From positions 103,466 through 155,293 of the forward strand of contig MFJV01000001.1 of NCBI GenBank assembly GCA_001780985.1: a stretch of 51,828 bases of DNA, written 5' to 3'. The translations under genes were made by a program, and so were the position numbers. The DNA comes from Candidatus Gottesmanbacteria bacterium RIFCSPLOWO2_01_FULL_43_11b. Its GTDB lineage: Bacteria; Patescibacteriota; Microgenomatia; UBA10105; UBA927. The notes below the pieces were generated by a model. That model had not been told where the DNA came from. It did not search any database and saw nothing but the letters and a program-made list of their open reading frames with translations. Position 1 is the stretch's first letter. Each line of letters starts with the position of its first letter. Below are positions 1 through 51,828 of this stretch, in pieces.

Positions 1-1
1 A

Positions 2-553
2 AAAATTCTCAATACCGAGAGGGCGCGTTTAGATAAAATAATTGAATTTGAAGAACTCAAAGCCCTTGTTATTGCGTTAGGTATGGGGATTGCTGACAGC
101 CTTAATCCTGAAAAACTCCGCTACCACAGAGTTATTATTATGACCGATGCTGACGTTGACGGAGAGCACATTATGACGCTGCTTCTCACCTTCTTCTTTC
201 GCCATATCCCGTACATTATAGAAAAGGGGCATCTCTACGTTGCCCAGCCGCCGCTGTATAAAATTACCTCAGGGAAACAGATTGCCTACGCTTACTCTGA
301 TGAAGAGCGCGACAAAGAACTCAAAACCATGAAAGGGGCCGCATCGATTCAACGGTACAAGGGTTTGGGAGAAATGAATCCGGATCAATTGTGGGAAACA
401 ACCATGAATCCGGCAAATCGGGTTTTGCGGCAAGTTAATATTGCTGATGCCGCAGTAGCAGATCACGTATTTAGTATGCTCATGGGTGATGAAGTGCCTC
501 CGCGGAAGCGCTTTATACAAACCCATGCGAAGTCAGCTACCTTAGATATATAA
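2..553 (+). CDS. gyrB: DNA gyrase subunit B, C-terminal part (5' end outside window)
   Basis: Frame is open from base 2 ([27 protein letters not shown] precedes the first M). Toprim/GyrB C-terminal motifs [41 protein letters not shown]. Stop TAA 551-553. Confidence 0.95.
527..553 (+). repeat. Direct repeat copy 1: last 8 codons plus stop of gyrB (AKSATLDI*)
   Basis: gcgaagtcagctaccttagatatataa. Repeated at 640-666 with 4 mismatches, all at synonymous third-codon positions. Confidence 0.85.
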
Positions 554-675
554 TATTTGCATGCTGACGAAGTCCTACCAAAATCGCTCCGTGAGCCGCG
601 CTACGAATAGTAGGTAAGGCGAACGGTAAGATTGGGAGGGCCAAGTCGGCAACATTAGATATATAAAGGAGGAAT
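549..675 (+). promoter_or_regulatory. Possible promoter (TATAAT 549-554) and about 100-nt structured leader upstream of hppA
   Basis: TATAAT overlaps the gyrB stop. Potential helices: GCTGAC 563-568 / GTCGGC 645-650 (one G-U), CCTAC 574-578 / GTAGG 610-614, GCTC 586-589 / GAGC 593-596. Strong SD AAAGGAGG 665-672 before ATG 676. No family recognised. Confidence 0.3.
640..666 (+). repeat. Direct repeat copy 2 of the gyrB 3' end (untranslated copy, also reads AKSATLDI*)
   Basis: gccaagtcggcaacattagatatataa. Its frame opens only after TGA 592-594, so this is not a full gene. It abuts the hppA Shine-Dalgarno. Confidence 0.85.
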
Positions 676-2700
676 ATGGATATTCAACTCATTGCTCTCT
701 TTTCTGCACCGGCAACAGCCCTTTTGGCATTGGGGTATGGTTGGTATTTAAGCCGAAAAGTTTTAGCCCAACCGGAGGGGAGCGACAAACTTAAACAGAT
801 TGCTCTGGCGGTCCGTCAAGGAGCCATGGCATACCTCGGTAAACAATTCCGGCTCGTATCTGTCTTTATGGCTGCTTTAACCGTGCTTATTTGGTTCACT
901 CTCGGCAGTGGTATGGCAATCACTTTTTTGATCGGGGGGATTTTTAGCGCCATTATCGGCTATTTTGGCATGTGGATTGCCGTACGCGCCAACGTCCGTA
1001 CTGCCAATGCTGCCACCCGTGGTCTCAATCCGGCGCTATCTGTCTCATTCGGTGCAGGAACCGTCAACGGCATGCTTGTCGTGGGATTAGGACTTTTAGG
1101 AGTATCGCTAATTTACATGTGGAGCTATTTCAGTTTTATTAGTTTCGGCGCTGAAACTGTCGCCAAACACGCAACCGATGTCTTAGTCGGGTACGGATTT
1201 GGAGCCGCATTGCTGGCTCTTTTCATGCGTGTCGGTGGAGGAATATTCACGAAAGCCGCAGACGTTGGAGCGGATCTTGTCGGAAAAGTGGAAAAAGGAA
1301 TCCCCGAGGATGATCCGCGTAATCCGGCTACCATTGCCGATAATGTGGGGGATAACGTCGGAGATTGTGCCGGAATGGCCGCTGACGTTTTTGAATCATA
1401 TGCGCTCACTATTGTTGCTGCAATGATATTGGGCGGATCGTTATTTGGCTTGAAGGGTGTTGTTTTTCCGCTTTTAGCCCGTTCGGGTGCTATTCTCACA
1501 TCAATTTTAGGGTCGTTTTTCGTGAAGGCTAAAAATGACAGGGAAGATCCGTTCAAACCGCTCATGCGGGGATTCGTGATTTCAGCGGTAAGCGCCGTAT
1601 TAATCTTTTATGCCTTGGCTAATTATCTACTGGGTGAACCGAGAGCCGGCTACGCGGCCATCTCGGGAATTGTTGCTATGATTGCCCTCCTCTACGTTAC
1701 AAAATACTATACGGGACCCGGTGAAAAATCGATTGTAGGAATTGCGAAAGCGAGCCAAACCGGCGCAGGGACTAATTTAATTGCCGGTCTCGGATTTGGC
1801 ATGGAATCTACATTCATTTCAGTGTTAGTCGTCATTGGAGCGATTTTTGCAGGGTACAGTTTCTTAGGATTTTACGGAGTGTCGTTGGCTGGAATGGGAA
1901 TGCTGGCAACAACAGGAATCATTATGGCCCTTGATACGTTCGGGCCGATTGCCGATAACGCCCAGGGTATGGTTGAAATGGCGGGGCTCAAAGGCAAGGC
2001 AGCGCAGGTGACCGCGAGATTGGATGCTGTAGGAAACACGACCAAAGCCCTCACGAAAGGCTTTGCTGTCGGGTCTGCTGCGGTTGCCGCAAGCAGCTTG
2101 TTTGCGACATACTTTGAAGCAACCGGGCTTGCTGCGATTGATATTGCCCATCCCAAAGTATTTATCGGACTATTATTGGGAAGTTCCTTACCATTTTTGT
2201 TTAGTTCACGGCTCATAAGTTCAGTCGGTCGTGCAGCTTTCCAGGTGGTCGAAGAAGTTCGCCGGCAATTTAAAACAATTAAAGGGATTATGGAAGGCAC
2301 GGCGTTACCTGACTACTCACGGGCAGTTGCGATCGTCACTGCAGCCGCACAGAAAGAATTAATCATTCCGGCAGCTATTGTGGTTGTGTTACCTATCCTT
2401 GCAGGGCTTTTAGGAGCCAGCGCCTTGGGCGGATTTTTAGGAGGTGTCGTTGCGAGCGGTTTGACCCTCGCATTTTTCATGTGCAACACGGGTGGGGCAT
2501 GGGATAACGCAAAAAAATATATTGAGGACGGTAACTTTGGCGGGAAAGGAAGCGACACTCATAAAGCTGCTGTTGTTGGTGACACCGTGGGTGATCCGCT
2601 CAAAGACACCGCGGGCCCTGCTTTAAACCCGATGATGAAAATTGTGCAAATAGTAGCGCTTTTAATTGCTCCGTTTGTTATTCAATTCATCGGAAAATAA
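676..2700 (+). CDS. hppA: Membrane-bound proton/sodium-translocating pyrophosphatase
   Basis: 674 aa, multi-pass membrane protein. Hallmark acidic motifs: [83 protein letters not shown]. Strong SD. Confidence 0.93.
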
Positions 2701-2709
2701 TAGGAACGC

Positions 2710-5193
2710 ATGAACATTGGTAAAGTTCTACAAAGTGAAATTACGACAGAAATGCAAAAGTCCTATTTGGACTATGCAATGAGTGTCATCGTGTCCCGTG
2801 CTCTTCCGGACGTTCGCGATGGCCTCAAACCCGTTCATAGAAGAATTCTTTATGCCATGCAGCAAATGGGTCTCTACCACACCGGCCGCTACACAAAGAG
2901 TGCAAAAGTTGTCGGAGAAGTTTTAGGAAAATTCCACCCGCATGGTGATGCTCCGGTCTACGAGGCATTAGTTCGCCTTGCCCAGGAATTTTCAATGCGG
3001 TACCGCCTTATAGACGGTCAGGGGAACTTCGGAAGTATTGATGGCGATCCACCTGCTGCCATGCGGTATACCGAGACAAGACTCTCCGCAATCGCTTTCG
3101 AAATGCTCCTCGATATTGAAAAAGAAACCGTTGATTTTGTCCCAAATTTTGACAACACGCTCAAAGAACCGACATTCCTTCCGGCAAAACTCCCGAACCT
3201 TCTTCTTATGGGTAGTGAGGGAATTGCTGTGGGTATGGCGACCAAAATTCCGCCCCATAATCTCACTGAAGTTATCGATGCAATTGTTTTCATGATCGGA
3301 AAAACAAAAATTGAAAAACAAACGAATCGATTTATTATTGACGTTTCCGTAGAAGATCTCATGGGAATTATTCAAGGCCCGGATTTTCCCACAGCAGGGG
3401 CAATCTATGACATGAATGAAATAAAAGCTGCCTATAGCAGCGGGCGGGGAAAAATAGTCATCCGCGGTAAAGCTGAAATTGAAGAAATTGGGCAGGGAAA
3501 GAGTGCAATTATCATCACCCAACTCCCGTACCAGGTAAATAAAGCTAATTTGGTTGCCAAAATTGCCGACTTGGTTAAAGACAAAAAAGTCGAAGGAATC
3601 TCGGATTTACGCGATGAGTCAGATAGACGGGGAATACGCGTTGTTATTGAACTCAAACGCGATGCGCAACCAAATCGGGTGCTCAATAACATTTATAAGC
3701 ACACGGAGCTCCAAACAACGTTCCCTGTAAATATGGTTGCTTTAGTCAACGGAACGCCGCAAACAATGACACTCAAAGCAGTTCTTGAAGAATATCTCAA
3801 ACACCGCCACAAAGTAATTTTCAAAAGAAGTGAATTTGAACTTCGTGCCGCAAAAGCCCGGGAACATATTTTAGAAGGGCTCATGATTGCCGTCCGGCAT
3901 ATCGATGAGGTAATTTCCATTATTAAACGAAGCCGCGATGCAGACGAGGCGAAAAACAAACTCATGAGTCGGTTTAAGCTGACGGATCTTCAGGCAACGG
4001 CAATTTTAGACATGCAACTTCGTCGACTTGCTGCTTTGGAACGCCAAAAAATTGAAGATGAACTTGCAATGATTCGGGAAACAATTGAATATCTCGAGGA
4101 TCTGCTTGGGCATCCTGAAAAGATTTTGAAAGTCATTAAAGAAGAACTTGCCAAACTGAAAGATCGCTATGGCGACGAGAGGAAAACACGGGTATTTAAG
4201 AGTAGAGTCGGTGAGTTTAGCGACGAACAGCTCATTCCCAATGAAGATGTGCTTATTACCATGAGCCAATCCGGCTATATAAAAAGGTTACCAAAAACAA
4301 CATTTAAAACTCAGGAGCGCGGAGGAAAAGGGGTTATCGGGATGACGGCTAAGGAAGAAGATACAATCGACCGCGTCGTATCAGCCCAAACACACGACAA
4401 CATGCTCTTTTTCACAGACCGCGGTAAAGTCTACCAAGTCCGTGTCTGGGATATTCCTGAAGCTAGTCGACAATCGAAAGGTCAAGCGGTTGTTAATCTT
4501 ATAAATATCGAATCAAGCGAGCGTGTTACTTCTGTCCTTTCATATAGTTTGAAGAGAACTGAACAAAAGGAGCAGGGTCAGTCATTTATAGTCATGGCGA
4601 CTAAAAAGGGAACGGTGAAAAAAACCAGACTGTCTGAATACGAGAATATTCGAAGAAGTGGATTAGTGGCTATTAAATTAGAGAAGGGCGATGAATTATC
4701 ATGGGTACGGATTACCTCGGGAAGTGATCAGGTTCTCATGGCCACCCATGAGGGGAAATCAATTCGATTTTCAGAATCTGAAGTCCGTGCAACCGGCAGG
4801 GATACCATGGGGGTTCGTGGGATTATGACGAAGGGGTCTGATTATTTGGTAAGTATGGATGTAATAAACTCCGAAACAAAAAAGGCTGATTTTCTTACCA
4901 TTATGGAAAAAGGGAAGGGGAAAAAGACAGCGGTAACTGACTTTCCGAAACAGAAAAGGGGAGGGCAGGGAATAAAAGTTGCTCAAATTAGTCCAAAAAC
5001 CGGCAAAATCGTCGTGTCACAGCTGGTTCCTATTGACACTGAGTCTGTGATTATCACATCTACCAAAGGTCAGGTCGTCAAACTCTTAATTAAACAAATT
5101 CCCAGATTGGGCAGAGCCACCAGTGGTGTCTTTCTCATGCGATTTAGCGACAAATCTGATACAATCGGCTCCGCCACCTGCCTGACAAAATAA
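2710..5193 (+). CDS. gyrA: DNA gyrase subunit A
   Basis: 827 aa. [36 protein letters not shown], active-site AAMRYTE, C-terminal beta-pinwheel repeats. Starts 9 nt after the hppA stop. Confidence 0.97.
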
Positions 5194-5269
5194 TCTCCCC
5201 TACGAGGAGACTCCTTGAAGGGAAAATTTTGCATCGCGACGGGCTTTTTGCTATATTTCTCTTCATGCT

Positions 5270-5533
5270 ATGGAAAAAGATAATTCCAGAATCGAAATAA
5301 CACCGATACACCCGTTTACAAGACGCCAAGCGGAACTCATTGTTACTGCAGTAAATCACAGAGTAAGTCATCGTTCGTTATCTCAACGCTTTGGTATATC
5401 TACAGGAACTGTTAGAACCCACGTAACTGAAATATTGGGTATTATTGAAAGTATTACCAACCACCGGCCGGTTCATTTGAAAGGGGCGATAAACGTGATG
5501 ATGGGGGATGTCCTCTTCCTCCGAAAAAAATAA
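5270..5533 (+). CDS. Small helix-turn-helix protein, LuxR/GerE-like
   Basis: 87 aa. FTRRQAELIV...SLSQRFGISTGTVRTHVTEILG fits the LuxR C-terminal HTH pattern. TGCTATATT box at 5249-5257. Confidence 0.5.
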   Translation: MEKDNSRIEITPIHPFTRRQAELIVTAVNHRVSHRSLSQRFGISTGTVRTHVTEILGIIESITNHRPVHLKGAINVMMGDVLFLRKK

Positions 5534-5550
5534 TACAACAACTCTTCTCA

Positions 5551-5559
5551 TGCTATACT
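5551..5559 (+). promoter_or_regulatory. Extended -10 box TGCTATACT, 6 nt upstream of folD ATG (leaderless arrangement)
   Basis: tgctatact then ttaccc then ATG 5566. No SD. Confidence 0.55.
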
Positions 5560-5565
5560 TTACCC

Positions 5566-6321
5566 ATGAGAATCGATGGAAAAGCAATTGCTGAACGGAT
5601 ATTAAACGATCTTGCCAAAGAAATAGCCACGCGTAAACTACAACCTACACTTGCAGTTATCCTTGTCGGTGATAATCCGGCGTCACTTGCTTACATCAAA
5701 CAAAAACAAAAAGCGGCGGAAAGAATTGGCGCAAAAATTATCCTAAGTAATGACATATCAGATACAAAAAAATTCAACGACGACCCTTCGATTCACGGAC
5801 TTATCATTCAGCGTCCTTTGCCAAAAAATCTTAATGATATCCCCCCGGTAAAACTCACCAAAGACGTCGACGGTTTTGAAAAAAACTCTCCGTTTACTGT
5901 TCCCGTCGTCTTGGCTGTACAAACAATTTTAAAAGAAATCGGCACAGATATTGCAAACAAGCATATTGTTGTTATCGGAAGGGGTGAGACAGCGGGAGGA
6001 CCCATTGCGCAATATTTTAAAACTTCCCGAGTTGTTCATTCAGAGACACCAAATCCCAAAGAAATCATACGAGAGGGGGATATTATTGTAAGCTGTGTCG
6101 GGAAAGAGAGGGTTGTGACAAAAGACATGCTCAAACCCGGGGTGGTTCTTATCGGCGTTGGTATTTGGCGTGATAGTGAAGGCAAGCTACGGGGAGATTA
6201 TGATGAGGAAGAAATAAAAGACATTGCATCGTTTTATACACCAACTCCGGGTGGTGTGGGCCCTGTTAATGTTGCCTGCCTTATGCAAAATCTTGTCAAA
6301 GCTTGTACAATAAATGTATGA
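5566..6321 (+). CDS. folD: Bifunctional methylenetetrahydrofolate dehydrogenase/cyclohydrolase
   Basis: 251 aa. MRIDGKAIAERI...LAVILVGDNPASLAYIKQKQKAAERIGA, VVIGRGETAGGPIA, TPTPGGVGPVNVACLMQN. Stop TGA. Confidence 0.9.
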   Translation: MRIDGKAIAERILNDLAKEIATRKLQPTLAVILVGDNPASLAYIKQKQKAAERIGAKIILSNDISDTKKFNDDPSIHGLIIQRPLPKNLNDIPPVKLTKDVDGFEKNSPFTVPVVLAVQTILKEIGTDIANKHIVVIGRGETAGGPIAQYFKTSRVVHSETPNPKEIIREGDIIVSCVGKERVVTKDMLKPGVVLIGVGIWRDSEGKLRGDYDEEEIKDIASFYTPTPGGVGPVNVACLMQNLVKACTINV

Positions 6322-7049
6322 AATCCTCTGCACCGACACTTGTACTTTTCTTTCTCCTTCTTTTTGCCTATACAAAACTGGTTGGTCCGATTCCTTTCTC
6401 CGTAACGAGTGTCACGACGACTAAAACTGACACTTTTAGCGTCACTGGTAGCGGCAAAATGACAGTTGTCCCTGATATTGCCGTTATTAATGTCGGTGTA
6501 ACAAGTCGGGGAGCAACAGTCAAAGCCGCCCAGCAGCAGCTCAATAGCAAGATAAACGCAATCTCCGATGCGATTAAAAAACTTGGAGTAAGTGAAAAAG
6601 ACATTCAAACAAGTAACTATTCTATTTATCCAAATTACGACTTCCAGACAGGAGGTCAGAGAGTGTCTGGTTACCAGGCAAGTTCCAATCTCACCGTCAA
6701 AATTCGTGATATTGAAAAAGCTAATAGCGTCATCGACGCGGCAACGGCAGCTGGAGCAAACCAGGTAAGCGGGGTATCATTCGATGTCGACGACAAAACA
6801 AAGGCTGAAAATGAAGCGCGCGAAAAGGCAGTCACAGAAGCTCGAAAAAAGGCTACTGATGCAGCCCGCATCGCAGGATTCAAACTCGGTCGTGTCATCA
6901 ACTACTCTGAATCTTTTGGCGGGGAACCCAGACCAATTCCTCTAATGGAGAAGGCGGTGGGCGCTCCTGATGACTCTGTTACTACCCAGGTTGAACCAGG
7001 CACAAATGAGGTTGTTGTCACTGTCACCCTTAGCTTCGAAATCCAATAG
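6318..7049 (+). CDS. SIMPL/DUF541-family secreted protein (BP26-like)
   Basis: Signal peptide, then VTGSGKMTVVPDIAVINVGV...AQQQLNSKINAISDAIKKLGVSEKDIQTSNYSIYP. ATG 6318 overlaps the folD stop (ATGA). The track start at 6303 is TTG. Confidence 0.8.
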   Translation: MKSSAPTLVLFFLLLFAYTKLVGPIPFSVTSVTTTKTDTFSVTGSGKMTVVPDIAVINVGVTSRGATVKAAQQQLNSKINAISDAIKKLGVSEKDIQTSNYSIYPNYDFQTGGQRVSGYQASSNLTVKIRDIEKANSVIDAATAAGANQVSGVSFDVDDKTKAENEAREKAVTEARKKATDAARIAGFKLGRVINYSESFGGEPRPIPLMEKAVGAPDDSVTTQVEPGTNEVVVTVTLSFEIQ

Positions 7050-7102
7050 ATTACTACAGGTCTTGAACTCTCCATACGGGACTTCTACAATGGGTCTCCA
7101 CC

Positions 7103-7705
7103 ATGGGAAGAACCAATGTTTTACCAATGTATCAACCGACCGACGATCCGGCCTGCGGTCCATCGGCATTAAAACATGCTCTCGCAGTTTTAGGAAAGAG
7201 AAAATCGCTTGAAACTCTTAAAGAAATTTGTCGTGTTACACGAAATGGGACTTCGACAAAAAGCATGATTCGTGCAGTGAATAAATTAGGTTTATCTGCT
7301 CTTGTCGTAAAATCAGCTACCCTTCATCATCTTCATTCAGCGCTTCATTACGGGCCAAATAACGTACGTGCGGTTATGGTAAGTTACCTCTATGATCTTG
7401 ATGAAAATAAAAAACCAATATCGGATTCAGGGCACTGGGCAACGGTTTCAGGATACTTATCGAGTAAGAGTAGAATCGTGCTTTTTGATAGCACCAAAGG
7501 ACAAAAAATTTCATACCCATGGGGACAATTTAGAAGACGATGGAATGATTATGATTTAAAAAGGAGAAGGGCAGGAAGGAGATATAAGATTGTGCGACAT
7601 TGGCAACCTCAGCTTATGATGATAGTTGCCAAGAATGTTGATCACCTTCCTCGTTTTCGTACTAGCTTTGCGAGGCTCTATGAAACTTCTCGTGGATTTG
7701 TTTAA
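7103..7705 (+). CDS. Papain-like / peptidase C39-like cysteine protease domain protein
   Basis: YQPTDDPACGPSALKHALAVLG (Q..CG motif), downstream GHWATV (His), basic C-terminus. No adjacent ABC transporter. Confidence 0.55.
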   Translation: MGRTNVLPMYQPTDDPACGPSALKHALAVLGKRKSLETLKEICRVTRNGTSTKSMIRAVNKLGLSALVVKSATLHHLHSALHYGPNNVRAVMVSYLYDLDENKKPISDSGHWATVSGYLSSKSRIVLFDSTKGQKISYPWGQFRRRWNDYDLKRRRAGRRYKIVRHWQPQLMMIVAKNVDHLPRFRTSFARLYETSRGFV

Positions 7706-8591
7706 GTTGCGGATTGGTTATGTGCGTATAGACCTGGGTCGTTGAAACGTTTTTGTGACCTAAAAGCTCCTGAATTGCCCGTAAATCCGCACCTCCTCCC
7801 AATAGATCCGTTGCAAAACTGTGACGGAGTCCATGCGGAGTGATTTTTATCGGTAGTCTTGCTTTTTTAACGTATTTTTCGACCAGCCGCTGCACGCTTC
7901 GTGCACTAAGACGTAATGTTTCACTTTTTTTGCCTGAGTAGCGAATAAATAATGCTTTATCCTGATCGGTTCGTTCATTGAGGTATTGCTGCAGCCAATC
8001 AGCAGCTTTTTGGGACAAGAATACGATACGGGGGCGTCTCCCTTTCCCAATGACACCAAATTCCCGCCGTTTAAAATTTATTTGATCGCGATTCAGATTT
8101 ACCAGTTCTGATACCCGAAGTCCTGTGGAAAACAGTACTTCCAAAATTGCTTTATCACGGCGGGTTTCGGGCATATTTAATAGTTGATCAATTTGTTCCC
8201 GGCTAAGAAATTTAATGCTGTGGCTTTCCGCTTTCCCAAGTTCAATTGTCTCAGGAGCTAGTGCTTTTTGACCTTTTCGAGCTAAAAACTTAAGAAAGCT
8301 CCTTAGTGCAATAAGGTGATAATTCTGGGTAATCCGCTTCAACGTAAGGTTATTTTCATCGGTAAAACGCGATAAATATAATCTGTATTGACGCACTTTT
8401 TCAGGGGTAATATCTGAAAGAGTAGGGAAGGCCTGCCCACCGTAGCCTTGGCGAAGGTGGGCCAAAAATCGGTTTAAATAGTGCCTGTAGTTACGAATTG
8501 TCAATTTAGAAACATTTTTCTCAATTTCAAGATATTCTAGGAAATCTTTAATAAGCTGTTGAAGTTGCATAAATTTACCTGCTACAATCAT
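7662..8591 (-). CDS. xerC: Tyrosine site-specific recombinase, XerC/XerD family
   Basis: 309 aa. N-terminal SAM-like FLEYLEIEKNVSKLTIRNYRHYLNRF. Catalytic region LRVSEL...HGLRHSFATDLLGGGADLRAIQELLGHKNVSTTQVYTH. An alternative start is ATG 8570. Confidence 0.9.
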   Translation of the reverse strand: MIVAGKFMQLQQLIKDFLEYLEIEKNVSKLTIRNYRHYLNRFLAHLRQGYGGQAFPTLSDITPEKVRQYRLYLSRFTDENNLTLKRITQNYHLIALRSFLKFLARKGQKALAPETIELGKAESHSIKFLSREQIDQLLNMPETRRDKAILEVLFSTGLRVSELVNLNRDQINFKRREFGVIGKGRRPRIVFLSQKAADWLQQYLNERTDQDKALFIRYSGKKSETLRLSARSVQRLVEKYVKKARLPIKITPHGLRHSFATDLLGGGADLRAIQELLGHKNVSTTQVYTHITNPQLKQIHEKFHRASQS

Positions 8592-8646
8592 GATTGTACG
8601 ACGTTAAGCTTTTGTCAAGTTTTTGTATTATAGCTTGTAGACAGCC

Positions 8647-8673
8647 AAAAAAGAATTTCATGAATTTGTTTTT
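8647..8673. repeat. 27-bp A/T-rich imperfect palindrome upstream of xer
   Basis: AAAAAAGAATTT-CATG-AATTTGTTTTT. 11-bp arms with 2 mismatches around CATG. Confidence 0.5.
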
Positions 8674-8719
8674 AATTTGAAAAAGTGCTATATTCGCCCA
8701 ATAGTTAGAAAAACAAACT

Positions 8720-8956
8720 ATGACTACATCAAGAATTAGTAAACTTACACAGCTTGCAACCAGTGACAATAGCATCAATGTTGCAAAATTTCTAGAACGA
8801 GTGGACCCATACATTAAATCTCAATCCTCCTTGTTATTTAAGCACCAGGAGGGATCAAAACCATTTGAACAGATAAAATCAGGCTTAGAAAGAGCAAAAA
8901 GTCTCATTCCAGAGGCCCGACGACGATTGGGGCTAAAGCCAGAAGCTGGATTTTAA
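8720..8956 (+). CDS. Hypothetical small protein
   Basis: 78-aa ORF. TGCTATATT box at 8686-8694. Weak hairpin plus T-run at 8968-8990 after the stop. No recognisable domain. Confidence 0.3.
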   Translation: MTTSRISKLTQLATSDNSINVAKFLERVDPYIKSQSSLLFKHQEGSKPFEQIKSGLERAKSLIPEARRRLGLKPEAGF

Positions 8957-9835
8957 AAAGATACTTTAAGCGCATTCCACGCTTTTTATTATAATGTAGG
9001 CAAGTAATAATTTAGCCTCAAAAACTAGCCCCTGTAGTGACCTAGGACGGCTAAATATTAACCACGACGTATAGGTTTAATCATCGTCTGGTAGGGAAGA
9101 AATAAATTTTTGTTTTAAAGTTCATTTTGCGATGATTCATAAAGCGTCGTAAAACGGACGCAGTCTTTTGCGAAGGATGGCTTCGCCATACGTCGCAAAA
9201 GATATATTGTGCGACTATATAGTTTTCCTTCCCTGTTTAGCTGTTAATGACAAAAAATTGTCAAAGTTTAGCTCTAAGAGAGGAGGTACACTTAAAGGCA
9301 ATTAAAAGGAGGGCTTATGACCTCAAAGAGTGGTTACTGTGCTATCCTACGCTATTTTGAGAGACAATCGTGCTTCTCTAAACGGTCATTCGGGTTTTTT
9401 ATTACGTCGCATAACTGGCGCCTCATTATGCTCCAAAGCATGATTTTCAAGGCTGAATAACTAGCACTTCGACAAGCTCAGTGCAGTGAGTTTCTGTTTT
9501 CGGCTTTTTTTAGCCTATTGGTACGCTCTAAAGTAATACTTTCGAGGCTGAATTGACGAAGTAATTTTTTAAGTTGATATCGAAATTAGAGCGTAGTAAC
9601 AATCCAAACCATCACTTTATCGCACACATTGTGTACTCAAGGGAGAGTGCGATGCTCCGTTTGTGAAATGCAGCAACCTTATTCCGTGAAAGAAATTATC
9701 CACATTCGTATGTGGATTCGCTCCACATAAGGTCCTATAGTTATCACTTTTGAAGCTAATAACTATATCAAACTATACCTTCCCCTCTCTCTCTGGCAAA
9801 GCCAGATCCTGCTCTGCAGGACCCTCCTCTCTCCC
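8957..9835. other. 880-bp ORF-free, hairpin-rich region (candidate ncRNA, regulatory or terminus-associated locus)
   Basis: No ORF of 60 aa or more on either strand. Serial perfect stems listed in findings. One perfect DnaA-box 9-mer. A 47-codon ORF with a strong SD at 9317-9460. Confidence 0.35.
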
Positions 9836-10675
9836 CTATACTGTCCCTCGCCACCGGGTTGCCAGAATGAGAATTGAAAATACAATCGAAACTACGCCTA
9901 AAAATTCAATAATCGTTTTCTTGTAGAGCCTCTCAGTGAGATACTGTTGTCCCATCCCTACGAGACCATAAAAACACGTCGTTAAAAATAAAGCTATAAG
10001 TGTTGTTGAAACCGGCCAAAAAGACAAAATCCACGATAGCTCCATAAGAACAACAGTAAGTGCAATACTCACTCTCCCCACTCGCCCACTAATTCGGGCT
10101 GTTAATTCCATTGCCCAAAGTGAATCGATAATGAGAAAAAAACTAATAATTCCGATTAAAAGTACATTTGAATAATGTGGGAGTCGAAAAGCCAAAACTA
10201 TCTGGGTTAAGAGGAAATAAGTCAAAAGTGAGAGTAAAAATCCTACGGAATGCGCTGCGCGAAAAAGTGCAATGGTCCGTTCTGCCGCAACATTATAAAT
10301 ATTTTCAGTTAAAAGCAGCGCGTATATGCCAATGCTATATAAAATTACAACGGGAAGACGTGTAAGCCATCGAACCGGCAAAAGAAAATAAAATAATCCA
10401 ACCGCTGCCGTAAAAAGTGTCGGTAATGTCAGGAGTGTCAGCCATTCAATCCCTGACAGATCCTCGCGGAGTGCAAATGCGGTTCCGAGAAATGTCAGAA
10501 GTGATAAAGCTGCTACCATTGTATAACGAAGTTCTGCCGGAGCAAGCTGTGTAAGCACCATACCCGCTGCGAGAATAAAGGTAATAATGACAAACTGTTG
10601 CCGTTTTGAAAGTTTTGTTCTTCTTTCCCACCGTTTATATCGGTATTGAAAAAATTTTGAAATACTTTTTATCAT
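9836..10675 (-). CDS. Hypothetical polytopic membrane protein
   Basis: 279 aa, about 8 hydrophobic segments. Start overlaps the yebC stop by 4 nt (operon). Confidence 0.6.
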   Translation of the reverse strand: MIKSISKFFQYRYKRWERRTKLSKRQQFVIITFILAAGMVLTQLAPAELRYTMVAALSLLTFLGTAFALREDLSGIEWLTLLTLPTLFTAAVGLFYFLLPVRWLTRLPVVILYSIGIYALLLTENIYNVAAERTIALFRAAHSVGFLLSLLTYFLLTQIVLAFRLPHYSNVLLIGIISFFLIIDSLWAMELTARISGRVGRVSIALTVVLMELSWILSFWPVSTTLIALFLTTCFYGLVGMGQQYLTERLYKKTIIEFLGVVSIVFSILILATRWRGTV

Positions 10676-11181
10676 ACGTTCGTTTGCACGCTCGTAATAT
10701 CCTCGAGGTTTTCAAGTTCACTCACAAGCTCTCTGACTTTTGCCTCTACCGAAGGGTCTAGTTGCATTTTTGTTTGAAAAAGATACTTTACTGAACCCGG
10801 AGTGGAAAGTGATGCTTTGTTTTTTTCCAAAACGTACTTTATTTGAGAAACTGTCCTCGCACGGTTATCTGTTTGTGCCTCAATAATAAAAGCAGATCCT
10901 CCCGGTCCAAATCCTTCGTATGTAAGGCGTTCAAATGATCCGGCATCTCCCCCGGATGCCCGTACAATCGCCCGGTCAATTGTATCTTTTGGCATATTTA
11001 CTTCCCGGGCTTTTTCAATTGCAAGCCGCAGGTGGTAATTTTTTTCCGGGTCAGTGATTCCCCCACCCTCCCGTACGGCAATCGTAATTCCCCTACTGAT
11101 TCGGGTAAATGCAGCGCTTTTTACTGCGTCAGTTCCTGCTTTTTGGTGTTTGACTTTACTCCACTTCGAATGGCCGCTCAT
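10672..11181 (-). CDS. yebC: YebC/PmpR-family transcriptional regulator (short form)
   Basis: Conserved N-terminus MSGHSKWSKVKHQKAGTDAVKSAAFTRISRGITIAVREGGG..., used to choose ATG 11181 rather than the track start 11220. Confidence 0.85.
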   Translation of the reverse strand: MSGHSKWSKVKHQKAGTDAVKSAAFTRISRGITIAVREGGGITDPEKNYHLRLAIEKAREVNMPKDTIDRAIVRASGGDAGSFERLTYEGFGPGGSAFIIEAQTDNRARTVSQIKYVLEKNKASLSTPGSVKYLFQTKMQLDPSVEAKVRELVSELENLEDITSVQTNV

Positions 11182-11243
11182 TGTATTTAGCATTGTACTT
11201 ACTCTATTGACTTTTCTCAAGAATCCGTTACACTCCCTTCGTT

Positions 11244-11957
11244 ATGCCTGCTAACAATCCCATTTCTTCAGATAAAGCAATTGAAGCTGCGCTGAGTCAA
11301 AACTGGAAAGAAGCGATTCGCATTAATACCGGGCTTGTAAAAAAGGATAAATCGAATATTGATTCACTCAATAGACTCGGATTTGCATACCTCAAAAGCG
11401 GTCAGATGACCAAAGCCAAACGAATCTTTCAAAAAGTTCTCAAGCTTGATCCCTATAACCAAATAAGCCTCAAGAATTTGAAGCGGTTGACAAGTTTGAA
11501 AAGAAAATCACTGCAAGGGAGCGCTAATCAATCAATTTCTCCGCTTTTTTTTCTTGAAGAGCCGGGGAAAACAAAAATAGCATCACTTATTAATCTTGCA
11601 CCAACCCAGGTCCTCTCGTCCGTCTCCCCCGGTCAGGAGGTATTTTTAAAAGCAAAAAATCATGTTGTGGAAATTCGTGACGGGAAAAATAGCTACATCG
11701 GTGCGTTACCCGATGATCTTTCGTTTCGTCTGATTCGGCTCCTCACCGGCGGCAACAGTTACAAGATTGTTGTTAAAGGTATTGCAAAAAATTCCCTTAC
11801 TGTCCTTATTCGGGAAATTTCCCGGGGGAAACGGTATGCGCAACATCCGTCATTTACCCCGTCAGTAAGCTTTGTTCCCATGGGCCGTCAACCGATGGGT
11901 GAAAAACCGGATGTTACGGTAACTGGTGAAGAAGAGGACGGCCAACAAACAGAATAA
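11244..11957 (+). CDS. TPR-repeat-containing protein
   Basis: N-terminal TPR-like repeats (NRLGFAYLKSGQMTKAKRIFQKVLKLDPYN). C-terminal domain unassigned. Confidence 0.55.
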   Translation: MPANNPISSDKAIEAALSQNWKEAIRINTGLVKKDKSNIDSLNRLGFAYLKSGQMTKAKRIFQKVLKLDPYNQISLKNLKRLTSLKRKSLQGSANQSISPLFFLEEPGKTKIASLINLAPTQVLSSVSPGQEVFLKAKNHVVEIRDGKNSYIGALPDDLSFRLIRLLTGGNSYKIVVKGIAKNSLTVLIREISRGKRYAQHPSFTPSVSFVPMGRQPMGEKPDVTVTGEEEDGQQTE

Positions 11958-12780
11958 TATCAACCTGTTCATCTAAATTTCCTTCAAAATTAGAGACAAC
12001 AGAACAACCGAGTTGTCTCGCTAAAAAGGTAATGGTGACGCTTGATAGTGCGTTTGATTTCCCGGTCAATTGACACGTTTGGGATACTTCGTGGGTGCTA
12101 TTTCCGACAATTACCACATTCCCGCCAAGGTGTGAAACCACTCGTGCCATACGCCCCCCCAACGTAGGCATTGTTGTTGTGTTATATACGCCGAGAGGAA
12201 TTGCTTCCTGCCGTACCCGAATATCTTCAAATTCATTTCCTATAAGGGTATCGAGTTTCACCGTGTCTATCTCGATACTTTCGGATCCGTCAGGTAACGT
12301 CATTTTTTTGAGTCCTGAGGACTCTGAAAGATCAAGACTAACTGTGTTTATGGGAGTCATGTTACTCTGAATACGAACGAGTTGAAGCCAGATACGGAGT
12401 GGAATGTTTGTCGGAATCGATGTGGTTATACGGCCAATAGTTCCCCGGGAAGAAAACGGAGGTAGTGACGTAGGTCCGACATACCACGACACCGGAATCC
12501 CCAAAGCAACGCCAATTGAATCAGCAAGGAGAGTTGAATCGTTATTGAGTTTACCAAGCTCCCAAAGAGATGATACGGGATATATCCCATATCCCCGGAC
12601 GGCTTCAATACGCGTGTCTTTTGGAATACGGACAATAACCCCCCGATTCTTTATGGTATCCCACGACCACACGACAACCGGATCTCCTGATAAAACAACG
12701 GTGATCCGGTCGAATTTTCCGCTACGAAGAAAAAAGAACAGGAGAATAAGAGCTGCAACTATCAGGAATAATCGTCCCAT
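11914..12780 (-). CDS. LytR/CpsA/Psr-like protein with LytR_C-type C-terminal domain
   Basis: N-terminal TM. IVRIPKDTRIE...LADSIGVALGIPVSWYV resembles a degenerate LCP core. C-terminal LGVYNTTTMPTLGGRMARVVSHLGGNVVIVGNS fits LytR_C. ATG 12780 chosen (the track start is GTG 12786). Confidence 0.5.
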   Translation of the reverse strand: MGRLFLIVAALILLFFFLRSGKFDRITVVLSGDPVVVWSWDTIKNRGVIVRIPKDTRIEAVRGYGIYPVSSLWELGKLNNDSTLLADSIGVALGIPVSWYVGPTSLPPFSSRGTIGRITTSIPTNIPLRIWLQLVRIQSNMTPINTVSLDLSESSGLKKMTLPDGSESIEIDTVKLDTLIGNEFEDIRVRQEAIPLGVYNTTTMPTLGGRMARVVSHLGGNVVIVGNSTHEVSQTCQLTGKSNALSSVTITFLARQLGCSVVSNFEGNLDEQVDIILFVGRPLLHQLP

Positions 12781-12929
12781 TACCACTCTTTCTTGCCCTT
12801 TTTAATGATGGTTACCTGCGGCAGTTGCCAGCTTGCTCCGCTTGAGAGCTGCTTCGAGGCTTTCTTTTCAAGATGGGACTTTTTTTGCTTCTTTTTCTTT
12901 CCGCTGTAGTAATCTCCAAAACTCGCCAT
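12780..12929 (-). CDS. Small lysine-rich protein (49 aa), below the ORF-track cutoff
   Basis: MASFGDYYSGKKKKQKKSHLEKKASKQLSSGASWQLPQVTIIKKGKKEW. SD AAAGGAG lies 8 nt upstream. Stop TAA overlaps the ATG of the downstream LCP-like gene (TAATG). Confidence 0.4.
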   Translation of the reverse strand: MASFGDYYSGKKKKQKKSHLEKKASKQLSSGASWQLPQVTIIKKGKKEW

Positions 12930-13004
12930 AGATTTAACTCCTTTTCTTTATTGTAAAGTCATTTTCCTTTGAGATCAACCCCGCCTGTACTTGACAAAAG
13001 CTCT

Positions 13005-14726
13005 CTACCCCAACCCGTGCTCGATCTTGAGCCGTGTGACTTTGCCGGCAATATCTTCTCCGGGTACTCCAAAATCCGTTAATAATTTTCCAACAATTGA
13101 AATTGCTGCTTCAAATTCCGGCTGGACAATTGTGTGAACCCCTAAGGATTTAAGATGGCGTTGGTCTTCTTCATGGTGGGTTCTACAGATAATTCTAATT
13201 CTTCTGTTTAATGATTTGGCATTGGTAATGACTAATTCCTGGGTGTGACGATCCGGGATTGCGATGACAACCGCACGGGCTTTATCAACCTGCGCATAGT
13301 CGAGAGTCTCACGGTCAGCCGGATCACCGTATACAGTCATTACACCTTTCTGCCGCAATTCTTTAATTGTGGCGCTGTTGTAATCAACGACTAAATACGG
13401 GATTTTTGCCATCTCAAGAGCACGGCCTATATATCTACCCACCCTTCCGTACCCGCATAAAACCACATGATCTGAAACCGGTAATCCTTCCCGGCCTATA
13501 AATGTTTCTTCTTTCTCTGGAAAAATTTTCGGGAACTTCCCTAATGTCTTTCGAAAACCTCCGTAGAGAGCCGGAATACTTGTCATAAGCGGGGTACTTA
13601 AGAATATTGAAAGGAATACGATGGCAACAAGGAGACTATACTGGTCATTTGTTATCATTTTTAATCCTAAGCTTTCTTTACCGAGAATGAATCCGAATTC
13701 ACTCATTGAGGTTAACATTACTCCCATACTGAATGCTGTTATTCTGTGGTAGCCGATAAATCGTCCCAGACCCATAACCACAAACCATTTGAAAAATATG
13801 GCAAAGAATGTCACGCTAAGGAGCATCGGCCAAAATGCAAACAACTTCGTAACAGGTAAAACCATGCCTAACGTAACAAAAAATACAACGCTAAAAAGAT
13901 CCCGAAGCGGCCGGATCTCACTAAACACCGCATGATTTTGACTTGTTTCAGCTACGAGTAATCCTGCAAGGAACGCGCCAACTGCCGGAGAGAGTCCGAT
14001 ACTAAAGCTTACCAAAGCTGCGAAAAAAACTAAGCCGACAACAACAAGGAGAAATAGTTCGCGGCTTCTCATTGTTGATACGGCATTCATAAGTCTCGGC
14101 ACTCCCCTCTTGCCCAGTGCAATAATCAAAAGGAGAAGAACTGTTGCTTTGAGTAAACTAACTAAAATAGAAGCAATAAGACTACCGAAAGATGATGTTG
14201 CCAGTTGTCCTGATGCTATTGAAGGAAGAAGGAGAAGCATCGGAACCACTGCCAAATCTTGAATTACCAACCATCCCGTAGCAATTTCTCCCGGAAGTGT
14301 ATCCAGTTGTCCCTTATCAGAAAGCACTTTGATAACAACAGCTGTTGAAGAAAGCGATGCTGCCATGGCAAAAATTAATGAAGGTAAAAATCCAAGACCG
14401 AACGCAAAAAATACAAGTAAAAAAACAAGGAGTGTCATGACTATCTGAAACGTTGCCGCCCAGGCAATTGTCCCCATAATTTTTCGTAAACGTTGGAAAG
14501 AAAATTCAACTCCTAAAGTAAAAAGGAGCAGTGTAACTCCGCCGTCAGCAAGAACTTCAAGCATGGATCTATTGAGAACCCCCGGTAATATATTTCCTAC
14601 GAATACTCCTCCCGCAATGTAGCCTAGGAGAATCGGGAGTTTGAGGCGTTTTGCAATCACTCCACCACCGATTGCTGCAGAGAGAATAAGGAGAAGTGTA
14701 GTAATAAGTGACAAACTGGAGTTCAC
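13005..14726 (-). CDS. Cation:proton antiporter (CPA2, Kef-type) with C-terminal RCK/TrkA-N domain
   Basis: 573 aa, 12-13 TM segments, then VVLCGYGRVGRYIGRAL...VVDYN Rossmann-type RCK. Confidence 0.9.
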   Translation of the reverse strand: MNSSLSLITTLLLILSAAIGGGVIAKRLKLPILLGYIAGGVFVGNILPGVLNRSMLEVLADGGVTLLLFTLGVEFSFQRLRKIMGTIAWAATFQIVMTLLVFLLVFFAFGLGFLPSLIFAMAASLSSTAVVIKVLSDKGQLDTLPGEIATGWLVIQDLAVVPMLLLLPSIASGQLATSSFGSLIASILVSLLKATVLLLLIIALGKRGVPRLMNAVSTMRSRELFLLVVVGLVFFAALVSFSIGLSPAVGAFLAGLLVAETSQNHAVFSEIRPLRDLFSVVFFVTLGMVLPVTKLFAFWPMLLSVTFFAIFFKWFVVMGLGRFIGYHRITAFSMGVMLTSMSEFGFILGKESLGLKMITNDQYSLLVAIVFLSIFLSTPLMTSIPALYGGFRKTLGKFPKIFPEKEETFIGREGLPVSDHVVLCGYGRVGRYIGRALEMAKIPYLVVDYNSATIKELRQKGVMTVYGDPADRETLDYAQVDKARAVVIAIPDRHTQELVITNAKSLNRRIRIICRTHHEEDQRHLKSLGVHTIVQPEFEAAISIVGKLLTDFGVPGEDIAGKVTRLKIEHGLG

Positions 14727-15382
14727 GCTACCTTCATCATATCATCTGGAATGGGTGCTTCAACTGTTACAAGTTTTTTCGTTGACGGATGCGTAAAAGA
14801 AATTTTCCATGCATGGAGCATAACCCGCCCCACCACTTGTCTATCAGCCCGGGAAGTTTTGCGTCCTGCATATAGATAATCGCCGACAATGGGGTGATTT
14901 ATATATTTGAGATGGACTCTTATTTGGTGAGTTCTGCCGGTTTGGGGATATAGTTCAACGAATGAATAATTATCATCCGATTTTCTTACTTTGTATTTTG
15001 TCATTGCCTCGCGTCCTCCGGGTACAATCCCGAACCGCTCCCTATTCCACGGAAGTCTCCCGACGGGTGCCCGTATTTCTCCCTCCTCTGGTACAAGACT
15101 CCCATGGACAATCGCGAGATATGTTTTATGTATTTCCCGTTCTTTAAATTGCCTCTGGAGTTCAAAAAACACATGGGGCGTTTTTGCGATCAAAAGACAA
15201 CCCGAAGTTTCTTTATCAATCCGATGAACGATTCCGGATCGTTCAACCTGACTGGTAAGTTTTTTTCCTGCCCAGTCTTCAATTGTTTCTTCTTTGACGC
15301 TCTGTGCGCGGTTGACGACAATACCGGGGGGTTTATTGATGACAAGTAAATCTTCGTCTTCAAACAAAATGGGGATTTTCAT
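14723..15382 (-). CDS. RluA-family pseudouridine synthase (no S4 domain)
   Basis: LLVINKPPGIVVNR, catalytic HRIDKETSGCLLIAKT, RTHQIRVHL. Confidence 0.9.
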   Translation of the reverse strand: MKIPILFEDEDLLVINKPPGIVVNRAQSVKEETIEDWAGKKLTSQVERSGIVHRIDKETSGCLLIAKTPHVFFELQRQFKEREIHKTYLAIVHGSLVPEEGEIRAPVGRLPWNRERFGIVPGGREAMTKYKVRKSDDNYSFVELYPQTGRTHQIRVHLKYINHPIVGDYLYAGRKTSRADRQVVGRVMLHAWKISFTHPSTKKLVTVEAPIPDDMMKVA

Positions 15383-15751
15383 TCATTTTTTTGTTGATTT
15401 TTCTTTTTCGTGGGTTAGACAAAGTGTTGCTGTCGGAAGTATTGCAAGTCTATCCGTATCAATCATTGCGCCGCAGACACTGCAAAATCCATAGGTACCG
15501 CTCCCTATTCGTAAAAGTGCTTCGTCAATTGAAGTTACCTGTGCTTTAAGTTCTTCGACAAGTGCGGTAAATCTGTCATGACTGCTTTCCTCATTTGCTT
15601 CGGAATCAGAGGCAGCATTATCATTTGCCCGATCGGGATTGCTGAATGGATCCTGTTTCGTCAGCTCCTCTATCCGAATCATTACCCGCTTCTTTTCCTC
15701 CTCGAGATGTTTCCGTATGCCGTTAAGAAGTTCGTTTGGAAATCCTGTCAT
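15383..15751 (-). CDS. DksA/TraR-family zinc-finger protein
   Basis: Coiled-coil N-terminus, C-terminal GFCSVCGAMIDTDRLAILPTATLC. Confidence 0.75.
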   Translation of the reverse strand: MTGFPNELLNGIRKHLEEEKKRVMIRIEELTKQDPFSNPDRANDNAASDSEANEESSHDRFTALVEELKAQVTSIDEALLRIGSGTYGFCSVCGAMIDTDRLAILPTATLCLTHEKEKSTKK

Positions 15752-16526
15752 ACATTGTCCGGAAAAGCATTCTTCCTTTCTCTCTTCCGCCTCCTCTCAC
15801 ATAAAAAGCGCCAAGTGCTTCTGCAAAAAAGGCAACAAGAATCCACTGGTTGGCGCTTATTCCCAAATAGTATACCGTAGACTGTTTGAAGAATTCAAGC
15901 ACAAAGCTTAAAAAGCTGTAGAGGAAAAAAAACCAAATGCCAACGAGACCAAACGACCATTTCTTTTGTGCGGCTTTGCGTTCAATAAAAACCATAATAA
16001 TCCCAAGGATTGCGAGCATGATAATTTCATATAGTTGCACCGGGTGCCTGAGTCCTTCGGAATTAAAGTAGGATACACTCCAGGCAAATGCAGCGGGAAG
16101 GCCGACTTCGCTTCCGTCAAACAAGGATCCAAGTTTTCCCACAATAATTACCCACGGCAGTGTTACTCCTACAATATCTAAAACAAGGCCGACACGGATT
16201 TTATACGCTCGCGAGAGATAGAGTAACGTGAGAATTCCAAAAACAAGTCCGCTAAAAAAAGATAATCCCGGCTGCACCCACAGTGCAACAATTTTAAGCA
16301 TGTTATCGGTAAAAAGTGATGCGTGAGTTAGCACAAATCCGATCCGCGAAAAAACAGCGGCACTTATTGTGCTATAGAACATGAGGTCAAAAATTCTCTC
16401 TTCAGAAACTCCCTGAGTACGGAGTTTTTTCCAAAAAGGGAAGGAGAAAACACACCAGGAAAGAACGAGAAATACACTCAGGCTATAAATATCAATAGGA
16501 CCAACTGATAATAAAATCGGGTACAT
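15723..16526 (-). CDS. lgt: Prolipoprotein diacylglyceryl transferase
   Basis: 267 aa membrane protein. MYPILLSVGPIDIYSLSVF, RHPVQLYE motif. Confidence 0.85.
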   Translation of the reverse strand: MYPILLSVGPIDIYSLSVFLVLSWCVFSFPFWKKLRTQGVSEERIFDLMFYSTISAAVFSRIGFVLTHASLFTDNMLKIVALWVQPGLSFFSGLVFGILTLLYLSRAYKIRVGLVLDIVGVTLPWVIIVGKLGSLFDGSEVGLPAAFAWSVSYFNSEGLRHPVQLYEIIMLAILGIIMVFIERKAAQKKWSFGLVGIWFFFLYSFLSFVLEFFKQSTVYYLGISANQWILVAFFAEALGAFYVRGGGREKGRMLFRTMYDRISKRTS

Positions 16527-16535
16527 TGTATGACT

Positions 16536-17756
16536 TTATGAACTTTTTTTATTATACCTCATCCGAATTGTTCCGTACGTTAAAATAATCGCTCCTAACA
16601 TAAATATTACTTTGCGTATACCAATAACATCAGCTAACACTCCGCCGACAACGACCGGAAGAATCCCCACTCCCCCAACCGCCGCTGTTAAAATACCGTA
16701 GACTCTTCCCCGCATCAATCTACTCGCTCTCCCCTGAAGTGTTGCATTTGCGGGAACATCGAGGAGTGCGTTAGATATTCCAAGTAAGAAAAATAGAATG
16801 AGAACAAGTAGGAGCGGAGCGTTTGCAAGAATCGAAACGACGATGAGAAGTGCTCCTGCAGATATTACACCGATGCGGATTAAAAGTTGCGGGTTTATCC
16901 TATACCCGAAATTACCAACCCAAAGTGCTCCCGCAATAATACCGGCAACTGTGGGTGCAACCACCACCCAAGACACATCGCGAATGTCTATATGAAGCAC
17001 TGTGTCTGCAAAACCTGGCCCCAGTGTTCCCAAAATTGCCAAAATAATTTGCGTGCCGGTCAGAAGAAGTAATGAATCGAAAAGAATTGGAGAAGCTGCA
17101 ACGTAACGTATTCCTTCCTGGAGGAGTCCGAGTATTCGTTCAATTAAGTATACGGGGCTATAGTGAAAAATTTGGGTCAGTGATTTTAACCCTATTCCCT
17201 GAACCGGCAGTCGAAATACCATCATTGCAGCGGTCACGAAAAAGAGAGCAATAACAAGAAGTGACCACTGGCTCCCGAATTGTCGAACAAGAGGACCTGC
17301 AAAAATAAAGCCTATTCCCATACTGCTGTAGTAAGTGAATGAGAAAAGGCTGTTTGCTGAAACGAGGTTTACTTTTGGTACAAATCGGGGGATGAGGGGA
17401 GCTTCAGCCGGTACATAAAACTGGTTGATGAGGGCACTTAAGAAAACAACGAGATAAACTACACCCACGTGATTTCCGTAAAAAAATAGAGTAAGAACAA
17501 GCCATGCACGGATAATGTCGCATGTTATAAGAACAGAACGCCGGTCTAACCGATCGACTATTGCCCCTGCCATCATGCCAAATAATACTGCCGGCACTCC
17601 ATAGGAGAGAAACAATCCGGAAACAGCAGCGTTACTTGCGGTTTTTTGGTAAACGACGAGAGCTAGAACAAAAAGGAGGCTATTTAAAGCAAGTTGTGAA
17701 AAAATTTGTCCTAACCAGAGGTTTCGAAAGTTGGAGTGAGATAAAACAGCATGCAT
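16536..17756 (-). CDS. MFS transporter
   Basis: 406 aa, 12 TM. FRNLWLGQIFSQL, GAIVDRLDRR loop motif. Confidence 0.85.
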   Translation of the reverse strand: MHAVLSHSNFRNLWLGQIFSQLALNSLLFVLALVVYQKTASNAAVSGLFLSYGVPAVLFGMMAGAIVDRLDRRSVLITCDIIRAWLVLTLFFYGNHVGVVYLVVFLSALINQFYVPAEAPLIPRFVPKVNLVSANSLFSFTYYSSMGIGFIFAGPLVRQFGSQWSLLVIALFFVTAAMMVFRLPVQGIGLKSLTQIFHYSPVYLIERILGLLQEGIRYVAASPILFDSLLLLTGTQIILAILGTLGPGFADTVLHIDIRDVSWVVVAPTVAGIIAGALWVGNFGYRINPQLLIRIGVISAGALLIVVSILANAPLLLVLILFFLLGISNALLDVPANATLQGRASRLMRGRVYGILTAAVGGVGILPVVVGGVLADVIGIRKVIFMLGAIILTYGTIRMRYNKKSS

Positions 17757-17801
17757 AACTTATTTTGCAATAGATCCAATCATATCATACAATAAAGGAT
17801 A

Positions 17802-18269
17802 ATGACGTCCACTGCGCATGCACTTGTAGCCGGCGCACTAGCCGCAAAATTTTCTGATCCTGTCACCGCCGGAACCCTTGCGCTCGTTTCTCACTACCTT
17901 ATGGATAGTGTCCCCCACTGGGATTTCGGAACGAACTGGAGATCCCGGCCAAAAGAAAAAACTGCAATTTTTGCAATTGTTGAAACTATTTTTGGGATTG
18001 CAATAGCCTACTATTTCTTCCGGAATATTCCGGTAGTACATCTGACCACAACAATTGCTGCAAGTCTTCTTCCTGATTGGCTTGAAACTCCCTGGTATAT
18101 CTTTTTTGCCCACCAAAAGAAGCACGAACCAGGACCAAGAGCAAACATATGGGAAAAATTAGCGTATCGAATTTATAAAATTCAAAACCTCTTCCACGCA
18201 AAAGCACAGCTGCCAATAGGGATTATTACTCAGGTAATTACCGTGTGGTTTTTCCTCTTCGTACTCTAA
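17802..18269 (+). CDS. Small membrane protein, possibly YdjM/DUF457-like metal-dependent hydrolase
   Basis: 155 aa. AHALVAGALAA...SHYLMDSVPHWD, several TM segments. TACAAT lies 8 nt upstream of the ATG. Confidence 0.45.
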   Translation: MTSTAHALVAGALAAKFSDPVTAGTLALVSHYLMDSVPHWDFGTNWRSRPKEKTAIFAIVETIFGIAIAYYFFRNIPVVHLTTTIAASLLPDWLETPWYIFFAHQKKHEPGPRANIWEKLAYRIYKIQNLFHAKAQLPIGIITQVITVWFFLFVL

Positions 18270-19206
18270 TAAGACCGGAGCATGGAGTGATTTTTATTCC
18301 TCTATTCTCAAGCGCATCCAGAAGTAAGTTCATTCCCAAACTATCAGAACTCATGTGGCCGGCGATGACGAGGTTAATATGATATTTCATCGCTGCTTTA
18401 CGATGTTCTTCCCCGGCATGCATAGCGAGTACTGTTCCAACTCCTGCAATCGCAAGTTTCTCATATACGATGTGTGATGACTCTGTTCCTCCCGTAAATT
18501 CAATCGGCGCAATTTTTCCTGCCCGGTTTCTTGGATCTCCGGCAAAAATGACCGGCCCAGCTTTCCCTTTCATTGCCTCTTTATACTCTGGTTCTCGTTT
18601 GAGAATATTCACTACATCCCCTACTGTTTCCGCTTTATTCTTTTGGAACAACTTCACTATGTAGTCATAAACGAGATTATCGGTAATTGTGTGGGTACAC
18701 ATAAACGCAAATCCCAAAAGCCGAGCGGCGTCAACTGCCTGGCCGTGATTTCTGGGACTAATACGACGGGACACTTCAGAAATCCTCTCACGCATAACAC
18801 CCTCTGCGACATTTATCGGCACGCCATACTGAGCAAGAACATCAGCCTGAACATCCATAACTTCGTGGAGTGCTGCATATGGGGCGCCGGATGGGTGGTG
18901 GGTAAGAATTAAATCAATGCTTCGTCCTTTTTCATTGAGACGATCGGCAAGAAGAACTTCTGCTGAAGATATATCTATACCAGCCAAAATTGAGTCTACT
19001 TCTTTGTCAGGATTTCCTAAGAGAATCCTAGAGTCTGTGTAGGGGTTATTGAGATCCTCCAAATCAAACTCGTCTTTCCTCGACTTTGGCAAATCCTCGT
19101 ACTCTATTTTTCTTCGTGCAAGGAGTTTTTTAACTCCCTCCGGTCCTCTGGGATCGGCATCAATTGCCATTTTTACTGCCAATTTATATATATCTCCAAG
19201 TTTCAT
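18238..19206 (-). CDS. NIF3 (DUF34)-like dinuclear-metal protein
   Basis: LILTHHPSG and VIAGHMSSDSLGMN motifs. Start moved to ATG 19206 because the track start (19254) runs into the tRNA. Confidence 0.55.
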   Translation of the reverse strand: MKLGDIYKLAVKMAIDADPRGPEGVKKLLARRKIEYEDLPKSRKDEFDLEDLNNPYTDSRILLGNPDKEVDSILAGIDISSAEVLLADRLNEKGRSIDLILTHHPSGAPYAALHEVMDVQADVLAQYGVPINVAEGVMRERISEVSRRISPRNHGQAVDAARLLGFAFMCTHTITDNLVYDYIVKLFQKNKAETVGDVVNILKREPEYKEAMKGKAGPVIFAGDPRNRAGKIAPIEFTGGTESSHIVYEKLAIAGVGTVLAMHAGEEHRKAAMKYHINLVIAGHMSSDSLGMNLLLDALENRGIKITPCSGLIRVRRGKTTR

Positions 19207-19227
19207 AGGTTGAAGTATATCACAATG

Positions 19228-19313
19228 TGCCGCGGGTCGGAGTCGAACCGACATGAGCGGTGAAGCTCACAAGTTTTTGAGACTTGCCTGTCTACCAGTT
19301 TCAGCACCGCGGC
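19228..19313 (-). tRNA. tRNA-Leu (anticodon CAA), class II with long variable arm; CCA not encoded
   Basis: Folded by hand. Acceptor GCCGCGG/CCGCGGC plus discriminator A. D arm CTG-AAACTGGTAGA-CAG. Anticodon stem CAAGT/ACTTG with loop CTCAAAA. Variable arm GAGC-ttcacc-GCTC. T arm GTCGG-TTCGACT-CCGAC. Confidence 0.9.
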
Positions 19314-19331
19314 GCAAATACTATTATACCA

Positions 19332-20690
19332 TCAATGGATGGCGGGAGGGGGTGAGGAGGCTTCGGTTCGCTTTTTTTCGATGGAGTAAAAGCGGATGCG
19401 GTCGCCTCGAAAAATGAGATCTATTTCACCAAGTGGCCCGTTCCTGTGTTTTGCAATCCGCAGTTTTGTGGGTATTTGCTCTCCCCAGGCAAGCTGATCT
19501 GATTCTTCTCGGTAAAGAAACATAACCACATCTGCATCCTGTTCAATTGATCCTGATTCTCGAAGGTCTGATAGCTCCGGGACTCTGGTTCCCCGCGCCT
19601 CAACTGCTCTTGATAATTGGGAACAGGCAAGAACCGGAATGCGAAGTTCCCGGGCAAGATTTTTAAGCGCCTGTGAAATAATGGAAACTTCCTGCACACG
19701 GTTATCATAGCGGCGTCCGGAATCAGCAAGCTGCAGGTAATCAACAATGAGAAACTTCACCCCGTGTTCAACTTGAAGTCTTCGTGCTTTTGTGCGCATC
19801 TCGATAATATTAAGTCCCGGGGTGTCGTCGATAAAAAGAGGGGCTTCAGCAAGCTCCCCCATCGCTTCCGAGAGTTTTGTAAAATCATCGTCTGAAAGTT
19901 TTCCGGTTTTAAGGCGCCACGCATCAATATCAGCCTGAGATACAAGAAGCCGGTCAACCAGTTCTTCTTTACTCATTTCAAGAGAGAAAATACCTACCGG
20001 GATTTTTTCTTTCACTGTCACATATTGGGCGATATTTAATACCATCGCTGTTTTTCCTGTCCCTGGTCGTGCAGCAAGAATGAGAAGGTTTGCATCCTGC
20101 ATGCCGGCAAGTCTATTGTCTAAATCAGAAAATCCGGTTGGCACACCCCGAAGGCCTCCTGCTTTTTTATGGAGTTCGTCGAGTCTATCAAATGAGGAAG
20201 CAAGAGCGTCTTTAATCGCAATAAAGTCACGCCTTGTCGTTTCCTGAGAAATTGAGAATATTTCCATCTCCGCTGAATCAACGATAGCCTGAGCACTTCC
20301 CTCTTCTCGAAATGCCAACTCGGTAATTTTTCCGGCTACCCCGATAAGCTGACGTTTCGTGTACATTTCCTGAATTATTCTTCCGTACCGCTCCGCGTGT
20401 GCACTGGTTGGTACGACATTTACGAGTTCTGAAAGATGTGACATGCCACCCGCTTCCTTAAGCTTTCCGTGTTTTTTTAATTGTGCAGTAACAGTTACGA
20501 CATCGATGGGTTCGTGTGTTTCGTATAGTTCAAGCATTGCATCAAAAATAAGTGCATGCCCTTCTTTGTAAAAATGTTTAGAACGCAAAAATTCCGCAAC
20601 ATCAACCATTGCATCTTTATCAATGAGAATTGCACCCAACACCGATTGCTCGGCAATATCATCGTGCGGTGGAACTTTAGGCGAAGCCAT
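19332..20690 (-). CDS. dnaB: Replicative DNA helicase
   Basis: 452 aa. PPHDDIAEQSVLGAIL, Walker A ARPGTGKT, FSLEMS, IVDYLQL, SQLSRAVE, RESGSIEQDADVV. No intein. Confidence 0.95.
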   Translation of the reverse strand: MASPKVPPHDDIAEQSVLGAILIDKDAMVDVAEFLRSKHFYKEGHALIFDAMLELYETHEPIDVVTVTAQLKKHGKLKEAGGMSHLSELVNVVPTSAHAERYGRIIQEMYTKRQLIGVAGKITELAFREEGSAQAIVDSAEMEIFSISQETTRRDFIAIKDALASSFDRLDELHKKAGGLRGVPTGFSDLDNRLAGMQDANLLILAARPGTGKTAMVLNIAQYVTVKEKIPVGIFSLEMSKEELVDRLLVSQADIDAWRLKTGKLSDDDFTKLSEAMGELAEAPLFIDDTPGLNIIEMRTKARRLQVEHGVKFLIVDYLQLADSGRRYDNRVQEVSIISQALKNLARELRIPVLACSQLSRAVEARGTRVPELSDLRESGSIEQDADVVMFLYREESDQLAWGEQIPTKLRIAKHRNGPLGEIDLIFRGDRIRFYSIEKKRTEASSPPPAIH

Positions 20691-20696
20691 ATGCGT

Positions 20697-21344
20697 TTAT
20701 TCCAAAACAACAACCAACATTTCAGCGGGTAATTTATCTTTTGATATGGAAAGTTTATTTTGCGGTGCCACAGGATCTTTTCCTGTTTCTTTTAGAAATA
20801 CTGACACAGGGGCTAATGTAGAAAATTGTTTTTGATTGAGTTCTTTTCGTCCGTAATGCATCGGAATAACAATCTTTGGATCAATTTCAGAAACAACTTC
20901 AGCTGCTTGGTGTGCATCAATTGTATAAATCCCTCCGACTGGGATAAGAAGAATATCTACTCCATCAAGCTCATCAACAATTGCCGCTGCAAGTGTATGT
21001 CCCAAATCACCTAGGTGAGCAATTGAAATTCCATCCATGTCAATTCTATATATGGTATTACTCCCCCGTTCTTTTCCATTTTTTTCATCATGAAATGTTG
21101 ATAAACCAATAATACTTGTTCCCTTAATTTCATATTCTCCGGCGCCGGAGACAATATACGGTGATCCTTCAATTTGATCTTTCTTATTATGATCGTGGTG
21201 TCCGTGCGATACGGTGACAATATCCGCTGATGTGTGTTTGGGAAATTTAAGGCCGACATAACCAGAATCATAGGGGTCAGTGACGACTGTTGTATGTTTT
21301 CCGCGAATCCTAAATGAAGCATGACCTAAGGGAGTGATATCCAT
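20697..21344 (-). CDS. MBL-fold metal-dependent hydrolase (UPF0173-like)
   Basis: ITPLGHASFRI...VVTDPY...VSHGHHDHN. Confidence 0.85.
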   Translation of the reverse strand: MDITPLGHASFRIRGKHTTVVTDPYDSGYVGLKFPKHTSADIVTVSHGHHDHNKKDQIEGSPYIVSGAGEYEIKGTSIIGLSTFHDEKNGKERGSNTIYRIDMDGISIAHLGDLGHTLAAAIVDELDGVDILLIPVGGIYTIDAHQAAEVVSEIDPKIVIPMHYGRKELNQKQFSTLAPVSVFLKETGKDPVAPQNKLSISKDKLPAEMLVVVLE

Positions 21345-21387
21345 AGCTTGAATTTTATAACAGATTCACGTATGCTTTACAATACTC

Positions 21388-21434
21388 CCCGCCCGCCATC
21401 GCAAGCATGAGCTTGCTCAGGCGTTGCGGGCGGG
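21388..21434. repeat. G+C-rich nested hairpin in divergent intergenic region
   Basis: Outer stem CCCGCCCGC 21388-21396 / GCGGGCGGG 21426-21434. Inner stem GCAAGC 21401-21406, loop atga, GCTTGC 21411-21416. TACAAT at 21378-21383 would place it at the 5' end of a plus-strand transcript. Confidence 0.6.
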
Positions 21435-21467
21435 CTGCCCCGTAATAATCTTATTGTTTATTTTTCT

Positions 21468-21893
21468 ATGAATCGCGACGCCATCATTGCAACAATTATA
21501 GGTTTTGGTATTGGACTCGGGATAACCGGAATTTTTTTGTTCGGCCCCAAACTTATTAAGTACTTACCCAATATGCCCACGATAAGCTTCCCCAAAAAAG
21601 CTCCACTTCCCACACCGACCCCCCCGAATCTTTCACTTACAATAGATGCACCAATTGCAGAATCAATAGAGGCGTCAAATTCAGTCCTTGTATCAGGCAG
21701 TGCTCCCAAAGACTCGCTTCTTATTCTTGAAGGGCCCCTTGAAGAAATTGTTTTAAAGCCAAATGGTGACGGAAAGTATGCAGGGAAAGTAACAATTCTT
21801 GAAGGAAAAAATGAACTGTTCGTTACAAGTTACGTTGGAGGTACTCCATCCAGTCAATCAGTTGTTGTATATTACACGCCTGAAAAATTCTAA
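21468..21893 (+). CDS. Hypothetical membrane-anchored protein
   Basis: 141 aa, N-terminal TM, Pro-rich linker, beta-rich C-terminus. Confidence 0.5.
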   Translation: MNRDAIIATIIGFGIGLGITGIFLFGPKLIKYLPNMPTISFPKKAPLPTPTPPNLSLTIDAPIAESIEASNSVLVSGSAPKDSLLILEGPLEEIVLKPNGDGKYAGKVTILEGKNELFVTSYVGGTPSSQSVVVYYTPEKF

Positions 21894-21895
21894 AT

Positions 21896-22561
21896 ATGAA
21901 AAAGCTTATTACTTTCCTTCTTTTACTTTTGATTGTATCTCCTGTACTTGCTCAAACGGCAACGCCAGGTATAACTCCGACAACCACAAAAGACAAACAA
22001 ATCGAAGACCTTAAAGACCGGATCGCAACAAAGGTAGCTGAACTTTCTCAAACGCAAAGGAGTGCAATCTTCGGAAAAGTCAAAGCTGTTTCTCTTTCAA
22101 CTGCAACAATAGAAACTCAAACGAAAGATATCAAAATTGAACTAACGGATGATATTACAATTTTTCAAAACATAAAAGGAAAACGGACAGAACTATCTAT
22201 CGAAGATTTAGCAAAAGACGATGTCGTCACAGTATTTGGTGAACACGACGCAACACTTGATCTCCTTAAAGCAAAGGTCATTTTTATACAGGGTGTGCTT
22301 CCGATTCGAACTACCGGAATCGTAACGGATATCAATAAAACCAACTTTACTCTTACCGTAAAGCCACCGCAAGGGGCGGATATCACCGTTGATATCGAGA
22401 AGTTTACGAAAACAACTATATGGGACGGAGAGGATGTCGCAAAAGGGGGGTTTTCAAAAATTGTTGTCGGTGATACTGTCCATGTCACGGGTACCCCGGT
22501 TGCAAAAACAGAAAATCGCATAAGTGCTGATCGAATCCTCGATCTGGGTAATCAAATATGA
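21896..22561 (+). CDS. Hypothetical secreted protein
   Basis: 221 aa, signal peptide MKKLITFLLLLLIVSPVLA. Starts 2 nt after the upstream stop. Confidence 0.55.
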   Translation: MKKLITFLLLLLIVSPVLAQTATPGITPTTTKDKQIEDLKDRIATKVAELSQTQRSAIFGKVKAVSLSTATIETQTKDIKIELTDDITIFQNIKGKRTELSIEDLAKDDVVTVFGEHDATLDLLKAKVIFIQGVLPIRTTGIVTDINKTNFTLTVKPPQGADITVDIEKFTKTTIWDGEDVAKGGFSKIVVGDTVHVTGTPVAKTENRISADRILDLGNQI

Positions 22562-22860
22562 AAAAAACCGCTTCCCCCTACCCTTCTGCCTCAATGAAAG
22601 AACTTTTTGATGCAATTGCCGAAATCGAATCAAAAGAGGAAGCGGCCGATTTCTTCCGCGACCTTCTGACCATTCCGGAACTGACGGAATTTGCCAACCG
22701 CTGGCAAATAGTTAAACGTCTCGTTGACAAACAATCATACGAAAAAATAGCTAAAGAACTCAAAGTTTCAACAACCACAGTCTCCCGGGTAGCACTATGG
22801 CTCAATAACGGTCGTGGCGGCTACAAAGCTGTTGCCTCCCGCCTCTTCTCCTCCTCTTGA
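22558..22860 (+). CDS. TrpR-like (YerC/YecD family) DNA-binding protein
   Basis: 100 aa. FFRDLLTIPELTEFANRWQIVKRL...SYEKIAKELKVSTTTVSRVALWLNNG. Overlaps the upstream stop by 4 nt. Confidence 0.8.
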   Translation: MKKTASPYPSASMKELFDAIAEIESKEEAADFFRDLLTIPELTEFANRWQIVKRLVDKQSYEKIAKELKVSTTTVSRVALWLNNGRGGYKAVASRLFSSS

Positions 22861-22866
22861 CACCAT

Positions 22867-22898
22867 CATGGTAACATGTTAACATGGTAACATGGTAA
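22867..22898. repeat. Four tandem 8-bp units (CATGGTAA/CATGTTAA) containing the palindrome CATGTTAACATG
   Basis: catggtaa catgttaa catggtaa catggtaa, starting 7 nt after the TrpR-like stop codon. Confidence 0.9.
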
Positions 22899-22932
22899 TA
22901 GATAGTAAAAATATTGATTCTTCATCTTCACT

Positions 22933-22956
22933 AGCCGATTCCGTCGGCTTTTCTTC
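22933..22956 (+). terminator. Rho-independent terminator candidate
   Basis: AGCCGA-ttccg-TCGGCT followed by TTTCTT. A second stem TCGCCTC...GAGGCGA plus a T-rich tract follows at about 22965-23020. Confidence 0.55.
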
Positions 22957-23104
22957 GTTGCATCATCGCCTCTCATAAACCCGCGCGTGGTCGAGGCGAG
23001 AATTTTTCTTTCCTTTTTTATTATTAGATTAGTAGATTTCTCCATTTCTTTCTCTCCTCCCCCATTCGCAGGTATTTATCTGCGAAAAAGGAGGTGAAAT
23101 ATCT

Positions 23105-23572
23105 ATGAGGAATGAAATTTGGTTATCAAGTCCGTACACTGCGTTCGTTGTTGCAAAAAACGGAGATAATTTCTTATCAACTGATGCGGAAAAAAGAAGG
23201 TTTTTAACGGAATTTCTTAAACGATGCGATACTACACAAAAGGATGTTCAAATTAATTCAGAAGGGTGGCTCACGGGAAAATCCGACGTTATGACTATTC
23301 AGACAGTTACGAAGTATTCCACACAAAAAAGGGGTTTACTTGTAACTAAACTATTAAACCAAAATATGCTATTTGAGGCTATTGAGGCAGAATCGTCCAT
23401 ACTTTTTACACCTATGGATACAGACCTAGCCTCACAAGCAAATCTTTTTTCAGATCAATTAAGGAATTTACTTAAAATATTTGTATCAAGAGATAAAATG
23501 AATGGAGTCGTCTTTTTACCCAGAAAAAGATTTCAGTCAGGGCTTGGTGGAGCGGTGGTCTGGCAGAATTAA
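23105..23572 (+). CDS. Hypothetical protein
   Basis: 155 aa. Very strong SD AAAGGAGGTG 8 nt upstream. No recognisable domain. Confidence 0.55.
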   Translation: MRNEIWLSSPYTAFVVAKNGDNFLSTDAEKRRFLTEFLKRCDTTQKDVQINSEGWLTGKSDVMTIQTVTKYSTQKRGLLVTKLLNQNMLFEAIEAESSILFTPMDTDLASQANLFSDQLRNLLKIFVSRDKMNGVVFLPRKRFQSGLGGAVVWQN

Positions 23573-23575
23573 GAA

Positions 23576-23584
23576 TGCTATAAT
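23576..23584 (+). promoter_or_regulatory. Extended -10 box TGCTATAAT, 8 nt upstream of pepP ATG
   Basis: tgctataat cgacgatt ATG 23593. No SD. Confidence 0.55.
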
Positions 23585-23592
23585 CGACGATT

Positions 23593-24609
23593 ATGAAGCG
23601 GTTATCTATAACATCCAATGACTCTGTTCTTATAACTAACCCAACAAACATCCTGTATCTGACCGGGTTTGTTGGAGTGGAGAGAAGAGATGCATATGTG
23701 CTGGTGACGAAAAATAAAACCTACCTCTTTACAACTTCGCTCTATCTTGAAGCAGCACAAAAACTAAATGTAACAGTCATTGAAATTTCTAGAGAAAAAC
23801 CTATTGAACAAGAACTTTCAAAGTTAGTAAAAACCGTTGCCTTTGAAGAAAATGATATAACTGTTGCTGAATATAACAAACTTAAGAAACTGCTTCGCCT
23901 CAAACCTGCAAAAAACCGGATCGAAAAAATGCGGATGATAAAGCGCGAGGATGAGATAGCAAAGATTAAACTCGCAGCAAAGATCACCGATGCGTGCTTT
24001 ACATATATTGTCAAGCGCATCCGTACCGGAGTCACAGAAGCCCGACTCGCGTGGGAGATTGAGGGGTTTTTCAAGTATCGGGCAGGCGACGTTGCTTTCT
24101 CCCCCATTGTTGCGTTCAATGAAAATAGTTCAAAACCGCACTACAACAGTCGCAGCAACAATCCTCTCCGGAAAAACTCTCTCATCCTTCTTGATTTTGG
24201 TGCCCGCGTGAATGGCTACTGTGCAGATATGACCAGAGTTGTGTTTTTGGGTAAACCAAAAGCCGAATGGGTAAAAGCGTACGATGCGGTTCTGCAAGCG
24301 CAACAAGCTGCGATTTCAAGCAATTCTCGCTCAGGAGCTGAACGTGACCGAATTGCGCGAGAAAGCATTCAAAAATCTGGATTTGACCCATACGCCCACA
24401 GTTTGGGTCACAATGTTGGTCTTGATATACACGAATCGCCGCGTTTGTCTATCAAGAAGGATGCGAACCTTCTACCCGGTATGGTATTTACCATTGAGCC
24501 GGGAGTCTATATCGAAGGTCAATTTGGTATTCGAATCGAAGATTTGGTGCTGTTGAAAGCAACTGGAATTGAAATTCTCAGTCACTCGAGTTATAATACC
24601 TTTGTATGA
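23593..24609 (+). CDS. pepP: M24-family Xaa-Pro aminopeptidase
   Basis: 338 aa. LDFGARVNGYCADMTR, HSLGHNVGLDIHESP, FTIEPGVY, IRIEDLV metal-ligand motifs. Confidence 0.9.
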   Translation: MKRLSITSNDSVLITNPTNILYLTGFVGVERRDAYVLVTKNKTYLFTTSLYLEAAQKLNVTVIEISREKPIEQELSKLVKTVAFEENDITVAEYNKLKKLLRLKPAKNRIEKMRMIKREDEIAKIKLAAKITDACFTYIVKRIRTGVTEARLAWEIEGFFKYRAGDVAFSPIVAFNENSSKPHYNSRSNNPLRKNSLILLDFGARVNGYCADMTRVVFLGKPKAEWVKAYDAVLQAQQAAISSNSRSGAERDRIARESIQKSGFDPYAHSLGHNVGLDIHESPRLSIKKDANLLPGMVFTIEPGVYIEGQFGIRIEDLVLLKATGIEILSHSSYNTFV

Positions 24610-24698
24610 CAAATATGAATTTAAATGTATCTCATCACTCACCCGATCCTGATGGCGGGTGTTGCTGCATGCTGTAAAAGAAAGTTTATTAGCAAAAG

Positions 24699-24722
24699 AA
24701 CCCCGCCACGGCGGGTTTTTTT
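24699..24722 (+). terminator. Rho-independent terminator
   Basis: aaCCCGCcacgGCGGGttttttt. Confidence 0.7.
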
Positions 24723-24745
24723 GTGGTACGATGAAAGGAGAAACT

Positions 24746-25942
24746 ATGATAAAAGCGCAAACACTGAAAGGATTTCGGGATTTTTTACCGGTTGATGCAA
24801 TCAAGCGGCAGTTCGTTGTGGGAAAAATTAAAACTGCGTTTGAGCGATTTGGTTTTGATCCACTCGAAACTCCTGCCCTCGAATACGCAGAAACGCTTCT
24901 TGGTAAATACGGAGATGAGGCTGACAAACTTCTCTATGTATTTGAAGATCGCGGAGGCAGAAAAGTTGGTATGCGCTACGATCAAACAGTACCCTTGGCT
25001 CGTGTTGTTGCCCAATACCAAAATCTCCCCAAACCATTTAAAAGGTATCAGATTCAACCGGTCTGGAGGGCAGAGAATCCACAAAAAGGCAGATATCGTG
25101 AATTTCTTCAGTGTGATGCAGACATTGTTGGTGACACCTCCCCTCTTTCTGATGCGGAAGTTATTGCACTTGCGATTAAAACTATAGAATCTCTTGGATT
25201 TAGAACATTTAGGGTCTTTATTAACGACCGTACACTTTTTGATGATATACCGCTATCTGCAATTACAATTGTCGATAAGCTTAAAAAAATCGGTGAGGAA
25301 GGAGTAAAGAAAGAACTCCTGGAAAAAAAGTTTGACCCTTCGCTTCTTTCGCAAGTTAAAAACAACAAACCAACTCAAAATTTGAGACAAATTCTTACTG
25401 CACTATCATCTCTCGGGGTAAGCGAAAAAATTGTTCAATTTGAACCTACACTTGCCCGTGGGCTTGATTATTATACGGGTACTATTTTTGAAATTGCCAT
25501 AGATGGATATCTTGCCGGAAGTGTCTGCGGTGGAGGCCGCTACGACAACCTTATCGGACAATTTACCGGAAAAGATGTTCCGGCGGTCGGGTTTGCGTTC
25601 GGCTTTGACCGCATTGTTGAAGCAATGGAACAATTTAATCTCCTCCCCAACATGTCAACGGTCACGCGTGCCCTTGTCACTGCATTTGAAAACATCGACT
25701 CCCGTACGCTCACGAGTTCGCTCCGAAAAGCAGGCATAAATACTGAACTATTCTATGAACCGGCAAAGCTCGATAAACAACTTAAATACGCTGATCGAAA
25801 AGGGATTCCGTACGTAATTATTCAAGGCCCTGATGAAGTCAAGCGTGGTGTCGTAAAATTAAAAAATCTCCAAACGAAAGAGCAGGAAGAACTTGCAGTC
25901 GAAGAAGTCATCAAGAAATTAAAGGAGTTTAAAGGAGTTTAG
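24746..25942 (+). CDS. hisS: Histidine--tRNA ligase
   Basis: MIKAQTLKGFRDFLP, MRYDQTVPLAR, YQIQPVWRAENPQKGRYREFLQCDADIVG, GGGRYDNL. SD AAAGGAG 24734-24740 supports ATG 24746 rather than the track start 24659. Confidence 0.93.
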   Translation: MIKAQTLKGFRDFLPVDAIKRQFVVGKIKTAFERFGFDPLETPALEYAETLLGKYGDEADKLLYVFEDRGGRKVGMRYDQTVPLARVVAQYQNLPKPFKRYQIQPVWRAENPQKGRYREFLQCDADIVGDTSPLSDAEVIALAIKTIESLGFRTFRVFINDRTLFDDIPLSAITIVDKLKKIGEEGVKKELLEKKFDPSLLSQVKNNKPTQNLRQILTALSSLGVSEKIVQFEPTLARGLDYYTGTIFEIAIDGYLAGSVCGGGRYDNLIGQFTGKDVPAVGFAFGFDRIVEAMEQFNLLPNMSTVTRALVTAFENIDSRTLTSSLRKAGINTELFYEPAKLDKQLKYADRKGIPYVIIQGPDEVKRGVVKLKNLQTKEQEELAVEEVIKKLKEFKGV

Positions 25943-25960
25943 AGGAATTATTTATCTACA

Positions 25961-26893
25961 ATGAAGCCTCGGATCACTGCCTACCTCATGATGTTCATTG
26001 TTTCGATTATTTGGGGTGTGGCCGCCCCGGTTATAAAGTTTACTCTGCATGACTTTCCACCGCTCATTTTTCTCTCCTACCGGTTTGCCATAAGCTCAAT
26101 CATTGCACTCATAGTTTTTTCTGTTACGAAAGAACGCTTCTCCAAAAAGGGAAAAGCAGTCGAGGGGATGATTGGCTATAGTCTCCTGGCCGTACCAGTT
26201 GCATTGGGCCTACTGTTTTTTGGTTTCGATAAGACGACATCACTTACCGGCAACGTGCTTACAGCCATGACACCCATGGCCACGGTGATCGCCGGGGTAC
26301 TCCTCCTTCGTGAACATGTCACTGGCATCGAACGAACGGGCCTGACCCTTGCGTTCGCCGGTACCCTCGTTATCATTTTCGGGCCACTCTGGCACGATGG
26401 CCTGGGCACAGACACCTCAAGCCTTGGTTCGCTGGAGGGCAATCTCTTGGTGATCGCTGCTATCATCATTGATGCACTCAGCGCGCTACTCGTAAAGACG
26501 ACACTACGTACTGGTGTAAGCGCGTCGAGCCTTACGCATCTTTCGTTTCTTATCGGGTTTCTTGCGATATTGCCATTCGCACTTGTCACCCACGGCTTGC
26601 CTCAAATAATGAGTACCATTACCTCCGCTCCGATCACCGCTCACCTAGGGGTTTGGTACATGGCAATACTCTCGGGAACACTCGCCTACTGGCTCCGAAA
26701 CCAAGCGATTAAATCGATTGAGGTTAGCGAAGCTGTTGTGTTCACGTACCTCTACCCCCTTTGGGCCGCACCGCTTTCCGTCTATTGGTTGGGCGAAAAA
26801 ATCACCACGCCATTCCTTCTGGGAGGCTCAATTATTGCCGTGGGAGTTATTATTGCGGAGCATAAGAAACGAAGAAACAAAAAAAAGCGCTAA
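25961..26893 (+). CDS. EamA/DMT-family transporter
   Basis: 310 aa, 10 TM, duplicated EamA halves, basic tail. Confidence 0.85.
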   Translation: MKPRITAYLMMFIVSIIWGVAAPVIKFTLHDFPPLIFLSYRFAISSIIALIVFSVTKERFSKKGKAVEGMIGYSLLAVPVALGLLFFGFDKTTSLTGNVLTAMTPMATVIAGVLLLREHVTGIERTGLTLAFAGTLVIIFGPLWHDGLGTDTSSLGSLEGNLLVIAAIIIDALSALLVKTTLRTGVSASSLTHLSFLIGFLAILPFALVTHGLPQIMSTITSAPITAHLGVWYMAILSGTLAYWLRNQAIKSIEVSEAVVFTYLYPLWAAPLSVYWLGEKITTPFLLGGSIIAVGVIIAEHKKRRNKKKR

Positions 26894-27138
26894 GAAGTTA
26901 CTCCGGAAGTACCGGTCTTCTTTTCCAACCGATCAATCCGATCCTCGTGATCTTCAATCTGGTCTTTGTAGCCTACAATGAGAGTAATTTCTTCTCGCAT
27001 ATCTTTGAGCTCTTTCAAAATTGCGTCTTTAAAGGTCACAATATCGTCTTTGGAAGGTACTTTTTCTTCCCGCAGTACATCCCGCACCATCTTTTTCATG
27101 TCATCGACATCGTAATGATTATAGACTGTTCGCTTCAT
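26890..27138 (-). CDS. Hypothetical small coiled-coil protein
   Basis: MKRTVYNHYDVDDMKKM...charged heptad-like sequence. ATG 27138 lies 10 nt downstream of the TGCTATAGT box (27149-27157). Confidence 0.5.
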   Translation of the reverse strand: MKRTVYNHYDVDDMKKMVRDVLREEKVPSKDDIVTFKDAILKELKDMREEITLIVGYKDQIEDHEDRIDRLEKKTGTSGVTS

Positions 27139-27148
27139 GGGTTCCCAC

Positions 27149-27157
27149 ACTATAGCA
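27149..27157 (-). promoter_or_regulatory. Extended -10 box TGCTATAGT (minus strand), with TTGACA at 27174-27179
   Basis: Reverse complement reads TTGACA-19 nt-TATAGT, with TGc immediately upstream of TATAGT. Confidence 0.5.
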
Positions 27158-27411
27158 TGAATCCAACTTGGAGTGTCAATAGATCAAATGAAAAAGAAAC
27201 GACGCTGGGTATCTCGCTAGGGCGTGACTATGCAATCAAGGTCTGACCCCGATTTCTTATGACCCCGATCACGCTCCTCAGGAGTCATTGCTGCACGCTC
27301 TTTGGCTTGCATTTCTTCAAATTTCTTTCGCGGATCACCGTAAACTAGTCGATACAATTGGCAGGAATTTGGCTGATAGTACTCTCCCATTCTGCAAAAG
27401 TCAATTTTTTG

Positions 27412-27420
27412 TGCTATAAT
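27412..27420 (+). promoter_or_regulatory. Extended -10 box TGCTATAAT, 6 nt upstream of rpmE ATG
   Basis: tgctataat tcgtgc ATG 27427. Confidence 0.6.
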
Positions 27421-27426
27421 TCGTGC

Positions 27427-27735
27427 ATGAAAGCCGATATTCATCCCAAGTGGTACCCGAATGCAGTCGTATCCTGCGCCTGCGGCAACACGTTTACCGT
27501 GGGTGCGACAAAGGATAAAATCCAGGTTGAAATTTGCTCCAATTGCCACCCCTTTTTCACCGGTGAAATGAAGTTTATTGACACAATGGGTCGTGTTGAA
27601 CGGTTCCAGGAGAGGCAGAAACAAGCACAAAAATCAGGTCCGTACATAAGTAAAAAGAAAAAGATTGCGCAAAAGAAAGCTGCAGACGATCGAACTCCGA
27701 AGAGTCTCAAAGAAATGCTCATGGGACTAAAATGA
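27427..27735 (+). CDS. rpmE: 50S ribosomal protein L31
   Basis: [47 protein letters not shown]. The conserved N-terminus fixes ATG 27427. Stop TGA. Confidence 0.92.
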
Positions 27736-27791
27736 ACTCCGATATCGCTATTTTAGAGTTTAGGCCAGGACCAGGTGGTGAGGAAGCTTGA
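27732..27791 (+). CDS. 19-codon upstream ORF duplicating the 5' end of prfA (leader peptide or gene-fragment remnant)
   Basis: ATG overlaps the rpmE stop (ATGA). [19 protein letters not shown] versus prf[20 protein letters not shown]. 48/57 nt identical. Followed by an 8-bp hairpin, TGGTTGCT 27793-27800 / AGCAACCA 27819-27826. Confidence 0.35.
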
Positions 27792-27852
27792 CTGGTTGCT
27801 TAACGAGTCTCCGAGTTTAGCAACCATCAATGCAACATGAACAAAACAAAAT

Positions 27853-28551
27853 ATGAACACAGACATAGCTTTATTAGAATTTAGACCAGGACCAGGTGGT
27901 GAGGAAGCCAAAATTTGGGCTTCGGATCTTCTGCGTATGTATACCCGCTATGCTAATCTTTTAGGTTGGAAAGTTGAACAACTTGATGATCGGGTCATTC
28001 GTATCCGCGGTCCTGAGGTATTTACAAAACTCCAATATGAAGCCGGTACTCACCGGGTTCAACGGATTCCGACAACAGAGCGACACGGCCGAATTCACAC
28101 TTCGACCGCAACAGTTGCAGTGTTACCTGAAATTCCGGAGACGGAAGTCTATATTAAACCGGAAGAGGTTGAGTGGGAATTTTTTAGAAGTGGTGGTAAG
28201 GGCGGCCAGAATGTGAATAAAGTTAGTTCTGCTGTAAGAATTCGCCATAAACCCACAGGAATTGTCGTCCAATGCCAGACCGAGCGCGACCAGCACCAAA
28301 ATCGGCAGGTAGCGCTATCAATGCTCCGTGCGCGTCTCTGGGAAAAGCAACTTATGGAACAAGAACTTGCCCTGAGCGATAGTCGAAGGGTAATCGGACG
28401 AGGGCTTCGGGCTGAGAAAATCAGAACGTATAATTTCCCACAGAATCGTATCACAGATCACAGAATTGGAAAATCCTGGGGAAACTTGAATGACGTTATA
28501 GAGGGAAAACTAACTAAAATTTCTGATGCCCTCTTACAGTCTTCTGTGTAA
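27853..28551 (+). CDS. prfA: Peptide chain release factor 1-type protein lacking N-terminal domain 1
   Basis: 232 aa. HRVQRIPTTERHGRIHTSTATVAVLPE (RF1-type PxT loop), SGGKGGQNVNK (GGQ), IRTYNFPQNRITDHRIG (RF1-type). Alignment to E. coli RF1 starts at about residue 106. Confidence 0.85.
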   Translation: MNTDIALLEFRPGPGGEEAKIWASDLLRMYTRYANLLGWKVEQLDDRVIRIRGPEVFTKLQYEAGTHRVQRIPTTERHGRIHTSTATVAVLPEIPETEVYIKPEEVEWEFFRSGGKGGQNVNKVSSAVRIRHKPTGIVVQCQTERDQHQNRQVALSMLRARLWEKQLMEQELALSDSRRVIGRGLRAEKIRTYNFPQNRITDHRIGKSWGNLNDVIEGKLTKISDALLQSSV

Positions 28552-28758
28552 AGGCACCTGAGAGGTTTCTGCTACAGGAAGAATCGGACCTAATGATACT
28601 GGGTTATGATGGGTGAATTTCCCCTCACCGAGTTTTGTTGTCGTTTCTTGTATGTGGCGTAAAACTGCCTTAGTTACTTCTTCAATCGTCGAAGGAGCTT
28701 CTGGAATATTCAAGCCGCCGGGGTGCTCGGGACAAATAAATTGATACAACACTGCCAT
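28534..28758 (-). CDS. Hypothetical small protein
   Basis: 74 aa from ATG 28758 (MAVLYQFICPEHPGG...). TGTTATAAT box 19 nt upstream. The longer track ORF would overlap htrA. Confidence 0.35.
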   Translation of the reverse strand: MAVLYQFICPEHPGGLNIPEAPSTIEEVTKAVLRHIQETTTKLGEGKFTHHNPVSLGPILPVAETSQVPLHRRL

Positions 28759-28777
28759 AGAGTGTGCGGGCAGGTGG

Positions 28778-28786
28778 ATTATAACA
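28778..28786 (-). promoter_or_regulatory. Extended -10 box TGTTATAAT (minus strand) just downstream of the htrA stop
   Basis: Reverse complement of acaattata-type sequence at 28778-28786. Confidence 0.45.
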
Positions 28787-28793
28787 TAACGGT

Positions 28794-29927
28794 CTACTCT
28801 TGCATTCCCAGTGTTATCTTCAACGTAAGTTCTTTCCCATCTCGCCAAATACTAAGCTCGATCGTATCACCAACCTTTTTACTGCTAATTGTTTTTGCAA
28901 GATCATTGGTTTCTGTAATCTTGTCTCCGTCAATTTTGGTAATGATATCTTCTTCTTTTAATCCGCCTTTTTCTGCCGCACTTCCCTCAACTATATCCAT
29001 GACATACGCTCCTTCCGGAACTTCATTAAGGATTGCAAGTTGGCGCGTAATCATGCGGTATTCAATACCCAAAAACGGGCGGTTAAATTGTCCTGTTGCG
29101 TTGAAGTTGGTTAACGCGTCTTTAACAACGTTAATTGGTATTGCAAACCCTATATTTTGCCCGTCTGCTGCAATTGCGGCATTAACACCAATCACCTGCC
29201 CGCTTGAATTAAGAAGCGGTCCGCCGGAATTTCCGGGATTAATCGCAGCATCTGTTTGAATAACGTTATCGAGTTTTTCAACGTAACCCTCAAATGGACT
29301 TCCTGCGGTTACTCCGCGGCCAACACCGGAAATTACTCCGACTGTCACTGTATTTCGAAATTCACCTAAAGCCGTACCAATTGCAATTGCCATCTGCCCG
29401 ACTTTAATCTTGTCAGAATCGCCCATTTCGATCTGTTGCAGTCCGCTGGCGACGATTTTAACAATCGCAAGATCGTTTGAAGGGTCTCTATAAATTTTCA
29501 CCACATCGTAAGTTTTATCGTCTTTGGTTATCACGCGGTACTTGGCATCTGAATCAGAGACAACATGTTTATTTGTCACTATAAGACCATCTGCTCCTAC
29601 GATAAAGCCGCTCCCTATATCCTGTTCGATTTGTTGAGACTCCCCCGGGGTTCTTCGAAACGGAGAAAAAGGGTCAAATGGATCAAATTCAAAAATATCG
29701 CCAACGCGTCTTGTTTTTGATATCCCGACAGTCACGACAGATGGGGAGGCGTGGTCAACGACATCAATAACGACATTTTCTTCAGTAACCACCTTCACCC
29801 GTTCACCGGGAACCGGAAGCTGTTGACTTGTTGTCGGCCATTTGAAGCCTAAACGACCTGAGGATATTACTCCACCGATGATGAGGACAATTGCAGCAAT
29901 GAAAACGAGAAATTTCTGAAATTTCAT
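28794..29927 (-). CDS. htrA: HtrA/DegP-family serine protease with PDZ domain
   Basis: N-terminal TM, DAAINPGNSGGPLLNSSGQVIGVN catalytic Ser motif, C-terminal PDZ (GLKEEDIITKIDGDKI). Confidence 0.9.
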   Translation of the reverse strand: MKFQKFLVFIAAIVLIIGGVISSGRLGFKWPTTSQQLPVPGERVKVVTEENVVIDVVDHASPSVVTVGISKTRRVGDIFEFDPFDPFSPFRRTPGESQQIEQDIGSGFIVGADGLIVTNKHVVSDSDAKYRVITKDDKTYDVVKIYRDPSNDLAIVKIVASGLQQIEMGDSDKIKVGQMAIAIGTALGEFRNTVTVGVISGVGRGVTAGSPFEGYVEKLDNVIQTDAAINPGNSGGPLLNSSGQVIGVNAAIAADGQNIGFAIPINVVKDALTNFNATGQFNRPFLGIEYRMITRQLAILNEVPEGAYVMDIVEGSAAEKGGLKEEDIITKIDGDKITETNDLAKTISSKKVGDTIELSIWRDGKELTLKITLGMQE

Positions 29928-29931
29928 GAAA

Positions 29932-31218
29932 CTATTTTAGTAATAGTTCAACTGCTTTTGCAAGTTGTGCATCAGCAGTTGCATTCGTCGGATCATCAAG
30001 CTTAATTTCAATATCCGGGGTAACCCCGACTTTGTTTATTGAATCGCCGTTTGGCAACAGCCACTTGCCTGTTGTGATGTGTAAACCGGCTCCACCGGAA
30101 AGTTCCTGTGGTGTCTGAACGCTCCCTTTTCCAAACGTCACCTCTCCAACTAAAGTTGCCCGATTGTAGTCTTTGAGTGCACCGGCAACAATTTCACTTG
30201 CTGACGCACTGCCTTTGTTCACTAAAACAATAATTGGAATGGTAAGAAGTTTACCTTTACGATTGACCTGATATTCGTCCTTGGTTCCGTCACTGTTTGC
30301 TTGAGAAACAACAACACCGCTTTCTAAAAATTCACTTGCAATAAATACAGATCCGTCGAGATACCCCCCTGGATTATTACGAAGATCGAGAATCAACCCC
30401 TTAAGCGTTCCGTTTGTTTTTTGAGCGGTTAATATTTCCGAGATTGCCTTATTCCATTCATCGTTGGTTTTATCTCCAAACCGGGAAAGCCGGAGATACA
30501 CGACTTTATTCGTATTATTACGTAATACTCCTGCAGTTTCTGTCCCGCTAATCTCTGTTATCTCAGCTGCTCTTTTTGTCCACCATTCAACTGATGAGAC
30601 GGTTATCGTATCCCGTTTTATGGTGATTTCTTCAGGCTTTTGCGCGCTTTCATGGAGAATCTCAAGTTTTACCTCTGACCCCCTTACACCGCGAATTTTT
30701 GTAACAGCTTGAGGTACAGTCCAACCTGCTGTATCTTCATCGTTAACTTTGAGTATGTAATCACCTGCGAGTAATCCTGCTTTTTCCGCCGGTGTGCCTT
30801 TGAGGGGGGCTACAACTATTACTCTGCCGTCTTTAAGGCCAAGTTGAGCTCCAATGCCGTCAAATTCACCGCCCAAGTCTTCTTTGAATTCCTGATTTTC
30901 TTTGGGAGGTAAAAATGCAGTGTAAGGATCGTCAAGTGAACTCACCATTCCGCTTATTGCACCCCAGACCATTTTCTGGGTATCCATGCTTGCCCGGTCT
31001 ATATAGAATCTGAATAGCCGTTGCCATACGTCCCAAAACATTGAAAAATCAATTGTTACACCGGTCGGTGGTTCTTCGTTTATGATGAGGCGGTTATCCG
31101 GGGTTACCTGAAGCTTGATTCCCCGCTCACCAAGCCTGTAGCCAATTCCTCCGGCAAGGAAAAGAAATGCAAGAATAATGACGTATCTTCGTAGTTTAGA
31201 AAACGGCAGGGTTTTCAT
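29932..31218 (-). CDS. ctpA: S41-family carboxy-terminal processing protease
   Basis: PDZ (GLLAGDYILKVNDE), LILDLRNNPGGYL, VNKGSASASEIVAGALKD. Confidence 0.9.
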   Translation of the reverse strand: MKTLPFSKLRRYVIILAFLFLAGGIGYRLGERGIKLQVTPDNRLIINEEPPTGVTIDFSMFWDVWQRLFRFYIDRASMDTQKMVWGAISGMVSSLDDPYTAFLPPKENQEFKEDLGGEFDGIGAQLGLKDGRVIVVAPLKGTPAEKAGLLAGDYILKVNDEDTAGWTVPQAVTKIRGVRGSEVKLEILHESAQKPEEITIKRDTITVSSVEWWTKRAAEITEISGTETAGVLRNNTNKVVYLRLSRFGDKTNDEWNKAISEILTAQKTNGTLKGLILDLRNNPGGYLDGSVFIASEFLESGVVVSQANSDGTKDEYQVNRKGKLLTIPIIVLVNKGSASASEIVAGALKDYNRATLVGEVTFGKGSVQTPQELSGGAGLHITTGKWLLPNGDSINKVGVTPDIEIKLDDPTNATADAQLAKAVELLLK

Positions 31219-31461
31219 TTATGCTCGGACCACAAATGGGAGAAGTGCGACGTATCGCGCACGCTTCACTGATTTTGTTATAGCTTTTTGGTGTTGGTTG
31301 CAAATGCCGGTTCTCGTGCGGGCTAAAATTTTACCGCGTTCACTCAGGTATTTTCCAAGAGTTCCAATTTCCTTATAATCCGGCTCGGTTTTATTCTTAC
31401 AAAACGGACAATCGGTCGGAACAATTCTTGGTTTTTTAATAAATTTTCGTGTCGGTTTCAT
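31219..31461 (-). CDS. rpsR: 30S ribosomal protein S18
   Basis: CPFCKNKTEPDYKEIGTLGKYLSERGKILARTRTGICNQHQKAITKSVKRARYVALLPF. Confidence 0.93.
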   Translation of the reverse strand: MKPTRKFIKKPRIVPTDCPFCKNKTEPDYKEIGTLGKYLSERGKILARTRTGICNQHQKAITKSVKRARYVALLPFVVRA

Positions 31462-31464
31462 AGA

Positions 31465-31971
31465 TTAAAACGGTATGTCATCTGGATTAACATCTTCTGT
31501 TTTTTCATCCGTTTTAGTTGTTTTCTTTGTCTTTGGTTGAGCTATAGAAGTTACAGAAGGAGCAGCACTTTCGGCAGCTGGTTCTGCACTCACCTCAGAT
31601 GGAGGTTCTGTCTCTCCCGGTGTAACACCCGGACGGCGGGAATCCAAAAGAATCATGTCGTCAATAACCACTTCCGTGGTCGTTTTTTGTGTTCCGTCCT
31701 GTGCTGTCCAGCTGTTCGTTCGAAGTCTTCCTTCAACGTATACCTTTCTTCCTTTCGTAAGAAGCTGACTGCAAAGCTCTGCAAGCTTATTCCACGCAAC
31801 TACTCTGTGAAATTCAGTTTCCTCTTTTTTCTCGCCGGCATCAGTTGTCCAATAGCGATTTGTGGCAAGACCAATGGTACAGACCGCAGCACCAGTTGGA
31901 GTGTACCGCAGTTCCGGATCGCGGGTAAGATTACCTATAAGCTGAACTTTATTTAGACTTCTGCTTGCCAT
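31465..31971 (-). CDS. ssb: Single-stranded DNA-binding protein
   Basis: LNKVQLIGNLTRDPELRYTPTGAAVC OB fold, disordered tail ending DDIPF. Confidence 0.93.
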   Translation of the reverse strand: MASRSLNKVQLIGNLTRDPELRYTPTGAAVCTIGLATNRYWTTDAGEKKEETEFHRVVAWNKLAELCSQLLTKGRKVYVEGRLRTNSWTAQDGTQKTTTEVVIDDMILLDSRRPGVTPGETEPPSEVSAEPAAESAAPSVTSIAQPKTKKTTKTDEKTEDVNPDDIPF

Positions 31972-32257
31972 GCTCCTCCCTTCCGAGTAATAAAAACCTC
32001 AGTATTTGCTCATCAAGCTTTGCATGTTTATTGATTTCTTCAAGTTTAAGCCCGTCGGAAGATACATTTGCAAGGAGGTAGATTGCCTCTGTTTCCTTAA
32101 TGATCGGGTATGCAAGTTGTTTTTTACCTAATGACGTAACTTCTTTGAGGGTTGCAGAGTCACCGAGAAGTTTTTTAACTATCTCTTCCCGTTTCTTACT
32201 GTTTTCGCCATCAAAATCCGATTTGAGAAGTACCATCAGCTCATAGGCTCTTTTCAT
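31949..32257 (-). CDS. rpsF: 30S ribosomal protein S6
   Basis: MKRAYELMVLLKSDF... in the canonical rpsF-ssb-rpsR order. ATG 32257 lies 7 nt downstream of TGATATCAT. Confidence 0.85.
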   Translation of the reverse strand: MKRAYELMVLLKSDFDGENSKKREEIVKKLLGDSATLKEVTSLGKKQLAYPIIKETEAIYLLANVSSDGLKLEEINKHAKLDEQILRFLLLGREEHGKQKSK

Positions 32258-32264
32258 AGATTGG

Positions 32265-32273
32265 ATGATATCA
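32265..32273 (-). promoter_or_regulatory. Extended -10-like box TGATATCAT, 7 nt upstream of rpsF ATG; its TGA is the ychF stop codon
   Basis: Reverse complement of atgatatca. Confidence 0.45.
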
Positions 32274-33326
32274 CGCACCTACTTTGAATTCAACCACATC
32301 GCCGTCCTTCATCTCATACTCTTTTCCTTCACTGCGTACTTTTCCAAGTTCCCGTGCCTTTACCCATCCCCCTGCTTCAACAAAGTCATTAAAGGAAATA
32401 ACATCAGCTTTGATAAAACTCTTCATAAAATCTGTATGGATCACTCCGCTTGCCCTGAGCGCGGTTTCACCGCGTCGAAGGGTCCACGCGCGTACTTCTT
32501 TGACGCCGCAGGTCAAAAATGAAATTAGTCCCAGCATTTCATAGGCCTTAGCAATCAAGCGATCCAATCCCGAAGCTTCCAGTCCTAATTCTTTGAGGTA
32601 TGCTTTTTGCTCATCTTCGCTCATAGTTGCAAGCTCACTTTCAGTTTTTGCTGAAATCATTATCATGTCATGCCGGACTTGATCCGGCATCCCATCCGAA
32701 CTGCTGGATCCCGGCTCGGTGGCCGGGATGACAAAACGAGAGGTCAATTGGTCCTCTGACACGTTTGCAACATACAAAACTGGTTTCATTGTTAATAGAT
32801 GTAAATCCCGGACGTCTTCCGGATCATCAATAACATCTCTTGCTACTTTTCCCTGTTCCAGTTGCACTTTGAGATTTGTAACAATTTCGGAATCCGGTTG
32901 TTTAGCGAGTGTCTGAAGGTCCGCGAGGATAAATTCTGTTTCAATTATTTTTCTATCCCGCTCTGGATCAACATCGCCTGCAACATGGACAACTGACGGA
33001 TCTTGGAAAAACCGTAAAACATTGACAACTATATGCGTTTCCCGGATGTGAGATAAAAATTTATTTCCCAGTCCCTGCCCTTCTGATGCACCTTTAACTA
33101 AGCCCGCAACATCAACAAATTCAACAACTGCAGGAATAATTGGTGATTTATAAATCTGGGCAAGTTTGGCAAGACGCGGATCAGGGACCGGAACCACACC
33201 GATATTTGGCTCAATCGTCGTAAACGGATAATTAGCAACATCAGCAACCTGCCGCTTGAGGAGCGCATTAAACAGTGTGGATTTTCCAGCATTCGGCAAG
33301 CCCACAATTGCTATTTTTAAATTCAT
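32271..33326 (-). CDS. ychF: Ribosome-binding ATPase YchF
   Basis: [35 protein letters not shown]-like C-terminus GVKEVRAWT...IHTDF...KDGDVVEF. Confidence 0.93.
32671..32729. repeat. G+C-rich segment with two perfect hairpins inside the ychF coding sequence
   Basis: TGCCGGA-cttga-TCCGGCA (32671-32689) and ATCCCGGC-tcggtg-GCCGGGAT (32708-32729). On the minus strand this encodes the low-complexity loop [20 protein letters not shown]. Confidence 0.8.
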
Positions 33327-33332
33327 GGAAAG

Positions 33333-33341
33333 ATTGTACCA
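33333..33341 (-). promoter_or_regulatory. Extended -10 box TGGTACAAT, 6 nt upstream of ychF ATG
   Basis: Reverse complement: tggtacaat ctttcc ATG 33326. Confidence 0.55.
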
Positions 33342-33367
33342 TGAAGCCTATTTCTATTGTATGAGTC

Positions 33368-33376
33368 TGCTATAAT
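33368..33376 (+). promoter_or_regulatory. Extended -10 box TGCTATAAT, 8 nt upstream of ATG 33385
   Basis: tgctataat atacacat ATG. Back-to-back with the ychF promoter. Confidence 0.55.
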
Positions 33377-33384
33377 ATACACAT

Positions 33385-33675
33385 ATGGCATTCAATCCTT
33401 ACGAAAGCGCGCGATACCAAAGTCTTGGACGCAATCATTATTATCCCGTCCCAGAATCCGAGTTTTCCGCATTCATTTCCGGTTATATAAGTGTCGTGAA
33501 CGAAGCGGCAGACATTCAAAAACGTCTTGAGACAGAGGAACGTAACAGACAAGGTTGGTATATGAGTCAAGATCGCAGATTACACAGCAACGCGCGGTCA
33601 GCACTCGAGGGTGGCTTGGCATCCGATATGATCAATGGCGAAAGAGACTGTGCTGGCAGTAACTGGCAATTTTAA
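33385..33675 (+). CDS. Hypothetical protein
   Basis: 96 aa, leaderless-type promoter, no recognisable domain. Confidence 0.45.
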   Translation: MAFNPYESARYQSLGRNHYYPVPESEFSAFISGYISVVNEAADIQKRLETEERNRQGWYMSQDRRLHSNARSALEGGLASDMINGERDCAGSNWQF

Positions 33676-33739
33676 ATTGGCCCCTATGAAGCTCCGGATT
33701 TGATCTCTTCATATCAAAGTGATATAAACTGTCTGTCAT

Positions 33740-34279
33740 ATGCCAAAAAAAGAGGCTATCCAATTACCATCTAAATTGGGCAATATTGCACCAAGCCCTG
33801 AACTTAGAATAAGCTTAGAAGGTGCAGAACGTTGTCTGGCGTTTTTTGAAAAACACCAGCTTATTGACTATCTAAAATCAATTAATTCGCATTACCTTGA
33901 AAGTAAAGGTGAAGTAAAAGGACCAATTAAGCGTATCGCTTCAGCAGTACCTGATCAAGACCAAGATATTTCACAACAATTTGGACTTGATGGATCGTGG
34001 GGTGGAATTAAGACCCTCCTCGAATGGACAAAACCCGATGAAACCATAACAAATAAAACTATATTTCTTGGTCTTTTCTATAGTCACAACACGGATTACT
34101 ATCAATTGTATTTGAGTAGTTCAATTGGTCAACGTATAACAACTGAGGAGGGTATATCACAAACCGGATCATCGTTTTTTAGAGATTTTCACTTAAATCC
34201 TCCAAGTATTCAACAAGGCGAAATTGATGATATATTAATGCAATTTACCAGTGAACTTATTCAGGCGGGAATATTATAA
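33740..34279 (+). CDS. Hypothetical protein (tandem paralogue A)
   Basis: 179 aa. Weak collinear similarity to the next ORF (see findings). Confidence 0.5.
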   Translation: MPKKEAIQLPSKLGNIAPSPELRISLEGAERCLAFFEKHQLIDYLKSINSHYLESKGEVKGPIKRIASAVPDQDQDISQQFGLDGSWGGIKTLLEWTKPDETITNKTIFLGLFYSHNTDYYQLYLSSSIGQRITTEEGISQTGSSFFRDFHLNPPSIQQGEIDDILMQFTSELIQAGIL

Positions 34280-34285
34280 TTTTGT

Positions 34286-34987
34286 ATGAATCAAGAAAAT
34301 AATCATCTTGTACCGCTTAATATAACGACAGAATTAGCTCGAAGCCCACGTGCTTCCGTACAATCCCTATTAGAATTTAATAGAAAAGCGTATGATTTTT
34401 TTGCAACCGAAAGAGTTCTAACGGCAATAAATGAAAAATTTTTTAACAGTAAGGGTACTATTGAAAAACCATATAGTTTTTATGGAATCGATTTAGAAAC
34501 GTCGCCGAAACCAAAAGGCAAAAAATCCCGATTTGACACATACCTATCTGCAACCGGAGAACTCAGATATACAAGTTTACGTGCAACATTAACCGTAAAA
34601 GGGGCAGATTTATCTGAAAAAAATAAAAAATTTGATACGCTAAAGCTTGCCATATATTATGAAATCGAATCACAAGAAAACACGTTCACAATCCAAGTTG
34701 AAGGAGAATTAGGATTCGTTGTGAATAGATGGGAACACAGAGGCGGAAACTGGGGACCTTCAACCGGTGATGTAAAATCATTTTATTTGAAAAAAACTGG
34801 TGAAGCCAGAAGTATGACTTTACCGTTAGACTCCCCACCCCAGCCTCATGAAATACTTGTTACGCTTGGGCAAAATTTTCAACAAATTCTCGAAGGATTT
34901 GCTGCACAAGGATATATCAAACTACCTGAACCACCTCCCCCTAATTCTCCAGAACAAGACTCTCAGGCGCCATTACTAGGGGAATAA
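34286..34987 (+). CDS. Hypothetical protein (tandem paralogue B, Pro-rich tail)
   Basis: 233 aa, starts 6 nt after paralogue A. Confidence 0.5.
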   Translation: MNQENNHLVPLNITTELARSPRASVQSLLEFNRKAYDFFATERVLTAINEKFFNSKGTIEKPYSFYGIDLETSPKPKGKKSRFDTYLSATGELRYTSLRATLTVKGADLSEKNKKFDTLKLAIYYEIESQENTFTIQVEGELGFVVNRWEHRGGNWGPSTGDVKSFYLKKTGEARSMTLPLDSPPQPHEILVTLGQNFQQILEGFAAQGYIKLPEPPPPNSPEQDSQAPLLGE

Positions 34988-35283
34988 ATGAAACAGCTGA
35001 TATTTTTGGCATACTGTAAGGCTTGTTCTTTGCCAACCTGAGCGTCTTTGGAAGTTCTTTTTGCTTCAACAACCGCTAGAGGTTTCCCATCCTTACCGAG
35101 TAAGAGATAGTCAACAAATTGGTGGTCAGTAAATTCAGTACGAAATTCCTCTTCAGTTGTCCCTTTCCCAAGATAAATGTCAAACTCTATGGAAACCTGT
35201 GAAGGGTCATTTATTTCCCATCCTGCTTTCCGAAGATTAAGGTCAATAATTTCTCGTCTAGTTTGCGCTTCATTTTTATCCAT
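34963..35283 (-). pseudogene. Remnant of a type I restriction enzyme R subunit / HSDR_N-type N-terminal nuclease domain
   Basis: MDKNEAQTRREIIDLNLRKAGWEI...FVDYLLLGKDGKPLAVVEAKR...GKEQALQYAKN. This is the typical first ~100 aa of HsdR-like proteins (D...EAK motif). The ORF ends after 106 aa, with no helicase part. Confidence 0.6.
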
Positions 35284-35625
35284 ATACTTATTTTTATCCT
35301 ATAAATCACGAAGTTAGCTCTTCTAATTATAGCTCATTTACGTTCGATTTACCCTGGTAAACTGCTTTTTCAGGTCAATCCAGTTAAAAGTCTATGTACT
35401 TAGAAACTTGATGAAGTGGGCTCGTACGGTAAATATACCCTTTTACTCCCTGTGTTACCCTTAGAATTCCTTGAAATCCCTGTCAGGTAAAGTTATATGG
35501 AACTATAAACAAAGGGGTAATTTACTAAACTAGCGAGTTCAGCGATTAGCCAGCTTCATTTGTTATTGATTTTCTGCTCGCGAATTATGATAAACTGAAT
35601 TAAATACCTAAATTTTAAGAGTAAC

Positions 35626-36252
35626 ATGATAGCTAAAACTTCAAATAAAACAATGCAAACGAACGATTTAATCATCCGCTCCACTTTAAAAAAGAACTTA
35701 CAGTTGCGTCATGCAAAAGATAGTAAGGTACGAATAATTGAAGAGCTGGGAGTTCAACATGGTACCGCCAGAGTCGACATTGCAGTAGTAAACGGTATCA
35801 TGCATGGATATGAAATCAAAAGCGACAGAGATACTCTTGAACGATTACCTGAGCAAATTATAGAATTCAGCGCAGTCTTCGATAAAATTACACTCGTTGT
35901 AGGTAAACAACACCTGTACAACGCAATTAACATTATTCCCGATTGGTGGGGCATTATTATTGCGAAGATTAATGAAGATAATTCCGTGGAATTCACTACA
36001 ATCCGCGAAGAAGAGTTTAATAACAACCAGCAAGGTATCTGTGTAGCAAAACTGTTATGGAAAAAGGAAGCCCTTAAAGTCCTGGAAGAAACTGGTCAAG
36101 CAAAAGGATTTTACTCTAAACCGAGACGATTTATTTACGAGAAATTAGCTCACACCCTCGATATTCAAACTCTAAACAACAAAGTCAGAGAAGCTCTATT
36201 CTTCAGGGCAAATTGGCGACTTGATGCGCCACTAATGTTAAATGGTGATTAA
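35626..36252 (+). CDS. PD-(D/E)xK nuclease-fold protein, sce7726-like / MmcB-like
   Basis: 208 aa. IIEELG...GTARVDIAVVNGIMHGYEIKSDRD gives an E-D-ExK signature. Family name recalled from memory, not searched. Confidence 0.65.
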   Translation: MIAKTSNKTMQTNDLIIRSTLKKNLQLRHAKDSKVRIIEELGVQHGTARVDIAVVNGIMHGYEIKSDRDTLERLPEQIIEFSAVFDKITLVVGKQHLYNAINIIPDWWGIIIAKINEDNSVEFTTIREEEFNNNQQGICVAKLLWKKEALKVLEETGQAKGFYSKPRRFIYEKLAHTLDIQTLNNKVREALFFRANWRLDAPLMLNGD

Positions 36253-37288
36253 TACCTGCTCTTAGCCAAGTTTCTGTGCTTCCAGTACCTTTAATGGATG
36301 GATTTCTAATATATTGTTCGAAGTGTTTCGCCTTTTCAGAAATATATTTATCACCATAGCTAAAATCTTCACCGTAAAATCTTTTGTCTTTAGCCAACAG
36401 TGCGGCACTTGCTAAATATTTATCAAACTTTTGCTTTTGACCTTTCATAATTAGCCATTCATCCTCAAAGGCATACTTTATACTTGCTGTAGGATGAAAA
36501 AACTGTGTAACTTCTTTATAAATTGGATGTTGTATCGTATAGTCAGAAAATGTTGGCTTTCTTTTCAACCCTTGACTAGAAATAAACTTTTTCCAACTTT
36601 GCCAATCTATTCGTGGTATTAGGTTCTCTTCATCCAGTTTACATTCAGATAAATCCTTGGGAAAGGAACCGCTCGCAAATATAAAGGTGCGCCAAGCTAG
36701 CAAATTCGGGATGTTTTGACTTAGTTGTAGGTACTTGGTGTACTTATCTCCGTTTTCTTCTGTTCCCTTAATATCAACAAGTAAATCGATGTCTTTTTCT
36801 TCCAGTCCAGAAACCCTGACCAAATCAGCAATTTCTCCATGGAGTTTGTCTGTATCGGAGAAATCTGAACAAATTAACCTTAAACATAAACCATTTCTGT
36901 TATCTTTTGCGAGTTTAAAAGCCGATGTTTTAATCAGCTGGTCATCACTAAGATGGATAACAGGAATAAAAACACCTCCAAGTTTGTATCCGTTTGTTGA
37001 AATCTCACTGAGGCTTTTTGCTTTGAGTGGAACAGTAAATAAAAGGCTTACATCAATAAATATCGGTCTTGTACCCCAAATATCGATAACCTTCTCAGCT
37101 AATTCTGGTAATTGCTCTTCAAATTTTTTAACCACATCATCTAGTTCTTCATATGTTTCGTATTTAGGCATTACTAGCTGTATTAGCGGAGTAATACGCT
37201 CTTTATTCTCGTCTGGTAAAAGCTTCAAAGCCCCTTGTTCTGCGCGTTTCCATTTTAATATTGGCACATAATGTCTTGAGTTAAACAT
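36203..37288 (-). CDS. Beta-protein family protein (phage T4 beta protein / sce7725-like)
   Basis: 361 aa. N-terminal HYVPILKWKRAEQGALKLL is the characteristic family start. 1-nt gap from the upstream gene. 3' end overlaps the convergent ORF by 50 nt. Confidence 0.65.
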   Translation of the reverse strand: MFNSRHYVPILKWKRAEQGALKLLPDENKERITPLIQLVMPKYETYEELDDVVKKFEEQLPELAEKVIDIWGTRPIFIDVSLLFTVPLKAKSLSEISTNGYKLGGVFIPVIHLSDDQLIKTSAFKLAKDNRNGLCLRLICSDFSDTDKLHGEIADLVRVSGLEEKDIDLLVDIKGTEENGDKYTKYLQLSQNIPNLLAWRTFIFASGSFPKDLSECKLDEENLIPRIDWQSWKKFISSQGLKRKPTFSDYTIQHPIYKEVTQFFHPTASIKYAFEDEWLIMKGQKQKFDKYLASAALLAKDKRFYGEDFSYGDKYISEKAKHFEQYIRNPSIKGTGSTETWLRAGINHHLTLVAHQVANLP

Positions 37289-37289
37289 A

Positions 37290-38513
37290 TTATCTTACCC
37301 ACCTTTCATTCGGAAAATACTTTTGCACTTTGGCTTCATTGACAATTTTATTCAAGTAAACGTATTTATTCCCTTTGTGGCGTATTTGACCTGCAATAAT
37401 AGCAATATGAACCCCTAATTCATTTGCTAGACTGCTAGCCGCCATAGATGAAGGAATTAATCTTGCAGGACTTACTTCCCACTTGGCTTTTGGTAAGAGT
37501 GCTTCCTCAGCTAAAGCATCTGCTTCAAGTTCTTTATCGCTCACATCTATTGCTTTAACATCTTCAATCTCATCAAAGAAAAGACTTATATCGCTATCAT
37601 AATGTAAGGCAATATGAGCTAATTCATGCATCAATGTAAACCAAAAATTATCCAAGCGGTCATGTCTTAGAGTTAATCCGATAACTGGATTGTCTTTGTT
37701 AGTCAAAATAGTTGCTCCGTCTAGGTATGTTTTTTGAAAGTGTGGCTCAATGATTAATATAATCCCTTGCTCTTTGAGAAATTCTTGAACTTTTAATGGG
37801 CTGTTTTCCTGAACACTAAGCTTTGCAAGCTCTTGCATAAAATTGAGGTCGATAGAACCGTGTTTATATTTTTTTGTTACGCTAATCTTCTTTACTTTTT
37901 GAAGCACTCTTGTTGCCCATGCGACAAGAGCTTTTCTGTCTGTTAAGGGAGATGAACGATAGCTTGATTTACGTGTTAAACCAATAACGTTGGCAGGAGA
38001 ACCAATTATCGAGAAGAAACTCTTAAGCTGTTCTATTTTGTCTTGTGTTTTAATAGAAATGTCTTCAAAATAACCTCTATTCTCCATTTCTGTTACAAGG
38101 CGGTTATCCCACGCTTCATACTCTGAACTTTTCACTGGTTCGTATTTTTGAATAAGAACTTCAGCTGGTATTCCAAGACCTTCTGATAAGGCTCTAACCA
38201 TTTCCAAAGTTAATTGACGTTTACCTGATAAAATTTCTGAAACTCTGCTTCTGCTTCCGATATAAGGAATAAGGTCAGTAGGTTTAAGATTGGCTTGTTC
38301 CATTCGAAACCTTATTGCTTCAATTGGGTCAGGAAATGTTTCCGGGAACAGTCTATTTTCATAGTCTTGGATAAGAGTACCAAGAAGACTAAGCCGCTCA
38401 CCCTCTTCAGAGTCAGGGTCAGGGTCTAAATTCATTAGCTTCTCCATTATTCGGAGTGCTTCTTTATAATCTAGTTCTGTTTTTATGACTTTAATTTTTC
38501 CCATTTTTATCAC
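37290..38513 (-). CDS. HigA-type XRE HTH antitoxin fused to ImmA/IrrE (COG2856) zinc metallopeptidase domain
   Basis: Residues 1-120 are collinear with E. coli HigA (YKEALRIMEKLMNLDP..., LKPTDLIPYIGSRSRVSEILSGKRQLTLEMVRALSEGLGIPAEVLI). The C-terminal half carries HEXXH (FTLMHELAHIALH). Confidence 0.85.
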   Translation of the reverse strand: MIKMGKIKVIKTELDYKEALRIMEKLMNLDPDPDSEEGERLSLLGTLIQDYENRLFPETFPDPIEAIRFRMEQANLKPTDLIPYIGSRSRVSEILSGKRQLTLEMVRALSEGLGIPAEVLIQKYEPVKSSEYEAWDNRLVTEMENRGYFEDISIKTQDKIEQLKSFFSIIGSPANVIGLTRKSSYRSSPLTDRKALVAWATRVLQKVKKISVTKKYKHGSIDLNFMQELAKLSVQENSPLKVQEFLKEQGIILIIEPHFQKTYLDGATILTNKDNPVIGLTLRHDRLDNFWFTLMHELAHIALHYDSDISLFFDEIEDVKAIDVSDKELEADALAEEALLPKAKWEVSPARLIPSSMAASSLANELGVHIAIIAGQIRHKGNKYVYLNKIVNEAKVQKYFPNERWVR

Positions 38514-38515
38514 TC

Positions 38516-38803
38516 CTAACTAATCTTCCAACTATCATATTCTTTGTGTGTGCCGATTTTCTTAATAAACACTATCTGATTTTTGTAACTTACTCGGACG
38601 AGCAACCTATATTTGTTCCCGCAAATGTCAAAAACCGTATGCTGGTTTTTTAATAGGCTTGCTTTCGGATACCGCCTCTTAAGCTCATAAGGCGTTTTCC
38701 ACTGTGCAATTTTAGCTTCAGCCTCCCACGAGTCAATTTGAGATTTGGCTTCATTATGCTTCTGCTTGAACTCGTGCAATAATTGTCTTCCAATTACCAT
38801 CAT
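38516..38803 (-). CDS. higB: HigB-family type II toxin (mRNA interferase)
   Basis: 95 aa, collinear with E. coli HigB. FDICGNKYRLLVRVSYKNQIVFIKKIGTHKEYD. Confidence 0.8.
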   Translation of the reverse strand: MMVIGRQLLHEFKQKHNEAKSQIDSWEAEAKIAQWKTPYELKRRYPKASLLKNQHTVFDICGNKYRLLVRVSYKNQIVFIKKIGTHKEYDSWKIS

Positions 38804-38836
38804 GTCTTTGTGTGGGAGAAATTACACATACTTTTG

Positions 38837-38878
38837 TTCCCATATTGGGAATATATCATAGGACAATTACTTTGTCAA
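38837..38878 (-). promoter_or_regulatory. Sigma70-type promoter TTGACA-17-TATATT with overlapping operator-like palindrome
   Basis: Minus strand: TTGACA (38873-38878), 17-nt spacer, TATATT (38850-38855). 6-3-6 inverted repeat TTCCCA-tat-TGGGAA at 38837-38851 overlaps the -10 and start region. Confidence 0.65.
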
Positions 38879-39060
38879 CAGGTGAGGTTAAAACTTGAAC
38901 TGGGGTGGTTGGGAGTGGACTATCCTGCCTAGCACATCTCTCTCGATAATAATTCTTTCTTTTCTTGGATTGGGTGGGTGGAAGCTGAAGTGGAATTGTA
39001 AATATTGGTTTTTCCGTTGATTGTGCCAATCTTTAGATTCATGAAGGAATTGTAGCATAA

Positions 39061-39069
39061 TGCTATACT
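39061..39069 (+). promoter_or_regulatory. Extended -10 box TGCTATACT, 7 nt upstream of thpR ATG
   Basis: tgctatact gtggggc ATG 39077. Confidence 0.55.
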
Positions 39070-39076
39070 GTGGGGC

Positions 39077-39607
39077 ATGAAACAGCGGATATTTGTGGCG
39101 ATCGGTATATCCGAAGATCTTAAAGCTTCAATTGCCAAGTGGCAAAAACAGAATGCAAAATTGGCAATACGATTTATCCAGCCAAAAAATCTTCACCTGA
39201 CACTCATTCCTCCATGGTACGAAGATCCGAAAAAAATAATAAAACAAATGCAGAAATTTTCTTCTTCGGTCAAACCGTTCAGTCTGAAATTTCATCTCAT
39301 CGAATCCCGGCCGCGGCTCGTTTGGATGAAAGGAAAATTTTCTCGGGAACTGGTTAGCCTCCAAAAAGAACTCACCCGATTTCTCCATGTCAAACTAGAG
39401 TCTCGGCTACTTCTCCCCCACATCACCCTCGCTCGATTTAAGAAAAACATTATCTTTGAAGAAAAAACTATCGACTGGAGCATGCACGTCAATTCATTTG
39501 TACTTATGAAATCCAGTCTTTCTCCAAATGGAGCAAATTACGAGGTGCTGGCTGAGTTTCCATCTCAAAATAATCACCATCCACTGTTATCCAATGCTTT
39601 TACGTAA
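39077..39607 (+). CDS. thpR: RNA 2',3'-cyclic phosphodiesterase (2H phosphoesterase, LigT/ThpR)
   Basis: 176 aa. Two HxT/S motifs: NLHLTLIP and LPHITLARF. Confidence 0.85.
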   Translation: MKQRIFVAIGISEDLKASIAKWQKQNAKLAIRFIQPKNLHLTLIPPWYEDPKKIIKQMQKFSSSVKPFSLKFHLIESRPRLVWMKGKFSRELVSLQKELTRFLHVKLESRLLLPHITLARFKKNIIFEEKTIDWSMHVNSFVLMKSSLSPNGANYEVLAEFPSQNNHHPLLSNAFT

Positions 39608-41062
39608 AATCGCTGCTTTTTCAATGAGATCGTGGGGATTGTTGCCCTTTCGAAACTCAGAAATTATGCGACTAACTAAGAGTTCGTGTTCTTTTTCACT
39701 GCGGGTTTGTGGTCCGAGTGATTGGCTAATAAATTTCTCGATCGTATTTCTCTCTTTATTTGAAAGAGTACTCGTTTTCGCTACATATCTTCCCGCTTTT
39801 CTTATTGCAGTCTTTATCCCAGGATAAAATTCGTGAACAATTTCTAATAATCCTTGTCTTTTTGCCTCGTCAAGTGCTGCTGCAAGACCAAAAAACTCCG
39901 GCGGTATACCTAAGGAATACCCGGCCGCTGTAAAACCAATCGCCCGGGGTAACGCGTGTTTCCCTACTTGCCGGGAATAGCCAAAAAGTCCAATGTGCTG
40001 CACTCGCTCTCTCCGACTAGGAATATACACTGCGAGTGCACTGATATTTGGCGCAACTGCATCAATTGATTTTTTATAATGGGATTCAAAAAGCTGAATC
40101 GCTCTATGAATCTCTTTAGTTTGGGATTTACTTACTCTCTTGACTTTCGTTTTATGGAGTTTTTGTTGAATGTAAGAAAGTGCTTTTTGTACAGCAGCTT
40201 TGGGGTAGTCATAGCGAAATGCTCCCTGGATAACAAGCGTGCGAATCCCGCAAAATTCATCTAAAAAATCAGCAACGGAGTCAGGCGTGAGCCCTCCCCG
40301 AAAAGGGAGAGCACCGGGAGCTGTAATAGGATAAAGCCTAACGCCCAGTGATTTTTCAAGTTCGACATAGTCTGATAATGCCTGCTTGATAGCAAGCGTG
40401 GTTGCAACGATGCCGGAGTTTAGTGCCGGGTCAGAGCGGGCTAAGAACGGACGAATATACGAAACGGGTTCATTAAATGTTTTTTTCGAAATGGCAAGAT
40501 ATTCTTTTAGTATTAACGGTGATTGAAGAATTGACTCAACACTTTCAAAAATCGGAACAACTTCAAGCGTGCTTCCGCCGTTTTTACTTGGGGAAAACGA
40601 CGAATGCGTGGCTTCTGCGATGCGCTTGAAGCTTTCGCGAAGCGAGATCATCTCTGTTGCGGTTTCCGTCATGGGAAGAATGACTTCAAAAAGCGGTCTG
40701 GCTCCAACTCCTGCTTCTTTGGCTATTTCTTCTGCTGCCAGAATCACCATAAACGCCCTCCCCAACCGATAGCCAGACTCGATCCTTGGATTTGGTACAC
40801 GAAACGTCAAAAATACGTCGCGACCTATATGATTCTTGGCAAAAAATTCCGGATATCTCGACAGCAGCCGCTCAATGACTGAATCATCAACCAACTTTCC
40901 CTCCCAATCCCACATCACCTCTTGCCCAGCTAATTGGGAAAGAAGTACAAAACATTCTTTGAGCTCGTCATGCGTTTTAATAAGAGCCCGTTTGTGCCAA
41001 AAAGGAACACTCGCGTGATCAGGATGTTGGGAAAACATGATCGAGGGAATCTTCCGTTTCAT
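39587..41062 (-). CDS. ppcA: Phosphoenolpyruvate carboxylase, archaeal type
   Basis: 491 aa. IPSIMFSQHPDHASVPFW...MWDWEGK N-terminus and overall length are typical of atPEPC, not the ~900-aa bacterial Ppc. Confidence 0.8.
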   Translation of the reverse strand: MKRKIPSIMFSQHPDHASVPFWHKRALIKTHDELKECFVLLSQLAGQEVMWDWEGKLVDDSVIERLLSRYPEFFAKNHIGRDVFLTFRVPNPRIESGYRLGRAFMVILAAEEIAKEAGVGARPLFEVILPMTETATEMISLRESFKRIAEATHSSFSPSKNGGSTLEVVPIFESVESILQSPLILKEYLAISKKTFNEPVSYIRPFLARSDPALNSGIVATTLAIKQALSDYVELEKSLGVRLYPITAPGALPFRGGLTPDSVADFLDEFCGIRTLVIQGAFRYDYPKAAVQKALSYIQQKLHKTKVKRVSKSQTKEIHRAIQLFESHYKKSIDAVAPNISALAVYIPSRRERVQHIGLFGYSRQVGKHALPRAIGFTAAGYSLGIPPEFFGLAAALDEAKRQGLLEIVHEFYPGIKTAIRKAGRYVAKTSTLSNKERNTIEKFISQSLGPQTRSEKEHELLVSRIISEFRKGNNPHDLIEKAAILRKSIG

Positions 41063-42270
41063 GCTGACTTTCGGCGGCCCGGGTAAGCCTTGAGGGCATG
41101 GGCAAGAATTTCTAAAGCCCGTTTGAGTTTATCAGTGTTTAAAACATAGGCAATTCGCACTTCATTAACGCCTTTCCCCTCGCTGTTATAGAATCCAGCC
41201 CCGGGTGCGAACATCACCGTCTCATTGTTTTCCCGAAACGATTCAAGTAACCATACACAAAAATCTTCAGCATTTTTTACCGGTAAACCAACCATGCAGT
41301 AAAATGCTCCCTCAGGCATTGAAAGAGTAACTCCGTCAATTTTTGATAATCCCTTGTACAATACGTCTCTCCTCTTTTTATATTCTTCTTGAACCTCGTT
41401 AAGATACTTTTCGGGGATGTCGGTAAGTGCTGCACCCACTGCTTGATCGATTATTCCGCCCGATAGCCTACTCATTGCAATTTTAGTTACACCAGTAAGC
41501 AGAGATTCGTTGAGAGTTGAAAAAACGCCAAGACGGGCACCACACAGACTGTAGCGTTTGGATAAACTATCGACGACAATCATGTTCTCCGGATATTTTT
41601 TCATATACGGAAAAAGTGAGGCGTGAGGGCGATCGACAAAAATAAACTCACGATACACTTCATCGGAAATAAGAAAGAGATTGCGTTTGACTGCAAGGAG
41701 TACGAGCTCGTTTATTTCCCTTTGTGTATACACCACTCCGGTTGGATTACAGGGGTTAGAAATAAGTATTGCCTTCGTTTTTTTGGTTAAATACTTCTCA
41801 ATGAATTTGGCATCAGGTAGATGAAATCCGTTTGAAATATAAGTCGGTACGCCGACAAGATGAACTCCGTTTAGGAGAGCCAGTGCCTGATAATTTGAAT
41901 AAAAAGGTTCAAATACTAAAACTTCATCCCCGATTTCGCATGTAGCAAAAAATGCCATCGATATCGCTTCTGATCCGCCGACAGTTGCAATAATGTTTTC
42001 GGATTTCAAGAACGTGTATCCGAGACGGTGGTAGTAGACTAATAGCGCCTCAATAAACGCAGGTACGCCTGTCGAGGCTGCATAGCCAATCGGATTCTCG
42101 GCAAAGGTCTTTAATCGGGCAAGCATAACAGGCGGTGTTTTAATATCTGTATCACCGATATTAAGGTGTAAAATCCGTACCCCCCGGGCTTTTGCTTTTT
42201 GGGCATAGGGAACAAGTTTACGGACTGCTGATATAGGAAGAGTTGATGCTCGCCTTGATACGGCATTCAT
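41059..42270 (-). CDS. Class I/II PLP-dependent aminotransferase (aspartate aminotransferase-like)
   Basis: ISNPCNPTG, DEVYREF, SLSKRYSLCGARLG (PLP lysine). ATG 42270 lies 8 nt downstream of TGGTAGAAT. The track start 42288 is GTG. Confidence 0.88.
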   Translation of the reverse strand: MNAVSRRASTLPISAVRKLVPYAQKAKARGVRILHLNIGDTDIKTPPVMLARLKTFAENPIGYAASTGVPAFIEALLVYYHRLGYTFLKSENIIATVGGSEAISMAFFATCEIGDEVLVFEPFYSNYQALALLNGVHLVGVPTYISNGFHLPDAKFIEKYLTKKTKAILISNPCNPTGVVYTQREINELVLLAVKRNLFLISDEVYREFIFVDRPHASLFPYMKKYPENMIVVDSLSKRYSLCGARLGVFSTLNESLLTGVTKIAMSRLSGGIIDQAVGAALTDIPEKYLNEVQEEYKKRRDVLYKGLSKIDGVTLSMPEGAFYCMVGLPVKNAEDFCVWLLESFRENNETVMFAPGAGFYNSEGKGVNEVRIAYVLNTDKLKRALEILAHALKAYPGRRKSA

Positions 42271-42278
42271 AATGCCGC

Positions 42279-42287
42279 ATTCTACCA
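42279..42287 (-). promoter_or_regulatory. Extended -10 box TGGTAGAAT, 8 nt upstream of the aminotransferase ATG
   Basis: Reverse complement: tggtagaat gcggcatt ATG. Confidence 0.5.
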
Positions 42288-42295
42288 CAAACTAC

Positions 42296-42871
42296 TTACT
42301 CTTGGGGAACTTCGGGGATATTTTGTAGGTACTGTGAGTAGTCAATAGATGGCATTGCTGCCGGAACATCTGCGCCTGTAGGAAGTTGCGGCACTTGCGG
42401 CATCATTTTGGAAAAATCCTGGAAATTTACGTTTGAAGGCGGGGTAAATAGGCTGTCAGAAACAACTGCCGGCTTGCAGCTTTCTTTGTATTTTTCAAGC
42501 GATTCCATCATATTTCCTGCTTGATTTGGCGCTCCTGGTTCAGTGGTTGTCTGCACATCACTCTCATCCGGTAGCTCCATCATAAATCCGCCCTGCGCAT
42601 TCCATGAATACATTTTTTTATCTTTTACAATCACACTCCCCGATTCCTCGGGCTTTGAACTCGTAAAGTCTGCTCTCACTGCGCCGCCCTTCATATACGA
42701 CTTCGTTTGCCTGCCGGTTTCATCGGTAAATGAACATTCTAAGGAAAGAGACCTGGTTAACGCGTCTTGAATCGAGGTAAAAGAGGATCCTCCACTCTTA
42801 CTCATGACCATGTAACCCACACCCGCAAGAAGAACGACTACGACAACTCCGATTATTACTTTTGTATTCAC
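42296..42871 (-). CDS. Hypothetical membrane-anchored protein
   Basis: 191 aa, N-terminal TM, GTG start 8 nt after the -10 box. Confidence 0.5.
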   Translation of the reverse strand: MNTKVIIGVVVVVLLAGVGYMVMSKSGGSSFTSIQDALTRSLSLECSFTDETGRQTKSYMKGGAVRADFTSSKPEESGSVIVKDKKMYSWNAQGGFMMELPDESDVQTTTEPGAPNQAGNMMESLEKYKESCKPAVVSDSLFTPPSNVNFQDFSKMMPQVPQLPTGADVPAAMPSIDYSQYLQNIPEVPQE

Positions 42872-42879
42872 TTCTAGTG

Positions 42880-42908
42880 ATAGTAATAGCAGGCAAAAAC
42901 TTTGTCAA
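42880..42908 (-). promoter_or_regulatory. Sigma70-type promoter TTGACA-17-TACTAT, 8 nt upstream of GTG 42871
   Basis: Minus strand: TTGACA 42903-42908, 17-nt spacer, TACTAT 42880-42885. Confidence 0.55.
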
Positions 42909-42911
42909 GTG

Positions 42912-43577
42912 TTAGATAAATAACCAAATCGTGAAAGCGGTGGTAATGAAGAAAGAAAATTTCGTGATGGCTCTGGCCGACTTGCCGAAAAACTCAGAGA
43001 GGCGAACCAAGAGAACGAAGCCGACAAAAACAGTTCCTAAAAGTGCCAGAGGCGGTAATTTTGGCGTATGGGTCGTAAACCAATTTCCCCAACCGGAATA
43101 TTTTAAAACAATCATGTGGAAGCCGACGAATAAAAATGCGATTCTCACTCCCCAATTCTGTATTTTCCACCAGAGTTTGGCTGGGAGTGGCTGGACCTTG
43201 CTGTAGGAAAGCAAAAACAGAATGAACATAAGAATAAGCGCAATCAGTCCCGGATAAGCAGAGAGTGGCCGGGAAAGATAAAATCCGAACGGGCCGCGTC
43301 TGGCCAGCGGAAACATAGAAAGATACACATGAAATAGACCTGTATAAAATGTTAAAACGCCGAGTTCTTTACGGTACTTAAAGAAGGGATTAAAAAGCTT
43401 AAATTGACGAGAAAGCGGGCCGAGAAGTAGAACTATACCTAAAAGAAATAGCGTACTCATTGCCATGCCTTTATTAAGCGACGGAAGCCCAGTTTCTGCG
43501 TAGCGCACCGCAGCATACTGGTAAAATCCCCACACAACCCCAGCCGTCACAATTCCTGCAATACTATACTGGCGCAT
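42912..43577 (-). CDS. Polytopic membrane protein, possibly ferric-reductase-like / MsrQ(YedZ)-like
   Basis: 221 aa, 6 TM. KYRKELGVLTFYTGLFHVYL and FLFVGFHMIV place His in TM helices. Confidence 0.45.
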   Translation of the reverse strand: MRQYSIAGIVTAGVVWGFYQYAAVRYAETGLPSLNKGMAMSTLFLLGIVLLLGPLSRQFKLFNPFFKYRKELGVLTFYTGLFHVYLSMFPLARRGPFGFYLSRPLSAYPGLIALILMFILFLLSYSKVQPLPAKLWWKIQNWGVRIAFLFVGFHMIVLKYSGWGNWFTTHTPKLPPLALLGTVFVGFVLLVRLSEFFGKSARAITKFSFFITTAFTIWLFI

Positions 43578-43638
43578 ATCTTTTATTCTACATCAAAGAA
43601 AAATTCTTTTCTGTCATACTTCTCACAATGGAAATATC

Positions 43639-44829
43639 TTAACTGTCTCTGCGGTATATTTCAGCAACACGGGCAGCAATTTTTTTAGGGACGCTTTTAT
43701 CTAAAGCAGAAGGCAAAATATTCTCACGCGTCGGCTTTTCTACACAGGAAGCAAGAGCAAATGCTGCACCTATTTTCATACTATTCGTAATTCTTTTTGC
43801 GTGAGCATCAATTGCGCCCCGAAATATTCCAGGAAAAGCTAATACGTTATTAACCTGATTAGGGAAATCAGATCTCCCCGTACCGACAATAAAAGCTCCT
43901 GCCTTAATCGCCTCGTCCGGCATGATTTCTGGTACCGGGTTTGCCATGGCAAAAATGATTGGCTTCTGGTTCATGGTTTGAATCATATCACCGGTCAATA
44001 GGTTTCCTTTACTTACGCCTATAAATACATCGGATCCGGCAATTGCATCACGGAGTGTTCCGTTCCTTCGCTTGTGATTACTTATCGAAGCGAGAAATAT
44101 TTTGTGTGGGTGATCAACAATATCGTCACGATCTAAAGAAAGTAATCCTTTTGAATCACAAACGAAAATATCTTTCACTGGTTGGCAGATACGTTTATCC
44201 TGACCAACACAGCGAAGAAGATTAACTATTGCAGTTCCCGCAGCTCCCGCACCATTTACTGTTACGATAAGATCCTGCAACTTTTTTCCTGCAAGACGAG
44301 CTGCGTTGATAAGAGCTGCTAAGAGAACAATCGCCGTTCCATGTTGGTCATCGTGCATCACAGGTATACCGATGTCTTGAAGTGCATCTTCTATTTCAAA
44401 ACAGCGGGGCGCAGATATATCTTCAAGGTTTATTCCTGCAAAAACTGGCGCAATATTTTTAACTACATTAATTATTTCGTACGCATTCTGTGTCGCGACG
44501 CAAATAGGAAATGCATCAATGTCAGCTTGCTCTTTAAAGAGTACTGCCTTCCCCTCCATCACTGGAATAGCGCCGTATGGACCAATGTTCCCAAGCCCCA
44601 ATACTGCAGACCCATCTGAAACGATTGCAACAGTATTACGCTTTATGGTTAAATCAAAAGCTCTGCGATGATCTGCTGCAATAAGTTTTGAAACTTCTGC
44701 AACACCAGGAGTGTATACAAGTGACAGGTCATGACTGTTTTTAATCTTCACCTTAGAATAAATCTCGAGTTTTCCCTTCAGCTTTTTGTGAAGAGCTACT
44801 GATTCTGTATAAATAGAATTTTGTTTCAT
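43639..44829 (-). CDS. NAD(P)-dependent malic enzyme (short, MaeB N-terminal type)
   Basis: 396 aa. DLSLVYTPGVAEVS, GLGNIGPYGAIPVMEGKAVLFK, INLEDI, VNGAGAAG. Confidence 0.9.
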   Translation of the reverse strand: MKQNSIYTESVALHKKLKGKLEIYSKVKIKNSHDLSLVYTPGVAEVSKLIAADHRRAFDLTIKRNTVAIVSDGSAVLGLGNIGPYGAIPVMEGKAVLFKEQADIDAFPICVATQNAYEIINVVKNIAPVFAGINLEDISAPRCFEIEDALQDIGIPVMHDDQHGTAIVLLAALINAARLAGKKLQDLIVTVNGAGAAGTAIVNLLRCVGQDKRICQPVKDIFVCDSKGLLSLDRDDIVDHPHKIFLASISNHKRRNGTLRDAIAGSDVFIGVSKGNLLTGDMIQTMNQKPIIFAMANPVPEIMPDEAIKAGAFIVGTGRSDFPNQVNNVLAFPGIFRGAIDAHAKRITNSMKIGAAFALASCVEKPTRENILPSALDKSVPKKIAARVAEIYRRDS

Positions 44830-44885
44830 AAATAGTAAGTATAGAAATAAAGCTGCTCAACAATCAATACCTAAAATTGAGTATA

Positions 44886-45386
44886 ATGGGCCTCGAACGA
44901 TGTATTCCCGATGACATGCGCTGCGTGCAGTCGTGTTTCCGCATGGTACTCAAGTATTTTTTGCCGGATCGAGAATTTACATGGGAAGAATTAGACGAGC
45001 TCTTACATGCCCAAATCGGTAAAGGCACGTGGTGGCATGGTGCACTATTGGGAATAGAAAAACTCGGCATTCAAACAAAACTTATCGAACCATAATTTCT
45101 CAAAACGTGCGATTTTGAGAATCGACCGGCAACTCAAAAAGACTTTGATACACTTCTTGAGGGCGGTTGGCTTGTGGGAACAGAAATTAACGCACGCGTG
45201 TTACGCCATAAAGATGGAGTAAGTCCTCATATGGTTCTTATTTTCGCCAAAGAAAACGGCAACTACCTTCTTCATGATCCTGGTTTGCAGCCGATGCCGA
45301 ATTTTTCCGCGTCCTGGCAACTTCTGACTCGTGCTCGTCGTTATGCCGGAAAAAACAGCATGAGTCTTGTGGGCTTCAAAAAATAA
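44886..45386 (+). pseudogene. C39-like / papain-like peptidase gene interrupted by one in-frame TAA (45093-45095)
   Basis: The two track ORFs (44877-45095 and 45174-45386) are in the same frame, and the frame is open across the gap apart from the single TAA. Cys region DDMRCVQSCFRMVLKYF. His/Asp region SPHMVLIF...LLHDPG. Confidence 0.5.
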
Positions 45387-45400
45387 CCCCCTGCTATGTT

Positions 45401-45607
45401 TTATGCAGTTTGAACGATAAATTGTGGTTTTTGCGGGTCAAAAGCTGCGATATTTTTGGTAGCATCTAAAATTTCGATTCCTAATACTTTTCCTCTCGCG
45501 TCTTCATCCACGAAAATCGCATCCGAGATTTTCCTTGTTCGGCGATAGACTCCTTTTGCCATTTCTATATACATGGCATCAACTTTGTCGTCGTATTTCA
45601 TTTTCAT
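45401..45607 (-). CDS. DUF2283-domain protein (putative antitoxin-like partner)
   Basis: MKMKYDDKVDAMYIEMAKG...VDEDARGKVLGIEILDA. Confidence 0.75.
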   Translation of the reverse strand: MKMKYDDKVDAMYIEMAKGVYRRTRKISDAIFVDEDARGKVLGIEILDATKNIAAFDPQKPQFIVQTA

Positions 45608-45617
45608 GGTTACTCCT

Positions 45618-45833
45618 CTATAAATAATATCCAGTAATAATCATTATTCGCGACCCTTCAGTCTTGGTTATTACCTCTAGTAGTTTACTCCCAATTCTCC
45701 TTCTGCGCAACTTCCGTCCTCTAAAACTATCGATAATTTCTTGAGGTTCACTCACTGTCTTCGAAGCTAATTTTTGAGAAATTTTTCTCCTTTTTAACTG
45801 TCTTTTTGCGTGATCAGAAAATGCAATTGGCAA
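45618..45833 (-). CDS. DUF4258-like small protein (putative toxin-like partner)
   Basis: 71 aa, FSDHAKRQLKRRKIS N-terminus, TTG start. Lies directly upstream of the DUF2283 gene. Confidence 0.6.
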   Translation of the reverse strand: MPIAFSDHAKRQLKRRKISQKLASKTVSEPQEIIDSFRGRKLRRRRIGSKLLEVITKTEGSRIMIITGYYL

Positions 45834-45836
45834 GGT

Positions 45837-46109
45837 TTAGTGTTTGTGGCTGGAGAGGTGTTTGTTGGAGATCTTGATTTCTCCGTGGACATGGGTGACG
45901 GCTAAAACGATCGCCAGAGAGAGATATACGGTCCAAATCGGAATGTCGTAAAAATCAGTACACGGAGAATTGGTCAGAGGTGCGAGGAATCCACATATGG
46001 TTTTGTACACAAAGCTATCGAAGTTGACGATATCAAGTGCGGCGGTCAGAATAAAAAGCGCAAAGAGAAAAACGTAGAGTGAATTGTGCGCAAACCAGCT
46101 TCTTTTCAT
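45837..46109 (-). CDS. Hypothetical small membrane protein
   Basis: 90 aa, two TM segments. Confidence 0.45.
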   Translation of the reverse strand: MKRSWFAHNSLYVFLFALFILTAALDIVNFDSFVYKTICGFLAPLTNSPCTDFYDIPIWTVYLSLAIVLAVTHVHGEIKISNKHLSSHKH

Positions 46110-46153
46110 TACACTTCTATCATAGGCACATTGTCATAGACAATACAAGTCCC

Positions 46154-47140
46154 CTAGTTTTCAAGTTGTTTTGTTTGAGTTTTTGCGAGCTTTTGCCCCA
46201 ATAGCCCAAAAACTGATGTCACGGTACTCATAGAGTTATAAGCATTATTTACGTGTCTGCCTAAAACTCCCAAACTTTCTTCCACTTTTCCGTAATCTTT
46301 TTGTATTGCACGAAGAAGTTGAAAAACTTCCCTGGATTTCTGCTCCAATTCTTTTCCTTGGAAACTTAAAAGAAGTACCTGCAGATGTGCATAGAGTGTG
46401 TTGGGAGAAACCGGATAGACGCGTAAATTTCTTGCAAAATCCATAAGGCTCGTCATGTTTGCCATCTCGTAGTACACAGATTCCGACGGTATATACATGA
46501 GCGCAAAATCCATGGTTCCCTCTTCGGGTAAAATATATTTTTTACTTATATCGCTGAGGTGTTTTTTAACATCAGCAACAAAATCTTTCTTTGCCTGGTT
46601 TCTGATACTTTCCGTTTCACCTTTGTGCATGAGGGTAAAATTCTCCATCGGAAACTTTGAATCGATACAAAGGAGGCCGGCGTCGGTTTTGAGAACCGCG
46701 TCTACTTTGACTCCGGAGCGGAATTGATACTGGAGGTGAAATGAGTTTTTAGGGAAATTCTGACCTATCATATCCTTCAAAACCGCCTCACCAATGTTCC
46801 CGCGCAGTTTTGGTGATTGGAGAAATTCCTGCAAGCTCCGGATTCCCTTCCCTACCTCGCTCATTTCACCAAGATTTTTTTTAAGGTCACCGATAACTTT
46901 TGCCGCTGTATCAAGCCGTTCATTGAGTTGTTTTGTATTTGTCTGAAGGAGTTTCGCCACATCCGATGTGGAACCCCGCATGGCGTCATTGAGTGTTTTA
47001 TTCGTATGCTCAATCGAGCTTTGCATCGACTTGAGCCACTCGGTCAGAGTTGCATCATCCTTCTTTCGTGTAAGGATCCACGCCAGCACTCCGAATCCGA
47101 GGGTTATTACAACGATAAGAATCACAAAATCACCTTGCAT
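46154..47140 (-). CDS. rmuC: DNA recombination protein RmuC
   Basis: N-terminal TM and coiled coil. CIDSKFPMENF, DFALMYIPSESVYYE. Confidence 0.88.
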   Translation of the reverse strand: MQGDFVILIVVITLGFGVLAWILTRKKDDATLTEWLKSMQSSIEHTNKTLNDAMRGSTSDVAKLLQTNTKQLNERLDTAAKVIGDLKKNLGEMSEVGKGIRSLQEFLQSPKLRGNIGEAVLKDMIGQNFPKNSFHLQYQFRSGVKVDAVLKTDAGLLCIDSKFPMENFTLMHKGETESIRNQAKKDFVADVKKHLSDISKKYILPEEGTMDFALMYIPSESVYYEMANMTSLMDFARNLRVYPVSPNTLYAHLQVLLLSFQGKELEQKSREVFQLLRAIQKDYGKVEESLGVLGRHVNNAYNSMSTVTSVFGLLGQKLAKTQTKQLEN

Positions 47141-47169
47141 AGAAATTTATTCTAACATACAATTACTAT

Positions 47170-47556
47170 GTGAAGCCAAAGCAGTTTAATAGTTACCCGT
47201 ATATTGCCGGAAGTCTCGCGCTTATCATCGTTGCCGTTGTTTTCAGCGGCTTTCTCAACCGTCAACAGGCATCTCAGTCGTCAGCGGATATTCGGGCGCG
47301 GGCAAGTGCTCCCGGCATGGTAAAAGTAACAGGGGTTGTCAGCGAAGTGAATGAGGTTGAGGGGATAATTATTGTCGACGATGTGCGGTTTGAAGATTCA
47401 ACAAAAAGCCTCGGTACTTGGTCAGTCACTCCACCATCCGGTTTTTCATTGACATCTGCATTTTCAGGAGCAAAACTTATAATCACAGTAAATCCCCCAA
47501 CCATGCTCGCGGAGTCAAAAACCCTTTCAGCATTGGAGATTAAAGTTTCGAGGTAA
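47170..47556 (+). CDS. Hypothetical membrane-anchored protein
   Basis: 128 aa. GTG start 6 nt after TACAAT (47158-47163). One TM. Confidence 0.45.
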   Translation: MKPKQFNSYPYIAGSLALIIVAVVFSGFLNRQQASQSSADIRARASAPGMVKVTGVVSEVNEVEGIIIVDDVRFEDSTKSLGTWSVTPPSGFSLTSAFSGAKLIITVNPPTMLAESKTLSALEIKVSR

Positions 47557-48931
47557 GAGGTCCTTCTTCAGTATCTTCTACCCTATATCCTTTTCCCTCA
47601 ATAATCTTTCGCATATCATCCGCTTCATTAAATTTATTTTCTTTTCTTAAATCTTCACGTTTTTGCACAAGTTTCATAATCTCATCAGGAATTTTTTTGA
47701 CTTGAGTCTTTCTTGAAAGATCTAATCCTAATACTTCATCAAAATCTAAAAGTAAATCATGTTTATCCTGTGAGGGAATGTTACTTTTAGCAACCTCCCA
47801 TACAACTGCAAGTGCTTGCGGCATGTTGAGATCATTTGCAAGCGCTTCGTCAAATTTTTTTTGATATGCATCAACTTTTTCAAGTTTTTCCTGACTTAAC
47901 GCTGCCCTTCCGTCAACGTGTCCGCGCAATTCTCCCAGCGCTTTTTGTGCAGCACCGAGTGCTTCCCAGGTAAAGTTTTGAGAGCTACGGTAATGAGCGG
48001 TGAAATAAAAATAACGCAAAGCCAACGGATCAAAACCTTTTTTCTCGACATCTTCAATCGTATGAAAATTTCCCAAACTCTTGCTCATCTTTTTCCCGTC
48101 GACAGTGAGAAACGCATGGTGTACCCAGTACTTTACAAACGGTTTTCCTGTTGCTCCCTCGCTTTGAGCAATTTCATTGGGATGATGAACTGGGATGTGA
48201 TCGATGCCGCCTGTGTGAATGTCAAACGTATCGCCAAGATACTTCATACTCATGGCTGAACACTCAATGTGCCAGCCCGGAAATCCGTCACCCCAGGGGC
48301 TTTCCCAATGCATTGTGTGGTCGGCAAATCGACCGGTGCGTTTGAACCACAAGGCAAAATCAGCCGGATTCTTTTTAAATTCTCCGGTTTTAACTTCTTC
48401 CCGCGCCGCGGTTTTCTTTTCTTCAAGTTTTTGTCCGAAAAGTTTTCCGTAGTTTGGGAATTTTGAAATATCAAAATATACTGCTTCAGGTGTGTCGTAG
48501 GCAAATCCTTTTTTAACTAATTTTGAAACGAGTGCAACCTGCTCTTTTATATTGTCTGTCGCTTTGCAGATGATATCCGGGCGAAGAACATCAAGTTTGT
48601 CCATCGAATCATAGAAGTGTTTTGTGAAAAATTCCGCTACTTCCCAGACTGTTTTACCTGTTTTGGCTGCACCTTTCTCGAGTTTATCTTCTCCCTCATC
48701 AGCATCAGAAACAAGATGGCCTACATCCGTTACATTTTGTACGTGCTTTACTTTGTATCCGAATCGCGTCAATACTCTCCGTAAAATATCATCACCGACG
48801 TACTTTCTCCCGTGCCCGATATGCGCATAGTCATAGACCGTCATGCCACAGGTGTAGAGACCGACGTTCGGTGGATTAATCGGCACAAATTCTTCAACTT
48901 TTTTCGAAAGACTGTTATACAGCTTCAACAT
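47540..48931 (-). CDS. cysS: Cysteine--tRNA ligase
   Basis: MLKLYNSLSKK, HIGHGR, GWHIECS, KMSKS. ATG 48931 lies 6 nt downstream of TGCGATAAT. The track start 48985 is upstream of the promoter. Confidence 0.93.
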   Translation of the reverse strand: MLKLYNSLSKKVEEFVPINPPNVGLYTCGMTVYDYAHIGHGRKYVGDDILRRVLTRFGYKVKHVQNVTDVGHLVSDADEGEDKLEKGAAKTGKTVWEVAEFFTKHFYDSMDKLDVLRPDIICKATDNIKEQVALVSKLVKKGFAYDTPEAVYFDISKFPNYGKLFGQKLEEKKTAAREEVKTGEFKKNPADFALWFKRTGRFADHTMHWESPWGDGFPGWHIECSAMSMKYLGDTFDIHTGGIDHIPVHHPNEIAQSEGATGKPFVKYWVHHAFLTVDGKKMSKSLGNFHTIEDVEKKGFDPLALRYFYFTAHYRSSQNFTWEALGAAQKALGELRGHVDGRAALSQEKLEKVDAYQKKFDEALANDLNMPQALAVVWEVAKSNIPSQDKHDLLLDFDEVLGLDLSRKTQVKKIPDEIMKLVQKREDLRKENKFNEADDMRKIIEGKGYRVEDTEEGPLTSKL

Positions 48932-48937
48932 AGTTTT

Positions 48938-48946
48938 ATTATCGCA
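48938..48946 (-). promoter_or_regulatory. Extended -10 box TGCGATAAT, 6 nt upstream of cysS ATG
   Basis: Reverse complement: tgcgataat aaaact ATG. Confidence 0.5.
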
Positions 48947-48991
48947 TACGGGAGACGGTGGGGCTAGCTCCCACCGAACTCCCAACTTACT

Positions 48992-49246
48992 TTACGGTCC
49001 TAGGGTTGGACGAAAGTAAATTTCTAACTCTAGATACGGACTAGACGTATGATGCTCCAAATTCTGCTGTGACTCCCGCCATGCTCCTAACCGCAATCCG
49101 ACTTCTTGGGACAATTTTCTTCTGTCCTCATCGCTAATTCCTTTTAACAAGGCATCAAATCTCCCATGTAAATTCTCCCCCGGCTTCAAGTTTCTGTTTA
49201 CGGTAAGCAAAGCAGAAATAAGCACCTCCTGACGATATTTTTCCAT
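48992..49246 (-). CDS. Hypothetical protein
   Basis: 84 aa. Strong SD GGAGGTG 5 nt upstream. Confidence 0.5.
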   Translation of the reverse strand: MEKYRQEVLISALLTVNRNLKPGENLHGRFDALLKGISDEDRRKLSQEVGLRLGAWRESQQNLEHHTSSPYLELEIYFRPTLGP

Positions 49247-49274
49247 AGTTTCACCTCCTTTCCTTTATTCCACT

Positions 49275-49297
49275 AAAAAACCCCGCTTGGCGGGGTT
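49275..49297 (-). terminator. Rho-independent terminator (minus strand)
   Basis: Minus strand reads aaCCCCGCcaaGCGGGGtttttt. Confidence 0.75.
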
Positions 49298-49438
49298 GTA
49301 TCGTACACCTAAAAATTACTTACGTTACGTGCACAACACGACCCCCCAAGAAGGGATTGCATGCTGCGCAACAAGAAAAGGAAGTGAATACCATACTGTA
49401 AATTCCTATTATAAACCATCACAACAACAAAAACAATA

Positions 49439-49915
49439 TTACTCCTCTTCTTTCGATCCTCTCCTTCGGATTCCAAGAAAAGCCTTAATCTCCTCTGGTA
49501 TCCTCTGTTTTTGGTCTCTGAGTAGTTTTGCCATTTGAAGAGCAATAAACCTGTCTCGCTCCTCTTCATAATCAAAAGACTTATGCAAATTTGGTGATTC
49601 CTCTTCAGCCGTCATATACATGTCTATCCATAGAGCCTTCTCCGGATTTTGTCTGTTCCACTGCTCTTGCCACAAAGACGATAATCCAAAAGCAAGATTG
49701 CTCTCATGTGGTAAAAATTGTTCTCCTTTTGGAATGCCAAATGTAATCCTTCCAGGATCTCGCCTCATTGCATCAAGGATGCGATTTGCTTCGTTAACAA
49801 GATCAGCAGGTAAGTTATCTTGCGGAATTCGACTAAGTCCCTCTGAAAATGAATGTGATGCTTTTATAAAAGATGATTGACTCATATTTTTATTATGTAT
49901 GTCTTGAAGTGTCAC
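49439..49915 (-). CDS. Hypothetical protein
   Basis: 158 aa (GTG start; alternative ATG 49885). Acidic, no recognisable domain. Confidence 0.45.
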   Translation of the reverse strand: MTLQDIHNKNMSQSSFIKASHSFSEGLSRIPQDNLPADLVNEANRILDAMRRDPGRITFGIPKGEQFLPHESNLAFGLSSLWQEQWNRQNPEKALWIDMYMTAEEESPNLHKSFDYEEERDRFIALQMAKLLRDQKQRIPEEIKAFLGIRRRGSKEEE

Positions 49916-50303
49916 TCATTTTACGAATAAAATTCCGTTGCTCTTGCAACTCTTCTTCTGCTCGAATCAACTCTAATATTCTTTTTTCAACCGGTCCCAT
50001 TCTTTCATTCTCTACAGTTTCTGACTGTCTTTCTTCTACAACGCTCTTTTTTTCTTCTTGCAAACCAGTATCGCCTAAAAGATCGGAGCTGTTAATTTTT
50101 AGCTGAGCACTTACCTCAGCATCAAGACGATCAGGACTCTCCTCATAAAAGTGTAGAAGTCTACCCGCTGCAGCTCTAATCCCACTCGTATCACCAGTAT
50201 CTAATTTACTTCGAATTCTTGCTAGAAATGCTGCTCGCCCCCGCTCTAAATCCTGTGGGGAAATATCTGGCTGTAATCCTCCTTTTACAAAACTCTCTGT
50301 CAT
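49893..50303 (-). CDS. Hypothetical protein
   Basis: 136 aa, helical and charged, no recognisable domain. Confidence 0.45.
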   Translation of the reverse strand: MTESFVKGGLQPDISPQDLERGRAAFLARIRSKLDTGDTSGIRAAAGRLLHFYEESPDRLDAEVSAQLKINSSDLLGDTGLQEEKKSVVEERQSETVENERMGPVEKRILELIRAEEELQEQRNFIRKMSDTSRHT

Positions 50304-50336
50304 AATGGGCTATTCTATCATTTTTGCAAAAATAAC

Positions 50337-51755
50337 TCATTGTGGGAAAGCCACATAGTCAAATTGCTGATCTACCCTCACCAGTTTTTCTTTCGATATT
50401 CGTTTATACATCTCCTTGTGCACAAAGAGGCATGTTGGTCTTTCCTGCCAATAAAAACGAAGATAATCGTTGAGTATATTATCAGGTAATATCGATTCAA
50501 TCTTATCGTCGGAGCATTTACCGTAGTAAAAATCAGGAGGATTTTCGCGAAACATATCCACGCGGGCATTTTTGTACACATTAAATTCATGCATGATTGA
50601 TGTATACCAACTATATTTGTATGGAGAATATCGTTTTGCTTGCCAATAAATGAGGTCATCTAATCCATCAAGAAATAATGTGTCAGAAGGATCGGACAAT
50701 TGCCGTACAACTTCTCCGGCAACGTAATACTGCCCGTAGTTTTGGGTAAATTCTGCATTTCGATCAACGCGATCGTAGAGGTATGAGCGCGGATGAAATA
50801 TAGCAAATACCGTAAGTAATATAAAGCCCAACCACAGGAATTTCTTTACATTAAGTAAAACAATAAAAATAAGAACACCGTAGCCAACAAGGTGTTGGAA
50901 TGCTTCGTAATAGACGGTACCTGGAGGAACGGGTCTGATATTGGCAAGTCCTAAAATGATGAAAGGGAGAACCCAATGTTTCTTTGATATTCCGAGCCAA
51001 AAAAGAATCACAAGTCCAACTTCAATATAGCGGAAGAGATTCCAAGTTCCGCCAAAAAATATAAGAATCGGGTATGTAAACGACTGAATAATATTTGCTG
51101 ATGAAGCAAGTATTCCATTTACCGTGACAACATTAAAAAAATAGTCACTTGGTAAGTGGAAAAAAATTGTGAAAATAGATAAAGACAAAAAAATGACTAA
51201 GGAAACCCGTTTATAGAGAAGTATAAACAATAATAATGCGAGTGGAATGTATGGCTCGCGTGAAAAAACAATAAACCATGTGACAATTGGGATAATAAAA
51301 TATTCATATGTATAAATTTTTTTGAATTTAAGTCCGATCAAATATACCAGAGGATATACGATGAGTGCCTCTGCCAAGAATCGTTCACCAAAAACATATC
51401 CTTTTGTCACCTCGTAGAGAAATGCAAATCCCAATCCTATCCACCCGAATCGAAGCGTGAGAAATATATTCCAAGCAATTGCCCAGACAATAACAAAGAG
51501 TCGATGTTGTAAAACTAGCGTATAGATCGTCTGCGGATTTCCAAATCGCTGAATAAAAGCTGATATATACGCCATGATTGGCTGATGATTGTAGAAAATT
51601 TCGGAGTAGAGATGTTTTCCTGAATTGAGAAAATATCCTCCCATGTAGTTAAAGCAGTCATCGAAACAACCAAAAGCAGGAATTCGATCACGGTAGATGG
51701 GAAAAAGAAAGAACCAGAGACCAAAAAGAAGAACGAGGAAGAAAATCTTTTTCAT
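50337..51755 (-). CDS. Large polytopic membrane protein, possibly GT-C-type (ArnT/PMT-like) glycosyltransferase
   Basis: 472 aa, about 11 TM followed by a soluble C-terminal domain. The function is only an architectural guess. Confidence 0.4.
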   Translation of the reverse strand: MKKIFFLVLLFGLWFFLFPIYRDRIPAFGCFDDCFNYMGGYFLNSGKHLYSEIFYNHQPIMAYISAFIQRFGNPQTIYTLVLQHRLFVIVWAIAWNIFLTLRFGWIGLGFAFLYEVTKGYVFGERFLAEALIVYPLVYLIGLKFKKIYTYEYFIIPIVTWFIVFSREPYIPLALLLFILLYKRVSLVIFLSLSIFTIFFHLPSDYFFNVVTVNGILASSANIIQSFTYPILIFFGGTWNLFRYIEVGLVILFWLGISKKHWVLPFIILGLANIRPVPPGTVYYEAFQHLVGYGVLIFIVLLNVKKFLWLGFILLTVFAIFHPRSYLYDRVDRNAEFTQNYGQYYVAGEVVRQLSDPSDTLFLDGLDDLIYWQAKRYSPYKYSWYTSIMHEFNVYKNARVDMFRENPPDFYYGKCSDDKIESILPDNILNDYLRFYWQERPTCLFVHKEMYKRISKEKLVRVDQQFDYVAFPQ

Positions 51756-51828
51756 TGATTGACTATATTCTTACCTGTTTCTGTTCCTGCCTGTTTTTTA
51801 GCAATATTTCGAGGATCCCCTTTTCTTG

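Follow-up and report, generated by a model that had tools for sequence, protein, structure and literature searches.

A probable PD-λ-2-family cassette with a convergent cII-like gene in a Candidatus Gottesmanbacteria genome

Introduction

A compact group of four genes at 35.6–38.9 kb of the window (the whole stretch of 51,828 nucleotides analyzed here) had been proposed in a preliminary description to form an uncharacterized defense or abortive-infection module, which raises the question of whether the locus is new or belongs to a known system. The obtained data argue with good confidence that the four genes make up an intact cassette, gained by horizontal transfer, which belongs to the PD-λ-2 family of anti-phage systems, is toxin-antitoxin (TA)-like and of the abortive-infection type, and would work by a proposed switch between its proteins A and B.

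Gene content of the cassette

The cassette consists of the HigB-like gene A (38516–38803, minus strand, 95 aa), the HTH-M78 gene B (37290–38513, minus strand, 407 aa as an ORF), the Beta-protein gene C (36203–37288, minus strand, 361 aa), and the P4 cII/sce7726 gene D (35626–36252, plus strand, 208 aa), which is convergent on C. A check of the ORFs reproduced exactly the four pairs of coordinates and the 50-nt C/D overlap reported earlier.

Protein A matched Pfam HigB_toxin (PF09907, 1.3e-28) and the PADLOC model PD-Lambda-2_A (4e-37), and it aligned to E. coli HigB (5ycl_B), THKEYD included. Residues R66, Y73, H86, Y89, and W92 were at least 97% conserved. Judged by these matches, A is a HigB-like protein of the RelE superfamily, equivalent to PD-Lambda-2_A, as its first assignment to HigB-like toxins had implied.

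Protein B contained the Pfam domains HTH_3 and Peptidase_M78 and matched PADLOC PD-Lambda-2_B (9.4e-143) with residues 4–403, the full length of the 402-position model; the PADLOC capP and RmrA models gave weak matches in the cassette. Both features previously read from B were recovered: residues 10–120 aligned to the E. coli HigA structures 5ycl and 5ifg (3e-8), and the ImmA/IrrE HEXXH motif (H296-E297-x-x-H300) was conserved to at least 97% across 78 homologues. On this evidence, B is a HigA-like Xre HTH domain fused to an ImmA/IrrE (M78) zinc-metallopeptidase. Its true start is most likely the ATG at 38504, which is preceded by GGAG 8 nt upstream and gives 404 aa, because homologues align from residue 4 and the gene on contig L088, which encodes an identical Beta protein, is called as 404 aa. 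The gap between A and B would therefore be 11 nt; thus, the coordinates behind the 2-nt and 1-nt gaps and the 407-aa length given at first are correct, and the 2-nt A-B gap probably is not.

Protein C matched Pfam Beta_protein (PF14350, 1.7e-60) and, in PADLOC, PD-Lambda-2_C (5e-41) and “beta” (5e-10), and hhalign comparisons gave E-values of 6e-6 with P4 β and 9e-11 with E. coli PD-λ-2C. The Beta-protein assignment is therefore kept; its attribution to phage T4 has to be replaced by the β protein of satellite phage P4, and no match of C to NCBIfam “sce7725” was found even at E ≤ 10. The AF2 model (pLDDT 87.7, pTM 0.89) is predicted to have a TIM-barrel-like fold; the Foldseek matches were TIM barrels with low TM-scores (0.3–0.4 normalized to the query), and C therefore cannot be credited with a specific enzymatic activity. 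It was the most divergent component, with a mean pairwise identity of 0.43 versus 0.54–0.58. This value is just moderately below those of the other three proteins.

Protein D matched NCBIfam sce7726_fam (3e-51) and PADLOC “cll” (5e-27), and its homologues bear Pfam PF26915 (Phage_P4_cII), so that profile matches to both the Beta-protein and sce7726-like families were obtained. The top PDB match of its AF2 model (pLDDT 82.8) was 3dnx; tRNA-splicing endonuclease, Hjc, and XPF followed with weak, non-significant scores, and D also matched viral MmcB-like models. Residues E40, D51, E63, and K65, the E..D..ExK motif noted earlier, were at least 95% conserved (70 homologues), in line with the proposed sce7726-like PD-(D/E)xK protein. 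An MmcB-like PD-(D/E)xK nuclease fold is predicted for D. By alignment, the conserved catalytic residues are all retained in A, B, and D.

Promoters, operator, and the C/D overlap

The sigma-70-type promoter of the A-B-C operon is located at 38850–38878 on the minus strand, with the −35 box TTGACA (38878–38873), a 17-nt spacer with TG, and the −10 box TATATT (38855–38850). It has 11/12 consensus matches and is the top minus-strand site in 35200–39200; TTGAC(A/T) and a −10 box were found at the equivalent position in many related loci. The end of the −10 box is overlapped by the palindrome TTCCCAATATGGGAA (38837–38851), the form TTCCCA-N3-TGGGAA of which has a single perfect copy in the whole window. 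Both elements lie where they had been described. The operator core xCC-N5-GGxA was present in 71 of the 77 loci (0.6 expected by shuffling), and 32/77 loci had the palindrome in its strict form. The palindrome is presumably bound by B through its HigA-like HTH domain, and its conservation makes B plausible as an autorepressor.

At their 3′ ends, the coding sequences of C and D share a dual-coding, tail-to-tail segment of 50 nt (36203–36252). Such an overlap was present in 75/75 loci and measured 29–101 nt; in 45 loci it was exactly 50 nt long, and all lengths except one equaled 2 mod 3. Beta/cII overlaps also occurred in Rac-SA53, Gordonia phage Powerball, Mycobacterium phage Mycofy1, E. coli L085, and the inspected Agrobacterium, Rhodococcus, and Acinetobacter plasmids. 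No terminator-like site was found at the C/D junction. Upstream of D lies a putative extended −10 element, TGATAAACT (35588–35596, plus strand); the corresponding motif TGnTA[ATG]A[AC]T was observed in 41 of 74 loci (2.7 expected from shuffles) and may be D's own promoter. There is no operator copy at D, the palindrome being single within the window. Since D stands outside the operon, with a promoter motif of its own and without the operator, it would not be directly derepressed if the repressor were lost.

Genomic context and distribution

The GC content across 34–39 kb was 0.36–0.38, compared with mostly 0.41–0.45 in the flanks. The cassette lies in a low-GC insertion of about 4.1 kb at the 5′ end of thpR, set among housekeeping genes and bordered by a 23-nt direct repeat. 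The right copy (39077–39099, plus strand) corresponds to nt 1–23 of the intact thpR/LigT gene (39077–39607; LigT/ThpR by profile searches), and the left copy (34988–35010, plus strand) is a defunct duplicate of the 5′ end of thpR; the copies are identical at 21/23 positions, and similarity ends at the repeat edges. Within the same insertion is an N-terminal fragment of HsdR, the type I restriction R subunit (34963–35283, minus strand; Pfam HSDR_N 4.9e-10, PADLOC REase_I 2.8e-17), which covers residues 2–100 of 768 of NCBIfam EcoAI R. No integrase or other mobile-element functions were found in the insert by the ORF list and Pfam. The A+T-rich stretch with the cassette is horizontally acquired, and its earlier characterization as an accessory region beside a decayed restriction gene was accurate.

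Among GTDB genomes, 315 relatives of B were found, and the best 80 loci were fetched for comparison. In all 75 of these best 80 loci that had enough sequence, the four genes occurred together as A-B-C→ ←D, so the conserved linkage expected in other genomes does exist. The related loci span about ten or more phyla, with Patescibacteria accounting for 36 of the 80 fetched loci, and the window clade is hosted mainly by uncultured lineages, with many Patescibacteria among them. DNA homology with the related loci ends at 35582 and 38879 and the flanks differ, showing that the cassette moves as one unit; the HsdR fragment is outside the conserved cassette and is not common to related loci. Neighbors of the relatives included restriction-modification, AbiEii, NERD, and NucS-like genes, recombinases, and integrases, and were frequently defense genes. 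Novelty is limited to the four-gene form as a variant that is strictly conserved and has been widely transferred.

Comparison with known systems

PD-λ-2 (E. coli ECOR42; Nat Microbiol) was validated in E. coli as abortive infection against λvir (Vassallo 2022, PMC9519451). It likewise comprises a HigB-like A, an HTH/M78 B, and a β-like C in the same order and orientation, and its C also belongs to PF14350. The window operon matched all three PADLOC models, B over its full length, which supports the suggested defense or abortive-infection type. Judged by profiles and gene order, A-B-C is a clear relative of this already named and tested system, and the claim that the module was uncharacterized and unnamed falls. 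The preliminary description had also offered to give up its proposal if a named, characterized system of this architecture had been described; since A–C have been described as PD-λ-2, this is the case for these three genes. Prototype-type E. coli loci are distant, with identities of 41–42% for B, 26% for A, and 21% for C. In the prototype, overexpressed B is toxic, A neutralizes B, and C is needed for defense (PMC9519451). The prototype clade is devoid of D, whereas D is present in 75/75 loci of the window clade, and the PD-λ-2 paper makes no mention of a cII/sce7726 gene (Vassallo 2022, PMC9519451). D could be regulatory rather than an effector, because the prototype works without a cII-like gene.

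The Beta/sce7726 pair had been placed outside any named defense system; it belongs, however, to gop-β-cII of satellite phage P4 (Ghisotti 1990; Rousset 2022, PMC9122126), an Abi-like system that gives resistance to λ and P1 (Rousset 2022, PMC9122126) and is triggered by a phage gene or protein. Both loci share the β→ ←cII convergence and a toxic partner upstream of β in the same operon, but the window has no Gop homologue and carries the HigB-like and HTH-M78 genes instead. In P4, cII is longer (264 aa) than D, and β and cII lie 27 nt apart with a putative terminator in between, in contrast to the 50-nt overlap in the window.

With the type II TA pair HigB/HigA of the E. coli K-12 type (5ifg, 5ycl), the cassette shares the toxin gene in first position and a palindromic operator in the promoter; however, its HigA-like domain is extended by ~280 aa with the M78 peptidase, two more genes are obligatorily linked, and the toxic and neutralizing roles appear reversed in the tested PD-λ-2 homologue. 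ImmA/IrrE proteases are classically regulators: in ImmA/ImmR, IrrE/DdrO, and CBASS CapP/CapH, a signal-activated M78 HEXXH protease relieves repression by an Xre-type HTH protein. B combines the same two parts, but in one polypeptide and in a TA-like operon.

Proposed mechanism and alternative explanations

In the uninfected cell, A and B would form a complex through a HigB-HigA-type interface on TTCCCA-N3-TGGGAA, autorepressing the operon and keeping each other inactive. Protein C, the rapidly evolving TIM-barrel-like component, may perceive a phage cue, probably in concert with nuclease D, its obligate partner. The cue would activate or redirect the peptidase (M78) domain of B in the manner of the ImmA/IrrE/CapP switches. 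Breakage of the A:B complex would then release a toxic activity and arrest the infected cell. This activity may be HigB-type mRNA cleavage and/or whatever causes the toxicity of B, possibly reinforced by the D nuclease; because C and D are transcribed toward each other with overlapping ends, their expression levels may be linked. Trigger, protease substrate, and toxic activity are inferences in this scheme.

The cassette might instead serve mainly as an addiction/stabilization or regulatory module of a mobile element, its TA-like genes maintaining or controlling the island in a way comparable to the ImmR/ImmA control of ICE or prophage induction, and might not be dedicated to anti-phage defense in this host. 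Its transfer as a unit between very different genomes, the recombinases or integrases that often adjoin it, the occurrence of the Beta/cII pair in the prophages and satellites P4, Rac-SA53, Powerball, and Mycofy1, and the classical regulatory role of ImmA/IrrE proteases fit such a function. We nevertheless consider it unlikely: both tested relatives confer phage resistance (PD-λ-2 to λvir, gop-β-cII to λ and P1), the trigger of gop-β-cII is a phage gene, defense genes are frequent beside the cassette elsewhere, and the window insert offers such a module nothing to regulate, neither an integrase nor other element functions.

The preliminary description had favored a novel system, in which self-cleavage of the HigA-ImmA protein frees HigB and derepresses a nuclease/Beta effector pair. 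Its account of the domains and motifs holds, the conserved operator makes autorepression by B plausible, and protease-repressor switches are known (ImmA/ImmR, IrrE/DdrO, CapP/CapH). The scheme needs revision and, as a whole, seems quite improbable. The system is already named and tested, and overexpressed B rather than A is toxic in the prototype, with A rescuing. Joint derepression of the nuclease also fails: D is encoded on the other strand, has a promoter motif of its own, lacks the operator, and so is not derepressible via the A-B-C promoter, read-through from which would, if anything, be antisense to D. That the cassette is an inactive relic, hitch-hiking like the adjacent HsdR fragment, might be suggested by the truncated hsdR and the insert's want of mobility genes; it is highly improbable given that none of the four ORFs is shortened compared with homologues, every conserved catalytic residue is kept, and the promoter, perfect operator, and 50-nt overlap are intact.

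Sister architectures

Related arrangements differ from the proposed PD-λ-2-family cassette in the first gene, which is a GNAT gene in GNAT-M78-β→ ←sce7726 (E. coli L085/L086) and a DUF6932 gene in place of the HigB-like one in DUF6932-HTH/M78-β→ ←sce7726 (Agrobacterium pAt, L090); neither the GNAT nor the DUF6932 gene matched a PADLOC model. In Rac-SA53, Gordonia phage Powerball, and Rhodococcus plasmids, β→ ←sce7726 stands alone, with no first gene. All these forms share the convergent, overlapping Beta/cII pair, and in the multi-gene forms the M78 peptidase is encoded directly upstream of it.

Identity of the Four Genes

The ORF listing agreed with the preliminary description in placing gene A (38516-38803, 95 aa), gene B (37290-38513, 407 aa), and gene C (36203-37288, 361 aa) on the minus strand and gene D (35626-36252, 208 aa) on the plus strand, the coding 3′ ends of C and D overlapping tail-to-tail by 50 nt. 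Genes A, B, and C are co-directional and tightly packed, with gaps of 1–11 nt; the start of B is probably the ATG at 38504, located behind GGAG. Profile matches in Pfam and NCBIfam bore out the initial assignment of all four proteins as a HigB-like protein, a fusion of an HTH domain with an ImmA/IrrE (M78) peptidase, a Beta protein, and an sce7726 protein, respectively. Gene A matched Pfam HigB_toxin (1.3e-28) and, over its full length, the PADLOC model PD-Lambda-2_A (4e-37). Gene B matched Pfam HTH_3 and Peptidase_M78, as well as PD-Lambda-2_B (9.4e-143), with its residues 4–403 covering positions 1–399 of the 402-position model. The product of gene C was assigned to Beta_protein PF14350 (1.7e-60) and PD-Lambda-2_C (5e-41), and it also matched the model “beta” of the P4 set (5.2e-10). 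For gene D, matches to NCBIfam sce7726_fam (3e-51) and to the PADLOC model “cll” of P4 cII (5.3e-27) were obtained, together with a tblastn match to P4 cII itself (3e-7); homologues of D carry Pfam PF26915 Phage_P4_cII.

Profile–profile comparison with hhalign aligned C end to end both with P4 β (307 columns, E 6e-6) and with the PD-λ-2C protein of E. coli (E 9e-11). Two details of the earlier reading of C had to be corrected. The protein is related to β of the satellite phage P4 and not to a protein of phage T4, and the label sce7725 was not supported, as neither the Beta protein of the window nor P4 β nor E. coli PD-λ-2C had any NCBIfam match, even at E<=10.

At the level of sequence, the identity of the cassette is settled by the PADLOC models, and we regard it as very probable that the locus belongs to the PD-λ-2 family and has a cII protein as partner. 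All three PD-Lambda-2 models were matched, and these belong to a named system. Thus, the PADLOC matches and the homology to P4 refute the initial view of an uncharacterised module outside any named system, both for A–C (PD-λ-2) and for the pairing of Beta with cII (gop-β-cII of P4). The locus should be annotated as PD-λ-2-like rather than as “uncharacterised.” The suggested role in defence or abortive infection, in turn, is supported by homology to these two tested systems.

Comparison with PD-λ-2 and HigBA

PD-λ-2 was found in E. coli ECOR42 by functional selection and was described as comprising a HigB-like protein, a HigA-like HTH-peptidase fusion, and a third protein with a relative among the P4 antitoxins (PMC9519451). 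It defends against λvir by abortive infection; component B is toxic alone and is rescued by A, and defence needs C (PMC9519451). All three components are present in the window cassette, namely the HigB-like protein of the RelE superfamily as the first gene, the HigA/Xre HTH protein with a C-terminal M78 peptidase and conserved HEXXH motif, and the PF14350 protein as the third, co-directional gene.

Unlike the four-gene cassette of the window, the E. coli loci of the prototype type (L087 and L094) are three-gene units. The homology between them stops at the β stop codon, and the genes downstream are not alike; no cII-like protein was detectable in either locus. A convergent ORF for a 254-aa hypothetical protein in L087 was considered as a hidden cII and rejected, having no PADLOC or Pfam match and no profile similarity to cII. 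The ECOR42 clone extends just 396 bp past gene C (PMC9519451), and cII, sce7726, and gop are not mentioned in that paper (PMC9519451).

The likeness to HigBA of the E. coli K-12 type lies in the HigB fold and the HigA-type HTH partner. As proposed initially, the N-terminus of B is HigA-like, its residues 10–120 being alignable with HigA of E. coli (structures 5ycl and 5ifg), and the alignment of A to E. coli HigB takes in the THKEYD motif, including the conserved catalytic-motif residues H86 and Y89. The roles reported for the two proteins differ: in HigBA the toxin HigB arrests growth and is neutralised by HigA, whereas the opposite was reported for PD-λ-2 of E. coli, B being toxic and A rescuing.

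Comparison with gop-β-cII and Variants of the Upstream Genes

The gop-β-cII locus of P4 already bears a name as a defence system and acts against both λ and P1 (PMC9122126); its trigger is the phage accessory gene orf184 (bioRxiv 10.1101/2023.04.06.535777). On the P4 map, gop→β→ ←cII, the cII gene converges on β as D converges on C in the window. The β component and the convergent cII downstream of it are thus both present in the cassette; the PADLOC model “gop,” to which P4 Gop matches at 4.8e-70, was matched by no protein of the locus.

The same pair was also observed behind other upstream genes. In two E. coli chromosomal loci (L085, 3914-7026, and L086), a GNAT acetyltransferase and an M78 peptidase lacking the HTH domain precede overlapping Beta→ ←sce7726 genes. 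In a locus of Agrobacterium pAt1D1460 (L090, 1246-4606), the overlapping pair stands behind a DUF6932 gene and a gene for an HTH-M78 protein. Since the GNAT first gene of the E. coli loci matched no PADLOC model and the first gene of L090 matched only DUF6932 in the Pfam scan, these loci may be undescribed defence variants. The β→ ←sce7726 pair without such head genes was found in Rac-SA53, Gordonia phage Powerball, Mycobacterium phage Mycofy1, and one Rhodococcus plasmid. On plasmids, an annotated sce7726 gene lay under 14 of the 18 Beta matches, and viral contigs contained both B+C forms and M78+C+D forms.

PD-λ-2 and gop-β-cII are treated as separate systems, and the four-gene form is a new link that suggests a Beta/cII module common to both. 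A broader reading, which we put forward tentatively and hold to be somewhat less probable than its alternatives together, is that the convergent overlapping pair of Beta and cII/sce7726 forms the conserved core of one large defence superfamily uniting PD-λ-2, gop-β-cII, and the GNAT- and DUF6932-headed variants. One upstream toxin/M78 head could then stand in for another; outside Enterobacteria, PD-λ-2 in its complete and common version would have four genes, being particularly frequent in Patescibacteria, and the three-gene prototype of E. coli would be a reduced derivative. Recent literature on PD-λ-2, gop-β-cII, PF14350, sce7725, and sce7726 yielded surveys and annotations only, and no mechanistic study was found.

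Conservation and Spread of the Four-Gene Form

A genome-wide scan with B recovered 315 relatives, and the best 80 of the 315, with 50–75% identity to B of the window, were taken for comparison of loci. According to the taxa named in the records, these 80 belonged to Planctomycetota, Omnitrophota, Bacteroidota, Gammaproteobacteria, Acidobacteriota, Atribacterota, Dehalococcoidales, Ignavibacteriota, Armatimonadota, and Patescibacteria; MAGs of Patescibacteria/CPR accounted for 36 of the 80. The abundance of the cassette in Patescibacteria, with their small genomes, is of ecological interest.

By tblastn with the four window proteins, the arrangement A-B-C→ ←D was present in all 75 loci with enough contig, the remaining 5 of the 80 being truncated. 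The overlap of C and D, which codes for protein on both strands, was likewise found in 75/75 loci and measured 29–101 nt, being exactly 50 nt in 45 of them; all lengths but one equal 2 mod 3. In their DNA, the related loci cease to resemble the window at 35582 and 38879. Flanking genes in common, which would point to an extended conserved island, were not found. Thus, the four genes and the promoter move as one unit. Cassettes of Planctomycetota, Omnitrophota, Atribacterota, Bacteroidota, and Gammaproteobacteria encode B proteins that are 65–75% identical, which indicates wide inter-phylum transfer. The arrangement A-B-C→ ←D is a new, distinct, strictly conserved, and widely transferred variant, and, judged from gene content, the most widespread clade has the gene of the predicted cII-type nuclease as its obligate fourth member. 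Also new are the TIM-barrel-like prediction for Beta, the conserved operator, and the conserved dual-coding overlap. Overall, the advance is useful, if incremental.

Promoters, Operator, and Transcription

The promoter noted earlier for the A-B-C operon, TTGACA-17(TG)-TATATT at 38878-38850, proved to be the best minus-strand site in the region. The palindrome reported with it, TTCCCAATATGGGAA, follows the −10 box directly (38837-38851) and is the sole perfect copy in the window; no second copy of the operator was found upstream of D. The succession of −35 and −10 boxes and the palindrome TTCCCA-N3-TGGGAA(C) upstream of A recurs in many related loci. The core of the palindrome occurs in 71 of 77 loci, whereas shuffled sequences would give 0.6. 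This argues strongly for a conserved operator upstream of A, which defines a regulatory input of the family. We infer that it is most simply bound by the HigA-like HTH domain of B.

Gene D has an extended −10 motif of its own, TGnTA[ATG]A[AC]T, which occurs in 41 of 74 loci where shuffling predicts 2.7; the putative match in the window is TGATAAACT at 35588-35596. No terminator was predicted at the C/D junction. Transcripts of the two units probably extend into one another. The sole minus-strand terminator-like site (35681-35657, −), near the start of D, is weak, with 3 G-C pairs, and within chance expectation; if this hairpin were used, D would be covered over its full length by antisense RNA from the A-B-C operon. 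Antisense coupling of C and D is a lead, not a finding. As a corollary of the shared-core reading, the antisense overlap (50 nt, with its fixed frame relation) would be a regulatory device coupling the expression of the two genes.

Conserved Residues and Predicted Structures

Conserved residues were H296, E297, H300, H304, E328, and D332 in B and R66, Y73, H86, Y89, and W92 in A. In D, they were E40, D51, E63, K65, and many other polar positions, of which D51, E63, and K65 are invariant. Searches with single sequences and with profiles found no solved structures for Beta and cII. The AF2 model of D (pLDDT 82.8) places D51 on β2 (51–55) and E63-x-K65 on β3 (58–65). Its best Foldseek match in the PDB was 3dnx (E 4.5e-4), and weaker ones (E > 0.01) included a tRNA-splicing endonuclease, Hjc, and XPF; D was matched by viral “MmcB-like DNA repair” models as well. 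The predicted structure and the structure and profile matches agree with the fold guessed initially: D is modelled as an MmcB-like PD-(D/E)xK nuclease fold, with an αβββαβ core that has D on β2 and (D/E)xK on β3.

The model of C (pLDDT 87.7, pTM 0.89) consists of alternating β/α elements. Its Foldseek matches were TIM barrels, including designed barrels, triose-phosphate isomerase, dehydroquinase, OMP decarboxylase, and aldolases, with low TM-scores, and invariant polar residues are situated at or near strand ends. The invariant residues of C include E17, D79, R137, D172, R226, R243, D249, D313, and H348/H349. Because of these matches and residues, the modelled Beta protein looks like a TIM-barrel-like enzyme or ligand-binding barrel and not like a small antitoxin of the classical kind. 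Among the four proteins, it also diverges most, its mean pairwise identity being 0.43 vs. 0.54–0.58 for the others; this divergence fits a role in specificity or sensing without proving one.

Proposed Mechanism

In its host, the cassette probably works as a defence of the Abi type. In the mechanism we propose, an A:B complex would autorepress the operon at the operator, whose conservation was observed here, and A and B would neutralise each other, as taken from the literature on the E. coli homologue. Protein C, probably together with D as an obligate partner, would perceive a phage cue; the requirement for C comes from the literature and the partnership of C and D from their linkage in all 75 loci. 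By analogy with ImmA, IrrE, and CapP, the M78 domain might then be activated and the A:B complex disrupted, and the cell could be arrested by HigB-type RNA cleavage and/or the toxicity of B, possibly with nuclease activity of D. This detailed sequence of steps is speculative and rather unlikely to hold in full.

Genomic Setting and Insertion Site

The flanks of the cassette encode housekeeping proteins: YchF, an archaeal-type PEP carboxylase, an aminotransferase, malic enzyme, and proteases of the S41 and HtrA types. The A+T-rich character of the stretch reported earlier was evident, with a GC content of 0.36–0.38 over 34–39 kb vs. mostly 0.41–0.45 in the flanks. A 23-nt direct repeat (34988-35010 and 39077-39099, copies 21/23 identical) brackets a low-GC insertion of ~4.09 kb that contains an HsdR fragment and the cassette, without an integrase. 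The right copy forms the initial 23 nt of an intact thpR/LigT gene; the left copy immediately follows the stop codon of ORF 34286-34987 and is a dead pseudo-start. On long contigs, related cassettes adjoin genes for restriction-modification, AbiEii, NERD, NucS-like, and PD-(D/E)xK/AAA proteins, serine recombinases, and integrases, which supports a setting in defence or mobile islands.

The decayed restriction gene recognized previously is ORF 34963-35283 (−), an HsdR N-terminal fragment. This truncated remnant of 106 aa matches only the N-terminal ~100 residues of EcoAI/HsdR R subunits and extends at its 3′ end into the repeat's left copy. Just outside the bracketed insertion are two tandem ORFs, 33740-34279 and 34286-34987 (+), of 179 and 233 aa and a GC content of ~0.37, for which Pfam, NCBIfam, PADLOC, and PHROGs gave no match; over the N-terminal ~50 residues, the two proteins weakly resemble each other (E 0.003). 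On the other side, thpR/LigT (39077-39607, +) and the convergent archaeal-type PEP carboxylase gene (39587-41062, −) overlap at their 3′ ends by 21 nt (39587-39607), so that the neighbourhood has a second overlap of the tail-to-tail kind. Scanned against Rfam at gathering thresholds, the window as a whole gave no family, tRNA included; ARAGORN predicted a tRNA-Leu(CAA) at 19227-19313 (−), which overlaps the 5′ end of ORF 18238-19254.
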